This document shows positions 1-64,000 of a DNA stretch of 64,000 bases, in pieces. The stretch lies in contig CAWBHS010000110.1 of the NCBI GenBank assembly GCA_963788655.1, forward strand, positions 64,001-128,000, given 5' to 3'. Numbering within the stretch: the first letter of the stretch is position 1; every line of letters begins with the position of its first letter. Under the pieces are notes generated by a model. It saw nothing but the letters and a program-made list of their open reading frames with translations. It was not told the DNA's origin and did no database searches. Both the position numbers and the translations under genes were made by a program. This stretch comes from an uncultured Verrucomicrobiae bacterium. GTDB lineage: Bacteria; Verrucomicrobiota; Verrucomicrobiia; Limisphaerales; JAFGQR01.

Positions 1-981
1 ATGGTAGCCGACTTCGAGGATGACTTTGCCGTGGGTAACGCACACTTCGGTGATGTGCGGCGCGTAGATGATCAATTCCCCGCCGTCCGCCAGTACGGGT
101 TCGAGTTTGTACATGCACTTGCCGCCGGTCCACAGTTCGTCATACATCGTCGGCGCACAGGACAGGATGGTATGGAACGGCCGGTCTTTATACGTGATGT
201 GCAATTGGCGGGAAAGCTCGCTAGCCGCGTCCCAGGCCGCTTCCGGCGTGCCGGCATACAGGCCCGCCAGTTCGGTGCCTTCGACCACCAGACAGAAACA
301 AAGCTTCGGCATCGAGATCATGGCCCCTGCGCGGTCCACCACTTTGCGAACCGGCGTCCATTTGTTGCCGATGATCATCGGATTGGTCACCACCGCGCCG
401 AGCCAATGGAAGAAGTTCAGAATGCGCGGTCCGGCGACCCCCGGGAACAGGTATTTGTTGCCGCCAGAGAACCCGACCACTTCGTGCGGGAACACCGGTC
501 CGACGATGATGATTTGGTCGTAATCAAACAGCAGCTTGTTGATCTCGACCGGCACGTCCATGGCGAACAAACCGTTGGTCAACTGGCTGATTTCGTCGGC
601 GGGAATGGTGCCGACCTCCCGCAACGCCTCCGGATTGTCCCAATCGTGATTGTGAAACTGGACCTTGGGATATTTCTCGCGGCGCTCCGCCGGACTGAGT
701 TCCAGTCGCTCGCAAATCGCTGCTTCACTCATCGGCTGATGGGTGCCCAGCGCAATCAGCACATCCAACTGGCGGGTCACGGCCCCAATCTGCGCGTGCA
801 ACGTTTTGAACATGGCGCCGATGGGCGCGGTGCGGGTGCCATCAGGCACAATGAGCAAGACGCGCTGTCCGCGGTAGCTTTCCGTCGGGCAGGCGCGCGC
901 GATGACGTCGGTGATTTGTTCCGGCGTGACGCGGCGATTGTCCGGCGCCACGAAGGTCAATGGTTGATGATCAGCGGTCAT
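1..981 (-). CDS. LarA-family (nickel-pincer) hydroxyacid racemase/epimerase, 3' end runs off the window
   Basis: Absent from the ORF track; translated by hand from ATG at 981: MTADHQPLTF...VLLIVPDGTRTAP...IALGTHQPMS...VGPVFPHEVVGFSGGNKYLFPG...NFFHWLG. These match the LarA DxTR, GTH and H-x3-GFSGGxK motifs. Confidence 0.85.
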   Translation of the reverse strand, partial: MTADHQPLTFVAPDNRRVTPEQITDVIARACPTESYRGQRVLLIVPDGTRTAPIGAMFKTLHAQIGAVTRQLDVLIALGTHQPMSEAAICERLELSPAERREKYPKVQFHNHDWDNPEALREVGTIPADEISQLTNGLFAMDVPVEINKLLFDYDQIIIVGPVFPHEVVGFSGGNKYLFPGVAGPRILNFFHWLGAVVTNPMIIGNKWTPVRKVVDRAGAMISMPKLCFCLVVEGTELAGLYAGTPEAAWDAASELSRQLHITYKDRPFHTILSCAPTMYDELWTGGKCMYKLEPVLADGGELIIYAPHITEVCVTHGKVILEVGYH

Positions 982-1013
982 GGAGCGTTACGAATCGGCC
1001 GGCAGTGCGTTCA

Positions 1014-1823
1014 CTAAATTGTCTGCGCCAGAAATCCGCCGTCCACCCGGATGTCGGCGCCAGTCACGAAACTGCTGGCCCGGTCACTGGCGAGGAAAAT
1101 GGCCGCGCCGATCAGTTCGTGCGCTTCGCCGAAACGGTTCATCGGCGTGTGGCCCCAGACCGATTTGGTACGGTCGTTCGGGGAACCGTCTTCGTTGAAC
1201 AGCAGCTTGCGGTTCTGGCCCGCCGGAAAGAAACCGGGCGTGATCGAGTTGACGCGCACGCCTTTGGGCGCCCATTCGCGCGCCAGGAAGCGCGTCAGGC
1301 TTAGCACGGCGGCTTTTGCGGCCGAATACGACACCACCCGCGACAACGGGATATGAGCCGACACGCTGGCAATGTTGATGATGCTGCCTTTGCCGCGCGC
1401 GGCCATGCCGGGACCAAACACCTGGCAGGGCAAATACGCACCACCCAGCAGATTCAGATCAAAGTTCCGATGCCAATTGTCGAGGGGAATGTTTTCGAAG
1501 GGATTGTCGGCGGTGACGGTGGTTTTGGGATCGTTCCCGCCGGCGGCATTCAGCAGAATGGTGGGAGCCCCCAGGGCTTTTTCAATCGCCTGAGCCGCAT
1601 CCTTCATACTGGCCGGTTCCACCGCATTAGCCTGGAACGCCTGGGCAACGCCCTGCGCGTCGCGAATCGCCTTGGCCCGGGCCTCGGCCGCGTCGGCAAC
1701 GAAATCCACCACGGCGACTTTGGCGCCGGCTTCGGCAAAACCGCTGGCAATCGCTCCGCCCAACACGCCGCCGGCACCAATTACGACGGCCACTTCACCC
1801 GCAAGATCAAAAAGGTTTGTCAT
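1014..1823 (-). CDS. SDR oxidoreductase, D-mannonate oxidoreductase (UxuB/YjmF)-like
   Basis: GAGGVLG Rossmann motif, LLNAAGGN, YSAAK catalytic motif and PGFFPAGQNRKLLFNEDGS, typical of mannonate oxidoreductase SDRs. Confidence 0.85.
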   Translation of the reverse strand: MTNLFDLAGEVAVVIGAGGVLGGAIASGFAEAGAKVAVVDFVADAAEARAKAIRDAQGVAQAFQANAVEPASMKDAAQAIEKALGAPTILLNAAGGNDPKTTVTADNPFENIPLDNWHRNFDLNLLGGAYLPCQVFGPGMAARGKGSIINIASVSAHIPLSRVVSYSAAKAAVLSLTRFLAREWAPKGVRVNSITPGFFPAGQNRKLLFNEDGSPNDRTKSVWGHTPMNRFGEAHELIGAAIFLASDRASSFVTGADIRVDGGFLAQTI

Positions 1824-1887
1824 AGATTCATGACACTATGCGACATGCTGGCAGGCGGGTGAAGTGAAAAGTAGCGTGGGCATGCTT

Positions 1888-1996
1888 GCGAAAGCGCCGG
1901 CAAGCCGGGCGCACTCCAAACGCTGGCGCGGCGTTGCGGCTGGCGTTGCCAAACCTCGCGCAGCGTTTGGAGTGCGGGGAGCTTGCTCCCGCTTTC
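1888..1996. repeat. REP-like palindromic doublet, family A (GCACTCCAAACGC / GCGTTTGGAGTGCG)
   Basis: Inverted pair of hairpin units; related copies at 5507-5610 and 10213-10361. Confidence 0.8.
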
Positions 1997-2147
1997 GGTT
2001 CACGCAGGGCACGCAGGAACAATTACAGTGTGCGCCGTCAACTGGCCCGCCGCAGTCGCCGCCAGGCGTAGCGCAGATTTCCAATCGGCAGGGCGTCCGC
2101 AACTCCGGACGCGTCGGGAATTGCCAACATCCAGAGGATTGCACGCC

Positions 2148-2885
2148 CTACTTCGACGGGTGTTTGAAGAACGAAGTCGGCTTGGTTTTGACCGAGGGTC
2201 CCCAGATGCGGATGTTGTCCACCATGCCAGTGTCATCGAATGATCCAAAGCCAATGTAACCGGAGATAAAGTGTTTATCCGTGGCTTCCATAATGGGCGT
2301 GTTCATGTCATCGAAATAGACCTTGATCGCCCCGTCCGCGGTGTTGCGCGTTAACCGGACATGGTGCCAGACATCGTGGCCCCAATCGATGCCCTTGGTC
2401 GTCTTCGTGGCAAACTTGATGCGGTCCGCCGCGTTCACGATGAATACATTGTGCGCGTGCGGATCGGCGGCGGTGGCCATGTGGACATAATAGAAATGCG
2501 CCGGATCCTGGACCTCGAAGAACAGGCACATGTCGCGATGGCCATAATCGCGGCCGGTTTGCTTGAGACTAACGTCCAGCACAAAGTCGCCAAACACCTT
2601 GTCGGCGATCAAGGCGATGTTCACCGGCGAACGGTGCGGCGGTTTGTATTGGCTCTGCTTGGCCAACTCCAGCGCCGCGGTTTTTTCGTCGTGGGCTAAC
2701 TTCCAGGCCGCTGGATCGGTGAAGACGAAATCCTTGAGCGCCGAAGCGCCGTTGAAATCCTGCTGGTAAAGCAGTTGATAATTGTCCGGTACACCGGCGG
2801 GTTTGTCGGCGGCGTGTGCGTTGGTGTTGGCGACCGTCAAGCAGCCGACCGCTGTGAGCACAGAGAGATAAATTGAGATCTTCAT
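2148..2885 (-). CDS. Secreted protein, DUF1080/3-keto-disaccharide hydrolase-like jelly-roll
   Basis: Signal peptide ending AHA; WHHVRL...IKVYFDD...GYIGFGSFDD...DNIRIW pattern. Confidence 0.6.
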   Translation of the reverse strand: MKISIYLSVLTAVGCLTVANTNAHAADKPAGVPDNYQLLYQQDFNGASALKDFVFTDPAAWKLAHDEKTAALELAKQSQYKPPHRSPVNIALIADKVFGDFVLDVSLKQTGRDYGHRDMCLFFEVQDPAHFYYVHMATAADPHAHNVFIVNAADRIKFATKTTKGIDWGHDVWHHVRLTRNTADGAIKVYFDDMNTPIMEATDKHFISGYIGFGSFDDTGMVDNIRIWGPSVKTKPTSFFKHPSK

Positions 2886-3001
2886 TTCAGGGGATTCGAT
2901 GGTTTCAAGTTTGGTTCAGCCGGAGGTGATTCAAACGATGCCTTGTTGATTGTCATGCGAACGATGGTGTGTTCCGGATGACCTCGCAACATGCCTTTCG
3001 C

Positions 3002-3982
3002 TTACTGCCCCGCCCATTGCTGGTAATGCTCGGCGACTTTGGCTTCCTGCTCGTTTCCTTCGTGCAGGTAGAATCGGTATTTGAAAGTCGCGCTCTGGCC
3101 GGCTGGAATCTTGAAGTCGCCCGTGCCGCTGGGCTTGCCTTCAAAGTAGTGAACGCCAAATGGATTGGCGGCGAACAGTCCATAATCGCGCACGTGCCAC
3201 CACGTGGGATGCCGGGGGTTTTGCGGATGATCGAAGATCGCGATGCCGACCGTCTTGCCGTTGACCGGCCCGTAATAATCACACCAGGCCGCCCGTTTGC
3301 CCCAGGTTTTATTGTCGCGCACGCCGGTGCTTTGGACGATGTGGCCCTGGCCGGGCTTTTTGTCGATCCCCAGCAGACGCATGCTCGACGCCACGCGCAT
3401 CGCCATCGAGCCTTCCTTGGTGTCGCCCAGTACCAGGTCCTTGTCGCCGGCGTGGTAGGTGATCTCGAAGTCGAATAGCCGCTCGTTGGCGGGACGCGCA
3501 TACACGCGGAAGGTGCGTTCATCAGTGCAAACCACCGTGCCGTCCGGCGCAACCCATTTGTTGGCGGACCGGATCACTCCCGATTCCTTGCCGGATTTGA
3601 TTTCGAGGAATTTGTCATGAAAGATTTTCCCGGCTTTGGCGCTTTCGGACCAGAAATCGACGCCGTTGACTTCGCCGTGCGAATACCACAGGGAACGATG
3701 GTGCGGATGATCGTGGGCCTCACCTTTCGAGTCCTTGTCCATCGGATAATTGCGCGTCATCGGCAGCTCGTCCGGCCCGATGACCGGATAGAAATAAACG
3801 TGGGGCGCGCCGGTGAAATGGTATTCGGTAAACAGGTCGCCATTGATTTCCACCCGCAATTTACCCGGTTGCTCGGTGATGGTGACGCCGTCAGCCGCAC
3901 GCGCCGTGCTGGAAAAGCCCAACGTCAGTCCTGCCAGCAACGCCAGGCTTGCCGGCCCAAAGAAGAAATAGTTTCGGGACAT
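3002..3982 (-). CDS. Secreted PmoA-like/DUF6807 family protein (not a methane monooxygenase)
   Basis: Signal peptide; DHPHHRSLWYSHGEVNGVDFW, GDTKEG and WHVRDYGLFAANPFG motifs. Confidence 0.75.
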   Translation of the reverse strand: MSRNYFFFGPASLALLAGLTLGFSSTARAADGVTITEQPGKLRVEINGDLFTEYHFTGAPHVYFYPVIGPDELPMTRNYPMDKDSKGEAHDHPHHRSLWYSHGEVNGVDFWSESAKAGKIFHDKFLEIKSGKESGVIRSANKWVAPDGTVVCTDERTFRVYARPANERLFDFEITYHAGDKDLVLGDTKEGSMAMRVASSMRLLGIDKKPGQGHIVQSTGVRDNKTWGKRAAWCDYYGPVNGKTVGIAIFDHPQNPRHPTWWHVRDYGLFAANPFGVHYFEGKPSGTGDFKIPAGQSATFKYRFYLHEGNEQEAKVAEHYQQWAGQ

Positions 3983-4078
3983 AACTTAGAGCCTAAGACG
4001 CGCCCCCGCCCGGTCAAATTCAAAATTCGAGCCGGAGCGCGGATGCCTTCATCCGCGTGTTCTTAGCCGTGACTATTC

Positions 4079-4212
4079 AGTAGGACAGGCGTCCCGCCTG
4101 TCCCGAACGAGTGCAAACCACCAACTTGTATCATGGCGCCGCGAGTCTTTCTATGTCACCAAACGGTGAGGATGCCTTGGACTATTCGAGACAGGCGAGA
4201 CGCCTGTCCTAC
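4079..4212. repeat. GTAG-type REP doublet (GTAGGACAGGCGTCCCGCCTGTC ... GACAGGCGAGACGCCTGTCCTAC)
   Basis: GTAG tetranucleotide followed by a GC palindrome, present as an inverted pair. Confidence 0.8.
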
Positions 4213-4345
4213 CACGCCGAACTGCCTCATCGCAGCACCAGCCACTGAATTGATACGGCTTAGCCGATTGATCGTGCGCATGAAGGCCTCCGTGCTCCGC
4301 AGCGATGGCGAGTGCCGCTTGCTGCGCCGATACCAAAGCGCCCTC

Positions 4346-5447
4346 CTACCGTCGCCAATTCTCCACCTGGAGGGTGAAGTTGACCGGGAACTCCAGTTGC
4401 CCGTTCCAGATCGATTTGAAGGTCGGGTCGTAATCGGCGCCTTCCGGCCAGGCGCGCAGAATCCAGGTTCCCGAATAATCGCCCGACTGGGTGAGCGGGA
4501 TGTCTTGAAATGCTTCGATAAAGTTGCCGTGAGTGCCCGCCAACATCCGCTGGGCTTCCGATGGCCGCTGTTTGGGGATGAACTCCTCCCCCGCGGCGTT
4601 ACGAAACACTCGCTGAAACGCGACATTGGCAGGCAGGTTGGTGTAGGCGATGCACAAGGAGCCCGAACAGCGAAAGTCGTTGGAGCCGATCCGATAGGTG
4701 CAGGTAGCGGGTACGCTGGGTCGCTGGGTGAAGGCGGCTTTCATGGCTTGGTCCAGTTGGGGATTGGATTGCAGGGCGATTTGTTCTGCTTGGTCCGCCT
4801 CGACGATCAGCACTTCAATTGGCACGTCGAAGCTGCAGCGGTACAGTGGAGGATCGCCAGGGTAGGTACTTACTGGTTGTTACCAACCGCGGCAGAATGT
4901 TCCAGGGAAAAGGGCGTCTGGAGTTCCACGACCAGTATTTGCTGGTGATTCGCTCCGGAAATAACGAATAGGAATAACTCGAGATAATCTGGCATTTGCC
5001 GGGCTTCTTCGATGGCATTGAGAACAACTCCGGAGCAGCATTCAGAGAGTTGAACCCGGCGCCGGACATGCCGCCCAGATTGTCTCCGTCGGCGGCCTGC
5101 TTGTGAGTTTTTTTCTTGATCCGCGCATGCGCGAAGCTAACGGGGTATGGGAGTTTCAACTCCACGACCGGACTTTGACCCGCAGGGTAAGCTGCCCGTT
5201 TCACCACCTGAGGCCGGGCCAAGGCCGCCAGAATCCTGCCGCCCAATTCCGGTGACACCCGTTGTTCGTCCAGCAGGCGCACAAGTTCCTTGGCCTGGGC
5301 CTCGGACGGGGAGCTTTCAAACTGCGCCAGTTGGTTGGCGTAATGATGTTCCTGCCAGATAGGAAGCACCCACCACAAGAAGCCGACGCCCAAGAACAAC
5401 ACTCCGCCCGTGACCAAGGTAATTCGTATAATGCTTCGCAATCTCAT
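4346..5447 (-). CDS. Hypothetical membrane-anchored protein, probably one gene split by a frameshift near 4830-4870
   Basis: ORF 4815-5492 (N-terminal TM helix from ATG 5447) overlaps ORF 4346-4825 in tandem; no family recognised. Confidence 0.5.
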
Positions 5448-5506
5448 GGCTTGTCTCGCGGGCAGACTGCGATAAAACCTTATCCCTGGCAAGTCGCACT
5501 TTGGTC

Positions 5507-5610
5507 AAAAGCGGGAGCAAGCTCCACGCACTCCAAACGCTTCGCGAGGTTCGCTGCCCTTTCAAGGTCGCGCCCGCGTTTGGAGTGCGCCCGGCTTGGT
5601 GGCCCTTTCG
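5507..5610. repeat. REP-like palindromic doublet, family A
   Basis: AAAGCGGGAGCAAGCTCCACGCACTCCAAACGC...GCGTTTGGAGTGCGCCCGGCTTG; same family as 1888-1996. Confidence 0.8.
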
Positions 5611-6083
5611 AATCGGCACGGAGTTCAAAACGCGCAGGACGCCGCCAGTAAGGCAATCCCCTTCCCTGCCCGCCGCGAGCAACCCGCGTTCTCCCGACCC
5701 GGCGGGACTCGGACCGAGCCCTGCCAGCATAAGCTCACGACGTGGCCGCAAGTTGAACCATCTGACTTTGACCGCACAGCTTAAACGCTCACCGCAAGTT
5801 CCCGCTTGATTGTCCGGGGACGGTGTTTCAGGTTGGGAGGCAGGCCGGACGCCAACGCATTGGTTTTGACTGGTTCGCGTTCTGATCTCTGCACGTTGGA
5901 ACCTCCTCAAGTAGGCTCCAACACGATTGAAGGACAATTGATGCGCAATTTCGAATTTCTGACCGTCGTCAGCCCCCTGGCCGTTTGGGTCGTGGCGCTG
6001 GCTGACCGGGCTTGCTTTGAAAAACAATCCCCTTCCTGGCCATCTGAAAGCGCGGGGCAGTCTTATGAGTCCACGCGAACGCT

Positions 6084-7086
6084 GTGAAGAAAATCCTTCT
6101 TAGTTTTATCATAGTCGGAGCCGTGGCGGCGGGCCTCATTTTCGCCTACCGGGAAATGAGCCAGGAACGGGAAAGCGAAGCTGAGAGCGAAGCGCCGGTC
6201 AGCGCGCCTTCTCGCGTCAAGCGCACTGCGGAGGGCCAGGTGATCATCACCCTCGAGGCGCCAACGCAAAAGCTCATCCAGTTGCAGGTCGCGCCGGCGG
6301 TCGCTACCACGCTGCCCCGGGAAGTCCGCGGTTACGGTCAAGTGCTGGACCCCGCGCCTATGGCCAGCCGGCTGGTGGACATTGCCTCGGCCCGCGCCGC
6401 GTTGGAAACTTCGACCAAGGAACTGAAACGGTTGGAGACGTTGACGCAGCAGCAGAACGCTTCCGTACGCGCCTTGGAAACCGCCGAAGCTTCCGTCAAG
6501 CGGGACCAACTTGCCCTCGAAGCCGGCCAGTTACTACTCGTCGCTGCGTGGGGCAAGGCCGTGGCCGACCAATCCGACCTAACGGAACTTGTCAAATCGC
6601 TGGCCACCCACGAGGCGGCTCTGGTCCGACTTAACGTGCCGGCGGGAACGCTGGTGGACGCCACGCCCAAGGGCGGTCGGGTGACGATGGCGAACGACAC
6701 CAATTCTCTTTTCGGCCCGATACCTTGGGCCGTCCGCCACTATCGATTTGGCCGCACAAGGCCAGGGCTTCCTGTTGCTCGTGACCAACGCCCCGGCCGG
6801 ACTTGCCCCGGGCTTGGCGGTGTTCGGTTTTCTGGAATTTCCCGGCAAACCATTGTCGGGCGTTACCGTGCCGGAGTCCGCGGTGGTTCGCTCGGCCAAC
6901 CAGGCGTTTGTGTATGTGCAGGCCGATGACACGACGTTCGCCCGGCGCGAGATCAATCTGGTGCATCCGGTGACGGGAGGATGGTTCGTGACTTCCGGGT
7001 TAAACCCCGGTGACAAACTGGTGGTGCAAGGGGCGCAGACGTTGTTGTCCGAGGAAATGAAGTCGCAAATTCACCTGGTGGACTGA
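6084..7086 (+). CDS. RND efflux periplasmic adaptor (MFP), frameshift near 6715-6750
   Basis: N-terminal TM helix, coiled-coil hairpin, C-terminal VPESAVV...GLNPGDKLVVQGAQTLLSEE; directly upstream of the RND permease. Confidence 0.85.
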
Positions 7087-7091
7087 TCGTC

Positions 7092-10000
7092 GTGCTCAAT
7101 CGCATCGTCCATTTCTCGCTGCGCTTCCGAGCCGTCATCATCGCCTTGGCTTGTGTGCTCCTCGGCTATGGGATTTTCGTGACCACCCGCGTGCGGCTCG
7201 ATGTGTTCCCGGAGTTCGCCCCGCCGCTGGTCGTGGTGCAGACGGAAGCGCCGGGCTTGTCGTCCGAAGCAGTTGAACAACTGGTGACGCGCCCAATTGA
7301 AACCACCCTCAATGGCGCGCCCGAGCTCGAATCGATCCGGTCGCAGAGCATTCAGGGCCTGTCGATTATCACGCTGATTTTCAAAGATGGTGCCGACATC
7401 TTTCGCGTGCGCCAAATGGTCGGCGAGCGGCTTACCGAAGTATCCGGCGACCTGCCCCAAGGCGTGGGCGCGCCCAAGATGGGACCGCTCACTTCGTCCA
7501 CCAGTCTGACGCTCGTGTTGGGATTGACCTCGACCAACCGCACGCCGATGGAATTGCGGACGTTTGCGGATTGGACATTGCGTCCCCGGCTGCTCAGCGT
7601 GCCGGGCGTCGCCAAGGTGGACATCTTCGGCGGCGACATCCGGCAACTCCAGATCCAGGTCAAACCCGAACGGCTCATTGCGTATGGCCTTGCCCTCGAC
7701 GAGGTGTTGGTGGCCGCCCGCAAGGCCACTGCCATTCGCGGCGCCGGGTTTGTGGAGAATGCCAATCAGCGGATCATCATTCACACCGAAGGCCAGGCCC
7801 TGACTCCGGCGCAACTGGGTGAAGTGGTGCTGGTCCCGCGTGCAGGGTTGAGCGTCCGGCTCCGCGACGTGGCGGACGTGGTGCCGGGCCCGGAGCCGAA
7901 ATTTGGCGACGCCCAAATCAATGGCACCCAGGGTGTGGTCTTTCTGATTTACGCCCAGTATCAGGCCAACACGCTGGAGGTGACCCATGCCTTGGATGCC
8001 GCGCTGGCCGACATGGCGCCGGTGTTTGCCGCGGAACAAATTCATACCGATCCGACTTTGTTCCGGCCGGCCACGTTCATTGAGACGTCACTTCACAACG
8101 TGAACAAATCGCTGCTGATCGGCGGGGGGCTGGTGGCCATCGTGTTGTTGCTCTTCCTGCTGGACCTGCGGATCGCTTTCATCTCCTTTGTGTCGATTCC
8201 GCTGTCGCTGCTGGCGGCGGTTATCGTGCTCGATTGGGCGGGTATTTCCATCAACACCATCACCCTGGGTGGCTTCGCGATCGCGATTGGCGTGGTGGTG
8301 GATGATGCCATCATCGACGTGGAAAACATCCTGCGCCGGTTGCGGGAGAATTCGACGAGAGCGCAGCCGCGTTCGCTGTTTGCGGTGGTGCTCGACGCCT
8401 CGCTCGAAGTGCGGAGCGCGGTGGTGTATGCCACGTTCATTGTGGCGCTGGTATTTGTGCCGGTGCTGACGATGAGCGGCGTGCAAGGGCGATTGTTTGC
8501 GCCGTTGGGCGTCTCCTTCATCCTGGCCACGTTCGCGTCGCTGCTGGTGGCGCTGACGCTCACGCCGGCGCTGAGTTACCTGCTGCTGTCAAAGATGCGT
8601 CCGCACGAGGAACCGCGGCACGTGCGCTGGCTCAAGGAACGGCACCGGCAATGGCTCGAGTCCGTGGGCCGCCATCCGCGCATGGTGCATCGGCGTTGGT
8701 GCTGGTGGTGTGCCTGGCTTCGGCGGCGACGCTGCGTTACTTCGGCGGCGAGTTTTTGCCCGAGTTTCGCGAAGGCCATTACGTGTTGCACATGGCGGCG
8801 GTGCCCGGAACGTCCCTGGCAGAATCCATCCGGCTGGGCAAGTTGGTGTCGAGAGAACTGTTGAAGAATCCGCACATCCGTTCGGTGTCCCAGGAAGCCG
8901 GGCGCGCCGAAAACGGCGAAGATCCGTGGGGCCCGCACTACAGCGAATTGCACGTCGATTTGAATCGGCTTGCGGGCGAGGAAGAGGAGGCGGTCACCGG
9001 TGAGATTCGCGAGACCCTGGTTAAGTTTCCCGGGCTGTCGTTCAAGGTCATGCCGTTCCTGGTCGAGCGCATGGAGGAAACCATCTCCGGCACCACGGCG
9101 GAGTTTGTCGTCAATTTGTTCGGTGAAAATCTCGACACTTTGGACCGCAAGGCCGAGGAAGTCCGGCAAGTCCTGGCCCGCGTGCGGGGCGCGGTGGACG
9201 TGACGCTCGAGGCCCAACCCGGCTTGCCGGAAATGGCGGTGCGCCTGCGGCCGGAACGGTTGTTGCAATACGGATTCCAGCCGGTGGACGTGCTGGACGC
9301 GATCCAGACGGCCTACCAGGGCACCATCGTGTCGCAAATCTACGAGGGTAATCGCGTCTTCGAGGTGGCGGTCATCCTGAACGAAGCCGCGCGCCGGGCA
9401 CCGGAGTCCATCGGTTCGCTCGAACTGCGCAACGCGCAGGGAACCCGGGTGCCGATGCGGCAGTTGGCGGACATTCAGCCGACCGGCGGACGGTACGTGG
9501 TGCTGCACGATGACGCGCAACGGCGCCAACAAGTCACCTGCAACGTCCAGGGACGCGACGTGGCTTCGTTTGCGGCCCAGGCCAAAAAACAGGTGCGGTC
9601 GAAAGTGTCGTTGCCGCCCGGAATGTTTGCCGTGTACACCGGCGCGGCGGAAGCGCAGGCCCGCACGCAGCGTGAGTTGCTGGTGCATTCGCTGTTGGCG
9701 GGCGCGGGAATTTGCTCTGCTGCTGGCCATTGTGTTCCGCAGCGGACGGAGCCTGCTGTTGGTGCTGGTCAACCTACCGTTTGCCCTCGTCGGCGGCGTG
9801 TTGGCGGTGTTTGCGACCGGCGGCTTGCTGAGCATCGGTTCGTTGGTCGGATTTGTGACGCTGTTCGGCATCACCACCCGCAACTCGATTCTGATGATTT
9901 CCCACTTCGAACACCTGGTCCACGAAGAAGGCTTCGCCTGGGGATTGGATACCGCGATTCGGGGCGCATCGGAACGGTTGCTCCCGATCTTGATGACCGC

Positions 10001-10202
10001 GCTGGTCACGGCGCTGGGCCTGTTACCGCTGGCCATTGGCACCGGCGAAGCCGGCCGCGAAATCGAAGGCCCGATGGCGATTGTGATTCTCGGCGGCTTG
10101 GTGACTTCCACCGTGCTGAACTTGCTGGTGCTGCCCACGCTGGCGTTGCGATACGGACGGTTTGCCAAAGAACAACAAGAGGAAATGGCGCCGGCGAAGT
10201 GA
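7092..10202 (+). CDS. CusA/CzcA-family heavy-metal RND permease, frameshifts near 8690 and 9715
   Basis: DVFPEFAPP...VQTEAPG, AIGVVVDDAIIDVENI and ERLLPILMTAL...GLLPLA motifs across ORFs 7092-8864, 8651- and 9510-10202. Confidence 0.9.
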
Positions 10203-10212
10203 GCGCGAGACG

Positions 10213-10361
10213 TCGCGCCAGCGTTTGGACTGCGTCCGGCTTGCCGGCGCTTTCGCGTGGAACGGCGGAAACGAATTCTGACGCCGGTTGGTTTCTATTG
10301 GCAGAACCTCCATCGAACGAAAGCGGGAGCAAGCTCCGCGCACTCCAAGCGCTGGCGCGAC
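10213..10361. repeat. REP-like palindromic doublet, family A
   Basis: GCGTTTGGACTGCGTCCGGCTTGCCGGCGCTTT ... AAAGCGGGAGCAAGCTCCGCGCACTCCAAGCGC just after the RND stop codon. Confidence 0.8.
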
Positions 10362-10550
10362 TCTCAAGCGGCCAATGAAACGCCGATCATGCCAACCCTA
10401 CGCGAGCATCTTGCCTGCTTCGAGCTTCCCACGGCCGTCCAATTCTGCGCGGAATACTCAGTGCCAACGAAGCGGCTTGGGCCATTCGGAACAGCCGGGA
10501 CGGCTGTCCTACGGGAGCGAATCACGTCGTTGGGGGGAAGATCCCATCGC

Positions 10551-11200
10551 ACCCGCCGTTCCCGTTCGTTTCTGCCGGCGGGACGCCCGCAGCACGTTGT
10601 CAGCGTGCTGTCGGCATCTTGCCGGCAGACCGGATACAAAAATGCGCTCCGAATCGAACCGGACCTTCGGACCCAGCGTTCCCGTTCGTCTCTGCCGGCG
10701 GGACGCCAGCAGCACGTTGCCAGCGTGCTGTCGGCATCTTGCCGGCAGGCCGGATACAAAGATGCGCTCCGAATTGAACCGGACCTTCGGACCCGCCGTT
10801 CACGTTTGCTTCTGCCGGCGGGACGCCCGCAGCACGTTGCCAGCGTGCTGTCGGCATCTTGCCGACAGGCCGGATACAAGAATGCGCTTCGAATTGAACC
10901 GGACCTTCGGACCCACCGTTCCCGTTCGATTCTGCCGGCGGGACGCCAGCAGCACGTTGCCAGCGTGCTGTCGGCATCTTGCCGGCAGGCCGGATACAAG
11001 AATGCGCTCCGAATTGAACCGGACCTTCGGACCCGCCGTTCACATTCGTTTCTACCGGCGGGACGCCGACAGCACGTTGCCAGCGTGCTGCCGGCATCTT
11101 GCCGGCAGGCCGGATACAAAGATGCGCTCCGAATCGAACCGGAACTTCGGACCCGCCGTTCCCGTTCGTTTCTGCCGGCGGGACGCCCGCAGCACGTTGC
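10551..11200. repeat. Tandem array of a 120-bp unit (about 5.4 copies), each with an inverted REP-like pair (BIME-like)
   Basis: Exact 120-nt period with few substitutions; each unit has CTGCCGGCGGGACGCCnGCAGCACG / CGTGCTGTCGGCATCTTGCCGGCAG plus a constant linker. Confidence 0.95.
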
Positions 11201-11211
11201 GCTACAAACGG

Positions 11212-12507
11212 CTAATCGGCGGGTGGCCGGAATGGCAGGAACTGCACTTTGCGAATGAAGCCGTTGTCGTTCTCGGTGATGATCAGGTTGCCCTCGTAGT
11301 CCATGGTCACGGCCCGGCATTCGCTGACTCGCGCTTCGAGCGGACTGTAAAACCAGGTGCCGTCGCCGGCCGGATAGCCGCTCCGCTGTCCGTTCAAGAA
11401 CAAGTGAATGTATCCTGCGGTATCGACATACCAAACCTGGCTGCCGCGATGGGTGCAGAGGAAATACGCCCCGGTCGGCAGGAACCACACGCCGCGCACT
11501 TCGTTCAGGCCAGTGGCCAGCGCCGGGTACCCGTCACCGCCGCCATACGTCAGGCCATTGCCGGCGATGGCTGTTTTGTTGCCTTCGTCATCCAGGCGAT
11601 AGACAAAGTGCCCATTGGGATTGGCCTTGCTCCGATCCGTCACCACGAGATGTCCCCAGGGATCCATCACCAGGTTGCCCAGCTCGGTGTAACCGGTGGA
11701 AAAGTCCGTGACGCCCTCGCCCTTGACCCATCTCTTGACGACGGTCAGGGACGAAACGTAGGCCACGGTTTCGTCTTCGTTCACCCAGAGGCCGCGGCCC
11801 CCTAAGAGCCCGCCTGGGACAGCGAACAACGTGTGGATCATGCCGTTGGTATCGAGCCGGCGGATCTTCCCATTGCCTAGATCGAGTATATAAACGAGGC
11901 CGTCGCCTTTTACCCAAAGGCCATTGGGCCAATACAAGGCACATTGCGTTCCGTTCGTCTCATAGTCCGGCCCATCCGCTGGCAGGTTGATGCCGGCCAC
12001 GGTGACAATCGTACCGTCGGGGCGGACTTTGCGAACGCCGTGCGCGTCTTTGTCGGCGATGTAAAGATTGCCCGCGCGATCGGCCATCGCGATGTGAGGA
12101 CTCGAGAGCCAGGCGTTGGTGGCGGGACCGCCTTCAAATTCGGACCGCCAATTGATTTGTTCCTGCGGAGCGCCCGCGCCGGCAATGGTTGTGAGCAGAC
12201 CGTAGGCGTGGGTGAGATTGGTGAAACCGGCCTGGCCATCCGCAAGATCCAGGGCATACGCGCGGTAGAACCCCACGGCGCCAGCCACCGACAGGCTGAC
12301 GGACGCCACCGTCGAAGTGGTAAAGATGTTTCGAACCGGCTGGAAGGTGCCGGTGACCGACTCCGCCCGTTCCACGACGCAAACCCCGTTGGTGAACACA
12401 TTGGTCAGCGCCGACGTGCCGGAAGAGGCGAGTTCGGTGAATTGCAATTGCGCCGACAAGCTGCCGGCCCAGAACGTTAATCCCAAAAGACAACAGACAA
12501 ATTTCAT
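11212..12507 (-). CDS. Secreted NHL-repeat beta-propeller protein
   Basis: Signal peptide; NHL repeats (DRAGNLYIADKDAHGVRKVRPDGTIVTVAG; DYEGNLIITENDNGFIRKV). Confidence 0.85.
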   Translation of the reverse strand: MKFVCCLLGLTFWAGSLSAQLQFTELASSGTSALTNVFTNGVCVVERAESVTGTFQPVRNIFTTSTVASVSLSVAGAVGFYRAYALDLADGQAGFTNLTHAYGLLTTIAGAGAPQEQINWRSEFEGGPATNAWLSSPHIAMADRAGNLYIADKDAHGVRKVRPDGTIVTVAGINLPADGPDYETNGTQCALYWPNGLWVKGDGLVYILDLGNGKIRRLDTNGMIHTLFAVPGGLLGGRGLWVNEDETVAYVSSLTVVKRWVKGEGVTDFSTGYTELGNLVMDPWGHLVVTDRSKANPNGHFVYRLDDEGNKTAIAGNGLTYGGGDGYPALATGLNEVRGVWFLPTGAYFLCTHRGSQVWYVDTAGYIHLFLNGQRSGYPAGDGTWFYSPLEARVSECRAVTMDYEGNLIITENDNGFIRKVQFLPFRPPAD

Positions 12508-12950
12508 AGGCTGCTTGGTTATGATTGTTACACATACGCGACGAATTATCCATTCACGTACTCAGGGAGTTTTCTGGAAGTGTTACCGGCGACTGATCGA
12601 GAATCCGATCCTCGAGATCCAATAACTCCTTCGAACGGACCGCAGAATATGCGAAAGCACCGAGCCAGAAACTGCGGTGGCCTGCATGCCGAGGGTCACC
12701 GAATGGTGATTGGCAAACGAGTGGCCCCGGTAGTCGCTGTACTTTTGTTTTCGCGTGGTTCACGTTGAACTCACCGGAGTAGCATCGGATAAGCAATCTG
12801 TCCGGCAGACTCTTGCGCGACTGCCAATCGAATCCGGATCGGCTTTCGGGCTTCGGACATTCAACCCTCCCCTCTCTGTCGTTTCTCCTGCCAGCGTCCT
12901 TTTAGGTTTCCAGTTGGCAACGTTTTTGGTTCAATCCCCGGCAAACACCT

Positions 12951-14036
12951 ATGAGCAAAACCAAAGTCGCCTTGCTGGGAGCCGGCTTCATTGCCGACAT
13001 TCACGTTGAATCATATCACCGTTTCGTGCCCGATGCCGAAGTCGTGGCGGTCTATACCCGCGATCCAAAGAAGGCCGAAGCGTTTGCCCAAAAGCATCAT
13101 ATTCCCCAATGGTTCAGCGATCTGGACCAGGCCATCACCGAGTCTGGATGCGAGGTGGTGGACATCGGCATTCCGAATTTCCTGCACCATCGCGCCGTCC
13201 TGGCTGCCGCGCGGGCCGGCAAGCACGTCATCATCGAAAAACCGCTGGCGTTGAACCTTGAGGAGGCTGACGAAATGATCACCGCCTGCCAGACCGCGAA
13301 CTGCAAGCTCATGTATGCCGAGGAACTGTGCTTTGCCCCGAAATACGAGAGGGTTCGAAAACTGGTGAACGAAGGCGCAGTCGGCACCCTTTTTCAAATG
13401 CGCCAGTGCGAGAAACATTCCGGGCCGCACAGCGACTGGTTTTACGACATCAACCAATCGGGCGGCGGCGCGATGATGGACATGGGCTGCCACGGACTCG
13501 CGTGGTTTCGCTGGATGTTGGGTGGTCGTCCGAAGGCGGTGTCGGTGTATGCGCACATGCAGCGGAACCTGATCCACAAGGGCCGAACGCAGGCGGAGGA
13601 GAACTCGATGGTCACCGTGGAATTCGAAGGCGGCGCGATTGGCGTGGCGGAGAACAGTTGGGCCAAGCACGGCGGCATGGACGACCGCGTGGAAGTCTAT
13701 GGCACTGGAGGTGTGATTTACGCCGACTTGTTCGTGGGCAATTCGGCACTGACCTACAGCGAAGCCGGTTACGGGTATGCCATGGAAAAGGCCGGCTCGA
13801 CCAAAGGCTGGAGCTTCACCATCTTTGAGGAGGCCTTCAACCAGGGTTACCCGCAAGAACTAAAACACTTCATCGAGTGCGTTCGCACTGGCCAGGAACC
13901 AGTAGTGACCGGCGAAGATGGCCGTGCCGTGCTCGAAATGATGATGGCGGCTTACCAATCAGCCCGCACCGGCCAACGGGTGCCGTTGCCCTTTGCCGCC
14001 AAAGTGAAGAAGCCGGTGGATTTGTGGATTGGTTAA
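12951..14036 (+). CDS. Gfo/Idh/MocA family oxidoreductase
   Basis: GAGFIA, AGKHVIIEKP and GGGAMMDMGCH motifs. Confidence 0.92.
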   Translation: MSKTKVALLGAGFIADIHVESYHRFVPDAEVVAVYTRDPKKAEAFAQKHHIPQWFSDLDQAITESGCEVVDIGIPNFLHHRAVLAAARAGKHVIIEKPLALNLEEADEMITACQTANCKLMYAEELCFAPKYERVRKLVNEGAVGTLFQMRQCEKHSGPHSDWFYDINQSGGGAMMDMGCHGLAWFRWMLGGRPKAVSVYAHMQRNLIHKGRTQAEENSMVTVEFEGGAIGVAENSWAKHGGMDDRVEVYGTGGVIYADLFVGNSALTYSEAGYGYAMEKAGSTKGWSFTIFEEAFNQGYPQELKHFIECVRTGQEPVVTGEDGRAVLEMMMAAYQSARTGQRVPLPFAAKVKKPVDLWIG

Positions 14037-14048
14037 TCACCGTACAAC

Positions 14049-14766
14049 ATGCACTTGTTCAAATTTGACTCCGAAGCGGCGTGGGCCGAAACCATCGCCG
14101 GCTTGTGGTGCGATCGACTGCGCGCCAACCCGCAATTACGCCTGTGCCTGCCCGCCGGCAATACCCCGAAGCCCATCTATGCCAGAGCTGGTTCGGGCCG
14201 TCGCAGCGGGACATGTCTCATTCCGGCAGGCGGAACTATTCGCACTCGATGAATATGGCGGCTTGGCGGCTGACGATCCCGGCGGTTGCGCCAACACGCT
14301 GCGGCGCCTGCTCATTGACCAGATTGGTGTGCCGGCCGAACGGTTTCATTATCTCGACCCGTGCGCGTCGGACTTGGAACGGGTTTGCCGCGAATACGAC
14401 GCGGCGATCGGGCGCGGTTTTGATCTGACGTTGCTGGGCCTCGGGCTGAATGGTCACTTGGGTTTGAACGAGCCGGGCACGCCTCCCGACGCCACCACCC
14501 ATCGAGTGCAAATGCACCCCGCGAGCATTCAGGCTTCGGGCAGTTATGTGCAAGGGGCAACCCTGCCGTCATGGGGCGCCACGGTGGGCTTGCAACACTT
14601 GCTGAGGTCGAAAGAAGTCTGGCTCCTCGCCAACGGTTCGGCGAAAGCCGAGATCGTGCGGCGCACGCTGCAAGGACCCGCCACCGCGGGGGTTCCGTCT
14701 TCGCTGCTGCAAAGTCATCCTCGTTGTTTCTTGATGGTGGATGCCGCTGCGGGAGCGCTGGCGTGA
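14049..14766 (+). CDS. nagB: Glucosamine-6-phosphate deaminase-like protein, frameshift near 14180
   Basis: LPAGNTP (ORF 14049), then LDEYGGL and LGLGLNGHLGLNEPG...VPSSLLQSHP (ORF 14029). Confidence 0.75.
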
Positions 14767-14956
14767 CTGCGATGGCGCCCCCACCCGGAGTTGCACCGAG
14801 CTGAAATGCACTTCCGTTTCGGCACTCCGCGCAACGAAGGAGGGAGTATTTCCGTGCGGGGCGCAATGGGCTCATCGTGCTGCGAAAAAATCGCGTTTCA
14901 CCCACCAAAAAGCTGTCCTTGGGTGACGGCAACCGATACACTCCACCCATCGCTTT

Positions 14957-16372
14957 ATGAAAACACAATTAAATCGTCGTTCGTTCCTCCAAACCGCGGC
15001 GCTGGCCGCTGGGGCGCTCTCCACCGCTCCTTTCAACATTCTTCACGCTGCCAATGCCGGCTTGAAACTCAACTGCGTGGTCATCGGCTGCGGCGGCCGG
15101 GGCCTCAACAACCACGTGGGACCCGCCCTGACGCAAAACCTGGTCGCCATCGTGGACCCGGACGAGAACCGGCAGGCCATGGTCCGGAAGAAAGTGGCGT
15201 CCGGCAAGAAGGGCAGCGCCCAATTGCAGGTGTTTACCGACTACCGGAAAATGTTCGACAAAATTGCCCGGCAAATTGACGTCGTGTTCGTCGCCACGCC
15301 CAACCATCACCATGCGCTGGCGGCGATGCTGGCCATGCAACACGGCAAAAACGTCTATTGCGAAAAGCCGGTCTGTCATGACATCGGCGAGGCGCGTCAA
15401 CTGCGCGCAATGGCGGCGAAGACCAAGGTGGCCACCCAGATGGGCAACCAGGGCCATTGCATGGAGCCTTACCGTCGCCTCTGCGAATATATATGGGGCG
15501 GCACCATCGGGAACGTCACCGCAACGTACAGTTGGACCGACCGTGCCAACGGCGGTGAAGGACCGCGGCCGCCCACAAAACCCGTGCCCGCCGGTCTGCA
15601 CTGGGACGAATGGATCGGCCCGGCTCCGTATCGCGATTTCCACGACGACCTGCACCCGCACGAGTGGCACGGTTGGTATGACTTCGGCAACGGTTCCATT
15701 GGCAACATGGGTTGCCATGTGCTCGACGGCGTCTTCTGGGCGTTGAAAGTCGAGCATCCCACCAGCGTCGAGGTCGAGCAGATGCGCGGCGGCAGCGACG
15801 AGCGCTATCCGCTGGGCAGCCGCATTCGCTGGGACATTCCCGCCCGTGGCGATATGCCGCCGGTCAAGTCCTACTGGTACGAAGGACTCAATCCCACGAC
15901 CACCGATAAGGCTTCCGGCGGTTTGCACGCGGCCAAAGGCAAAGCCCGGTACCTGCCGCCACTGTTCGTCGAAATGTGCGCCAAATATCCCGACGAAGAA
16001 CTCGACAGCCGGGACAGCGGCACGCTCTACGAGGGTGACAAAGGCATCATCTACACGGGCACCTACGGCGATCGCATGCACATTCTGCCGATGGAAAAAA
16101 TGAAGGCCACGCCCCGGCCGCCCCAGGTGTTGCCCCGCACCAAGGACATTTTCACCGACTTCCTCGAGGCCTGTCTGGCGGGCAAGACCGAAACGGCGGC
16201 GAGCTTCGACTACGGCACGCGGCTGACTGAATTCACGTTGCTCGGCAACCTGGCCCAACGCGCCGGCGCCGGCAAGCAACTGGAGTGGGACGGCCCGAAT
16301 ATGAAGGTCACCAATCACGCCGCGATGAACGCCTTTGTGCAGCGCGAAAATCGCGCGGGCTGGAAGAGCTAA
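14957..16372 (+). CDS. Tat-exported Gfo/Idh/MocA oxidoreductase
   Basis: NRRSFL twin-arginine signal; IGCGGRG, VYCEKP, WDEWIGPAP and GNMGCH motifs. Confidence 0.92.
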   Translation: MKTQLNRRSFLQTAALAAGALSTAPFNILHAANAGLKLNCVVIGCGGRGLNNHVGPALTQNLVAIVDPDENRQAMVRKKVASGKKGSAQLQVFTDYRKMFDKIARQIDVVFVATPNHHHALAAMLAMQHGKNVYCEKPVCHDIGEARQLRAMAAKTKVATQMGNQGHCMEPYRRLCEYIWGGTIGNVTATYSWTDRANGGEGPRPPTKPVPAGLHWDEWIGPAPYRDFHDDLHPHEWHGWYDFGNGSIGNMGCHVLDGVFWALKVEHPTSVEVEQMRGGSDERYPLGSRIRWDIPARGDMPPVKSYWYEGLNPTTTDKASGGLHAAKGKARYLPPLFVEMCAKYPDEELDSRDSGTLYEGDKGIIYTGTYGDRMHILPMEKMKATPRPPQVLPRTKDIFTDFLEACLAGKTETAASFDYGTRLTEFTLLGNLAQRAGAGKQLEWDGPNMKVTNHAAMNAFVQRENRAGWKS

Positions 16373-16504
16373 GAGCCTGTTTGAACAATGGTAGCAGCCG
16401 ACGTAAGGAGGCTCATTCATGTCGGACGCGTCGCGGTTTTTCGAAGAAAAATGAGCCTCCTCACGTCGGCTGCTACGGGCCGGCTAGAGTTTTAAAACAG
16501 GCTC
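16373..16504. mobile_element. 132-bp MITE-like element with IS5-like ends enclosing a GTAG-REP doublet
   Basis: Terminal IRs GAGCCTGTTT...AAACAGGCTC flanked by TAA/TAG; internal 27-bp IR at 16391-16417 / 16450-16476. Confidence 0.65.
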
Positions 16505-16661
16505 TAGGGGCTTCGACCGGCCCCCATTTCCCGGTGCGGCTGGGAATCCTTTCGCACCGGCAGCACCGGCAGCATCTTGCGGGGGCTACCAGCGGCTGTT
16601 ACTCTCGTTGCGCTATGAAACGCATTGCGCTCGTCAGTTGATGGAGCCGGTAAAGACTTGG

Positions 16662-18729
16662 ATGAAGACGATCACAAAGCTGTTCTCGCGTACGGCCTTG
16701 GCAATCGTGTCCCGCAAGGTGGCGCTGGTGGAGCTCGTCGCCGTGCTGTGCCTGGGCGCAACGGAGCGGATGCAAGCTGCCAGGCTGATTGCCCACTGGA
16801 AGTTCGACGAAGGCTCTGGCACGACCGCGCTAGATTCCTCCAACAGCAGCCACGCCGGCACCATCCTTGGCGCCGGTTTACGTCGCGGGCCAATCGAATA
16901 CCGCTTTGTCCTTCAATGGTGCCAACCAATACGTGTTCGATTCCGACGCCCAATCCGGCGGCGTCACCGGAGCCGGCCTGGATATGGGCACCCGGGATTG
17001 GACCGTCGCCGCCTGGGTCAAGACCACCGCTTCGGGCATGGTCGTAACGAAAATGGGATTTGTCGGCGGGGCCAACCCGGATGGATGGGGCATGAGCATT
17101 TCCCCCAACGGTACGGTCGGAGCGGTCCTCCACAAATCGAGCGTGGGGACGGTGAATATTTTCGCCGGCGACGGCGCGACCGTGAATGATGGGCAGTGGC
17201 ATCACGTTGCCGTGGTCTTTAACCGCAGCGCGAACATGATCCGCTATGTGGATGGAGCGCCCAGTGGCACCCAGAACAGCCTCTCTTTCCTCAGCAGTCA
17301 ATCTCTCGATAACACCAAGCAACTGCGCATCGGAGCGCGTGACCAATCCGGCGACGAAATCTATTTCAGCGGCCTGATTGATGACGTGCGCGTGTATGCC
17401 AGCGTGCTGAGCGTTGAGGAAATCGCCCCGCTCGCTGGAGTCGAACCTCCAAAACCGCCCGTGTGGTCAGCTCCGCTCACGCTCGTATCGGCTTACGGCC
17501 GGTTGGCACTTGGCAATCGCGTTCACGTGGTCGGGCATAGCGGCGGAAACCTGGTGTATCGGTCCTCGCAGGACAACGGCGCCACGGGGAGTGCTGCGTC
17601 CATCGTGGCTTCGGCCGCCGGCAATTACCCGATGCAATACGGTGGACTGTTCGCCGTTGGAGATACGGTTTATCTGCTGACCGCGGCGGGAGATATGGGG
17701 CCATCCAGTCAACCACTGGACTTTCGCAAGTCCACCAACAACGGCGCGACTTGGAGCCAGCCGGTCCGCATCACGCGGGCAGGACAGGAAATCCGCCGCG
17801 CCAACATTGTGGTCCACGGCGATACCGTCCACGTTTTTGGCGGACAATCCGGCGCCGGCGGGTATGGGACCGGAATCTTCTACTTCCGTTCGACGAATGG
17901 CGGAGTGAATTGGGAGCCCGGCGTGCGCTTGTACACGGAAGCTGATGCCAGCGCCCGGATGGCGGTGGATGGAACTACCGTGCATGTCGCTTTCGGCGCG
18001 AAACTCTCCACCAACTCGTTTGGCGGACGGACATTTTACTTGCGCTCCACGAACGACGGCGCCACCTGGAGCGAGCCGGTCTTCATCGGTGAAGCCAGCG
18101 CGGAAAGTGACGTGCAAGCCCGTCAGCAAATTGCCGCGGCCGACGGGCGGGTCATTGTGATGTGGCAGCGGGAACGCCCGTCTGCCGGCGGCCCGTTGCC
18201 AACGGCACGATTGGGATACAACCGCTCCGAGGATGGCGGCGTGACTTGGACGGGACTGAAGCTCCTGCCCGGCGACCAGATCCGGCCCAGCGACACCGGC
18301 GTTATCCGGGACCACCATCAAGTGTGGATGTTACCCGGCGGGGGCCTCCACGTGGCGTGGGCTCATGGACCCCCGGGAGATCCTTCGACGCCGATGGGAT
18401 ACATCTTCTCGCCCGATTACGGCGTGACCTGGAGCGATGCCGAAATTGCCATCGACCCGCCGGGCGACCTGCCTTACGGAATCGTCGCGGACGACAATTG
18501 GGTCCACATCCTGGCGGAGCCCGGCCTCTACGCCCGGAGGCGTGTCCCGCCCGTTTTCCGTTCGGCGCGACGTGCCGGCCAATCGGTTGTTTTGGAGTGG
18601 GTCGGCCAAGGAACGCTGCAACGATCCGACGAAGTCACCGGTCCGTGGGAAGATCTGTTGAATGCGGTCAGTCCGGAAACGGTAACGATTAACGCCCCAA
18701 AACGCTTCTTCCGAATCCTGGCGCAGTAG
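16662..18729 (+). CDS. Secreted LamG-like jelly-roll plus BNR/Asp-box (sialidase-like) protein, frameshift near 16866
   Basis: AHWKFDEGSG, DGQWHHVAVV...YVDG and FSGLIDDVRVY (LamG); repeated S-x-[DN]-x-G-x-[TN]-W Asp boxes; C-terminal ...KRFFRILAQ. Confidence 0.85.
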
Positions 18730-18756
18730 CCTTCCCATCCAAGCACCCGGCGCCAA

Positions 18757-18918
18757 GCCCGATGGGACCGGTTGGCCCATTGAACAGAGCGCTTACAGGC
18801 TGGACGGCGCGCCGCGACCCGGTCGTAAGCGGGGTGAACGCGATCCCGTTGGTCACGTCGTTCATCTGTTGGAAGCCTGACTTCAAGCCCCCGGGCTTCG
18901 ATAGTTGGTCTGCGGGCC
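18757..18918 (+). ncRNA. ssrS: Probable 6S RNA
   Basis: About 160-nt rod: closing stem GCCCG..GGACCGGTT..ATTGAA / TTCGAT.AGTTGGTC..CGGGC, central bubble with a 3' mini-hairpin (AAGCCC.CGGGCTT), inner stem CAGGCT/AGCCTG and GGACGGCG/CGTCGTTC. The G-U pairs favour the + strand. Confidence 0.6.
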
Positions 18919-18937
18919 AGAATCTTTGAAATTGAAG

Positions 18938-18966
18938 TTGTCAATATTAACACTTATTGCTAAATT
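18938..18966 (+). promoter_or_regulatory. Sigma70-type promoter for the DUF4032-like gene
   Basis: TTGTCA-17 nt-TAAATT with an extended TGn motif. Confidence 0.55.
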
Positions 18967-19006
18967 TGTCGTATTCAGAAGATTACGACCGTCGAAACCA
19001 GCAAGT

Positions 19007-19228
19007 ATGGCCACCGATAACAACAACGAGCAGGAAGACGATGATATGCTGAAAAGCTCTTCGCTGTACCGCGAGTTTCAAGCCGAGCGTGAGGAGATTT
19101 TGAGACACAAGTGGCTGGAATCCGAAAAAGCCGGCTACGACATTGGTTTTGAACAAGCATTAACGGATTGGATTGTGAAGCATCGTTCCAAGTGGCGCCG
19201 GAGCCGCCAGTCGCTTCAATCGCATTAA
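19007..19228 (+). CDS. Small DUF4032-like protein
   Basis: SSLYREFQAEREEILRHKWLESEKAGYDIGFEQALTDW, a conserved PVC small-protein motif. Confidence 0.75.
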   Translation: MATDNNNEQEDDDMLKSSSLYREFQAEREEILRHKWLESEKAGYDIGFEQALTDWIVKHRSKWRRSRQSLQSH

Positions 19229-19254
19229 TCAGACCTTTCCCCAATTCTTGAATT

Positions 19255-19355
19255 TCCTTTAAACCGATCCGGCCCGGCCGTCTGGCGAGGCCTGGCAAAA
19301 AAATTGATTTACCGGCACCGATAGGGCGCGTTTACTACGCCCGTTCGGTTTTTTT
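19255..19355 (+). promoter_or_regulatory. PyrR-type transcription attenuator leader
   Basis: CCTTTAA, then CGTCTGGCGAGGCC (11/14 match to ARUCCNGNGAGGYU), then an intrinsic terminator ACCGA..GGGCG/CGCCC..TCGGT-T6 immediately before the pyrR ATG. Confidence 0.6.
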
Positions 19356-19889
19356 ATGCCTGAAGACAACGTCATCCTGAACGAGGCGGCCATCCATCGC
19401 GTGCTCTCGCGCATTGCCCATGAGCTTGCCGAGCGCAACGAAGACAGTCACAACGTGGCGCTGGTCGGCGTGCAAAGCGGCGGGGTCCATCTGGCCGGTC
19501 GGTTGGCCCGGATGCTCGAGCACATCTGGGGACATCCGGTGTTCCTCGGTGAACTCGACGTGGCCATGCATCGCGATGATCTCAATCATAAGGCCGCACC
19601 CAAGGTGTACCCCACCGTCATCCCGTTCGATCTGAACAACAAAACCGTGGTGCTGGTCGATGATGTGTTGTTCCGGGGGCGAACCGTCCGGGCGGCACTG
19701 GACGCGCTCAACGATTTTGGGAGACCCAAACGGGTGCAATTGGCGGTGCTCGTGGACCGCGGACATCGGGAACTCCCCATCAAGGCGGATTTTGTCGGCA
19801 AGAACGTGCCCACCTCGGAACGCGATGAAGTGGACGTGCGTTTGAAAGAAGCCAACGACGAAGACGCGGTTTACCTGAAGCATGACTGA
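19356..19889 (+). CDS. pyrR: Bifunctional pyr operon regulator / uracil phosphoribosyltransferase
   Basis: RIAHELAERN, VVLVDDVLFRGRTVRAALDAL and VLVDRGHRELPIKADFVGK. Confidence 0.95.
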   Translation: MPEDNVILNEAAIHRVLSRIAHELAERNEDSHNVALVGVQSGGVHLAGRLARMLEHIWGHPVFLGELDVAMHRDDLNHKAAPKVYPTVIPFDLNNKTVVLVDDVLFRGRTVRAALDALNDFGRPKRVQLAVLVDRGHRELPIKADFVGKNVPTSERDEVDVRLKEANDEDAVYLKHD

Positions 19890-19920
19890 CGGCATGGCCT
19901 TCCCTGTCCATGAAGCTTGT

Positions 19921-19995
19921 CGTAGCGGCGTTTGGGCCGCGCGCCGCATTCTCTGGTCGTCCCCGAGGGCGGCGCTCGGCCGAGACACCGCTACG
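19921..19995. repeat. GTAG-type REP doublet between pyrR and pyrB
   Basis: CGTAGCGGCGTTTGGGCCGCGCGCCGC ... GCGGCGCTCGGCCGAGACACCGCTACG. Confidence 0.7.
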
Positions 19996-20057
19996 GTTCA
20001 GGAATTTACTGCGCGAATTTTTTCGGGGAATTCTCACCCTAACTCTCGCTGCTTCCC

Positions 20058-20999
20058 ATGACCTGGCATCGCAAACATTTGCTCGACATCGAATCCCTCA
20101 CGCCGGAAGAAATTCTCCTGGTCCTGGACACCGCCCGGGCGTTCAAAGCCGTCGGGGAACGGGCCATCAAGAAAGTGCCGGCGTTGCGCGGCAAGACGGT
20201 CGTCAATCTCTTCATCGAACCATCCACGCGCACCCGCACGAGTTTTGAACTGGCGGCCATCCGGCTCAGCGCGGATGTCATCCATTTCAACGCCGAAGCC
20301 TCCTCGTTCAAAAAAGGGGAAACGCTCAAAGACACGGCGCGGAATCTCGAAGCCCTTAATGCGGACATTTTCATTGTCCGCCACAGCGCCGCGGGCGCGC
20401 CGCATTTCCTGTCGCGCTTTGTGGGCGGCAGCGTCATCAATGCCGGTGACGGCGCGCACGAACATCCAACCCAGGCGCTGTTGGATCTGTTCACGATTCG
20501 CGAGAAGAAAGGGACGATTGCCGGTTTGAACGTCGTCATCCTCGGGGACATTCTGTACAGCCGGGTCGCCCGCTCCAATATCTGGGCCCTGACCAAACTT
20601 GGCGCCCACGTGACCTTGTGCGGGCCGTCCACACTGGTGCCGCGCGTCTTCGAGCAACTGGGGTGCCGGATTACTCATGACGTGGATGAAGCCATTGAAT
20701 CTGCCGACATCATCAACCTCCTGCGCATCCAACACGAGCGGCAGCGCAAGACCATGTTTCCGGGGACCAGCGAATATGCCAACCTGTTCGGGCTCAATCA
20801 AGCCCGGTTGGCCCGCACCAAACCGGAGGTGTTGATCATGCATCCCGGCCCGATCAACCGGGGGGTGGAAATTGACAGTGAGATCGCCGACGGCGGCCGA
20901 TCCGTCATCCTGGAACAGGTCACGAATGGCCTGGCCGTCCGGATGGCAGCGTTGTTTTTGGTCAACGGCGGCCAGGATCCCCAAGCGGTTCCCGAATAG
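20058..20999 (+). CDS. pyrB: Aspartate carbamoyltransferase catalytic subunit
   Basis: [35 protein letters not shown] and [12 protein letters not shown]. Confidence 0.97.
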
Positions 21000-21004
21000 C
21001 CGTG

Positions 21005-21178
21005 TAAAAACAAAAACCCGGGTACCTCAGATCAGGGGGTGACCGGATACCCGGGGGAATTTTCGAATTAATACAAACGTAGGATTACGTGGGAATCTCG
21101 ATCCGGGCTTGTATCCAACCCGAGTCGAAAGCTTCATCAGTCAAAGAACAACTTCAAATTCAAAAATCTTCAAGCGAC
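21005..21178 (-). ncRNA. Candidate orphan small RNA (about 170 nt)
   Basis: Promoter TTGACA(21213-21208)-17-CATGTT, structured AT-rich body, terminator CCCGGGTA..TACCCGGG followed by a T-run on the - strand. Confidence 0.45.
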
Positions 21179-21433
21179 GCAGGGAACATGGTCACAATAT
21201 GCAAGCTTGTCAAGCGAGCTGGCCAAAGTATTTGTTGAACTGGTAAACCCGCACCCCCCGCCGGCACCTTGCTGCGGCCGGGATGATGGGGCTGCCGGCA
21301 CCAACCTTCAGGGATGCGCTGGGGGCGAAAAAGACCGGGGATACAGCTTTACAACCCCTTGGCCGGGCGTAAGCTGAGACACCTTTTTCGTCGTGGCGGA
21401 TTGCGTTTCATTGGAAACCAATCGGGGCACGAC

Positions 21434-22138
21434 ATGACCACGAATCAATTTATGTTTGCTGCTTTTGCTGGAGCGCTCGCGGGGTTGCTGCACGTGTTTT
21501 CCGGTCCGGATCACTTGGCTGCGGTCGCTCCCTTGTCCCTGGAACACGGTCCGAGATCGTGGCGCATCGGGCTGGGCTGGGGTGTGGGACATTCGGCCGG
21601 AGTCATTGTGCTGGGCTTGGTGTTGTTGCTCCTCAAAGAATTTTTGCCCCTGGAGGGGATTTCTTCATGGGCGGAACGCCTGGTGGGCGTGGTGCTGATC
21701 GGCATTGGTATTTGGGGACTGCGCAAAGCTTTTGCCAACAAGGTTCACCTTCACGCGCACCAGCACGGCGGTGAGCAGCACGCGCATTTCCATGTCCATG
21801 GAACCAAAACCGCGCACAGTCCCGCCCGCTCCAGTGCCCACCAACATTCCCATGCGGTCATGGGGGTCGGGATGCTGCACGGACTGGCCGGTGGCTCGCA
21901 CCTGATGAACATGGTGGTGGCGCTGGCTTTCCCGACGCGGGTGCAGACCCTTACTTACATCGGCACCTACGTTTTGGGCACCGTAACGGCGATGTCTTTC
22001 TTCTCTTTACTGGTCGGCTGGATCGCGGCCCGGTGGGCCGTGGGCAGCCAGATGGCCTATCGAAATCTCATGGTGGCCTGCTCGGTCGTGGCCCTGCTCC
22101 TGGGAGGGTATTGGCTGCTGGCGCCCGTTGGGCCATAG
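21434..22138 (+). CDS. His-rich nickel/cobalt transporter (UreH/NiCoT-like, DsbD_2 fold)
   Basis: GLLHVFSGPDHLAAV, WGVGHSAG, HLHAHQHGGEQHAHFHVH loop and GMLHGLAG. Confidence 0.8.
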   Translation: MTTNQFMFAAFAGALAGLLHVFSGPDHLAAVAPLSLEHGPRSWRIGLGWGVGHSAGVIVLGLVLLLLKEFLPLEGISSWAERLVGVVLIGIGIWGLRKAFANKVHLHAHQHGGEQHAHFHVHGTKTAHSPARSSAHQHSHAVMGVGMLHGLAGGSHLMNMVVALAFPTRVQTLTYIGTYVLGTVTAMSFFSLLVGWIAARWAVGSQMAYRNLMVACSVVALLLGGYWLLAPVGP

Positions 22139-22300
22139 GGATTTTCGCAAAAAAACTCAAAAAAACTTGTTGTCAAAGCCGGGGCTTTTTCCTATGTATC
22201 GCGCCAATGCACCGTTTTTGGTGCGCGGGCAAATTGGTTTTTTGCCCACTAAAACGCATAAAAACGAAACCGAAACATAGTTCGCAGGAGGAACATATTG

Positions 22301-23583
22301 ATGAAAGTAAATAAATGGACAGTGGGGCTGGCAGCCGTTGGGCTGATCAGTCTCCCCGCGGCCTTACAGGCCGAAGAACAAATGAGCCCGGTCGAAACGG
22401 CCTTGGCTTCAACAGTCATTAGCGGTTACGTCAACACCGCTGCGCAATGGAACTTCGGGACCGGCAATGGCTATATGGACACGCTGGACGGCGATTACTA
22501 CGGCTTGCCCAGGTATTCATACAATACCCCGAATAAACAGGACGGATTCAGCCTTAACGCAGTCAAGCTGAGTATCGAAAAACCGCTGGATCCCAACCAA
22601 CAATGGTCGGCTGGGTATCAAGCTGACTTGATGGTTTGGTCCGGATGCCAACTTCCTGGGCAGCACCTCGGTGGCCGGGGGCAATACGTCCGACTTCGCG
22701 ATTCGGCAAGCCTACGTTGCATTGCGAGCGCCGGTTGGGCATGGGCTGGACTTCAAGGTGGGCGTTTTTGACACCATCATTGGTTACGAAAGCTCCGATG
22801 CCGGCAGCAACCCGAACTACACCCGGTCATACGGATACTCGATTGAACCGACGACGCACACCGGGCGTTTTGGCCTCGTACAAGTTCAGTGACTTGGTTT
22901 CGGCGTCCGTGGGTATCGCGAATACGGTCGGCCCGATGATCAACGAGCAAGCTTGGTTGGCGTCTGGTTATCAAAAAGCCGAATCGTACAAAACCTACAT
23001 GGGCTCGATCGCCCTGACCGCTCCGGAATCCATGGGATTCCTGGCCGGTTCAACGCTTGTATGGCGGCGTGGTGAGCGGATTTAATTCAGCCGGCCCGCG
23101 CTGATACGACTAGTTGGTACGCGGGAGCCACTATCGCCACTCCCGTAGATGGACCTCAGACTGGGCGTATCGTACGACTACCTGGTATTGGCAAACAACC
23201 CGCAACGAGTGGCCCCGCTGCTATCTCTAACGGTGGCTACGCCAATGCTCTCGCCCTTTATCTCACCTACGAATTCACTGAGAAACTCAGCTCGCATACT
23301 CGCGCCGAATATGCATGGACAAGTTTTGATGGTCTGTTGCTTCCGCTGCATCCCAGCGATCCTCCCATTGTCCGGCACAGCGACACCCCCGGAAAGTTAC
23401 AGAGTCATGGCGCTCACTGAAACGCTCCAATACGACCTGTGGAAGAACGTGCTGACCCGCTTGGAATTCCGTTGGGACCATCAAGCCGATGGCTTCGGTC
23501 GCGCTTACGGTGGAACTCCCAACACCACGCAAGGCAAACGCAACAACTTCATCTTGGCGGCCAACGTCATCTACAAGTTCTAA
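22301..23583 (+). CDS. Outer-membrane beta-barrel porin (BBP2/OmpL-like), several frameshifts
   Basis: Signal peptide; ISGYV, IRQAYV, KVGVFDTIIGYES, LTRLEFRWD and terminal NVIYKF spread over ORFs 22298, 22671, 22636 and 23149. Confidence 0.75.
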
Positions 23584-23602
23584 CCTAAATTAGGTTCATC
23601 GC

Positions 23603-23633
23603 AACCCTCCCGAGCCATTCGGGAGGGTTTTTT
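23603..23633 (+). terminator. Rho-independent terminator after the porin gene
   Basis: AACCCTCCCGA-GCCAT-TCGGGAGGGTT followed by a T-run. Confidence 0.85.
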
Positions 23634-23734
23634 GTTGCCCGCTTCACCCGTCGCAAATCTGCGCATGTTCTTGGCGCTTGCAGGGTCCGGTAATTTCTCT
23701 TTATTTGCCGGACAGCTTATGCTAAACAGCCGCC

Positions 23735-24460
23735 ATGCCGTCCGAGAACGAAAGTATTGGATTCACGATTTGGGGTGCGGACAAGCAAAGCTACGGCCCG
23801 GTGGAACTGCCCGCCTTGGTGGACTGGGTCAAGGAGCATCGCGTCACCGCCGACACCTGGATTTTCTGCGACCAGCACAATGCCTGGCGCAAGGCGAGCA
23901 ACGTGCCGGAATTGCAGATGTTTTTTCCGGGCAACACCCAAGGGCCCGCCGCCGTCAAAGCGGGCGCCGGCGTCTCCGAGCAGACCGCGATCATCTCCGT
24001 GCAACCCAATTCCTTGCGCCGGGTGAAAGTGCTCGCGGAATTCAAGGACGACCAACTGGTGCGCTTCGCCAACTTCATGGAAGTGATCAAGGTGCGCCAA
24101 TGGGAAGTCGCGGTGAAGCAGGGCGACCACGGGGACGCCATGTTCATGTTGCTGGAAGGCGAATTACGTGTCCGCATGATGATCGACGGCAAAGAAACCA
24201 TGCTGGTCGTTCTGGCTCCGGGCGATTTCTTCGGCGAGGTTTCCTTGTTCGACCACGGACCGCGTTCGGCTGACGTGGTGGCCAATAAGGACAGCAAGCT
24301 GTTGAAAATCTCCGCGTCGTCTTTTGAACCCATGATGACTGAAGCGCCCGACTTGGCGGCGCCATTTCTGTTCTCGATGAGCAAAACGCTCACCGCCCGC
24401 ATTCGCGCCGACAACAAAAGGTATCGCGACGCCATCAATTACGCCCGCACAGCACGCTAA
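23735..24460 (+). CDS. GYF_2/DUF4339-like N-terminal domain plus cyclic-nucleotide-binding domain protein
   Basis: YGPVELPALVDWVKEHRVTADTWI...WRKASNVPEL, then GDFFGEVSLFDHGPRSADVVA; no HTH. Confidence 0.8.
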   Translation: MPSENESIGFTIWGADKQSYGPVELPALVDWVKEHRVTADTWIFCDQHNAWRKASNVPELQMFFPGNTQGPAAVKAGAGVSEQTAIISVQPNSLRRVKVLAEFKDDQLVRFANFMEVIKVRQWEVAVKQGDHGDAMFMLLEGELRVRMMIDGKETMLVVLAPGDFFGEVSLFDHGPRSADVVANKDSKLLKISASSFEPMMTEAPDLAAPFLFSMSKTLTARIRADNKRYRDAINYARTAR

Positions 24461-24463
24461 CAG

Positions 24464-24601
24464 AATGACAAGGTCCAAAGCCCAAGGTCCAAAGAATGAT
24501 CAATTTCCAAGCTCCAACCCAATCTGGACATTCTTCCTGCATAAACTGGACATTGAGCATTGGATATTCTCTGGTGTTTGGGCCTTGGGCTTTGGTCATT
24601 C
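24464..24601. repeat. Inverted pair of degenerate heptamer tandem repeats
   Basis: CAAGGTC CAAAGCC CAAGGTC CAAAGAA ... TTGGGCC TTGGGCT TTGGTCATT between convergent genes. Confidence 0.6.
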
Positions 24602-24604
24602 AGT

Positions 24605-25567
24605 TCACGCGCGCGGGTGCGCGGCATCATAGGCGCGTTTGAGCCGTTCGGTGGTCACGTGCGTGTACACCTGAGTCGTGACAAGGTGCGCGTGACCGAG
24701 TAATTCCTGGACGCTGCGCAGATCGGCGCCGGCATCCAACAGGTGCGTGGCGTAACTGTGACGCAGCTTGTGGGGGGTCAGGTGCGGATCCAATCCCGCG
24801 GCGGCCAGATAAAGTTTGAGCCGCCGCTGCACCAATCGCGGCTGCAACGGGCGGAACTTCTTCTCCGCGGCCAGGAACACCGGCATGGCGCCGACTGGGG
24901 CCGCGGGCAGCATCGACCAATAGAGCCGCAACGCTTCCAAAGCCGGCGCACCGACGGGCACCATCCGTTCCTTTTTGCCTTTGCCGCGGAGGCGCAGGAT
25001 CTGATCATCCCAGCCGATGTCTTCGGCGCGCAAACCGCACAGTTCACTGATCCGCAAACCGCACGAATAAATGGTTTCCAGGATGGCCATGTCACGATAC
25101 GGCACCGTGGGTTCGACCGGGCGGCCGGCCCGTTTGCCGGGTTCGGATATTGTTTTCAACGGCGCGCGCAACAGGTTCAACATTTGTTGGACGGTAAGAT
25201 ATTGCGGCAGCCGCCTTTCAGGCTTGGGTAAAGCGATGTTCTTGATCGGGCTGGATTCCAGCATGCCGCGCCGGATGAGCCATTTGTAAAAGGTCCGCAG
25301 CGCACTGAAGCGAAGTTGAATGGCGGCACGGCTGAACTGCTTTCGCCCCAGGAACCGCAAGTAGCTGCGGAAATCGTCGCGCTTCAGCACCGGCCATCGC
25401 GGGGACGCCCGGCGCTCGTCCTGATGCCAGCGGCAAAACTCAGCCAGCGCCTGGCGGTAATTGCGTTGCGTGTAGAGCGACGCGTCCCGGTCCGTGGCCA
25501 GATGGTCGAGGAACTCAAGGATCTGGGGATCGAGTTGGACAGCGTTGTCAACCGTGCGTTCGCTCAT
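24605..25567 (-). CDS. xerC: Tyrosine recombinase XerC
   Basis: RDMAILETIYSCGLRISE, GKGKKER, HKLRHSYATHLLDAGADLRSVQELLGH and TTQVYTHV. Confidence 0.88.
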   Translation of the reverse strand: MSERTVDNAVQLDPQILEFLDHLATDRDASLYTQRNYRQALAEFCRWHQDERRASPRWPVLKRDDFRSYLRFLGRKQFSRAAIQLRFSALRTFYKWLIRRGMLESSPIKNIALPKPERRLPQYLTVQQMLNLLRAPLKTISEPGKRAGRPVEPTVPYRDMAILETIYSCGLRISELCGLRAEDIGWDDQILRLRGKGKKERMVPVGAPALEALRLYWSMLPAAPVGAMPVFLAAEKKFRPLQPRLVQRRLKLYLAAAGLDPHLTPHKLRHSYATHLLDAGADLRSVQELLGHAHLVTTQVYTHVTTERLKRAYDAAHPRA

Positions 25568-25665
25568 GCCGCCAGCGTAGCGTTACCATGGGCAAAGCCA
25601 AGCTTCTCCTTCTTGGTCACTACGCTTGTCGGCGGCTGAAAGTGGACCTAGGCTGACGCGTAGTT

Positions 25666-26481
25666 ATGCCGACATTTTACGATACGCACGCGCACCTGGA
25701 TGATCCGCGGTTCACCGACGATCTTGTGGCGGTGGTGGAGCGGGCCCGGGCCGCGGACATCGCGAAGATTATTTGCGTGGGCACAGATTTCGAAAGCAGC
25801 CGCCGAGCCATCCAGTTGAGCGAGCAGTTTGCCCAGATCTATGCCGCGGTGGGCTGGCACCCGACCCATGTCCTGGAGGCGCCGGAGGATGTCCGTCCGG
25901 AACTGCGGGAACTGGCGCAACATCCCAAAGTGGTGGCCATCGGAGAAACCGGACTGGATTATTTTCACGCGCCGGGCCGCCGGGCCGGCGGCGCGGAGGT
26001 CGGTTGGGAAGAATATAAAGACCGGCAGGCAACCCTGTTTCAGCAACAGCTCGAAGTGGCCGCCGAGTGCGGACTCAACATCGTGGTTCACCATCGCAAG
26101 TCACTGGACGATTGTCTCAAGCTGGCGGCCCCGTTCGCCGGCAAAGTGCGGGGGCAGTTCCATTGTTTCGAGGATGATGCCGCCGCCGCGCAACGAGTGT
26201 TTGAACTCGGATCGCTCGTGAGTTTCACCGGCATCTTGACGTTCAAGAACAAACCGGTGGTTCGCGAGGCCCTGGCGGCCGCTCCGTTGGATCGGTTCAT
26301 GATGGAAACGGATTCTCCTTACCTGGTGCCGGAACCCAACCGGGGCAAGATCAAACGGTGTGAGCCGGCTTTCGTCCAAGACACCGCCGCTGTCGCGGCG
26401 CAGGTCAAAGGTTGCTCGCTGGCGGAATTAAGCGAAGCCACCTGCCAGACGGCGCACGAGTTCTTCCCTAAACTTGGCTGA
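25666..26481 (+). CDS. tatD: TatD family hydrolase
   Basis: DTHAHL, AVGWHP, AIGETGLDY and ETDSPYL. Confidence 0.92.
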   Translation: MPTFYDTHAHLDDPRFTDDLVAVVERARAADIAKIICVGTDFESSRRAIQLSEQFAQIYAAVGWHPTHVLEAPEDVRPELRELAQHPKVVAIGETGLDYFHAPGRRAGGAEVGWEEYKDRQATLFQQQLEVAAECGLNIVVHHRKSLDDCLKLAAPFAGKVRGQFHCFEDDAAAAQRVFELGSLVSFTGILTFKNKPVVREALAAAPLDRFMMETDSPYLVPEPNRGKIKRCEPAFVQDTAAVAAQVKGCSLAELSEATCQTAHEFFPKLG

Positions 26482-26516
26482 CGCACAGGGACAGTTCTGG
26501 AGATTGGGCGGCTGAT

Positions 26517-26837
26517 TCAGGCACTCCAGCGCAACTCGCGGAATTCTCCGGACCGCATCGAGTTCACGGCGTCAGCCACCTCGGATTGGTGTTGCTGAAT
26601 CGTCAGCCAGTTGGTGGTGGGCAAAACCAAGATCGCCAATTGCCGGCCGGCGAGGTTCTGTTGATACACCAAATTCTGATCGGTGGTGACCAAGACATCG
26701 AAGTGTCCCTCGGCCGCACGCAACAAGTCTCCGTTCTCAAGATTGGACCATCCCAACTCATACGCCGTGGTGACTTGGTTCGGGGTGAGAGCGCGGCGCA
26801 AGGGAACTGGAGTGCCTTGATCGAAAAGGACGCGCAT
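26517..26837 (-). CDS. DUF5615 PIN-like putative toxin
   Basis: MRVLFDQGTP...GWSNLENGDLL...DVLVTTDQNLVYQQNL; directly downstream of a DUF433 gene. Confidence 0.8.
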   Translation of the reverse strand: MRVLFDQGTPVPLRRALTPNQVTTAYELGWSNLENGDLLRAAEGHFDVLVTTDQNLVYQQNLAGRQLAILVLPTTNWLTIQQHQSEVADAVNSMRSGEFRELRWSA

Positions 26838-26849
26838 GGGACGGTCGGC

Positions 26850-27074
26850 TCAAGTCATTACCACCGCCAACGATGACTTGGCGAACTTGAGCACGGTCAA
26901 TGCCTGCTCGCGGGTTACCCCAGGAAACCATTCGAGAAATTGGTCCACGGTCGCACCGCCTTCGAGATTCTCGAAGAGGGCCTGCACCGGCACGCGCGTT
27001 CCCTGGAACACCCAAGCGCCGCTCACTTTGCCGGGCACACGCTCCACCGCTACACAATTTGTCCAATCCAACAT
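26850..27074 (-). CDS. DUF433 putative antitoxin
   Basis: PGKVSGAWVFQGTRVPVQALFENLEGGATVDQFLEWFPGV. Confidence 0.88.
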   Translation of the reverse strand: MLDWTNCVAVERVPGKVSGAWVFQGTRVPVQALFENLEGGATVDQFLEWFPGVTREQALTVLKFAKSSLAVVMT

Positions 27075-27124
27075 GCATCACAAACTAAGCCGTCGCCCAG
27101 ACACGGGCAAGGGGTAAGGTCGGA

Positions 27125-28385
27125 TCAGCGCAGGAACATTTCCGCCACCGTGTCGGCGAAGCGAAGTCCCTGGCGCGTCAGGCGAAACCGGTCCGGTTCC
27201 TGAAGGCCCCAACCTTGGGCCGTCAATTGGTCCAGTGCGTCATGCCATTCCTGGCGCAGGTCGAAGCCGGTGACCCGCTGGAATTCCACGAACGGCCAGC
27301 CAGCGGTCATGCGGAGTCCGAAGGCGGCGATTTCTCCCGCGCGTTGCAAAGGAGCCAGTTCATCGCTCGTCTCGAGGGCGCGTTGACCCCGCTCCAGTTG
27401 CTGACAATACAGGGGGGTGTTGGACCAGTTCTTGGTGCGGACGCCGTTCATGTAACTGGCTGCGCTGGGCCCCAAGCCAAGGAACGGTCCACCGCGCCAG
27501 TAGTTCAGATTGTGCCGGCAAGCCAGGGAGGGGAAGGGCCCGTTGGAACTCGGGTCAAACGGCGCCGTTGCCGATTGGTTGGCCGTTGCCATGGGGGAAG
27601 AATCAGCTTGAAGCGGCTGGCCGGGACCAAGTTTGGGGAGGCGCTGGTCGCGGGCAAAATTAGCGACTTCATATTGGACGAAGCCGTGAGCAGTCGCCTG
27701 TTCCAGCAGTTCGTCATACATGGCGCAGGCCAGATCTTCGTCCACGCTGAATTCATGGGCCTGAAGTTGCGCGTAGAGGGGCGTGTCTTCCTCGTAAATG
27801 ACTTCGTAGCTGGAGAGATGTTGCGGTCCCAGGCCCAGGGCTTCATCCAAGCGTGGCGCGCCAGACTTCGAGGGTTTGGCCGGGAATGGCAAACATCAGG
27901 TCGAGGCCGATGTTGTCGAAGCCCGCCTGCCGGAGCACGGCCAAGGTTTTGAACACCATCTCGCGGCTGTGAACGCGGCCCAACCGGTCCAGGAGGTTTT
28001 CGTCGAGCGATTGGACGCCCAGCGAAATGCGGTTCACTCCGAACTCGCGCCAGAGCCGGGCTTTGTCCAGCGACACCGTGGCCGGATTACACTCGATGGT
28101 CCATTCGGGGACCGCGAGCCAATTGAGTCCAGCCATCGTGTCGAGGATTTGCTGCCATTGGTTGACGTTCAGCAAGGACGGAGTGCCACCGCCAAAGTAG
28201 ATGGTTTGCGGACGAAGCGAGCTGGCGACCAATTCCATTTCCCGGCGAAGGGCGGCAACGTAGCGATTAATGGTGTCACCGGAGGAGGGTTCCGAATAGA
28301 AGGCGCAATACTCACACTTGTGCGCGCAGAACGGCACGTGAACGTAAAGACTGGCGGCAGCGGTGGTGCCCGACGATTGCAACAC
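27125..28385 (-). CDS. hemW: Radical SAM heme chaperone HemW, frameshift near 27850
   Basis: LYVHVPFCAHKCEYCAF, YFGGGTPS, NRISLGVQS, YEVANFAR and HNLNYW. Confidence 0.88.
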
Positions 28386-28469
28386 GACGACATCCTACGG
28401 CGGCGGCCGCAGTACGTCGAAGCAAAAGGGCGGGTGGAAACCGCCCGGTTGGCCGGCGAGACCGCCGAG

Positions 28470-28676
28470 TCAACTCTGGGCGCGTTCCACGTTGAGCGCC
28501 TTGGGTCCTTTGTCGCTGGGGACGAGTTCGAAGCTTACGGGTTCACCTTCCTGAAGCGTCTTGTAGCCGTTGCCCGAGATGCAACTGTAATGCACAAAAA
28601 CATCCTGTCCCGCTTCCTGGATAATGAAGCCAAATCCCCGCTTGTTGTCGAACCACTTAACTTTGCCACTGGCCAT
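28470..28676 (-). CDS. Cold-shock domain protein
   Basis: GKVKWFDNKRGFGFI...DVFVHYS...GYKTLQEG. Confidence 0.95.
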   Translation of the reverse strand: MASGKVKWFDNKRGFGFIIQEAGQDVFVHYSCISGNGYKTLQEGEPVSFELVPSDKGPKALNVERAQS

Positions 28677-29118
28677 AACGATGTCCTTCCGTGATTATCC
28701 TTCCAGGGCCGGTGTCTAGCTGTGAAACCATTCAACGAAAAGGGCTTGCTCGCTTCTTCGTTGCTGACTGAAGAGTTCATGGGTTCCATTGACACTAGCT
28801 TTCTCGAATGGCCGGCAGGCTAAGCAGTTGCGCCCCACAGGTCAAGCGTCAGTTTGGAAAACTTTTACCCCCCCGTCGGAAGCAGGGGCCTTAATGCTGG
28901 GCGACCCATCAGGCCGGACCGGTTCCAGGCTTGGCCGAGCGGAACTACGATGCCAGCTTTCGCGACCGGGTTAGCGTCGAACGCACCAACGTGAGGCCGA
29001 GGTTTTCAGCCGCCGCTCGTCAAGAAGGTCCAGGCGCCGGGCACGACTTTCCGGTTGAAACAGCGCGGGTTAAGGCGGAGACTCGCGGTAGTTGGTCAAT
29101 CACGTGGCAGATGAAGTT

Positions 29119-29556
29119 ATGAATGAAGGCAGACCCATCGAGATATTCCTCATCGAGGATAATCCCGGCGACGCGCGGTTAACGGTGGAAGCGTTGCGGG
29201 AAGCCAAGGTTCACAATCGGCTCAGTTGGGTTACGGACGGCGCCGAAGCGCTGGCTTTTCTGCAGCGCGAGGGCAAGCACGCCAATGCGCCCCGGCCCGA
29301 TCTCATCCTGCTGGACTTGAATCTGCCGCGCAAAGATGGGCGGGAAGTGCTGGCTGAAATCAAGAAAAACGATAAATTCCGGCGCATTCCCGTGGTCGTC
29401 CTTACCACCTCCCAGGCGGAGGAAGACATCCTCAAGGCGTATCATTTGAACGCCAATTGTTACATCACGAAACCGGTGGATTTGGACAAATTCATTGAGG
29501 TGGTTAGGACGATCAAGGACTTCTGGCTCTCGATTGTCCGGCTGCCCTCCGAATAA
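29119..29556 (+). CDS. Single-domain response regulator, Rcp1-like
   Basis: [28 protein letters not shown] and [10 protein letters not shown]. Confidence 0.92.
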
Positions 29557-29588
29557 ACGCGGTCGGTTATGCGCGAAAGGCACCACCC

Positions 29589-31906
29589 ATGAATTCGCCC
29601 GGCCCGGTCGGCGGAACCCCTCAGGGCCCAATTCCACGACGGCGGCTGTGGCCGGCGGTGCTGGTGCTGGCCGGCGGGTGCGTCCTGTCGGTGCTCTTGT
29701 TCTGGCTGGTGCATGAGAACGACCGGCAACGTGTGCAGTCGGATTTCACCCGTTGGGCGCATCAACGCAAAGCCACGTTGCAGCGAACGGTGGAAGACCA
29801 CTTGGATATACTGCGGTTTCTCGGCGCGCTTTTTTTCTCTTCCGAGCACGTGGACCGGCGGGAATTCCGTAGGTTTGCTCGCGACAACAGGGACCGGTTG
29901 CCGGCCATTGGTTTGTTGGAATGGCTGCCGCGGATTCCCCAAGCGCAACAGGCCGGGCACGAAGCCAAGTTGCGGGCTGAAGGTTTCCCCGATTACCACA
30001 TCGTGATTCACAGTCCGGCGGGGGGGCTGCAAGCGGCTCCCCCCCAGCCGTTGTATTTTCCCGTCGTGTATGTGGTGCCGGCCCGGGCGGAGAGCAATCA
30101 CCTCGGACTGGACCTGGCGGCAGTGCCCGAGTTTGCGGCGGCTATGAAGGGCAGCGTGGAAGCCGCCCGTCCGGTCATGGCCCGAATGCACTGGACGAAC
30201 ACCGTGAACGGTCGCGTTCCGGACTGGCGGGCGTTTCTGGCGGTCTATACCAACGGCGCCGCCCATGATACACCGGCGCAACGCGAGGCGAATTTGGCCG
30301 GTTTTGTTTCCGCCGAATTGAACCTTCGTGAGCTGACGAAGGATCCCTTGGTCGAAGCCGGAGAGGACGCGACGGCCACCCGGAGGATGATGGCGGTGGC
30401 GGACAACGTGGCCATCCAGTTGCAGGATCTGGCCGCCGGTTCAGAGGTGGCTTTTCAATCCGAGAATTGGCCGTCGGACGCACGGCCCGCAAACCAATGG
30501 TCCCAGCGATTCGACCTGCGCCTGGGGGGGCGACCCTGGAAACTGATTTGTTTGCCGACCCCCGCGTACCTGACCCGGCAACACATCTGGCAATCGTGGG
30601 CCACGCTGGGTGGGAGTCTGCTGTTGAGCGTGCTGGTGGCTGCCTACCTGTTCAGCGCGTCGAACCGTGAGCTGAAAGTGAACCGGATCGTGTGGAATCG
30701 CACCACTGAACTCAGCCAGGCCAACGAACAGTTGCGGGCCGAAATCCTCCAGCGCCAAGCCGCCGAACAGACGCTCGAGGAGGAACGGCATCTCTTGGAA
30801 GCTCTGATGGATTCCACCCCCGACCACATTTATTTCAAGAACCGTCAAAGCCGGTTTTTGCGCATCAACCGGGCGCAAATGGAAATTTTCAAACTGACCG
30901 ATCCCGCGGAGGCGGTGGGCAAGAGTGACTTCGATTTTTTTACGAATGAACACGCCCAAGCCGCGTTTGATGATGAACAGGAAATCATGCGCACCGGCCA
31001 ACCGTTGATCGGCCGGGAAGAAAAAGAAACCTGGTCGGACGGGACGGTGACGTGGGTTTCGACGACCAAGCAATGTCTGCGGGACAAAGCAGGAACGGTG
31101 ATCGGCACCTTCGGCATTTCGCGGGACATCACCGCGCACAAACTGGCCGAGGAAGCGCTGGCCGAAAAGACCCAGGAACTGCTGCGCTCCAACCAGGAAC
31201 TCGAACAGTTCGCTTACGTGGCGTCGCACGATTTGCAGGAACCGCTGCGGATGATTGCCAGCTACACCCAATTGCTGGCCCGTCGCTATCAAGGCCGGCT
31301 GGACCAGGATGCCGATGAGTTCATCGGCTACGCGGTGGAAGGGGCCTCGCGCATGCAGACGTTGATCAACGATTTGCTGACGTATTCGCGAGTGGACCGC
31401 CGGGGCAAACCCTTCGCGCCAACAGACTGCGACCAAGCCCTGCAATTGGCGTTGGACAATTTGAGGGTGGCCATCGAAGACGCCGGAGCGGTCATACACC
31501 GCGATAAGCTGCCCCGCGTAATAGGCGACGACGTGCAGTTGACACAACTGTTCCAAAACTTGATCAGCAACGCGATCAAGTTCCACGGCGAGCGCGCCGC
31601 CGGAGATTCGGGTGACGGCCACCTTGGGGGATAGTGCGGTCCAGATGGGCCCCTCGCCCCGGCACCAGGAATGGGAGTTCCAGGTGCAGGACAACGGCAT
31701 TGGCATTGAGCCGGAGTATTTCGAACGCATTTTTGTCATTTTCCAGCGCTTGCACACGCGGGAGCAGGTCCTCGGGCACGGGCATTGGATTGGCCGTGTG
31801 CAAGAAAATCGTGGAACGGCACGGCGGCCGGATGTGGGTCAAATCCGAAATGGGGCAGGGTTCGACCTTTTATTTTACCATCCCTTGCATCAAACTGGAC
31901 TCATGA
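29589..31906 (+). CDS. CHASE-PAS sensor histidine kinase, frameshifts near 31600 and 31770
   Basis: Two TM helices flanking a CHASE domain (YFPVVYVVP...GLDL), a PAS domain, [14 protein letters not shown] and an HATPase tail continued in ORFs 31612 and 31634. Confidence 0.9.
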
Positions 31907-32337
31907 ACGACCGAGCCGTGGAAATTTTGCTGGTGGAGGATAATCCGGGAGACGCCCGCCTGACCAAGGAAGCGCTCAAGGAGGCCAAAGTCCGCAACCA
32001 CCTGACCCACGTAAAAGACGGGGCGGAAGCGCTGGCCCTGCTCCGGCGCGAGGCCCCCTTTACCATGGCCCTGCGCCCGGACTTGATCCTGCTGGACTTG
32101 AATCTGCCGCGCAAAGATGGCCGGCAGGTCTTGGCGGAAATCAAGAACGACGCCCAATTGCGCCGGATCCCGGTGGTCGTGCTGACGACGTCGCAGGCCG
32201 AGCAGGACATCCTCCGGGCCTACAATCTGAACGCCAATTGTTACATCACCAAACCCGTGGATTTGGAACAGTTCCTCACGGTGATTCGCAGCATTGAGGA
32301 ATTCTGGCTGACCATCGTCAAATTGCCCAACGAGTAA
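31903..32337 (+). CDS. Single-domain response regulator, Rcp1-like (paralogue of 29119-29556)
   Basis: ATGA overlap with the kinase stop; [12 protein letters not shown]...[15 protein letters not shown]...[10 protein letters not shown]. Confidence 0.92.
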
Positions 32338-32348
32338 GGCCCCAACTC

Positions 32349-34307
32349 ATGGAACCCGCTTCCGCCAAGCCAGCCCGCGACGCAAAGTCCTCCGGTGCTC
32401 CGCTATCCGCGGCAGCTCCATCGGAGCGACGTGGATTCCTCTCGCCGTTGCGCGTTCGCCTGTCATTGCTGGTTCTGCTGGCCTGGTTGCCGGTCGTGGC
32501 CTTGGTGATTGCCTCGTCCTTTTCTGACCGTGCCAAGGCGGCGGCAGCGGCCAAAGAGGATTTGTTACGGACGGTTCACACCGTGGCCCGCCGGCAGCAG
32601 GAATACATCGATTCCACCCGTCAATTGCTCCGCGCCTTGGCGCGCTGGCGGTTCCTCGTTCCCGAAAATGCGGATCGCGCCCGCGAACAATTTACGGAGA
32701 TTTTGTCCCTGCAAAAAACCTATGCCGACATCGGCGCCATCGATCATGAGGGACGAGTATTCGCCAGTGGCCGGCCCGACATGACCGGTCGGAATCTGGC
32801 GGAACGCGCGTTCTTTCGGGAAGCGATGAAACGGAAGAAATTTGTGGATGGTGATTATCATCTGGATCGGGCGACCGGCAAAGCGGTCCTTTGGCTGGCT
32901 CACCCGGTCACCAACCACGCGGGTGCAATCAGAGGTTTGGTCTATGCCGCGTTGAATCTGGATTGGATTTATCAATTCGCGCCCCAGGTGGACCTGTTGG
33001 AAAACTCGCACCTGATGGTATTTAACCGGACCGGCACGCTCTTGTTACAGTATCCGGACTCGGATCAGGTCCAGGCAGACGGATCACGAACGAACATGAC
33101 CGGTCTGGTGCAATTCCTGATGGAGGACAACGAGGGATCAGGGTTGGGAGGCAGCCGCACCCAGAACCGGATGGCCTATGCGTACGCTGCGCTGAGCAGC
33201 ACCGGCGGCTTTGCGGATGCCTGGGCGGTCGCTAGCATTCCGGCCGCCACCGTCTTCAGCGGGGCCCACTTGGTGCTGATGCAGAATTTGACGTTTCTGG
33301 GATTTGTCGGAGCGTTGGCGCTGGGGGCGGCGTGGTTTGGTGGGGACGTGTTGGTACTGCAACCGGTCAACACGCTGGCCCAGGCCACCCATAGCATCCG
33401 CGGCGGTAATTTCAAAGTGCGGCCCGATATCAAACATGCGCCGGCCGAATTGGCCGAATTGGCCGAGGATTTCAGCGCGATGGCCCGGTCGCTGGAGGAA
33501 CGCATCGCCGAACGGGAACGGGCCGAAGCCGAACTGCGCCAACTCAACGAGGAATTGGAGCAACGGGTCGCAGCCCGGACGCAGGATCTGAAACGCTCTA
33601 ATGAGGAGTTGGAACAATTCGCCTACGTCGCTTCGCACGATTTGCAGGAGCCCCTGCGCATGGTGATCAGCTACATGCAGTTGTTGCAGCAGCGTTATCA
33701 AGACAAGCTGGATGCCAACGCCGGAGACTTCATTGAGTTTGCCGTGGAGGGCTCGCGGCAGATGCAACGGCTGATCAACGACCTCCTATCGTATTCGCGG
33801 GTAGGCACGCGGCAACGACCGTTGGAACCGACGGACATGGAACGGGTCCTGGAACGGACGCTTACCAATTTGAAAGTGGCCCTCGAGGAAAGCGAGGCGG
33901 TGATCACGCACGACCCGCTGCCGGTCGTGCTGGGCGACGCCACGCAACTAGGCCAGTTGTTGCAAAACCTGATTGGCAACGCGATCAAGTTCCGCGGCTC
34001 GCATGCGTGTCGCGTCAACGTATCCGCGCGCCGGAGGGAATCTTGCGGCGGCGCTGGAAGGGAAACCGCCCCGCTCTGGGAATTTGCCATCCAGGACAAT
34101 GGGATTGGGATTGCGCCGGGGGATTATGAACGGATATTTGTCATTTTCCAACGGTTGCACAGCCGCGGGAAATACTCGGGCACCGGGATTGGCCTGGCGA
34201 TCTGCAAAAAGATTGTGGAACGACACGGCGGATGCATTTGGCCGGAGTCCGAGTTGGGCAAAGGCGCGCGCCTGTGTTTTACCCTGCCTGGCGTGCGGGC
34301 AGCCTGA
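32349..34307 (+). CDS. Cache-HAMP sensor histidine kinase
   Basis: TM-dCache-[20 protein letters not shown] and [18 protein letters not shown]. Confidence 0.9.
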   Translation: MEPASAKPARDAKSSGAPLSAAAPSERRGFLSPLRVRLSLLVLLAWLPVVALVIASSFSDRAKAAAAAKEDLLRTVHTVARRQQEYIDSTRQLLRALARWRFLVPENADRAREQFTEILSLQKTYADIGAIDHEGRVFASGRPDMTGRNLAERAFFREAMKRKKFVDGDYHLDRATGKAVLWLAHPVTNHAGAIRGLVYAALNLDWIYQFAPQVDLLENSHLMVFNRTGTLLLQYPDSDQVQADGSRTNMTGLVQFLMEDNEGSGLGGSRTQNRMAYAYAALSSTGGFADAWAVASIPAATVFSGAHLVLMQNLTFLGFVGALALGAAWFGGDVLVLQPVNTLAQATHSIRGGNFKVRPDIKHAPAELAELAEDFSAMARSLEERIAERERAEAELRQLNEELEQRVAARTQDLKRSNEELEQFAYVASHDLQEPLRMVISYMQLLQQRYQDKLDANAGDFIEFAVEGSRQMQRLINDLLSYSRVGTRQRPLEPTDMERVLERTLTNLKVALEESEAVITHDPLPVVLGDATQLGQLLQNLIGNAIKFRGSHACRVNVSARRRESCGGAGRETAPLWEFAIQDNGIGIAPGDYERIFVIFQRLHSRGKYSGTGIGLAICKKIVERHGGCIWPESELGKGARLCFTLPGVRAA

Positions 34308-34400
34308 CGCTTCGTCCGCGGCGCCTGCGTTGGGCCTGCCAACTAAAGGGTGGAAACTCCACGGGAAAAGGGTATCGTGCGGCAACACCATAATCTGGCG

Positions 34401-36428
34401 ATGAAGGCTACTACGGTGACGGGAAAAATACGGGTATTATTGATCGAAGACAGTCCCGGGGACGCGCGCTTGATGCGCGAGTATCTCGCAGACCCGGACG
34501 GAGAAATCTTTGAACTGGGGCACGTCAACAACCTGGCTGAAGGCTTGAAAAGCCTGGAGCAAGGCAACATCGGCTTGGTGCTGTTGGATTTGTCACTGCC
34601 CGATTGCCATGGGATCGCCACGTTCACTAAAACCAAAACGTGTGCTCCGGATGTGCCCATCATCGTTTTGAGCGGTAGGGATGACGAGGCGCTGGCGATG
34701 CGCACAGTCCATGAAGGCGCTCAGGATTATCTGGTCAAAGGGCAGGTGGACAGCCGGCTGTTGCTCCGCGCGATGCGCTACGCTATTGAACGAAAACGCG
34801 CCGAGGAAGCCCTGGCCAAGGAGCGGGATCTGCTGCACACGCTGTTGAACAGCCTGCCGGATCGGATTTATTTCAAAGACCGCAACAGCCGCTTCATTCG
34901 GATCAGTCGCGCTGTGGCGGAGCAATTCAAGATCAAGGATCCGCGCGAAGCGCTGGGCAAAACCGACCGCGATTTCTTCCTGCTGGAACACGCGCAAGCG
35001 GCCTTGACCGATGAACAGAAAATCATCCGCACGGGCGAAGCCATCTTGAATAAGATCGAGCGCGAAACTCTAGCCGACGGAAAGATTACTTGGGCGCTGA
35101 CTTCGAAGCTGCCGTTGAAGAACAAACGCGGCCGTATCATTGGCAGTTTCGGGATTTCCCGCGACATTACCGAGATCAAGCAAATCGAGGCGGCCCTCGG
35201 TGCCGAGCGGAATTTGCTGCGTAACTTGATTGATAATCTGCCGGACTACATCTACGTCAAAGATCGCGCGGGATGTTACCAAATCGACAACATTGCGCAT
35301 CGGCGTTTCTTGGGGGTCGAGAAGCTGGATGACGTAGTGGGCAAAACCGACGCGGATTTCTTTCCGCTGGAAACGGCCGAACAATTTCGACAAGACGAAC
35401 AAACGGTTTTCGAAACCGGCCATCCCGTGCTCAACCGTGAAGAACCGGTCATCGATCGCTCCGGCACGGCCCGATGGCATTCGACGACCAAGGTTGCGCT
35501 GCGCGATTACGAAGGCAAAATCACCGGACTGGTCTGCATCAGCCGCGACATCACCGAACGCAAGTTGTCGGAAGAACAGTTGCGTCAGGCCTACGCCGAT
35601 CTGGCGCAGAGCAAGGAACAACTTCAACAAACGCTCGATGAATTGAAGAAATCCCACGAAGAACTCAAGGCCGCCCAATCGTATCTCATCGAAGCGGAGA
35701 AGATGCAGACCGTGGGCCGGTTGGCGGCCGGCGTGGCACACGAAGTCAAGAATCCCTTGGGCATCCTGGGCATGGGCGTCGAGTACTTGGCCAAGTGCCT
35801 GGATAACGCCGATCCCAACGTGGCGCCCGTATTGACCGACATGAAGGAGGCCATCAGCCGTGCGGACTCAATTATTTTGGGCTTGCTCGATTTTTCCGTG
35901 CCGCGCGACTTGAACGCCCGGGCCGAAGATTTGACCGCGCTGTTGGAACAAACCCTCACGATGGTACGTCACGAAATGTCCCTGGTGCCCATTCAATTAG
36001 TCAAGGAGTTGGCTGCAGACCTACCGCGGTTATGGCTGGATCGGAACAAAATTATTTCCGTTTTCGTGAATCTCCTGACCAACGCCATCCATGCGATGAG
36101 CGTCGATGGCGGCACCCTGACAGTTCGTACCTACGCCACCGAGTTACAGGCCCGGGAAACTGACCGGGATGCCGGTTTGCGGAGCGGCGAGCGGTTCCGG
36201 GCGGGGGATAAGGTGGTGGTCGCCGAGGTTCTGGATACCGGCAAAGGGATTCCAGAAGAAAAGCTGGCGCAGATTTTCGAACCGTTCTTTACCACCAAGC
36301 CCACCGGTAAGGGCACCGGATTGGGTTTGACGGTCACCAAGCGTATCATTGAAATGCACGGCGGCAGTATTGAAATCCGCAATCGCCAAGAAAACGGGGC
36401 GCAAGTCAGAGTCATGTTCCGAGCCTGA
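34401..36428 (+). CDS. Cytoplasmic REC-PAS-PAS histidine kinase
   Basis: N-terminal receiver (LLDLSLPD, GAQDYLVK), two PAS/PAC domains, AHEVKNPL and FEPFFTTK...GTGLGL. Confidence 0.92.
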   Translation: MKATTVTGKIRVLLIEDSPGDARLMREYLADPDGEIFELGHVNNLAEGLKSLEQGNIGLVLLDLSLPDCHGIATFTKTKTCAPDVPIIVLSGRDDEALAMRTVHEGAQDYLVKGQVDSRLLLRAMRYAIERKRAEEALAKERDLLHTLLNSLPDRIYFKDRNSRFIRISRAVAEQFKIKDPREALGKTDRDFFLLEHAQAALTDEQKIIRTGEAILNKIERETLADGKITWALTSKLPLKNKRGRIIGSFGISRDITEIKQIEAALGAERNLLRNLIDNLPDYIYVKDRAGCYQIDNIAHRRFLGVEKLDDVVGKTDADFFPLETAEQFRQDEQTVFETGHPVLNREEPVIDRSGTARWHSTTKVALRDYEGKITGLVCISRDITERKLSEEQLRQAYADLAQSKEQLQQTLDELKKSHEELKAAQSYLIEAEKMQTVGRLAAGVAHEVKNPLGILGMGVEYLAKCLDNADPNVAPVLTDMKEAISRADSIILGLLDFSVPRDLNARAEDLTALLEQTLTMVRHEMSLVPIQLVKELAADLPRLWLDRNKIISVFVNLLTNAIHAMSVDGGTLTVRTYATELQARETDRDAGLRSGERFRAGDKVVVAEVLDTGKGIPEEKLAQIFEPFFTTKPTGKGTGLGLTVTKRIIEMHGGSIEIRNRQENGAQVRVMFRA

Positions 36429-36557
36429 CCGCCTGAAACGGCACCTTCCGGCGATCTGCGAAAAGTGGACCCTGGGATCAGGGGCATTCGCCGCAAGGAG
36501 GGCCAATGAGAATGAGTTGACTGCTTCTGTGAAAGTGGTATCACGTGGATCAGCGGC

Positions 36558-36959
36558 ATGGATAAGAAGCGCATATTGATTATTGACGATGAACCGAGCT
36601 TCACGCGAATGGTAAAGCTCAATCTCGAAAAGACCGGGAGTTTCGATGTTCGTGAGGAGAACAAAGCCACGTATGCGCTGGCCGCTGCCCGCGAATTCAA
36701 GCCCGATTTGATATTGTTGGACGTCATCATGCCTACCATGGATGGAGGCGATGTGGCAGCTCAGCTCGAGAATGATAAATCGCTGCAAGGCACGCCGATT
36801 GTGTATTTGACTGCCACTGTTTCCCGCCGGGAAGCAGGTATCGGCGGCTTGAACAGCGGGGGGTCGCTTTTCTTGGCCAAACCAGTGAGTCTGGAACACC
36901 TCATCAAGTGCATCAACGAAAACGCCAAGAAAACTGAGGAATCGGAAGAAACGCCTTAG
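36558..36959 (+). CDS. Single-domain response regulator
   Basis: ILIIDDE, LILLDVIMP and LAKPV. Confidence 0.9.
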   Translation: MDKKRILIIDDEPSFTRMVKLNLEKTGSFDVREENKATYALAAAREFKPDLILLDVIMPTMDGGDVAAQLENDKSLQGTPIVYLTATVSRREAGIGGLNSGGSLFLAKPVSLEHLIKCINENAKKTEESEETP

Positions 36960-37034
36960 GGCATGGTTTCTGACATCGGGGATGACCACTTACTTCGTCG
37001 TTTAGAAGCAGCCAAAAATCGCGAGCGAGATGGT

Positions 37035-37203
37035 ACAATCAAATGGGCCGGACGAATCCGGCCCATTGGTGATAAGGTCGTATACGCCTTCACCCAGGCG
37101 CTCAGAAGGGTAGTGAGGCCAACTTTCCTACTCGCTGTTCGAACCTCACTACAAGCAAGACCTTTCTGCCAACCCTAAACGAACAGCGAAATCTTTCGCT
37201 CAT
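37035..37203 (-). ncRNA. Candidate small RNA with H-type pseudoknot potential
   Basis: Promoter TTGAAC(37237-37232)-17-TATCTT; crossing perfect helices 37180-89/37132-41 and 37144-52/37110-18; 11-bp terminal hairpin 37042-37067. Confidence 0.45.
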
Positions 37204-37451
37204 AGAATAAGATAGTCACAAACCTGATTTTGTTCAAAATAATTTCATGACTCCAGAGCAAGTAGCTGGTTTTAAAGTCATTACGACTAAAGATTTCTCC
37301 AATGACTCGATGGATATTGATGGTCTGGCGGGTCATATAATTGTTCAAGGGTCACCTGAAATAATCACAATTCTCATCGTGGATTGCCCGATCTCGAAGC
37401 AAGATTCTCCGGCTAGCAGCAATCCAGCTATTCCTTCGATTGCAGTTCCGT

Positions 37452-39013
37452 TCAGGCTTTCGGCTGCGGGTGCCGCCAAACATGGCCATCAGACTCGAGC
37501 AAGGCCTCCGCAGCTTTGGGACCCCAAGTGCCGGCGGTATAGAACTCATCTTTACGAGAGTCCGATTGTCCCACCCTTGGCGAATGGGATCGACAATGTT
37601 CCAGGCAGCTTCGACTTCGTCCCGACGGAGAAATAGTGTCGGATCGCCTCCCATGGCCTCGAGCAAAAGCCGTTCGTAGGCCTCAGGAGTGTAGGCTCCG
37701 AATTCCGAGTCATAACTGAAATGCATGCGCACTGGCCGCAACTGCATCGTTGGCCCCGGAATCTTCCCGTTGAAACGGAGGGATATGCCCTCATTGGGCT
37801 GCAAACGCAACGTAATCGAATTGGCGTCTAAACGGGGGCCGCATTGAGCGGCAAACAAGACGTGGGGGGTTTCGCAGAATTGCACGCGGACTTCGCTGGC
37901 GCTAACCGGAAGATTCTTGCCGGTGCGCAGATAGAAAGGCACGCCGGACCAGCGCCAATTGTCGATGAACAGCTTCAAGGCGACATACGTTTCCACATTG
38001 GAATCCGGACGCACTTTTGGCTCCTCACGATAAGCGGCTCGAGGGTTCCCATTGATCGTTCCAGTGGTGTATTGGCCGCGCACGACCGCACTTGGAACGT
38101 GCTCCGCGTCGAGGATGCGAATGGAGCGAAGCAATTTGACCTTTTCGTCACGGATTGCTTCCGCTTCCAGTGACGTGGGCGGCTCCATGGCCACCAACGC
38201 CAGCACCTGCAACAAATGATTCTGAACCACGTCACGCAAGGCTCCCGTTTCCTCATAGAAACCGCCGCGCGCGCCAACGCCAAATGTCTCGCTCAGGATG
38301 ATTTGCACATGGTCCACCATTTGGCGGTGCCAGAGATTTTCGAAAATCGCGTTGGAGAACCGGAACATCAGGATGTTTTGGATCGTTTCTTTGCCCAGAT
38401 AATGATCGATGCGAAAGATCTGCTTTTCATTCGCAAACCGGGTGAACACCTCATTAAGTTCACGGGCCGAAGTTAGGTCATGTCCAAAGGGCTTCTCAAC
38501 CACCACGCGCTGCCAGGAACCGCCGGTTTCACCCTTGGCCAGCAGGCCAGACTGAGCAAGGTTCTCGATGATGGTGGCGAACTGGCTGGGTTGGGTGGCA
38601 AGATAGAACAGCAGGTTCTTCTGCAAGGATTCCGGTTGGAATCGCTTCAGCGTATGGCCCAGGTTCGTGTAGGCCTCGGTTTCGTTGAGGTCACCCCGGC
38701 AATAAGAAACAAGCTGCGCAAAATCATCCCATTGCCGGGGATCAATTGGCTTGGTTCGGGAGAACTGTTCCAACGCCCCTCGCAGTTCCTCACGCCATTG
38801 CGCGTCGGATTTTTCGCGCCGGGCAAAGCCCACGATCCGAACTGGCGTGGGTAATTGCCGGCCAATGAACAGATGGTACAGCGCCGGAATCAATTTGCGG
38901 GCCGTGAGATCTCCACTGGCACCAAAGATTACGATGGTACACGGTTCGAGGTTTTTTTGGCGGGTGTCCAGCCGGCATACCAATAGCTCATCCAATGGAT
39001 CAATGTATTTCAT
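37452..39013 (-). CDS. zwf: Glucose-6-phosphate 1-dehydrogenase, frameshift near 37550
   Basis: GASGDL, EKPFG, RIDHYLGKE, WSGVPFYLRTGK and AYERLL; the likely true tail YTAGTWGPKAA...WRHPQPKA* lies in the shifted frame. Confidence 0.95.
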
Positions 39014-39093
39014 CCGCGAAACACCTTCGCCAGTTTCGCACGAAATAGCAATCCCCGATGCGGGAAGACGAGCATTGAGCCGGGGAAAGTCTG

Positions 39094-39726
39094 TTATCGG
39101 GACAGTAGGCCAACGACCTGCCGGCGATCAATGGCACCGTAAGTGCGGCTGTCTTCGCTGATGCCGCGATTGTCCCCGAGCACGAAATACTGGTGGTCAC
39201 CCAGAACCACATACATTTGCTTGGAAAAGGGACAATCCGTCCGGGTGCCCGGCAGGAGATAAGGCTCTTGCTGCTGGGCACCGTTCAAATACACCGCGCC
39301 ATCCTTGACCTCGACCGTTTCGCCGGGCATGCCGACGATGCGTTTGACCGCATAATCCTGGTGGCCCGGATCCCGAATCACCACTAATTCGTCTCGTTGC
39401 GGCTCCCGGTAGTGGTAGCTGAGGCGGTTAAGGATGCACCGATCACCGTCCCGAAGCGTCGGCATCATGCTGCGGCCTTGAACGACGACAGCGGTTACCA
39501 CGTAACGGCTGACGAGATGATAACTGACCAGCGAGAAGATCAACAACCAGGCCAACACCAGAAGCTGACGCCGACATTCGACGAACACCGTTGACGGTTC
39601 CTGGCTTCGTATCGCTCTCGGTCTCCCCGGCACTATTGGATACGACACAGAAGTGGTCCTGGGAGGAAGGCTTGGGCCTTCCTCCCAGGTTTTTCTTTTT
39701 TTTGGTTGGGTCGGCAGAGAAATCAT
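39094..39726 (-). CDS. lepB: Signal peptidase I
   Basis: GRSMMPTL (Ser), VKRIVGMPGE (Lys) and YFVLGDNRGISEDSR. Confidence 0.9.
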   Translation of the reverse strand: MISLPTQPKKRKTWEEGPSLPPRTTSVSYPIVPGRPRAIRSQEPSTVFVECRRQLLVLAWLLIFSLVSYHLVSRYVVTAVVVQGRSMMPTLRDGDRCILNRLSYHYREPQRDELVVIRDPGHQDYAVKRIVGMPGETVEVKDGAVYLNGAQQQEPYLLPGTRTDCPFSKQMYVVLGDHQYFVLGDNRGISEDSRTYGAIDRRQVVGLLSR

Positions 39727-40174
39727 CGCAACATACGTTTCAACAGCGGTTTCTAATGTGTGCCTTACAGGTACAATTGCCGCGGGGAATGGACAATCAG
39801 GACAACTACCTCGAGGCGGGATGGTGGAATTACACACTTCGAAACAGGGGATTCCCTGGGATTTCCCGCGCCCTTGTAAAGGAGCCCAAGGAACAAGCGA
39901 TACAGACAACTTCGCCTCGAACGCAGGTTTTTCTTCTGCCCGCAGAAAAGGGCGAATGCGTTGGGTACGCAACGTCTTGCGCCAGGCCGGCCGTTACCGG
40001 ATTCAGGACATGCTGAGGAACCAGTCGTTTGCATACGGCCCGCGTCTCCCATTTGTGGCAATCAGTATGGCCGCGCGCCCGAAGCTGACGGGATGTCTGA
40101 ACATTTTGCCTTTCACGAAATGCCGGCACTTTTAGCAGATGACGTTGGTGGCGGCCTGCGGCTAAGATCGCAAC

Positions 40175-41506
40175 GTGAAGGCAACGACCAACCAGTCTTT
40201 ATTGCGGGTGGTCGCCCGGAGTTTCGTGGCGACCGTCTGGCCGATGGCGTCGCCGAACGATTCGGAGATTCAGCGCCGGCAGAAGGTGGCCGTCCGTAGC
40301 GGTCAGTTGGCGATGGTGGCCATGGTGGGAACCGCCGTGGCCGGCACGGCACTTACGAATTCTCAGACGTTTTCCGGATGGCAACTCCTGGCTCTGGCCG
40401 GGGCGAGCCTCGTTTACATCGGTTGGAGTCTGCACGGAATGCGCGATGCGGTCCGGTCCATGTTGGGCCATCCAGGCGCGCCCACCAATATCGCTGGGTC
40501 GGGCCGGGCCCCGGCTGGAGCGGTGCCTTACTTCACCCTGCAACTGGGTTTGGCGGGGCTGGTGTATTATCTGGGCGACCAAGGAAACGTGGCTCCGTTG
40601 CTGTGGCTGGTGTTGCTGCCGCCGGTGGCGCACAGTGTCATCTTGCTGCGTGGACCGGGTATCGCCGTGGTTTCGGTTCTCAGCATGGCAATTCTCATCT
40701 TCAACCAGCTCTATTGGCACGGGTGGCAATGGGTGCCGAACGCCGGGTTGGCATTTTCCTCCGCGGTGTTGTTTACGCTGGTGTTCACGTTGCTGGCGGT
40801 GAGTTCCGAAAAAGCCCGTGGCGAAGTGCAGCGACTCGCGGGCGAATTGGGTGAAGCCAATCGCAAGTTGCGCGAATACGCCGTGCAAGCCGAGGAACTG
40901 GCCGCCACGCGCGAACGCAATCGGCTGGCCCGGGAAATCCATGACAGCCTCGGACATTACTTGACGGTGGCCAACGTGCAGCTCGAGGCGGCCCGCGCGT
41001 TACACACCCGCGAACCGATGCGCGCTCACGACGCGCTGGTCAAAGCGCAGTCGCTCATTCAAGAAGGGTTGCAGCAGATCCGCCATTCGGTGGCGACGTT
41101 GCGTACTTCACCACTGGACAACCAACCTTTGGCCGAAGCGTTGCGGCAGATGGTGGAGGAAAGCTGCACCAGCGGACTGGCCGCGGAAATGGTGGTCCGC
41201 GGCGCGGTTCGTTACTTGCCAGCACCGGCCGAGCTGACGCTCTATCGGGCGGGGCAGGAAGGGCTTACCAACGTACGCAAACACGCGCAAACGGGCCGCG
41301 CCCAATTGGTGTTGGATTATCAGGATTCGGCGAAGGTACGCCTGAGTGTCAGCGACGAAGGAGCGGGAGCAACGGACGGTGCCGCCAGCGCGAGTGGCTT
41401 TGGTCTGCTCGGTTTGCGCGAGCGGGCGCAACTTCTAGGCGGCGAAGTCCGGGTGCGGACGGCGCCCGGGGCGGGATTCACGCTGGAAGTTGAGGTGCCC
41501 GGTTAA
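40175..41506 (+). CDS. Membrane sensor histidine kinase (HisKA_3/NarX-like)
   Basis: Several TM helices; ERNRLAREIHDSLGH, QEGLTNVRKHA and GFGLLGLRER; start codon uncertain. Confidence 0.9.
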   Translation: MKATTNQSLLRVVARSFVATVWPMASPNDSEIQRRQKVAVRSGQLAMVAMVGTAVAGTALTNSQTFSGWQLLALAGASLVYIGWSLHGMRDAVRSMLGHPGAPTNIAGSGRAPAGAVPYFTLQLGLAGLVYYLGDQGNVAPLLWLVLLPPVAHSVILLRGPGIAVVSVLSMAILIFNQLYWHGWQWVPNAGLAFSSAVLFTLVFTLLAVSSEKARGEVQRLAGELGEANRKLREYAVQAEELAATRERNRLAREIHDSLGHYLTVANVQLEAARALHTREPMRAHDALVKAQSLIQEGLQQIRHSVATLRTSPLDNQPLAEALRQMVEESCTSGLAAEMVVRGAVRYLPAPAELTLYRAGQEGLTNVRKHAQTGRAQLVLDYQDSAKVRLSVSDEGAGATDGAASASGFGLLGLRERAQLLGGEVRVRTAPGAGFTLEVEVPG

Positions 41507-41513
41507 TGACCTT

Positions 41514-42179
41514 ATGAAAACGACTTCCGAACCCATTCGCCTCCTGTTGGTGGACGATCAAGCGTTGTTCCGCGAGGGACTGCGAACGCTGTTGTCCGTG
41601 CAGTCGGATTTGGAGGTCGTGGGTGAAGCGGCCAATGGTGAGGAAGCGGTGCAGCGGGTGCAGACGTTGCAGCCCCAGGTCGTCCTGATGGATTTGCGCA
41701 TGCCACGGCTCGGTGGCGTGGAAGCCACCCGGCGGGTGCGCGCCGCGGCTCCCGAAGTTCAAGTCATCGTGCTCACCACGTTTGACGACGACGAGGAAGT
41801 GTTCGACGCGTTGCGCGCCGGCGCGGTGGGCTACCTGTTGAAAGATGCGCCATCGGAAAAACTGGTCGAAGCCATCCGTGCGGCGGCCCGCGGCGAGTCC
41901 TTCCTGCAACCATCGATTGCCGCCAAAGTGGTGGCCGAATTCAACCGGTTGTCTCGCACGCGCCCGCCGGCCAATGCCACCTTGGTGGAACCGCTATCTG
42001 ACCGCGAGTGTGAAGTGCTCCGCCACCTGGCTTCGGGCAAGAGCAACAAGGAAATCGCCGCGGCCTTGGACTTGGCGGAAGGCACGGTAAAGAACCACAT
42101 GACCAATATTCTGGGCAAGCTGGGCGTGCTGGACCGCACCCAAGCCGCCCTCAAAGCGCGTGAATTGGGATTGATTTGA
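41514..42179 (+). CDS. NarL/LuxR-family response regulator
   Basis: Receiver domain plus LSDRECEVL...GKSNKEIA...EGTVKNHMTNIL HTH. Confidence 0.93.
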   Translation: MKTTSEPIRLLLVDDQALFREGLRTLLSVQSDLEVVGEAANGEEAVQRVQTLQPQVVLMDLRMPRLGGVEATRRVRAAAPEVQVIVLTTFDDDEEVFDALRAGAVGYLLKDAPSEKLVEAIRAAARGESFLQPSIAAKVVAEFNRLSRTRPPANATLVEPLSDRECEVLRHLASGKSNKEIAAALDLAEGTVKNHMTNILGKLGVLDRTQAALKARELGLI

Positions 42180-42230
42180 AGGAACGACAAATGGTCAAAC
42201 ACGTCATCCATCCGCCTCGGAACATCCATC

Positions 42231-43160
42231 ATGATTGAGGTCATCGGCCTACAAAAGCGGTACCACGAACTGTGGGCGGTGAACGACATCCAGTTCGAAG
42301 CCCGGCCCGGCGAGATCTTCGGTTTGCTGGGGCCCAATGGCGCCGGCAAGACAACCACCATCGGGTGCATCTCAGGCTTGCTGGAGCCGACCGCCGGACA
42401 GGTTCGCGTGTTGGGGCACGACCTCGCACAGGAGGGGCGCGAAGCGCGGAAGCACTTGGGCTTTGTCCCGCAGGAACTGGCGCTCTACGAAGATTTGTCC
42501 GCCACGGAAAACCTGGTGTTTTGGGGCGGGGCGTACGAGATGCGTGGAGCCGCCCTCACCGAGCGGGTTCACGAAGTACTGAACGCCGTGGGGCTTTTGG
42601 ATCGAGCCAAGGAGCCAGTCAAACGCTTCAGTGGCGGCATGAAACGCCGGTTGAATTTCGCGTGCGGGGTTTTACACCGACCGCAAGTCCTCTTGCTGGA
42701 CGAGCCGACCGCCGGTGTCGATCCGCAATCGCGCGTGCGGTTGCTCGAGCTGGTGCGCGCGGAAGCCGCCCGCGGCGCCTGCGTGCTCTACACCACCCAT
42801 TACATGGAAGAGGCCGAAAGCTTGTGCGACCGTCTCGCCGTCATGGATCAGGGGAAAATCATCGCCGCGGGCACCCTGGCCGAACTCCGGCAGATGGTGG
42901 GGGAAAATGATGTGTTGTTGTTCCAAGGTACTTTTGATCCGGCTCCGGTCCGGGACGCGCTCCAAACAATTGACGGCGTGCAGGTCTTGCAGGCCGAACC
43001 CGATTCGTTACGCCTGGCGCTCCGCGATGCCTCACGCAAGTTGGCCGATGTGTTCCACGCCCTGGCCGCCGCTCACGCCACCGTGCGGGAAACGACGCTC
43101 ACCCAGCCCAACCTGGAAAGTCTGTTCATCACACTAACCGGTCGCAAACTTCGCGAATAA
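42231..43160 (+). CDS. ABC-2 exporter ATP-binding subunit
   Basis: GPNGAGKTT, FSGGMKRR and LLLDEPTAGVDPQSR. Confidence 0.95.
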   Translation: MIEVIGLQKRYHELWAVNDIQFEARPGEIFGLLGPNGAGKTTTIGCISGLLEPTAGQVRVLGHDLAQEGREARKHLGFVPQELALYEDLSATENLVFWGGAYEMRGAALTERVHEVLNAVGLLDRAKEPVKRFSGGMKRRLNFACGVLHRPQVLLLDEPTAGVDPQSRVRLLELVRAEAARGACVLYTTHYMEEAESLCDRLAVMDQGKIIAAGTLAELRQMVGENDVLLFQGTFDPAPVRDALQTIDGVQVLQAEPDSLRLALRDASRKLADVFHALAAAHATVRETTLTQPNLESLFITLTGRKLRE

Positions 43161-43167
43161 TCCCGCC

Positions 43168-44399
43168 ATGTCCCCCCTCTTCATCGTTGCCCGCAAAGAC
43201 GTGTTGCGCCATTTGAAGGATCCCATGGCGCTCATCTTCTGGGTGGCGATTCCGCTGGTGGTCGGGGTCTTGATGATTCAAGCTGTGGGCGGCAAGCAGG
43301 GGCCGGCGCCACAAGTCCACTTGTTGGTTGCCGACGAAGACGACAGCATGGGCAGCCGGTTTTTGTTGAGCGCACTGGGACAAAGTCGCGCCGCTGAGTT
43401 CATCCGGACGGAAAAGGTGGATCGCTCAACTGGCCGTCGGCACTTGGAAGACGGCGGAGGTAGCGCGCTCCTGGTCATCCCGAAAGGTTTTGCCGAAGCG
43501 GTCCTCCGGGAACAACCCACCCGCTTGACGCTGCTCACCAATCCCGCGCAACGGATCCTGCCGGGCATCGCCGAACAACTCCTGCGTTCGTTGGCCGAGG
43601 GCGTATTTTACCTGCACCGGCTGATCGGTCCGCAACTGCGCGAGATCGTGCAAGGTCCACCCAGCGACGGCGACATTGCGCGCGTCAGCATCACGATCAA
43701 CCAGACGATCCGCAGTCTGGGGCAATACCTCTTTCCGCCGGCGATCCAACTCGAATCGACCATCGTCAGCCAATCCGCTTCCAACCGTCGCACTTCGATT
43801 CCATTCGCCGCCGTGTTTTTCCCCGGAATCGTGCTGATGGCTCTGCTGTTTGCGGCCCAGGGATTGAGTACGGACATCTGGCGCGAGCGCGATGCCGGGT
43901 ACTGCGCCGCGTGTTCACGACGCCGATGGGCCTCGCGACTTTTCTGTCCGGCAAGCTCTTGGCGGCCACCGTCGTGCTGGCCGGCGTGTCCTTGCTATTG
44001 CTGGTCGTGGGAATGGAATACCTGTCACTGCCGCTGGTACGCCTGCCGCTGGCGTTGCTGTGGAGTCTGGGCTCGGGCTTGTTGCTGACCCTGCTGATGC
44101 TGGTGCTGCAATTGCACGCCTCCAGTCGCCGGGCGGCCTGGTTTCTGACTTTCAGCCTGGTCTTCCCGCTGTTCCTGGTCGGGGGCAGCATGTTTCCTTC
44201 GGAAGTCATGCCGGGTTGGATGACGACCATCGGGCGCTGGACGCCGAACGGTTGGGCCACGGAACAACTCAAAGCGCTGTTGCTGGGGCGGTCAGGACCG
44301 TTACCGTGGGTCACTGCGAGTGGGGTGCTGCTGGCTTTGGGCGGCGCTTTGTTTGCCTGGAACGTCCTTCGCCTGGTTCGGGTATTTGCCAGGAGGTAG
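43168..44399 (+). CDS. ABC-2 permease, frameshift near 43900
   Basis: ORFs 43168-44088 and 43911-44399 join into a typical ABC-2 permease (GGSMFP...TPNGWA). Confidence 0.85.
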
Positions 44400-44401
44400 C
44401 C

Positions 44402-45541
44402 ATGCTGCGTCACGTGGGATTCATCGCACGCAAAGAAGTTCAATACCTGCTCCGCATGCGGGAAACGTTGTTGTGGTTGCTCGTCATGCCGCCGGTATTC
44501 ATGTTTTTCATCGGCACGGTTACGCAGAATTTCGGAGTCAGCGGTCCAGCGCAGGAACACCTGGCAATAGTGATGCCGAAGAATGGCGGTTTCCTGGTGG
44601 ATGAATTGGCGCGTCGGCTTCAAGAAAATGGTTACCAAGTGGACCATCCCGCCACGGCGGAAGCGTTCGCCCGTTACCAGCGACAACTGCGGGTGCCCGA
44701 TGATTTCACCGATCAAGTTCTCGCGGGCAAACCAACCATCGTGCATTTCACCCAACGCGCCGACGGCCTCGTGCGGCAATTGGATCAAGCCCGCGTGGCC
44801 CGCGCCACCTACACGGTATTGGCGGACCTGATGGCCTGCCTGCACGCGGGAGATACGACCGGTCCGGAAGCGTTCGAGCGGCTCCGGCAAATGCCGCGGT
44901 CCGTCACTGTGGACGTACGTCCGGTGGGCCGGCGAAAACAGATTCCGTCCGGCTTCGAACAGTCGGTGCCGGGGATTCTCGTCATGTTCACCTTGATTGT
45001 CATGCTGACCAGCGGGGCGGTGGCGCTCATTGCGGAACGGGACCAGGGCTTGTTGAAACGGATGGCTTCGACCCCAATGTCACGCGGGGAAGTGTTCGCC
45101 GGTAAATGGTTGGGCCGATTGACGATTGGCCTTGTCCAAATTGTATTCGCCATGATCGCGGCCAAAATTCTGTTTCGGATGAACTGGGGACCGAATTGGC
45201 CAATGGTCCTGGTGGTCCTGTTGGCGTGGGCGGCAGTGTGTGCTTCCATCGGTATGGGGCTCGGCACGCTGGCCCGGACCGACGGCCAGGCCATCGGCTT
45301 GGGCGTGCTGGCCAGCAATGTCCTGGCGGCGCTGGGGGGCTGTTGGTGGCCGGTCGAGATTACCCCACCCTGGATGCAGACCGTCGCCAACGCGCTGCCA
45401 ACCGGTTGGGCCATGAACGCGCTCCATCAATTGATCAGCTTTCAAGCCGGACCGACGACAGTTTGGCCCAACCTTGCCGCGCTTTTAGCCCTCGCGCTGG
45501 TCACCGGATTTTTCGGCGTGCGCCGCTTTCGATTCGAATAG
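44402..45541 (+). CDS. ABC-2 permease
   Basis: QSVPGILVMF, ERDQGLLKRMASTP and LGGCWWPVEITP. Confidence 0.9.
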   Translation: MLRHVGFIARKEVQYLLRMRETLLWLLVMPPVFMFFIGTVTQNFGVSGPAQEHLAIVMPKNGGFLVDELARRLQENGYQVDHPATAEAFARYQRQLRVPDDFTDQVLAGKPTIVHFTQRADGLVRQLDQARVARATYTVLADLMACLHAGDTTGPEAFERLRQMPRSVTVDVRPVGRRKQIPSGFEQSVPGILVMFTLIVMLTSGAVALIAERDQGLLKRMASTPMSRGEVFAGKWLGRLTIGLVQIVFAMIAAKILFRMNWGPNWPMVLVVLLAWAAVCASIGMGLGTLARTDGQAIGLGVLASNVLAALGGCWWPVEITPPWMQTVANALPTGWAMNALHQLISFQAGPTTVWPNLAALLALALVTGFFGVRRFRFE

Positions 45542-45629
45542 CACGGCCACCGGGTCATGCTCCGGATGTGACTGGTAATGGTGACTTCTGGCACATCACA
45601 TGGCCCGGACGAACCGTTAGCGTTTTCCC

Positions 45630-46160
45630 ATGAAGAAGAAAGGCAAAATCAAGAAGTTCCTTTTGTTGGGCACCGGGGGAGTGGCGCTGGTCGCGCTCGC
45701 CGTCGTTGTTTGGGTCTGGCGCACTTACCATTATACGCCGGTGGAGGTGGTGCAGGATGTGCGGGCCGCCATCGCGGTGCGCAACGAACCGAACTCGGTG
45801 AAGCGGTTTATGGAAGTTCGGTACGGCCCAATGACGGAACCCGCCAATCGGCAGAAGGCCTTTGTGGACTTTTTCAACGTTCCCCATATCGAGGGGCTGC
45901 ACCTGCTGGTCCAACGCATGCCGGCATCACGGCGTGCGTCCTCCATCAACGGGATGGCCCAGTGGGTGGCGAACTATCGGAGCACCATGACGCCGGAGGA
46001 AAAAGCCTCGTTGCGTGCTTACTTCAATACCGACACCGGCCGCACGACGTTGCAGCAGGCCACCGCCAAATACCTTAGTCACGATGCGTACTACCGCGCC
46101 GCCACCGCGCCCGTTATCACCGAACTGATGATCACGATGGCCGAAATTCAGAAGCCATGA
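45630..46160 (+). CDS. Hypothetical membrane-anchored protein
   Basis: Basic N-terminus, one TM helix, helical soluble domain; ATGA-coupled to the next gene. Confidence 0.7.
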
Positions 46161-47044
46161 AACCACTAATTTCCAATTTGAAAGTCAGCAATCGTCGGCA
46201 AGACCGGAGGTTTGGATCGATGAACAACTTAGAGCCAAAGCTGGGTTGCGGGCACGGGAGCGAATCGCTGCACGATCAGACTGCGGCCACCACCTTCCCC
46301 CTCACCCCAGCCCTCTCCCTTGGGGAGAGGGAGCACGTTCGGCGCCCACCGGGGACAGCGGGCGCTCGCCCATGTTTCGTTGCTGAGAGGGGCATTCCAG
46401 AGCGGGCGGTGAGGTTCGCGGCGCATCCGAAAACCAAGCCAGGATCGACAGCTTTTCCCTCTCCTTGGGGAGAGGGTCAGGGTGAGGGGAATCGGCGGCG
46501 CCACCGGTCCAATCCACCTGCATTTACCTTGATCGAGTTGCTGGTGGTCATAGCGATCATTGCCATCCTGGCGGGACTGCTCCTGCCGGTGTTGGGCCGC
46601 AGCAAGCGCGCGGCGCAGTCGGTGGCCTGCCTGAGCAACTTGCGCCAGATCGGCGTGGCGTTGGAACTTTATCTCCAGGACAACAACTATCGCCTGCCGA
46701 TTTGCGCGCAGTTCCCCAGCGCGGACACCAGCCTGGCGCCCATTACGACCACCCTTCATCCTTATCTTCAGTCGAAGGACATCTGGCGCTGCCTCGCTGA
46801 CCATGATTTTTTCAACCAGGAGCAGACCAGCTACGAGTGGAACCAGTTCCTGAACGGTGCCTCGTACGACCGTCCGCAAGATTGGTCGAAGGTAACCAAG
46901 TCGCTTGTAGAAGAATTTTTCGGTGGCCGCCTCAATACGCCGCTCATCGGCGATGCGAATCCATATCACGGTGCGGAAGGAATCTGGATGGGGAAGAACG
47001 CATTGTATTTTGACGGACGCGTGGAGCGGACCCGCAAGCAGTAG
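46157..47044 (+). CDS. Prepilin-type N-terminal cleavage/methylation protein (H-X9-DG class)
   Basis: [24 protein letters not shown]...CLSNLRQIG and C-terminal H...[10 protein letters not shown]; unusually long leader. Confidence 0.85.
46295..46491. repeat. Palindromic element (CCCCTCACCC..CCCTCTCCC..GGGAGAGGG type) inside the prepilin ORF
   Basis: Inverted arms at 46295-46332 and 46456-46491. Confidence 0.8.
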
Positions 47045-47076
47045 CTGGCGCTTCTCAGGGGGAACAACGACAAGTT

Positions 47077-47146
47077 GTAGCCGACGATGTGAGGAGGCGG
47101 AATACGGGAAGAGGCTCCAGGTCCGTCTCCTCACGTCCGCTCCTGC
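47077..47146. repeat. Degenerate GTAG-REP doublet related to the interior of the 16373-16504 element
   Basis: GTAGCCGACGATGTGAGGAGGCGG ... CCGTCTCCTCACGTCCGCTCCTGC. Confidence 0.6.
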
Positions 47147-47151
47147 GCGTT

Positions 47152-49785
47152 CTATTTGCTGGCACCGAGGGCAATCACTCTGGTGCCGTAAGGGGCTGGC
47201 AGCGTAGCGGTGAAGGTCGGTTTTGAGGCGGTAATCATCGGGACTTCATCACCCGTCTCCGCATCGTGGGCGCTTCCCGCCAGGGTGAAGCCAAGCCGGG
47301 CGGGATCAATGGTCACGTGAACGTTCGTCCCAGTCTTGTGCCAGCTTTGCAGCACGAGCAAGAGGGCCTGGTCTTCCCGGCGAGCGAGCAACAGCCATTT
47401 GGTGTCCGGATCATCGACATGGACTGGCGGTTGGTCAGACCAGTAATTGAAAACCTCGCATTGGGGAGTGCCGTAACCGAAGTCGTGTTTCAATTTCTCC
47501 AATTGCTTGAAGTTCTCGAAGGTGGCGAAGGGGTGCAATGGAAAAATCTCATGAACGGTGCGCATGCCCCATTCGCAACGAGCCAACTGCGGCGACAAGG
47601 CGCGGCTATCCCGGCCGATGCCCGTCACCCCGGCCAGGGCGTGCGGCAGACTGCCGGTCTGCCGTCCGGCGGTTTCGGCCAGCAGTAATTGATGCGGGAA
47701 CGGGGTGATCCGCACACCGTCCGCGGTTCGGACGGGATCGACGTGATACCATTCCCACTCGATGTCGAGCGTCGCGTCGCACCAGGTATTCCACGGCAGC
47801 AGGCGCGTATTCGTGATGTGCTGCGTATAGGCCAGCGGGAAGCGCGGAACGCCCTGGCGAACCAATTCCATCATCAGCGTCCAAATCCGCTTGTAATATT
47901 CCCGCTGTTCCCAGATGGGGCAGGCCGGTTGCACCTTGCCCCGGTCGTCAAGATACGCCGCGGACATCATCGGATCGTAAGCCGTGTAAGGCATGGTATT
48001 GTCGAAATAGAGTCCCACGCCGCGCTTCATCCATTCGTTGGCGTAGTGAAGACAAAAGTCACGATAGCTTGCCGGGAAGTTCTGGTGCCCGTGCCCATAA
48101 TTGTTCATCGGTTGCATCGCCCCGACGATTTCATCGCGCTGACGCCACGGCCACTGGGCACGCCATTCGTCCTGGTAAACTTCCCATTCTTCCGTGCTCA
48201 CATCGCTGGCGTGTTCTTCGAAATATGTCTCGGCGGCACAATTCAGAAACCGCTTTTCGAGCGTGAACGGATGCGGTTTTCCCTCCGCCTGAGACGGAGC
48301 AAAAGCGCACTGAGCCTGGTTCACAAAATACCGAAAGTTGCCATCAAACCACGGATTGTCCGCCTTACCCCAAGGATGTTTCCAGGGCTCGGCGCGTTGC
48401 CGGTCAAACTGCTCGAAGACAGTTAGATCGAGTTTGCCCGTCGCCCGCACTTGTTGAATGGCATCGACGATCTCGAAATTGTGGCCGTCCGGATATTTGT
48501 CCGCGCAGATATATCCACCCCAGCAAACGACCGGACCCGAATGCGGCGGCACACCTTGCTGATTGCGCCAGTCGCGGGGCATGGGCCGAGTGGGACTTGC
48601 CTGCAATCCAAATACCAAGCGGTGCGGCGTTTTCAGCAACGAAGGCCGGTTGACGAAATCGATCCGCAGCACCAATTGCTCGCCGCGGCGTTTGAGCGTC
48701 TGAACAATGCCTTTCGGATCCACCCGGTAGCCCCGGTCATTTTCGCCGAAGAAAGCCAGGCCGCGTTCGGCGCCGCCCAGCCAGAGGTACGGGACGAAAT
48801 CGGTAGCGATAACGTGCGACCAGGGGCGGATGTCCCGGCAGGTCCACAGCACACCGTCATCGCTGCCCGGCTCCGCATGCCACAGTGGCGGCAACCACTC
48901 TTCGGGCTTCGAGCCCCAGATGATTTTTCCGCCACGCGGAGTTTGGCCGGCGTAATTGCGTCGCATGCACTCGAAGGCGCAATAATGGAACAAGGGAGCC
49001 TCCCGATCTTTCAGCGGTATCTCCAGCGACAGGCGCTGAATCTCGGTGGCGCGGCGGCCTGGCAACAACTCAATTTCCACCTTCATGCAACCGTCCACCT
49101 CGATGGTCGAAGTCGTCCGCACGCGAACCGGGGCCGATTCGGCTTCCGCTTGATACACCACCGCATCGGCTGCTTGGGAAGTCCATTTTCCCGGACTGAA
49201 CTGCCAGCGCTCCTCACCATTCGCAGTCAGGAGACGCAGGGCAATCGGCGCCGCCAGGATTTCCTTTCCCTTGCTGATGACACTGTCCCACAGCCCAAAA
49301 CCGTTCATCGTGTATTGGCGCAAGACAACGCGGGCTTCGTTTCCGGAAACCGCGATGGGCTCGAACGGCGGGTAAATTTTGTGACTAATCCCGAGCGTGT
49401 TGCCCAGCCAGGGATAGTTCTTGTGCTGGAAGCGTTTGACCATGAATGGCCCGTTTTCACCCAGAGCAATGCGTACATCGTACCCTCCGTCGGACAAGGA
49501 GGGGAGGTCGAGCACGAGTTGGCGGCTCTCGCCGTGAAGAAGAAGCCGGCCTTCCGCCAGCACGCGTTCATCATCCGCTCGGCGCACTTGGACCGTGGCT
49601 GGTGCGGTCGCGTCGTCCGTTAGCGCCTCCGCGGCACGCACCACCAATTTCTGCAACGACGGGTAATAGGAAATGGCCGCCGCCTTTTCCAGCGTAACTT
49701 TCGGTTTGAAGGGTTCCGCCGCATCCGGTGACCGAGCCATCAGCAATACCGCGGTGACCGCAACGAGAAACGGGCTGGTCTTCAT
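47152..49785 (-). CDS. Large secreted glycoside-hydrolase-like protein (DUF6067-like)
   Basis: Signal peptide from ATG 49785; PYLWLGGAERGLAFFGE, FGLQASP and GLYFDN motifs; family assignment tentative. Confidence 0.6.
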   Translation of the reverse strand: MKTSPFLVAVTAVLLMARSPDAAEPFKPKVTLEKAAAISYYPSLQKLVVRAAEALTDDATAPATVQVRRADDERVLAEGRLLLHGESRQLVLDLPSLSDGGYDVRIALGENGPFMVKRFQHKNYPWLGNTLGISHKIYPPFEPIAVSGNEARVVLRQYTMNGFGLWDSVISKGKEILAAPIALRLLTANGEERWQFSPGKWTSQAADAVVYQAEAESAPVRVRTTSTIEVDGCMKVEIELLPGRRATEIQRLSLEIPLKDREAPLFHYCAFECMRRNYAGQTPRGGKIIWGSKPEEWLPPLWHAEPGSDDGVLWTCRDIRPWSHVIATDFVPYLWLGGAERGLAFFGENDRGYRVDPKGIVQTLKRRGEQLVLRIDFVNRPSLLKTPHRLVFGLQASPTRPMPRDWRNQQGVPPHSGPVVCWGGYICADKYPDGHNFEIVDAIQQVRATGKLDLTVFEQFDRQRAEPWKHPWGKADNPWFDGNFRYFVNQAQCAFAPSQAEGKPHPFTLEKRFLNCAAETYFEEHASDVSTEEWEVYQDEWRAQWPWRQRDEIVGAMQPMNNYGHGHQNFPASYRDFCLHYANEWMKRGVGLYFDNTMPYTAYDPMMSAAYLDDRGKVQPACPIWEQREYYKRIWTLMMELVRQGVPRFPLAYTQHITNTRLLPWNTWCDATLDIEWEWYHVDPVRTADGVRITPFPHQLLLAETAGRQTGSLPHALAGVTGIGRDSRALSPQLARCEWGMRTVHEIFPLHPFATFENFKQLEKLKHDFGYGTPQCEVFNYWSDQPPVHVDDPDTKWLLLARREDQALLLVLQSWHKTGTNVHVTIDPARLGFTLAGSAHDAETGDEVPMITASKPTFTATLPAPYGTRVIALGASK

Positions 49786-49929
49786 GCCGAAATAAAGTAG
49801 CTGACGCGCGGACCGGGCAACAGGCCAATATTTGACAGCGAATGCAGCAGACGCAGTGCAGGCTCGAAAGTATTTGGGAAGGAGATATTTGAATTGCACT
49901 GGGAGAACTTAGTCGTGTTTATGCAGTTA

Positions 49930-49978
49930 CTCCCCAGACCGTGGGATAGAACTGTATTCTATCCCACGGTCTGGGGAG
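49930..49978. repeat. Perfect 22-bp inverted repeat with a 5-nt loop
   Basis: CTCCCCAGACCGTGGGATAGAA-CTGTA-TTCTATCCCACGGTCTGGGGAG. Confidence 0.95.
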
Positions 49979-49986
49979 CAAGTGGG

Positions 49987-50128
49987 GGGAGCGCGCCCGC
50001 CTCGGGCGCTGCCAACCGGCGCCCTCGCCGGTTGGCCTCGCGAGCCGTCACTGAATCGTGAATGCGTTGGGATGATCGGGAGTGGTTGGCGAGGCGCCAA
50101 CCACAGCGCCCGGGGCGGGCGCGCTCCC
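49987..50128. repeat. GGAG-type REP-like doublet
   Basis: GGGAGCGCGCCCGCCTCGGGCGCTG ... CAGCGCCCGGGGCGGGCGCGCTCCC. Confidence 0.75.
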
Positions 50129-50654
50129 CTTTTGAACTGAATCGTTACGGTGCAGCAGCCAGCGGCGCGCGCCCGATAAGGGGCGTGCCATTGCGTTCAC
50201 ATCCTGCCCAAGCGGCCGCGGGACAAGTAGGCTCAGTCTTGGGTGGCAATCCTGACGAGCCCTCGGCCCATACGCCGGACGAGAGTCTTCTACCAGGTCG
50301 CCACCGCGCCCGCACAGTAGCTGCACTTTGATTCATTCCCGGTTCCAGCCCGTGGTTGCCGGCAGCCTGCAAGTTGGCGACTTCTACTTGCAGCAAGGAC
50401 GACGGGCACAACCACTAAAACTTCCCCGCTCAAAAAAAATAGAAAATCTTCAAAGAGTACTTGCGCCCCGGCGGGGAGTAGGTTAAACAGGTCTGTCTTA
50501 CAAGGGTAGTGAAACTAATCCTACCTGGGTGCTGTAAGGGTCGCTTCATGGCGGACCAACGATTTACACAAGCATTGTGGCGAATAAATTTTATTCTATT
50601 CCACGAGCCGGCGCATTAATTTGCGCCCGTAAGTTTTTACCGCGGTTACACTGA

Positions 50655-51305
50655 ATGGCGGCAATTTTTCCAAAGTGGACAAACCGGGTGCCCGCAATGG
50701 TGATGGCGGGCGCTTTGTTGATGAGCGGCGGGGTGACGGCAGGCGTGTGGTACTATTTTACGCCCAAGTACACCCGGGTCGGTTATCAACCCATCCAGCC
50801 GGTTGCCTTTTCCCACGCGATTCATGTGGACCAGGTGGGCCTGGACTGCCGGTATTGCCACACGGACGTGGAACGGTCCTGGTATTCGAATGTGCCCTCG
50901 ACGTCCACCTGCATGAATTGCCACAAGCACATTCTCAAGGACGATCCCCGGCTGGCGCCCGTGCGCGAAAGTTATGATATGGAGCAGCCCATTCGCTGGG
51001 TGCAGATTCACAAGTTGCCGGACTACGTGTATTTCAACCACTCGGTCCACGTGAACCGTGGCATTAGTTGCGTGATGTGTCATGGCCCGATTAACAAGAT
51101 GGACGTGGTCTATCACGCCAAGCCATTCAGCATGACGTTTTGCCTGGACTGCCATCGCAATCCGGGTCCCAACCTCCGGCCCAAGGATCAAATTACCAAC
51201 CTGGATTGGGATCCGCACCAACACCTGCCGAAGGAGTGGTTTGCCCGCGCCAAGAAGGAGTGGAAAATCAACGCTTCGCAAAACTGTTCCGCCTGCCATC
51301 GATGA
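50655..51305 (+). CDS. actA: Alternative complex III pentaheme cytochrome c
   Basis: One TM helix, QPVAFSH and five CxxCH motifs (CRYCH, CMNCH, CVMCH, CLDCH, CSACH). Confidence 0.93.
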   Translation: MAAIFPKWTNRVPAMVMAGALLMSGGVTAGVWYYFTPKYTRVGYQPIQPVAFSHAIHVDQVGLDCRYCHTDVERSWYSNVPSTSTCMNCHKHILKDDPRLAPVRESYDMEQPIRWVQIHKLPDYVYFNHSVHVNRGISCVMCHGPINKMDVVYHAKPFSMTFCLDCHRNPGPNLRPKDQITNLDWDPHQHLPKEWFARAKKEWKINASQNCSACHR

Positions 51306-54300
51306 AACGGATTCCACCCCCTTGCCCTGAACCGGAAAGCGGCCCGACCTACTGGCGCAGCCTGGATCATTTGGCGGACACGCCCGAGTTTCGTCAGTGG
51401 GTCGAACGGGAGTTTCCCGATGGCGCCAGTGAATTTCGTGACCCGGTTTCACGCCGGCATTTCCTCAAGATCATGTCCGCCTCGTTCATGCTGGCGGGAC
51501 TGGGACTAGCTGGCACCGGTTGCCGGCGTCCGGAGGAACACATTCTCCCGTTTACCCGGCAGCCGGAGGGCTACATCCATGGGATGCCGGAGTTTTATGC
51601 CACGGCGATGCCGACTCGTCGTAGTGCGGTGCCGCTGGTCGTCAAAGCGCACGAATCGCGTCCGGTGAAAATCGAAGGCAACGCCGAACATCCCGATAGC
51701 AATGGCGGGACAGATACGTTTTCGCAGGCCTCGTTGCTGAGCCTTTACGATCCGGATCGCGCGATGCGGTTCACGTACCAGGGCACAACGACCGAACGGG
51801 CGCGAGTGATGGATTTCCTGGATTCATCGGCCCGGAAATTCACAACCAACGGCGGAGAAGGACTGTGCTTCCTGCTGGAGCAAAGCAGCTCACCTTCGCG
51901 GGAACGATTGCTGGCGGCGATCAGCAAGAAATTTCCCCAAGCCCAATGGTTCGTTTATGAACCGGTGAACTTGGACGTCGGGAACAGCGTGGCCAGCGCA
52001 TTGGCCGGTCAACCGGTTAGATCGCGCCACCATCTGGACCGGGCCAAGGTGATTCTTTCGCTCGACTGCGATTTTATTGGGGCCGAGCAGGACGCGCATC
52101 GGTTCATTCGCGACTTCGCGCGTGGACGGAAGCTTACCGGTCCCGGCGATACGATGAACCGCCTTTATGCGGTGGAAGGCTTGCTGACTCAGACCGGCAT
52201 GAACGCCGATCATCGTCTGCGCGTGCCGACAAGTACCGTCGTGGCCATCGCCGCTGCCATCGCCGCTGAATTGGTGACGGGGAATGCGGCAATCAAGGCG
52301 TTGGCGCAAAAGCATCCTTTGCCCGCCGAAGTGGACCGGGCGTGGGTGACCGAATGCGCGGCGGACCTCAAGGCGAACCGCGGCTCGTCATTGATCCTGG
52401 CCGGGTATCGCCAACCGCCGGCCGTTCACGCGCTGGCGCACTGGCTGAACCAGATGTTGGGCAACAGCGGCAAGACCGTCGAGTTCGTGCCGGATTTGCC
52501 GACGCCGGGGAGCATCGAGCAATTGGCCCAATTGCTCGACAACGGCAAGGTGGACACGCTGGTGATCCTGGGCGGCAATCCCGTCTATAACGCACCCGCC
52601 AATCTCAATTGGGCTTCGGCGCAAGCCAAAGCCAAAAGCGCCGTGGTGCGACTGGGTTATTTCGAGGACGAAACCTTTGCGGCCAGCACCTGGCATTTGC
52701 CGATGGCGCACTATCTCGAGTCCTGGGGCGATGCCCGCACCGGCGATGGTACGCTCGTGCCGGTGCAACCGTTGATCTTCCCGCTGTTCGGCGGCTTGAC
52801 TGAACTGGAAGTCCTGGCCCGGATCGGCGGACTGCAAAGTTACCGGCCCTATCAAACGGTTCGCGACACGTTCAAAGAACTGGAAGGCGCCGACAATTTT
52901 GAAGAGAATTGGAAGAAGTTTTTGCACGACGGTTTCCTGGCCAACTCGGCGGTCAAACCAGTTTCGGTGCAATTTGCGCCGGCGCGGTTGGCAACATTGA
53001 TCAATAACGCCACGGCCACGCCGGCTCCGGACAAGGATCGGGTGGAAGTGGTATTCCAACGCGATTACAAGGTGGATGACGGCCGGTGGAGCAACAACGG
53101 CTGGCTCCAGGAAATGCCTGATCCAGTGACCAAAATGACCTGGGACAGCGCCGTGTTGATGAGCCGCAAAACCGCCGAGGCTTTTGGGGTGCAGGCCGCC
53201 CCCACCTCGGGACCGCACCACGGCCGGGCGGAGATGGTGGAAATCGAATTGGACGGGCGCAAGGTCAAGGGGCCGGTTTGGATTCAGCCCGGCATGGCGG
53301 ACTTCGTGGTGGGATTGGCGCTCGGTTACGGCCGGAAGAAGACCGAGCGAGGCGGCACGGGGCGCGTCGGTCATAACGTGGGCGCTTACAATGCCTACGC
53401 CTTGCGCACCAGCGGGGCGATGCACTTCACCGTGGGCGCCAAGTTGCGTCAAGCGGTGGAGACCTATCAGGTAGCCTGCACGCAGGAACACGGCGCGATG
53501 GAAGGACGACCCATCATTCGTGAAGCCAACGCGCAGCAGTACGCCGAAACGCCGCAGTTCGCGAAGAACATGGATCCGATGGCCCACACGCCCTTCATTC
53601 CCAAGGACGCCGAGGGCCGGCCCATCAAGATTTACGAGCACCCGTATCATGCCTACGATGACCGCAAGTCGCAGGACGGGGTTGATCTTTCCGGAAAACT
53701 GTTCCACAGCGACGTGCATCAATGGGGGATGTCCATTGACCTGAATTCCTGCGTCGGATGTACGGCGTGCGTGATGGCCTGCCAGAGCGAAAACAACATC
53801 CCAATCGTGGGCAAGGACCAGGTGTGGCGCAGCCGCGAGATGCACTGGATCCGGATCGACCGCTACTACAGCGGCGACCGGGAAAAGTCGCACGCGGAGA
53901 TGATCGACGATCCGCAAGTCGTCGTGCAACCGATGATGTGCCAGCACTGCGAAGCCGCGCCGTGCGAAAACGTCTGTCCGGTCAACGCCACCGTCCACGA
54001 TGAAGAAGGCTTGAACGTGATGGTCTACAACCGTTGCGTCGGCACGCGTTATTGCTCGAACAACTGTCCCTACAAGGTCCGCCGCTTCAATTTCTTCGAT
54101 TACAACAGCCGCACCGTTCGAGCAGTTGCGGGGACCGTTTTATCCGACGCCGTTGACCAGCGTTACGGACGGCGAATGGGACCTTGAAACGTTGGTGGAA
54201 GAATCCGCAGCGCGGCACGCCAACCGGAAGACGAATGGGAGTTGCATCAAATGGTGAAGAATCCGGATGTCACGGTGCGCATGCGCGGCGTGATGGAGAA

Positions 54301-54709
54301 ATGCACGTTCTGCGTCCAGCGCATCGAGCACGCGAAGATCGCGCAGAAGGTCAAGGCCGGGCGAGTCCGGCGATGTGCAGGTGCCCGAAGGGACGATTCA
54401 AGACGGCCTGCCAGCAGGCCTGTCCCGCGGACGCGATTGTGTTCGGCAACTTGCTGGACCCGAACAGCCAGGTGTCACTGCTCAAGGCAACGGGACCGGG
54501 ATTACTCCGTGCTGGCGTATCTTGCTCACGCGGCCGCGCCTGACTTATCTGGCGCGGGTGCGCAATCCGAATCCGCGCGATGCCGGATTACCATGAGATT
54601 CCGTTGAACATCGCAGCTTACGTCGAGGAATGAGCCCGAGAATCCATTCGCGCCGCATGCCGGGGAGGCCGGCGCTGAGGCGCACTCGCCAGAGAAGGGA
54701 GAGCACTAA
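51302..54709 (+). CDS. actB: ACIII molybdopterin-oxidoreductase-like / Fe-S fusion subunit, frameshifts after about 54110
   Basis: YWRSL, Tat/lipobox SRRHFLK...GCRRP, and Fe-S motifs [37 protein letters not shown] and EKCTFC. Confidence 0.92.
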
Positions 54710-56151
54710 TGGCTGACACTCTCATCAAGTCCGTTCCCAGTATCCACGCCGACACCGGCGGAATTGGAGCGCATGCCGCTGGTGGCGAACCAGCGCAGCG
54801 TCGGCTGGATTTCCGACCACATTGCCGAGCGTGGCGGAAGGCAAGACGCCGTTGTGGTGGTGGATCGCGTTCGTTCCGAGCGTGCTGTTGACGGTGGTGC
54901 TGCGTTAGCATGATGACGTATCTCGATCTCCACCGGCGTGGGCGTCTGGGGCTTGAGACACCCGGTGATGTGGGGCTGGGACATCATCAATTTCGTCTGG
55001 TGGATCGGCATCGGCCACGCCGGCACGCTGATTTCCGCGATTCTCTTTCTGCTGCGCCAGCGCTGGCGCACGGCCGTCAACCGCGCGGCGGAGGCCATGA
55101 CGATTTTTGCCGTGATGTGCGCCGGACATTTTCCCGCTGATCCACGTCGGGCGCGTCTGGTTTGCCTGGTGGTTGTTCCCGATCCCAACGTCCAACGGCA
55201 TCTGGCCGCAGTTCCGGTCGCCGCTGATGTGGGACGTGTTCGCGGTCTCGACCTACTTCACCGTTTCGCTGCTGTTCTGGTACATGGGCTTGATTCCCGA
55301 CCTGGCCATGATGCGCGATCGGGCCAAGACCAAAGTCCGGCAGATTCTTCTACGGTATTGTTCGCGCTGGGCTGGACCGGCTCGAACCGGCACTGGAGCA
55401 ATTACGAAAAGGCCTACTGATTCTGGCCGGCTTGGCCACGCCGCTGGTGTTGTCGGTGCACTCCATCGTGTCCTTGGACTTTTGCGGTGTCGCAGTTGCC
55501 GGGCTGGCACACGACGATCTTCCCGCCTTACTTCGTGGCGGGCGCGATTTACTCCGGGTTCGGCATGGTGCTGACGCTGCTGGTGCCGCTGCGCAAGATC
55601 TGCAAGCTGGAGGACATCATCACGATGCGGCACATGGAAATGATGTGCAAAGTGACGCTGGCGACGGGTTCCATCGTCGGCTACGCCTATGCGATGGAGT
55701 ATTTCATCGCCTGGTACAGCGGCAATCCTTACGAGCGATTGGACCTTCTGGCAACCGCGTGTTCGGGACCTACTGGTACGGCGGTACTGGACGATGCTGT
55801 CGTTCAACGTGCTGTTGCCGCAGTTGTTCTGGTTCAAGAAGATCCGGACCAGAACCTGGTGGTGGTGTTCATCATTTCGATCTTTGTGAACATCGGCATG
55901 TGGTTCGAGCGGTTCGTCATCATCGTCGACGTCGCTGTACCAGGATTTCCTGCCGGCCAACTGGGGGTATTTCCAGCCGACGTGGGTGGACATGTTGCAC
56001 GTATCTGGGCACGATTCGGTTTGTTCTTCACGCTGTTCCTGCTGTTCATGCGGTTTCTGCCGATGATCGCCATTTCCGAAGTCAAAGGCGTGACGCCGCA
56101 GGCGGACCCGCACCATCCGCTGGGCGGCGCCGAAACGGAGGGCGTCACTGA
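54709..56151 (+). CDS. actC: ACIII NrfD-family quinol-binding subunit, multiple frameshifts
   Basis: [64 protein letters not shown] and [10 protein letters not shown]. Confidence 0.9.
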
Positions 56152-56690
56152 TGAGCAGAGTCCACTCAAACCTACGGAATGATCGCTGAATTCGGTACGC
56201 GCGGCGGAAATGTTGCACGCGGCGCGAAAAGGTGCGCGACGCGGGCTACCGCGCTGGGACGTGTTCACGCCGTTCCCGGTGCATGGCATGGACGAGGCGA
56301 TGGGCCTGGGAATTCGAAGGTCGGCTGGTTCACCTTCATCGGCGGGGTCACGGGTTACACACGGGCATGCTGATGATCTGGTGGATGAACGCTTACGACT
56401 ATCCGATTGGTGGTCGGGCGGCAAACCGATGTTCAGCCCGTTCCCGGCGTTTCCCGCCGTCCTACGAACTGACCATTCTGCTGGCGCGTTCGGTGCGTTG
56501 ATCGGCATGCTGATCCTGAACCGGCTGCCGCGACTGCATCATCCGCTGTTCAAGTGCCCGGTTCAAGAAGGTGACCCACGACGGATTTTTTATCGCGATT
56601 GAGGCGGACGATCCGAAGTTCTCCGCTGAAGCAACCCGCAGCTTGCTGGAACGCGCCGGCAGCCAGCACATCGAAGAGGTGAAGGACTAA
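56151..56690 (+). CDS. actD: ACIII subunit D (DUF3341), multiple frameshifts
   Basis: FTPFPVHGMDEAMG, GGKPMFS, YELTILL and NRLPRLHHP fragments. Confidence 0.85.
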
Positions 56691-57346
56691 TGCGCTACAT
56701 CTTTCTCACCTTTATTCTCGCGGTGGTGGCGGTGGTGGTGATTGCCGGGCGTCGCGGCGACTTCTCCGGCGACCGCCGATTGAAGTTTTCCCCGACATGG
56801 ACCGACAACCGAAACTGCGGCCGCAAACCGACAACAAGTTTTTCCCCGACGGAATGAGTTCGCAGCCTGCGGTGCCCGGCACCGTGGCGCGCGGTTCGGC
56901 TTATCAAGACGACGCCGTACAACACCGGAAAGATCCCCGGCACGACTAATTGGGTGGAAATCCTGCCGGTGCCGGTGACTGCCGAATTGATGGCCCGCGG
57001 GCGGGAGCGCTACAACATATATTGCTCGCCGTGCCACGGTCCCACCGGCGCCGGCAAAGGCATTACCACGAATCCGATTTACGGCATGATTGGCGTGGCC
57101 AATTTCCACGATCCGCGCCTGGTCCGCATGGCGGACGGCGAAATCTTCAACACGATCACCTACGGCAGTCCGGCGCAACTGATGCTGGCTTACGGCGGCA
57201 TGATTCCGATTGCGGACCGCTGGGCCATCATCGCCTATGTGCGGGCTTTGCAGCGTTCGCAGTTGGCGACGTTGGACGACGTGCCGGCGGACATTCGCCC
57301 GGAATTGACCAAACCGTTGGCGCCGGGCACGGGAGGGACGCAATAA
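56690..57346 (+). CDS. actE: ACIII monoheme cytochrome c, frameshifts in the 5' half
   Basis: FPDMDRQPK...PGTVARG...RGRERYNIYCSPCHG...DRWAIIAYVRALQ. Confidence 0.88.
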
Positions 57347-57348
57347 TT

Positions 57349-58593
57349 ATGAACGGCTCGACCTTTGTTGCTACCGTCACGCCGGAACAGCGAAAAGCGC
57401 TGGAGGCCAAAGTCTCGCGGCTGGCGCTGGTCTTCCTGGTGGGAGGCGGTTTGCTGGGGCTCATCGGCCTGTTCACGAATCCCAAACAGTTTGCGTTTTC
57501 GTATCTGCTGGCGTTCATGTTTTTCCTGAGCATTTGTTTGGGAGCGCTGTTCCTGGTGATCATTCATCATCTCTTCGACGCCAACTGGTCGGTGCCAATC
57601 CGGCGAGTTTCGGAACACCTGGCGTTTCTGGTGCCGGTGATGGCGGCGTTGTTCATTCCGATTGCCCTGTTGGGGCCCTCGCAGATTTATTCGTGGATGC
57701 AGAGTGTGCTGGCCGGCCATGCCAACCTTGAGCATGCCTTGCGCGCCAAGCAACCACTCTTCAATCTGCCGTGGTTTTATCTGATTGCCGTGATCCTGTT
57801 CGCGGCGTGGACCTGGCTCTCGTACAACCTGCGCAAGTATTCCATTCAACAAGACCAATCCGGCGCGGCGCGCTGCACCTACAAGATGCGGATGCACTCG
57901 GCCTACGGAATCTACGTGTTCGCGTTCTCGATCACACTGGCGGCGGTCTTTTGGATGATGGCTCTCGAGTACCAATGGTATTCGACCATGTATGGCGTCT
58001 ATTATTTCGCAGGCAGCGTCTGGACGACGTTGGCTACGTTGTACGTGCTGGGGGTGGCGTTCGTGCGGACGGGACCGTTGAGCGCGGTGATGCACCGCCG
58101 GCATTTTCATGACCTGGCCGTGCTGTTTTTTGCGTTCACGGTGTTCTACGCCTACATCGCCTTTTCGCAGTATTTTCTGATGTGGAACGGCGCCATTCCC
58201 GAGGAAACATTTTTCTTCGTGAAACGCGAAACCGGCTCGTGGTGGAGCATGGGTTTGTTGCTGATCTTCGGTCATTTCTTTTTACCGTTTCTGGCCATGC
58301 TGCGGATCGACACCAAGCTGTGGCTGCCGTTGATGCTGCCGTTGTGCGCCTGGGCCTGGATCATGCAATTCTGCGACCTCGCGTTCAACATCATGCCAGT
58401 GTTGCACCCGGAAGGGTTCCAACCGCATTATCTGGACTTTGCGTGCCTGGCCTTCATCGGCGGGGTGCTGGCAATGGTCTTTATCCGGTACTTCAAACAG
58501 CATGCGCCGTATCCGGTGAAGGATCCGCGGCTGGAAGAATCCATCGGGCTGCGTCATGGCGGACCGTTGCCGCCGGCCACGGCACCCGAGTAA
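57349..58593 (+). CDS. actF: ACIII membrane subunit F
   Basis: About 10 TM helices; WSVPIRR, WMMALEYQWYSTMYG and FSQYFLMWNGAIPEET. Confidence 0.9.
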   Translation: MNGSTFVATVTPEQRKALEAKVSRLALVFLVGGGLLGLIGLFTNPKQFAFSYLLAFMFFLSICLGALFLVIIHHLFDANWSVPIRRVSEHLAFLVPVMAALFIPIALLGPSQIYSWMQSVLAGHANLEHALRAKQPLFNLPWFYLIAVILFAAWTWLSYNLRKYSIQQDQSGAARCTYKMRMHSAYGIYVFAFSITLAAVFWMMALEYQWYSTMYGVYYFAGSVWTTLATLYVLGVAFVRTGPLSAVMHRRHFHDLAVLFFAFTVFYAYIAFSQYFLMWNGAIPEETFFFVKRETGSWWSMGLLLIFGHFFLPFLAMLRIDTKLWLPLMLPLCAWAWIMQFCDLAFNIMPVLHPEGFQPHYLDFACLAFIGGVLAMVFIRYFKQHAPYPVKDPRLEESIGLRHGGPLPPATAPE

Positions 58594-58600
58594 AGTGCGA

Positions 58601-58975
58601 ATGAACGTCAAGCTGACATCTCGAAGCAGTGTGGCGGCCCTGGCGGTGAGCCTACTGGGCTGCCTGCTTCTGGTCTATGCCCTGGTGAAAACCGTGCAAC
58701 ACTACATGCAACCGCCGCCGTTGAACGCCACCCGCGTCGAGGAACGCCAGAAAGCGCTGGCGGAATTGCGCGCGCGGGAACAGGAGCAAACGCAGAATTA
58801 CGGTTGGGTCGATCAAGCACACGGCATTGTGCGCCTGCCGATCACCAACGCCATGGAACTGACCATTCGGGAATATCGCAATCCGTCGGTGGCCCGCACC
58901 AATTTGCTCACCCGCCTCGAGCAAGCCACGAAGCCCCTGCCGAAACCTGAACCGCCGCCGAACCCATTCGAATAG
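58601..58975 (+). CDS. actG: ACIII subunit G-like
   Basis: Single TM helix; YGWVDQAHGIVRLPITNAMEL motif. Confidence 0.75.
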   Translation: MNVKLTSRSSVAALAVSLLGCLLLVYALVKTVQHYMQPPPLNATRVEERQKALAELRAREQEQTQNYGWVDQAHGIVRLPITNAMELTIREYRNPSVARTNLLTRLEQATKPLPKPEPPPNPFE

Positions 58976-58981
58976 CCGGCG

Positions 58982-60472
58982 ATGACCGCGTCCGTTACTC
59001 CCGCTCCCCAAACTTCCGAGACCGCGGCCGCGACGCCGATGGTCGAGCCGCGTGATTCGGTAGCGATCATCGATGCGTCGTGCCGATGGCCGTTAATGCT
59101 GTTGTTCATTGGCGGCCTTGCCTGGCTACTGGGCGGGATGTTCCTGGCCATCATTGCCTCGGTCAAACTGCACGCCCCCGGCTTCCTCGCTCACGCCGCC
59201 TGGCTCACGGTGGGGCGGTTGCGTCCGGCGGCCATGAACGCGCTGATTTACGGTTTTGCGACGCCCGTCAGCCTGGGCGTCCTGATGTGGATGCTGGCCC
59301 GCTTGGGCGGGCTGCGCTTGTTGTATCCCGGTCCCGTTTTTGTGGCCGGCCTGATGTGGAATTTCGGCGTTGTCAGTGGCGTGTTGGGCCTCCTGGCGGT
59401 TGGTTCCACTGGTTTTGAATGGCTGGAAATGCCACCGTACACGCCGCCGTTGTTGTTGATCGCATTTCTCGTCCTGGCCATTAGCGCGCTGATGAATTTC
59501 TCCTTTCGCCGGGAGAAGACCGGGTATGTCTCGCAATGGTATTTGCTGGCGGGCTTGTTCTGGTTTGTCTGGATCTATTCGGCCTCGAGTTACCTGTTGC
59601 TCTACCATCCCGTGCGGGGCGTGCTCCAAGCGGTGGTGGGCGCATGGTTCACCAGTAACCTGCTCGGCCTATGGCTCACGTCCGTGGGACTGGCGATCGT
59701 TTTCTACTTCATCCCCAAACTCCTCCAGCGTCCTTTGCAGAATTACTGGCTGGCGGTCTTTGGCTTTTGGACCCTGGCGGTCTTTGGCAGTTGGACGGGG
59801 CTGGCCCAGTTCGCGGGTGGACCGCTGCCGCGCTGGATGGTCAGCGTCAGCGGCGTGGCCAATGGGTTGATGATTGTGCCGGTGCTCGCCGTGGCGCTGA
59901 ACTGGCATTGGACGCTGGTCGGGAAATATCATCAGTTCAAAACCGACTTCGTGTTGCGGTTCGTCTTGGCCGGCGCGGTTTCGTATCTGGCGGCCAATCT
60001 GTTGGCGAGTGTGGTGGGATTCCAACCATTGGCCGCGCTGACGCAACTGACGCTGGTGCCGGTCGCGCGCGTGCAACTGGCCCTGCATGGCTTTGTGGGA
60101 CTCACGCTCTTGGGCGCCTTGTATTACATCCTGCCGCGATTGCTGCAAGTGAACTGGCCATCGATGAAACTGGTGCGGTTCCACTGGCTGGCCTCGGTCA
60201 TTGGTGTGGCGCTCATGTTCGTGGCGTTACTGGTCGGCGGCCTGATTCAAGGCGGCCGATTGCTGAATCCGGACACCGATTTCGTCAGCGTGCTCAAATC
60301 GACCATTCCGTTTCTCGGCAATGCCGCCTTGGGACTGTGCGTCTTGCTGACGGGCCAGGTGGCCTTGGGGTGGAACCTCGGGTTGATGTTGTGGCAATAT
60401 TGCCAACAGAGCAGTCCGGTAACTGAACTGTTGGAGGCGGTGGACGCCGCGGAGGCGGGAGGGCGACCATGA
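58982..60472 (+). CDS. CcoN (cbb3 subunit I)-like protein lacking all canonical metal ligands
   Basis: About 12 TM helices; GRLRP, EWLEMP, YVSQWY and YFIPK retained; His ligand positions substituted. Confidence 0.85.
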   Translation: MTASVTPAPQTSETAAATPMVEPRDSVAIIDASCRWPLMLLFIGGLAWLLGGMFLAIIASVKLHAPGFLAHAAWLTVGRLRPAAMNALIYGFATPVSLGVLMWMLARLGGLRLLYPGPVFVAGLMWNFGVVSGVLGLLAVGSTGFEWLEMPPYTPPLLLIAFLVLAISALMNFSFRREKTGYVSQWYLLAGLFWFVWIYSASSYLLLYHPVRGVLQAVVGAWFTSNLLGLWLTSVGLAIVFYFIPKLLQRPLQNYWLAVFGFWTLAVFGSWTGLAQFAGGPLPRWMVSVSGVANGLMIVPVLAVALNWHWTLVGKYHQFKTDFVLRFVLAGAVSYLAANLLASVVGFQPLAALTQLTLVPVARVQLALHGFVGLTLLGALYYILPRLLQVNWPSMKLVRFHWLASVIGVALMFVALLVGGLIQGGRLLNPDTDFVSVLKSTIPFLGNAALGLCVLLTGQVALGWNLGLMLWQYCQQSSPVTELLEAVDAAEAGGRP

Positions 60473-61173
60473 ACTACGGTCCCTTGCTTTTCTTTGGCGT
60501 TTTCCTGACACTGACCAGTTCGTTCTGGGGTCTGGTCGTGGCGCCCCAATTACAGCTTGGCCGGCAGATGCCCGTCGCCCAGGAAAACGTGGGCCAGTTC
60601 TATCCGGCGCCCCGCTCTGGACTGGCCCAGGAAGGCGCGCAGGTGTACCGCACGTTGGGGTGCGTGGAGTGCCACACGGAACAGGTGCGCGGCTTGGGCA
60701 GTGATCTCGCCCGCGTTTGGGGCGAACGTATTTCCGTGGCTCAGGATTATCTGTACGACGACCCGGTTCAACTCGGCCAGCAACGGCTTGGGCCGGATTT
60801 GACGAACATTGGCGTCCGGCAAACCAACGCCGTCTGGCATTTCCTGCACCTCTTCGATCCCAAACTTACCGTGGTAGGTTCACCGATGCCGCGGTACCCG
60901 TTCTTGTTCGACCGGGAACCGGAAGGAACCCAGTTCCCCTCCCCTTGGGCGCTGACCCCGGAGTTGGAACAGAACGGCCGCAAATTCCACCTGGTTCCCA
61001 AACGGGAGGCCCGGGCCCTGGTGGCGTACCTGTTGAGTTTGCGGTCAGAAGTCTCCTTGTTTGAGGCGCCCGGGCCCAAGCCGGAAACCAACGCGCCCCC
61101 GGCGGGCTCAACTTCCACCAATCAAACGTCCACTCCCGCGGCTGTGAAAACCGGCTCCGCACCCGCGCCATGA
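60469..61173 (+). CDS. ccoO: cbb3-type subunit II (CcoO/FixO)-like monoheme cytochrome c
   Basis: GCVECHTEQVR, RLGPDLTNIG and HLFDP...SPMPRYPFLF. Confidence 0.88.
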   Translation: MNYGPLLFFGVFLTLTSSFWGLVVAPQLQLGRQMPVAQENVGQFYPAPRSGLAQEGAQVYRTLGCVECHTEQVRGLGSDLARVWGERISVAQDYLYDDPVQLGQQRLGPDLTNIGVRQTNAVWHFLHLFDPKLTVVGSPMPRYPFLFDREPEGTQFPSPWALTPELEQNGRKFHLVPKREARALVAYLLSLRSEVSLFEAPGPKPETNAPPAGSTSTNQTSTPAAVKTGSAPAP

Positions 61174-61937
61174 AGAAGCGAAAGGCCAAGTCCAGCAAAG
61201 CGCGTCCGGCACCCGAACGTCCGCAAGTAGCTCCGAAGGCGCCCAGCCCCGAGCTGGCTCGGGTGCCATCCGTCAAGCCGGCCCGCAAAACGCCTTCCTC
61301 TCGACCGTCTGCGGTGGCCAAGCCCTTGGACGAATCGCCGGAGCCCACCGTGCGTCAAGGTTCGCCGATGCCGGTCATGATGATTGCCCTGTTGGGCTTG
61401 CTCCTGTACTTGGGCGAAGTCCACGTGATCGATACGGCTGGGGACTTCGATCCCCGGGTTTATTATCCATACCAGTCGGTCAAGCAACTCGAAGACCTCC
61501 AACCCAAATCCGCCGCCGACGCCATGTATGTCCAGGGGCGCAAGGTCTATAATTCCATCTGCATCCAATGCCACCAAGCCAACGGCCAGGGTAATCCAGC
61601 GATGTTTATTCCACCGCTGGTGGGTTCGGATTGGGTGCTCGAACCCGAGCCCGGACGCATCATCCGCATCGTATTCAAAGGACTCCAGGGCCCCATTACC
61701 GTGAAAGGCGAGAACTTCGGCCAGGGCGCAATGTTCGCGGTCGGCGATCAGTTGCCGGGAAATGAGGAGGAGAGAATTCAAGAAGTCGCCGCCGTCTTGA
61801 CGTACATTCGCAGCACCTGGGGCAACAGCGCGCCGCCCGTAACAATCGAACGGGTACAAACGGCTCACGAACAATTCAAGAACCGCACTGCGCCCTGGAC
61901 CGCCGACGAGTTGCTGAAGCTCGAACCGAGCGAATAG
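61170..61937 (+). CDS. Membrane-anchored class I cytochrome c
   Basis: Lys/Pro-rich N-terminal tail, TM helix, CIQCHQANGQG...PPLVGSDWV...AAVLTYIRSTWGN. Confidence 0.88.
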   Translation: MKKRKAKSSKARPAPERPQVAPKAPSPELARVPSVKPARKTPSSRPSAVAKPLDESPEPTVRQGSPMPVMMIALLGLLLYLGEVHVIDTAGDFDPRVYYPYQSVKQLEDLQPKSAADAMYVQGRKVYNSICIQCHQANGQGNPAMFIPPLVGSDWVLEPEPGRIIRIVFKGLQGPITVKGENFGQGAMFAVGDQLPGNEEERIQEVAAVLTYIRSTWGNSAPPVTIERVQTAHEQFKNRTAPWTADELLKLEPSE

Positions 61938-62142
61938 GGGCACCCAAGGATTGTTGGTGGTTTCCAAACGTTAGTTTGGCGACCACGCATTGTCCGTTCT
62001 TATCCCACGAAGGAGTTGAAACCACGGAGTGCTTGGATTGCTCGGATGGGGAAGAGCTTGGCTGAAACGATTCAGTTGGGAGGACGAGCAAGCCGCCGCG
62101 TGGGCCAAGCGGCGAGTGGAGAAAACCTTTGACTTCCGGCCC

Positions 62143-62181
62143 CCCAACGAGCTGCCAGCGGGATGCCGGCAGCACGTTGGG
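62143..62181. repeat. Solo hairpin of the same family as the 120-bp array unit; possible terminator between convergent genes
   Basis: CCCAACGAGCTGCCAGCGGGATGCCGGCAGCACGTTGGG. Confidence 0.65.
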
Positions 62182-62197
62182 TTGAAGTGGCGGGTGG

Positions 62198-63850
62198 TTA
62201 CGCGGCTTGGTTCAGGATCGCCTTGAGATCCTCAGCCGCCGTCTTGATTGGCATCAGGTTGAATTTCTCGACCAGCACCCCAAGCACATTGGGTGACACA
62301 AATGCCGGCAACGTCGGACCAAGCCGGATGTTCTTGATGCCCAGGAACAGCAAGGTCAACAGAATCGCCACGGCTTTTTGTTCGTACCAGGAGAGCACGA
62401 GCGACAACGGCAGGTCATTGACGCCGCAGTTAAAGGCTTTGGAAAGGGCCACCGCGATCTGGATGGCGGAATAGGCATCGTTACACTGGCCGATGTCCAG
62501 CAACCGCGGCAGGCCGCCAATGGTGCCAAAGTCGAGTTTGTTGAAACGGAATTTACCGCAAGCGAGGGTGAGGATCATACAATCCTGAGGAACGGATTCC
62601 GCGAACTCGGTGTAATAATCCCGTCCTGTTCGCGCGCCGTCACAGCCGCCGACCAGGAAGAAATGCTTGATGTCCCCGCCCTTGACGGCCGCGACAACTT
62701 TGTCGGCGACGTTCATCACGGCATTATGGCCGAACCCGGTCAGGATGGTTTTATCCGGACCATCCTCCGCAAATCCCGGTGCGGCCAAAGCCGCCTCGAT
62801 GACCGGACTGAAATCGCCATCAGCAATGTGCCGGACATCGGGCCAGGCTACTAAACCGGAAGTGAAAATTCGGTCTTGGTATGCCGGCTGCGGTTCCTGG
62901 ATGCAGTTGGTGGTCATCAGAATGGCGCCGGGGAAGCTTTTGAATTCATCCTTTTGATCCTGCCAGGCGCCGCCGTAATTGCCGACCAGATGCGGGTAGG
63001 CCTTGAGCCGCGGATAGCCGTGCGCCGGCAGCATCTCGCCATGCGTATAGATATTGATGCTCTTGCCTTCCGTTTGTTTAAGCAGTTCTTCGAGATCCTT
63101 GAGATCGTGACCCGAAACCAAAATCGCCTTGCCTTGGAGGGGTTCAATGCGCACGGGCGTTGGCACGGGATGGCCGTAGGTCGTGGTGTGCGCCTGATCG
63201 AGCAATTCCATCACCTGCAAATTGATATCTCCGCACTTGAGGCACAGCCCCAGCAGGCCATCCACGGTGGGATTTGGTTCCGCCAATGCACTCAACGCTT
63301 CATGGAAGAAGGCGTAGATCCCGTCTGCCTCCCGGCCCAGGATCAGCGCGTGGTCGGCATAAGCGGCGGCGCCTTTGACGCCATACAACAACAAGTCCTG
63401 CAATCCGGCCACGTCGGGTCCGAATCGGTCGCGGCGGGACAGCGACGAAACCATCTCCCCTTGTTTGACCAAGCCGTCGGCGGAATCGGCCGGCACCCAG
63501 GTTGAAGGGCCATTGAATGTTTCGGTTGCCGATCCGGCCTTGGCCGCCGCGGCGACATACAGGGTGCGGGCCTCGTCCCGCAGAGCGGCGGCCTTGCGAA
63601 TGATCGGCTCGATGCGTTGCGCGTCAAAATTTACGTTCGTCACGGTGGTAAACAGCGCCTCGATTACAAACCGGTCGAGCGTGGGATCTTTCGCCCCGAA
63701 CTGCCGCGCCCGGTGCGCGAATTGGGAAAGGCCTTTGGTGGCATGCACCAGCAGATCCTGGAGCATGGCGGTTTGTTCATCCTTGCCGCACGTGGCAAAA
63801 TCAGTGCAGCCGGTCCCTTTTGAAGTCTGTTCACATTGATAGCAAAACAT
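62198..63850 (-). CDS. hcp: Hybrid cluster protein (hydroxylamine/NO reductase), class I spacing
   Basis: MFCYQCEQT..C..CGK (C-X2-C-X8-C-X5-C), SGHDL, THGEMLPAHGYP, GGCDG, LACGKFR, GQCNDAY and SWYEQKA. Confidence 0.97.
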   Translation of the reverse strand: MFCYQCEQTSKGTGCTDFATCGKDEQTAMLQDLLVHATKGLSQFAHRARQFGAKDPTLDRFVIEALFTTVTNVNFDAQRIEPIIRKAAALRDEARTLYVAAAAKAGSATETFNGPSTWVPADSADGLVKQGEMVSSLSRRDRFGPDVAGLQDLLLYGVKGAAAYADHALILGREADGIYAFFHEALSALAEPNPTVDGLLGLCLKCGDINLQVMELLDQAHTTTYGHPVPTPVRIEPLQGKAILVSGHDLKDLEELLKQTEGKSINIYTHGEMLPAHGYPRLKAYPHLVGNYGGAWQDQKDEFKSFPGAILMTTNCIQEPQPAYQDRIFTSGLVAWPDVRHIADGDFSPVIEAALAAPGFAEDGPDKTILTGFGHNAVMNVADKVVAAVKGGDIKHFFLVGGCDGARTGRDYYTEFAESVPQDCMILTLACGKFRFNKLDFGTIGGLPRLLDIGQCNDAYSAIQIAVALSKAFNCGVNDLPLSLVLSWYEQKAVAILLTLLFLGIKNIRLGPTLPAFVSPNVLGVLVEKFNLMPIKTAAEDLKAILNQAA

Positions 63851-63921
63851 AGTCGTCTTCCGTCGTTTCAATTGATGGTTTGGGCAAGCGCCACCGGGAC
63901 ACTCGCGTTCTTACGGGACGG

Positions 63922-63963
63922 ACTATGCAACAGCCTCGGAATTGGGCCTTTGATCCACATCAA
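63922..63963 (-). promoter_or_regulatory. Crp/Fnr-family (FNR/DNR/HcpR-type) box with class II promoter of hcp
   Basis: Perfect TTGAT-CCAC-ATCAA at 63950-63963; -10-like CATAGT at 63927-63922 places the box centre at about -41.5. Confidence 0.8.
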
Positions 63964-64000
63964 GTTTTTCAACGATCAGTGGCGATTACGGTTAGCATAG

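What the first reader, a model, noticed from the sequence alone, without database searches (positions are those of the whole stretch)
58982..61937. ACIII operon ends in an intact but ligand-less 'pseudo-CcoN' plus heme-bearing CcoO and cytochrome c, with no catalytic oxidase
Seen: the 496-aa ORF is uninterrupted and keeps the CcoN scaffold motifs (GRLRP, ExxE, YVSQWY, YFIPK). By manual alignment to the CcoN consensus, every cofactor position is substituted: helix II RPLHTN becomes RPAAMN; helix VI WYGHN becomes WFTSN; helix VII YIWAGPHH becomes GSWTGLAQ, losing the cross-link Tyr and both CuB His; helix X GHVH becomes ARVQ. The ATGA-coupled CcoO and the next cytochrome keep CxxCH and a candidate Met ligand. 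The operon then stops at a hairpin facing hcp. Established: heme-copper oxidases need six His to bind heme b, heme b3 and CuB, and ACIII clusters usually sit next to a functional oxidase. Inference: this is a cofactor-free 12-TM pseudoenzyme, possibly a membrane scaffold or adaptor that docks CcoO and cytochrome c on ACIII and routes electrons to an oxidase encoded elsewhere or to a non-O2 acceptor, or a repurposed ion channel. Seven targeted substitutions in an open frame are not explained by the indel errors seen elsewhere in this window.
Basis: partly seen in the sequence, partly recalled or inferred. Interest (0 to 1): 0.82.

Follow-up and report, generated by a model that had tools for sequence, protein, structure and literature searches.

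The report
Cofactor-less cbb3 subunit behind ACIII
This intact gene encodes a copy of the oxygen-reducing subunit of cbb3 oxidase that has lost every haem and copper ligand yet is kept under selection behind the alternative complex III genes of many Verrucomicrobiota, so it is most likely a redox-dead scaffold and not an oxidase, although databases call it one.

Summary
ORF 58982-60472 (496 aa) is an uninterrupted CcoN homologue. All six metal-ligand His and the cross-link Tyr are replaced (A84, S225, G269, A275, Q276, R363, Q365). It is ATGA-coupled to a haem-c CcoO and a monohaem cytochrome c, after actABCDEF and a one-helix ORF.

It is not a decaying gene. It belongs to one large clade nested inside a liganded, ACIII-linked verrucomicrobial C-type oxidase family. 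Thirteen ligand-less pairs give a median dN/dS of 0.17. The model has the full CcoN fold (pLDDT 94).

No new conserved His, Met, Cys or Lys appears, and the proton-channel hydroxyls are degraded. Conserved residues concentrate on the predicted CcoO interface (co-fold score 0.84, best control 0.00).

Of 400 other sampled Verrucomicrobiota genomes, 90 carry the family: 35 ligand-less, 6 partial, 1 both. All 42 such copies follow Act genes. The named "cbb3 oxidase subunit I" of four Methylacidiphilum species or strains is of this kind and is transcribed in strain SolV.

Best reading: a redox-dead scaffold that holds two c-haems on ACIII. This genome has three A-type oxidases and a bd oxidase elsewhere. 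This scan reported the same family on at least eight other genomes. I found no paper describing it.

The parts
50655..51305 (+). actA, pentahaem cytochrome c subunit of alternative complex III (intact frame)
   Evidence: Pfam Cytochrome_C7 and Cytochrom_CIII hits. It is 49-71% identical to the first gene of the operon in related loci.
51140..54607 (+). actB, molybdopterin-like plus 4Fe-4S subunit. An in-frame stop at 54185-54187 interrupts it, and the C-terminal part continues in the same frame from 54242.
   Evidence: Pfam Fer4 dicluster hits. tblastn with the intact L007 ActB runs through the stop. Translation.
54752..56182 (+). actC, NrfD-like membrane subunit, read in three frames (about three 1-base shifts between 55130 and 55490)
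   Evidence: Pfam NrfD. Frame changes were seen by comparison with L007 and in the three-frame translation. The fragments are 57-93% identical to relatives.
56014..56687 (+). actD, also split over frames
   Evidence: Pfam ActD PF11821. The L007 ActD aligns in three frames.
56687..57346 (+). actE, monohaem cytochrome c, with one in-frame stop at 56855-56857
   Evidence: Pfam Cytochrome_CBB3 and Cytochrom_C. Translation. The L007 ActE aligns over residues 1-217.
57340..58593 (+). actF, second NrfD-like membrane subunit (intact)
   Evidence: It is 31-67% identical to the gene at this place in related loci and 67% identical to L007 over 413 aa. No Pfam hit.
58556..58975 (+). orf139, a one-helix protein at the ActG position, of a Verrucomicrobiota-only family without a name
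   Evidence: No Pfam or NCBIfam hit. The Atlas neighbours are unnamed verrucomicrobial clusters. It is present between actF and ccoN in most liganded and ligand-less loci. ActG is described as a one-helix subunit in PMC5928083 (passages).
58982..60472 (+). pseudo-CcoN: a 12-helix haem-copper-oxidase subunit I homologue without any of the six His ligands or the cross-link Tyr
60469..61173 (+). CcoO-like monohaem cytochrome c with an N-terminal membrane anchor, CVECH at residues 65-69 and Met140
   Evidence: Pfam FixO 93.5 bits. Cys65, Cys68, His69 and Met140 are invariant in 33 sequences. It is the only FixO match in the genome.
61170..61937 (+). membrane-anchored monohaem cytochrome c (CcoP-like, CIQCH), the last gene of the operon
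   Evidence: Pfam Cytochrom_C and Cytochrome_CBB3. CxxCH is kept in 10 of 10 ligand-less loci where the gene was found.
61957..62181 (.). intergenic region with two inverted repeats (61957-61986 and 62143-62181) between the operon and the convergent hcp gene
   Evidence: The pattern scan called no terminator.

Best explanation
The 496-aa protein is a redox-dead descendant of the catalytic subunit of a verrucomicrobial C-type (cbb3-like) oxidase that was encoded behind, and presumably attached to, alternative complex III. It keeps the 12-helix fold and the surface that binds CcoO. It can no longer hold haem b, haem b3 or CuB, and it has lost the proton-uptake hydroxyls, so it cannot reduce O2. 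Its retained role is structural. It anchors CcoO and the following membrane-bound cytochrome c, giving two c-type haems, next to ACIII. There they extend the ActA/ActE haem wire as an electron exit towards acceptors encoded elsewhere; in this genome those are three A-type oxidases. Shown here: loss of ligands, fold, selection, synteny, and retention of the haem-c motifs. Inferred: that no cofactor binds, that it still binds CcoO in the cell, that the module sits on ACIII, and where the electrons go.
For: Ligands: 0 of 6 His and no Tyr.
Near homologues: of 120 aligned rows (the query and 119 homologues), 102 have 0 His at the six sites, 14 have one and 2 have all six.
50%-identity representatives: of 136 rows, 90 have none, 35 have one and 4 have all six.
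Fold: AF2 pLDDT 94.4 and pTM 0.92. The best Foldseek hits are CcoN chains at TM 0.84-0.90.
Selection: 13 ligand-less pairs give a median dN/dS of 0.17, range 0.09-0.46. 69 positions are >=95% conserved in the 120-row set.
Origin: with canonical CcoN as outgroup, all 43 ligand-less rows fall in one clade (SH-aLRT 83; 95 without its first branch). Liganded rows form the basal grade, and the first branch, P0132, keeps the haem His but lacks the Tyr and two CuB His.
No new function signal: 39 positions are >=85% conserved in both classes, only 2 are specific to ligand-less rows, and none of the 39 is His, Met, Cys or Lys.
Partners: CxxCH is kept in CcoO in 13 of 13 and in the cytochrome c in 10 of 10 ligand-less loci. 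The CcoO haem ligands are invariant in 33 sequences.
Co-fold with CcoO: score 0.84 against a best control of 0.00. That mark was reached by 116 of 157 solved complexes and 2 of 215 mismatched pairs. The runs agree in >=96% of contacts and the partner pLDDT is 79. This pair resembles solved cbb3 structures, so the pass shows likeness.
Interface: 14 of 39 conserved positions lie in the 84-residue predicted interface (Fisher p 0.002), and 23 of 69 in the near family (p 0.0002).
Synteny: 42 of 42 ligand-less or partial copies in a 401-genome sample follow Act genes on the same strand. 13 of 14 ligand-poor loci among the 80 best relatives do so too; the 14th has only 416 nt upstream.
Other oxidases in this genome.
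Against: Nothing here shows physical contact with ACIII. The co-fold tested CcoO only, and it is a textbook pair that may pass from memory.
Cofactor absence is inferred from sequence. A haem held by non-His residues, or by a partner subunit, cannot be excluded without protein.
Relative to ActB, the ligand-less CcoN diverges about twice as fast as the liganded one (p-distance 0.51 against 0.26 at ActB p-distance 0.25-0.45; 23 and 262 non-independent pairs). CcoO is also faster (0.46 against 0.33). Constraint is therefore relaxed and the role may be minor.
In this window actB-actE carry about nine frame breaks within 54185-56860. If those are real, this copy of ACIII is dead and the module has no partner here.
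No RNA evidence exists for this organism.
The electron acceptor is a guess.
Confidence: 0.6

Rival explanations
1. Structural relic without a role in electron flow. The dead subunit and its cytochromes persist only because ACIII assembly or stability came to depend on them (constructive neutral evolution), and electrons leave ACIII through ActA/ActE as in other bacteria.
For: Constraint on CcoN and on CcoO is relaxed in ligand-less operons. No clade-specific conserved residues appear. In Flavobacterium the monohaem ActE is reported as not essential for transfer to aa3 (PMC8552683, title seen in the listing only).
Against: The haem-binding Cys, Cys, His and Met of CcoO are invariant, and the CxxCH of the last cytochrome is kept in every ligand-less locus examined. 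That would not be needed for a purely structural role.
Confidence: 0.17
2. It still binds a cofactor through other residues and carries out a different redox reaction, as the NOR-type members of the superfamily do.
For: The superfamily has repeatedly changed its active site (PMC11214002, passages). Some clade members keep one to three of the His. The Methylacidiphilum proteins keep one CuB His.
Against: None of the 39 positions conserved across the clade is His, Met, Cys or Lys. The residues at the seven sites vary freely (Gly, Asn, Ser, Ala, Thr, Gln, Arg, Leu) within the clade. According to that paper, every described NOR family keeps the haem ligands.
Confidence: 0.07
3. It has been repurposed as a proton or ion pathway working with the ActC/ActF channels of ACIII.
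For: The 12-helix fold is kept. A few polar positions are conserved: Arg79, Arg107, Asn127, Glu149, Gln216.
Against: The positions aligned to Thr215, Tyr223, Ser240 and Tyr317 of P. stutzeri CcoN are 65-66 of 66 conserved in liganded relatives. That these residues form the channel is recalled from Buschmann et al. 2010, which I did not read here. In ligand-less rows the commonest residues at these positions are Gly 47, Phe 59, Ala 108 and Phe 59 of 129, although Tyr persists in 51 and 43 rows and Thr in 25. Four of the conserved polar residues are shared with the liganded enzymes, and two of them (Arg79, Gln216) lie at the predicted CcoO interface.
Confidence: 0.06
4. It is a decaying pseudogene or an assembly artefact of this metagenome-derived genome.
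For: The neighbouring actB-actE genes are full of frame breaks. The genome is 86% complete with 5.6% contamination.
Against: The frame is open for 496 codons. The same substitutions occur in hundreds of independent records. dN/dS is 0.09-0.46 in 13 pairs. The contig continues beyond the operon and relatives end with the same three genes.
Confidence: 0.03

Closest known systems
CcoN, subunit I of cbb3-type (C-family) cytochrome c oxidase, e.g. Pseudomonas stutzeri 3MK7/5DJQ
   Same: Same 12-helix fold (TM 0.84-0.90, rmsd 2.1 A to 3mk7_A). Alignable over its whole length at 22-24% identity. Shares the scaffold motifs GRLRP and YFxPK. Translationally coupled to a CcoO with haem c and followed by a further membrane-anchored cytochrome c.
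   Different: None of the six His ligands, no cross-link Tyr, and the channel hydroxyls replaced. It scores 138.9 bits against the NCBIfam ccoN cut-off of 583. The third subunit is monohaem, not the dihaem CcoP. No ccoQ or ccoGHIS was seen next to it. The gene sits behind actABCDEF.
Liganded ACIII-linked C-type oxidase of Verrucomicrobiota (Opitutaceae and Limisphaerales; the 'C-type oxidase next to ACIII' of Refojo et al. 2010 as quoted in PMC8498564)
   Same: Same operon, actABCDEF-orf-ccoN-ccoO-cyt c. 38-44% identity. It is the grade from which the ligand-less clade descends.
   Different: Those proteins keep all six His, the Tyr, and Thr, Tyr, Ser, Tyr at the channel positions. They also evolve about half as fast relative to ActB.
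ACIII-caa3 supercomplexes of Flavobacterium johnsoniae and Rhodothermus marinus
   Same: An oxidase-type module is encoded directly behind the act genes. In those bacteria it is physically bound to ACIII (PMC5928083 passages; Sun et al. 2018 as quoted in PMC8498564).
   Different: There the attached module is an active A-family oxidase. Here it is a C-family shell without cofactors, and binding to ACIII is not shown.
[quoted passage not shown] Yel (NCBI names of P0295, P0300, P0274, P0296)
   Same: Same ligand-poor clade and the same orf-ccoN-ccoO-cyt c module. Annotated as an oxidase and counted as one of three terminal oxidases in reviews (PMC8498564 and PMC6688271, passages).
   Different: Only 23% identical to the window's protein. 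They keep one of the six His (pattern S-E-S-S-H-F-V). They sit on a very long branch, so their exact placement is uncertain.

Membership tests
C-family haem-copper oxidase subunit I (CcoN/FixN) | Sequence membership by curated models | tested here: inconclusive
   Pfam COX1 scores 137.6 bits against a cut-off of 34.8, which is met. NCBIfam TIGR00780 ccoN, an equivalog model, scores 138.9 bits against a cut-off of 583.15, which is not met.
C-family haem-copper oxidase subunit I (CcoN/FixN) | 12-helix oxidase fold | tested here: met
   AF2 model pLDDT 94.4. The best Foldseek hits are CcoN chains at TM 0.84-0.90.
C-family haem-copper oxidase subunit I (CcoN/FixN) | Six His that bind haem b (2), haem b3 (1) and CuB (3) | tested here: not met
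   A84, S225, A275, Q276, R363 and Q365 stand at the six positions in the phmmer alignment to 3mk7_A. The same holds in the clade.
C-family haem-copper oxidase subunit I (CcoN/FixN) | Cross-linked active-site Tyr on helix VII | tested here: not met
   G269 stands at the aligned position. The column is Gly or Ala in 107 of 129 ligand-less rows and Tyr in 66 of 66 liganded rows.
C-family haem-copper oxidase subunit I (CcoN/FixN) | Proton-uptake channel residues (Thr215, Tyr223, Ser240, Tyr317 of P. stutzeri; the list is recalled) | tested here: not met
   The window has Thr233, Phe241, Ala258 and Tyr335. The commonest residues in the clade are Gly, Phe, Ala and Phe, against 65-66 of 66 kept in liganded relatives.
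C-family haem-copper oxidase subunit I (CcoN/FixN) | Partner CcoO with haem c encoded next to it | tested here: met
   FixO 93.5 bits. CVECH and Met140 are invariant. The co-fold scores 0.84 against a best control of 0.00.
C-family haem-copper oxidase subunit I (CcoN/FixN) | O2 (or NO) reduction | not testable with these tools
   Needs protein. Sequence predicts none.
Alternative complex III operon (actABCDEF) | Pentahaem ActA, Fe-S ActB, NrfD-like ActC/ActF, ActD and monohaem ActE in this order upstream | tested here: met
   Pfam hits for ActA, ActB, ActC, ActD and ActE. The order matches 55 of 80 related loci that show all six. In this window actB-actE carry stops or frameshifts.
Ligand-less ACIII-linked CcoN clade of Verrucomicrobiota (no published name found) | Falls in the clade and has the operon position after actF and the orf | tested here: met
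   IQ-TREE quick tree with canonical CcoN as outgroup. The window groups with L007, L008, L009, L011 and L092 (99*) inside the 52-row ligand-poor clade. Synteny.
cNOR/qNOR (NorB) | Haem ligands plus three His and a Glu for FeB | tested here: not met
   No His at any ligand position. The fold match to NorB 3o0r_B is weaker than to CcoN (E 5e-10 against 7e-19).

The most novel reading that the evidence does not exclude
ACIII plus the dead CcoN shell, CcoO and the extra cytochrome c is a distinct, widespread respiratory module: a quinol:cytochrome c reductase with a built-in two-haem exit arm that feeds whatever terminal reductase the cell has (A-type oxidases here; N2O reductase where nos genes lie inside the cluster). 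About half of the verrucomicrobial genomes scored as having an ACIII-linked 'cbb3 oxidase', including all four Methylacidiphilum species or strains examined, would then have no such oxidase. Their growth at low O2 would rest on other enzymes.
Probability: 0.4. Interest if true: 0.8.

Novelty: new variant of a known kind. Interest (0 to 1): 0.72.

Why it matters
Genes of this clade are named "cbb3-type cytochrome c oxidase subunit I" by NCBI and JGI. The presence of ccoN is widely used as a marker of high-affinity, microaerobic respiration.

In an evenly drawn sample, 90 of 400 other Verrucomicrobiota genomes carry the ACIII-linked family. In 42 of those 90, at least one copy lacks most or all ligands.

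The copies in four Methylacidiphilum species or strains are of this kind. Reviews nevertheless list a cbb3 oxidase among the three terminal oxidases of these methanotrophs and link it to their high oxygen affinity (PMC8498564 and PMC6688271, passages).

The family is also a clean natural case of a membrane pseudoenzyme. A catalytic core lost its metals step by step: the CuB and Tyr ligands first, as in P0132 and in three Opitutales loci, and the haem ligands later. Throughout, the fold and the partner interface stayed under selection.

Because Methylacidiphilum is cultured and transcribes the gene, the question of what a dead oxidase does on ACIII can be tested directly.

Tried and rejected
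RNA evidence for this organism: no RNA holder was listed. The single DNA run (X1, a soil metagenome) holds 5% of the sampled words.

Laying X1 on 50500-62200 gave mostly fragments under 95% alike, from other organisms' conserved act genes, and three near-identical short pieces. It says nothing on the frame breaks in actB-actE or on expression.

The terminator and promoter scan of 61700-62400 found nothing. The hairpins were found by the repeat search instead.

NCBIfam and Pfam gave no family for orf139, ActF or the broken HCO on C11. The Atlas gave only unnamed verrucomicrobial clusters for orf139.

My first site list used A83 for the haem-b His. Inspection of the alignment showed the His column is 84, and the counts were redone.

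In one search the frame was picked by longest ORF, which mis-translated about ten loci. It was redone from tblastn.

Literature: seven full-text searches and passages of nine papers turned up no description of a ligand-less CcoN. One search also failed to find an open paper listing the cbb3 channel residues, so that list is recalled. Subscription papers (Refojo 2010, Buschmann 2010, Ducluzeau 2008, Sousa 2012) were not readable here and might bear on novelty.

A 'new catalytic motif' was considered and dropped, because only 2 clade-specific conserved positions exist and neither could be a ligand.
Full report
**What is there**

The window is G000:C110:64001-128000, in an 8.96-Mb genome of 115 contigs that is 86% complete. 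On the + strand lie, in order:
- actA at 50655-51305
- actB at 51140-54607
- actC at about 54752-56182
- actD at about 56014-56687
- actE at 56687-57346
- actF at 57340-58593
- a 139-aa one-helix ORF at 58556-58975
- the 496-aa CcoN homologue at 58982-60472
- a CcoO homologue at 60469-61173
- a membrane-anchored monohaem cytochrome c at 61170-61937

The last three genes overlap by ATGA. Two inverted repeats follow, then a convergent Prismane/hcp gene. The contig runs on, so nothing suggests a break after 61937.

**The observation**

phmmer against PDB chains aligns the protein to CcoN over nearly its whole length (9g6b_A E 1.1e-28, 3mk7_A E 1.7e-27). In that alignment A84, S225, G269, A275, Q276, R363 and Q365 stand at chain positions 60, 207, 251, 257, 258, 345 and 347 of 3mk7_A. 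By recall these are the two haem-b His, the haem-b3 His, the three CuB His and the cross-linked Tyr.

Pfam COX1 is matched (137.6 bits). The NCBIfam ccoN equivalog model is far below its cut-off (138.9 against 583.15 bits). CcoO keeps CVECH and Met140, and the last cytochrome keeps CIQCH. The one refinement is that the His column is the second Ala of RPAAMN.

**It is a family, not an accident**

The 5.8-billion-protein search gave 423 hits at E<=1e-3 among 8000 candidates scored. Of the 120 aligned rows (the query and 119 homologues at 43-69% identity), the His counts at the six sites were:
- 0 His: 102 rows
- 1 His: 14 rows
- 2 His: 1 row
- 3 His: 1 row
- all 6 His: 2 rows

69 positions are >=95% conserved in this set.

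A full phmmer pass over 1.84 billion 50%-identity representatives found 1742 hits at E<=1e-3 and 346 at E<=1e-30. Of 136 full-length rows among the best 150, 90 have no His at the six sites, 35 have one, 6 have two, 1 has four and 4 have six.

**Genome context elsewhere**

A scan of one genome per species found 514 species with a relative. The best 80 loci are nearly all Verrucomicrobiota: Limisphaerales, Opitutales including two cultured Opitutaceae strains, and Verrucomicrobiales.

tblastn with the window's proteins shows the same operon, actA-F, orf, ccoN, ccoO, cytochrome c:
- All six act genes lie upstream in 55 of 80 loci.
- Some act genes lie upstream in 16 loci, all of which hold less than 6.1 kb of upstream DNA.
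- No act gene lies upstream in 9 loci. Seven of these hold under 1.3 kb upstream. Two, L016 and L065, are both liganded and have 10 kb of upstream DNA without act genes.

Among these 80 loci, 63 encode a fully liganded CcoN (pattern HHYHHHH) and 14 are ligand-poor (L007-L009, L011, L020, L021, L026, L029, L036, L040, L049, L072, L083, L086). Three Opitutales loci (L039, L079, L080) keep the haem His but lack the Tyr and one or two CuB His.

**An unbiased sample**

I searched 401 evenly drawn genomes of the phylum, including this one. All 91 strong matches were fetched and classified from tblastn translations. Ninety of the 400 other genomes carry the family:
- 48 have a liganded copy only.
- 35 have a copy with 0-1 His only.
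- 6 have a partial copy with 2-3 His.
- 1 (G366) has both a liganded and a ligand-less copy.

Both forms occur within single families. In family code f7 there are 11 liganded, 22 ligand-less and 1 with both. In f6 there are 22 liganded and 4 ligand-less.

For all 42 ligand-less or partial copies I fetched the upstream DNA. All 42 follow act genes on the same strand. In 38, all of ActA-F lie within the fetched stretch. One locus is cut by a contig end. Three show only ActE, ActF and an ActC-like hit.

**Descent**

In an IQ-TREE quick tree of 88 rows rooted on five canonical CcoN sequences, the liganded verrucomicrobial sequences form a basal grade. All 43 ligand-less rows, with 9 partial ones, form one clade (SH-aLRT 83; 95 without its first branch).

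That first branch, P0132, has the pattern HHAQYHH: the haem ligands are kept, the Tyr and two CuB His are lost. The order of decay therefore seems to be active site first and haems later. The three Opitutales intermediates look like independent repeats of the first step.

This is a short search without bootstraps. The Methylacidiphilum branch is very long (length 2.1). A FastTree of 210 rows agrees that the liganded rows cluster (70 rows, 97*).

**Selection**

Nei-Gojobori dN/dS for the 13 ligand-less pairs with dS below 2 has a median of 0.17 and a range of 0.09-0.46. The 854 liganded pairs have a median of 0.13. None of these pairs includes the window's own gene, because no close DNA relative was held.

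At equal ActB divergence (p-distance 0.25-0.45), CcoN p-distance is 0.51 in ligand-less pairs (n=23) and 0.26 in liganded pairs (n=262). CcoO shows 0.46 against 0.33, and ActA and ActF are not faster (the pairs are not independent). Constraint is thus relaxed about two-fold but far from absent.

**What is conserved**

39 positions are >=85% conserved in both classes. They are mostly Trp, Gly and Pro, plus Arg79, Arg107, Asn127, Glu149, Gln216, Tyr242 and Thr357. Only two positions (Arg176, Gly370) are specific to the ligand-less rows. None of the 39 could replace a lost ligand.

The comparison is uneven, because the liganded rows are closer kin of each other. The columns aligned to Thr215, Tyr223, Ser240 and Tyr317 of P. 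stutzeri are 65-66 of 66 conserved in liganded rows. In ligand-less rows the commonest residues are Gly 47, Phe 59, Ala 108 and Phe 59 of 129. That these four residues form the C-family proton channel is recalled, not checked here.

**Fold and partner**

The AF2 model, built with a 140-row alignment, has pLDDT 94.4 and pTM 0.92. Its best structural matches are CcoN chains (TM 0.84-0.90), ahead of NorB and the A- and B-type subunits.

A co-fold with CcoO scored 0.84 (three runs: 0.84-0.86) against 0.00 for the best of three controls. That mark was reached by 116 of 157 solved complexes and 2 of 215 mismatched pairs. The runs agree in >=96% of contacts, and the partner pLDDT is 79. Because cbb3 structures are solved, the pass shows likeness and does not show that this copy binds.

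Of the 39 conserved positions, 14 lie among the 84 predicted interface residues (odds ratio 3.1, p 0.002). Of the 69 near-family positions, 23 do (p 0.0002).

CcoO's Cys65, Cys68, His69 and Met140 are invariant in 33 sequences from both operon types. CxxCH is present in 13 of 13 CcoO genes and 10 of 10 last cytochromes of ligand-less loci.

**This genome**

There are three A-family CtaD genes (583-738 bits on TIGR02891; two of the three, at 675 and 738 bits, exceed its 670.75-bit cut-off). One of them lies beside a second ACIII on contig C88. There is also a frame-broken divergent HCO on C11, a cytochrome bd oxidase on C62, and no second FixO or CcoN of any kind. Oxygen reduction is therefore provided for elsewhere.

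**A caveat for this copy**

Between 54185 and 56860 the act genes carry about nine disruptions:
- an in-frame stop in actB
- about three 1-base shifts in actC
- about three shifts in actD
- a stop in actE

The other roughly 9 kb of the operon has none. The broken pieces are still 57-93% identical to relatives. This looks more like local consensus error than old decay, but I could not test it.

**Link to cultured bacteria**

A sampled genome (G132, cited by handle only) holds a very divergent copy with the same orf-ccoN-ccoO-cytochrome c module. Searching with it found proteins that NCBI names "cbb3-type cytochrome c oxidase subunit I" or "cytochrome oxidase" of Methylacidiphilum infernorum, M. 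kamchatkense Kam1, M. fumariolicum and M. sp. Yel. All six sequences examined keep one of the six His and no Tyr.

Two papers count this gene cluster as a cbb3 oxidase next to ACIII (PMC8498564 and PMC6688271; passages read). In the RNA-seq supplement of PMC3404531, the only genes labelled ccoN or ccoO in the two supplementary tables for strain SolV are transcribed:
- ccoN (Mfum_700072, 1446 nt) has RPKM 134, 124 and 170 at maximal growth, N2 fixation and O2 limitation.
- ccoO has RPKM 356, 247 and 440 under the same three conditions.

That this locus tag equals P0295 is inferred from the name and the matching length (481 aa).

**Comparison with what is known, and novelty**

The protein works like a subunit of a respiratory supercomplex, not like an oxidase. 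It fails the defining features of CcoN (ligands, Tyr, channel, curated equivalog score) while keeping the fold and the partner.

Seven full-text searches and the passages I read gave no description of it. Key subscription papers could not be read.

This scan has noted the same family on at least eight other genomes, with the same reading. I re-derived the claims here and added the following: the rooted tree with intermediates, the rate and dN/dS figures, the interface enrichment, the channel-residue decay, the phylum-wide tally, and the Methylacidiphilum link with transcription.

Noticed in passing
window 54185-56860: About nine stops or frameshifts are clustered in actB, actC, actD and actE, while the rest of the operon has none. 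The fragments remain 57-93% identical to relatives, which suggests local consensus errors rather than decay.
   Followed up: partly
L007, L009, L011, L026, L040, L072 (CcoO genes; alignment A3 columns about 84-183): Six of eight CcoO genes from ligand-less operons carry a 70-100-aa insertion right after CxxCH..QVR. It is absent from all 24 liganded-operon CcoOs and from the window, L008 and L086.
   Followed up: no
G000 contig C88, about 128700-140350: There is a second ACIII operon in the same genome, followed by an A-family CtaD (675 bits on TIGR02891). The genome therefore has one ACIII with a live oxidase and one with the dead shell.
   Followed up: partly
L004/L006 (G000:C11:110171-113515): A divergent haem-copper oxidase subunit I is split over two frames with one TGA. 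It matches Pfam COX1 at 162 and 48 bits and has no NCBIfam family.
   Followed up: no
L186 (G132:C1:950000-968000): NosL-, NosD- and ABC (NosF-like) genes and a small cytochrome c lie directly upstream of the orf-ccoN-like-ccoO-cytochrome c module, and an A/B-type COX1 lies downstream. A paper reports a nos cluster inside the ACIII cluster, next to 'cbb3' genes, in a Methylacidiphilum species (PMC11102522, passage). I did not try to name G132.
   Followed up: partly
G366 (L102 on C168 and L156 on C20): This is the one sampled genome that holds both a ligand-less copy (after ACIII) and a fully liganded copy. It may be real co-occurrence or contamination.
   Followed up: no
L039, L079, L080 (Opitutales) and L150, L152, L153 (family code f14): These are intermediate forms. 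The Opitutales three keep all haem His but lack the Tyr and one or two CuB His. The f14 three keep two or three His (HHGQHFI or HHGQQFI).
   Followed up: partly
L201, L203, L227, L228: In four ligand-less loci (family codes f8 and f18) a cytochrome-c-like gene takes the place of orf139 between actF and the CcoN-like gene.
   Followed up: no
window residues 30-35 of the 496-aa protein (DNA about 59069-59086): An N-terminal I-D-A-S-C-R motif before helix 1 is conserved in both liganded and ligand-less members (Ser33 >=85% in both classes; Asp31 98% in liganded rows). Its function is unknown.
   Followed up: no
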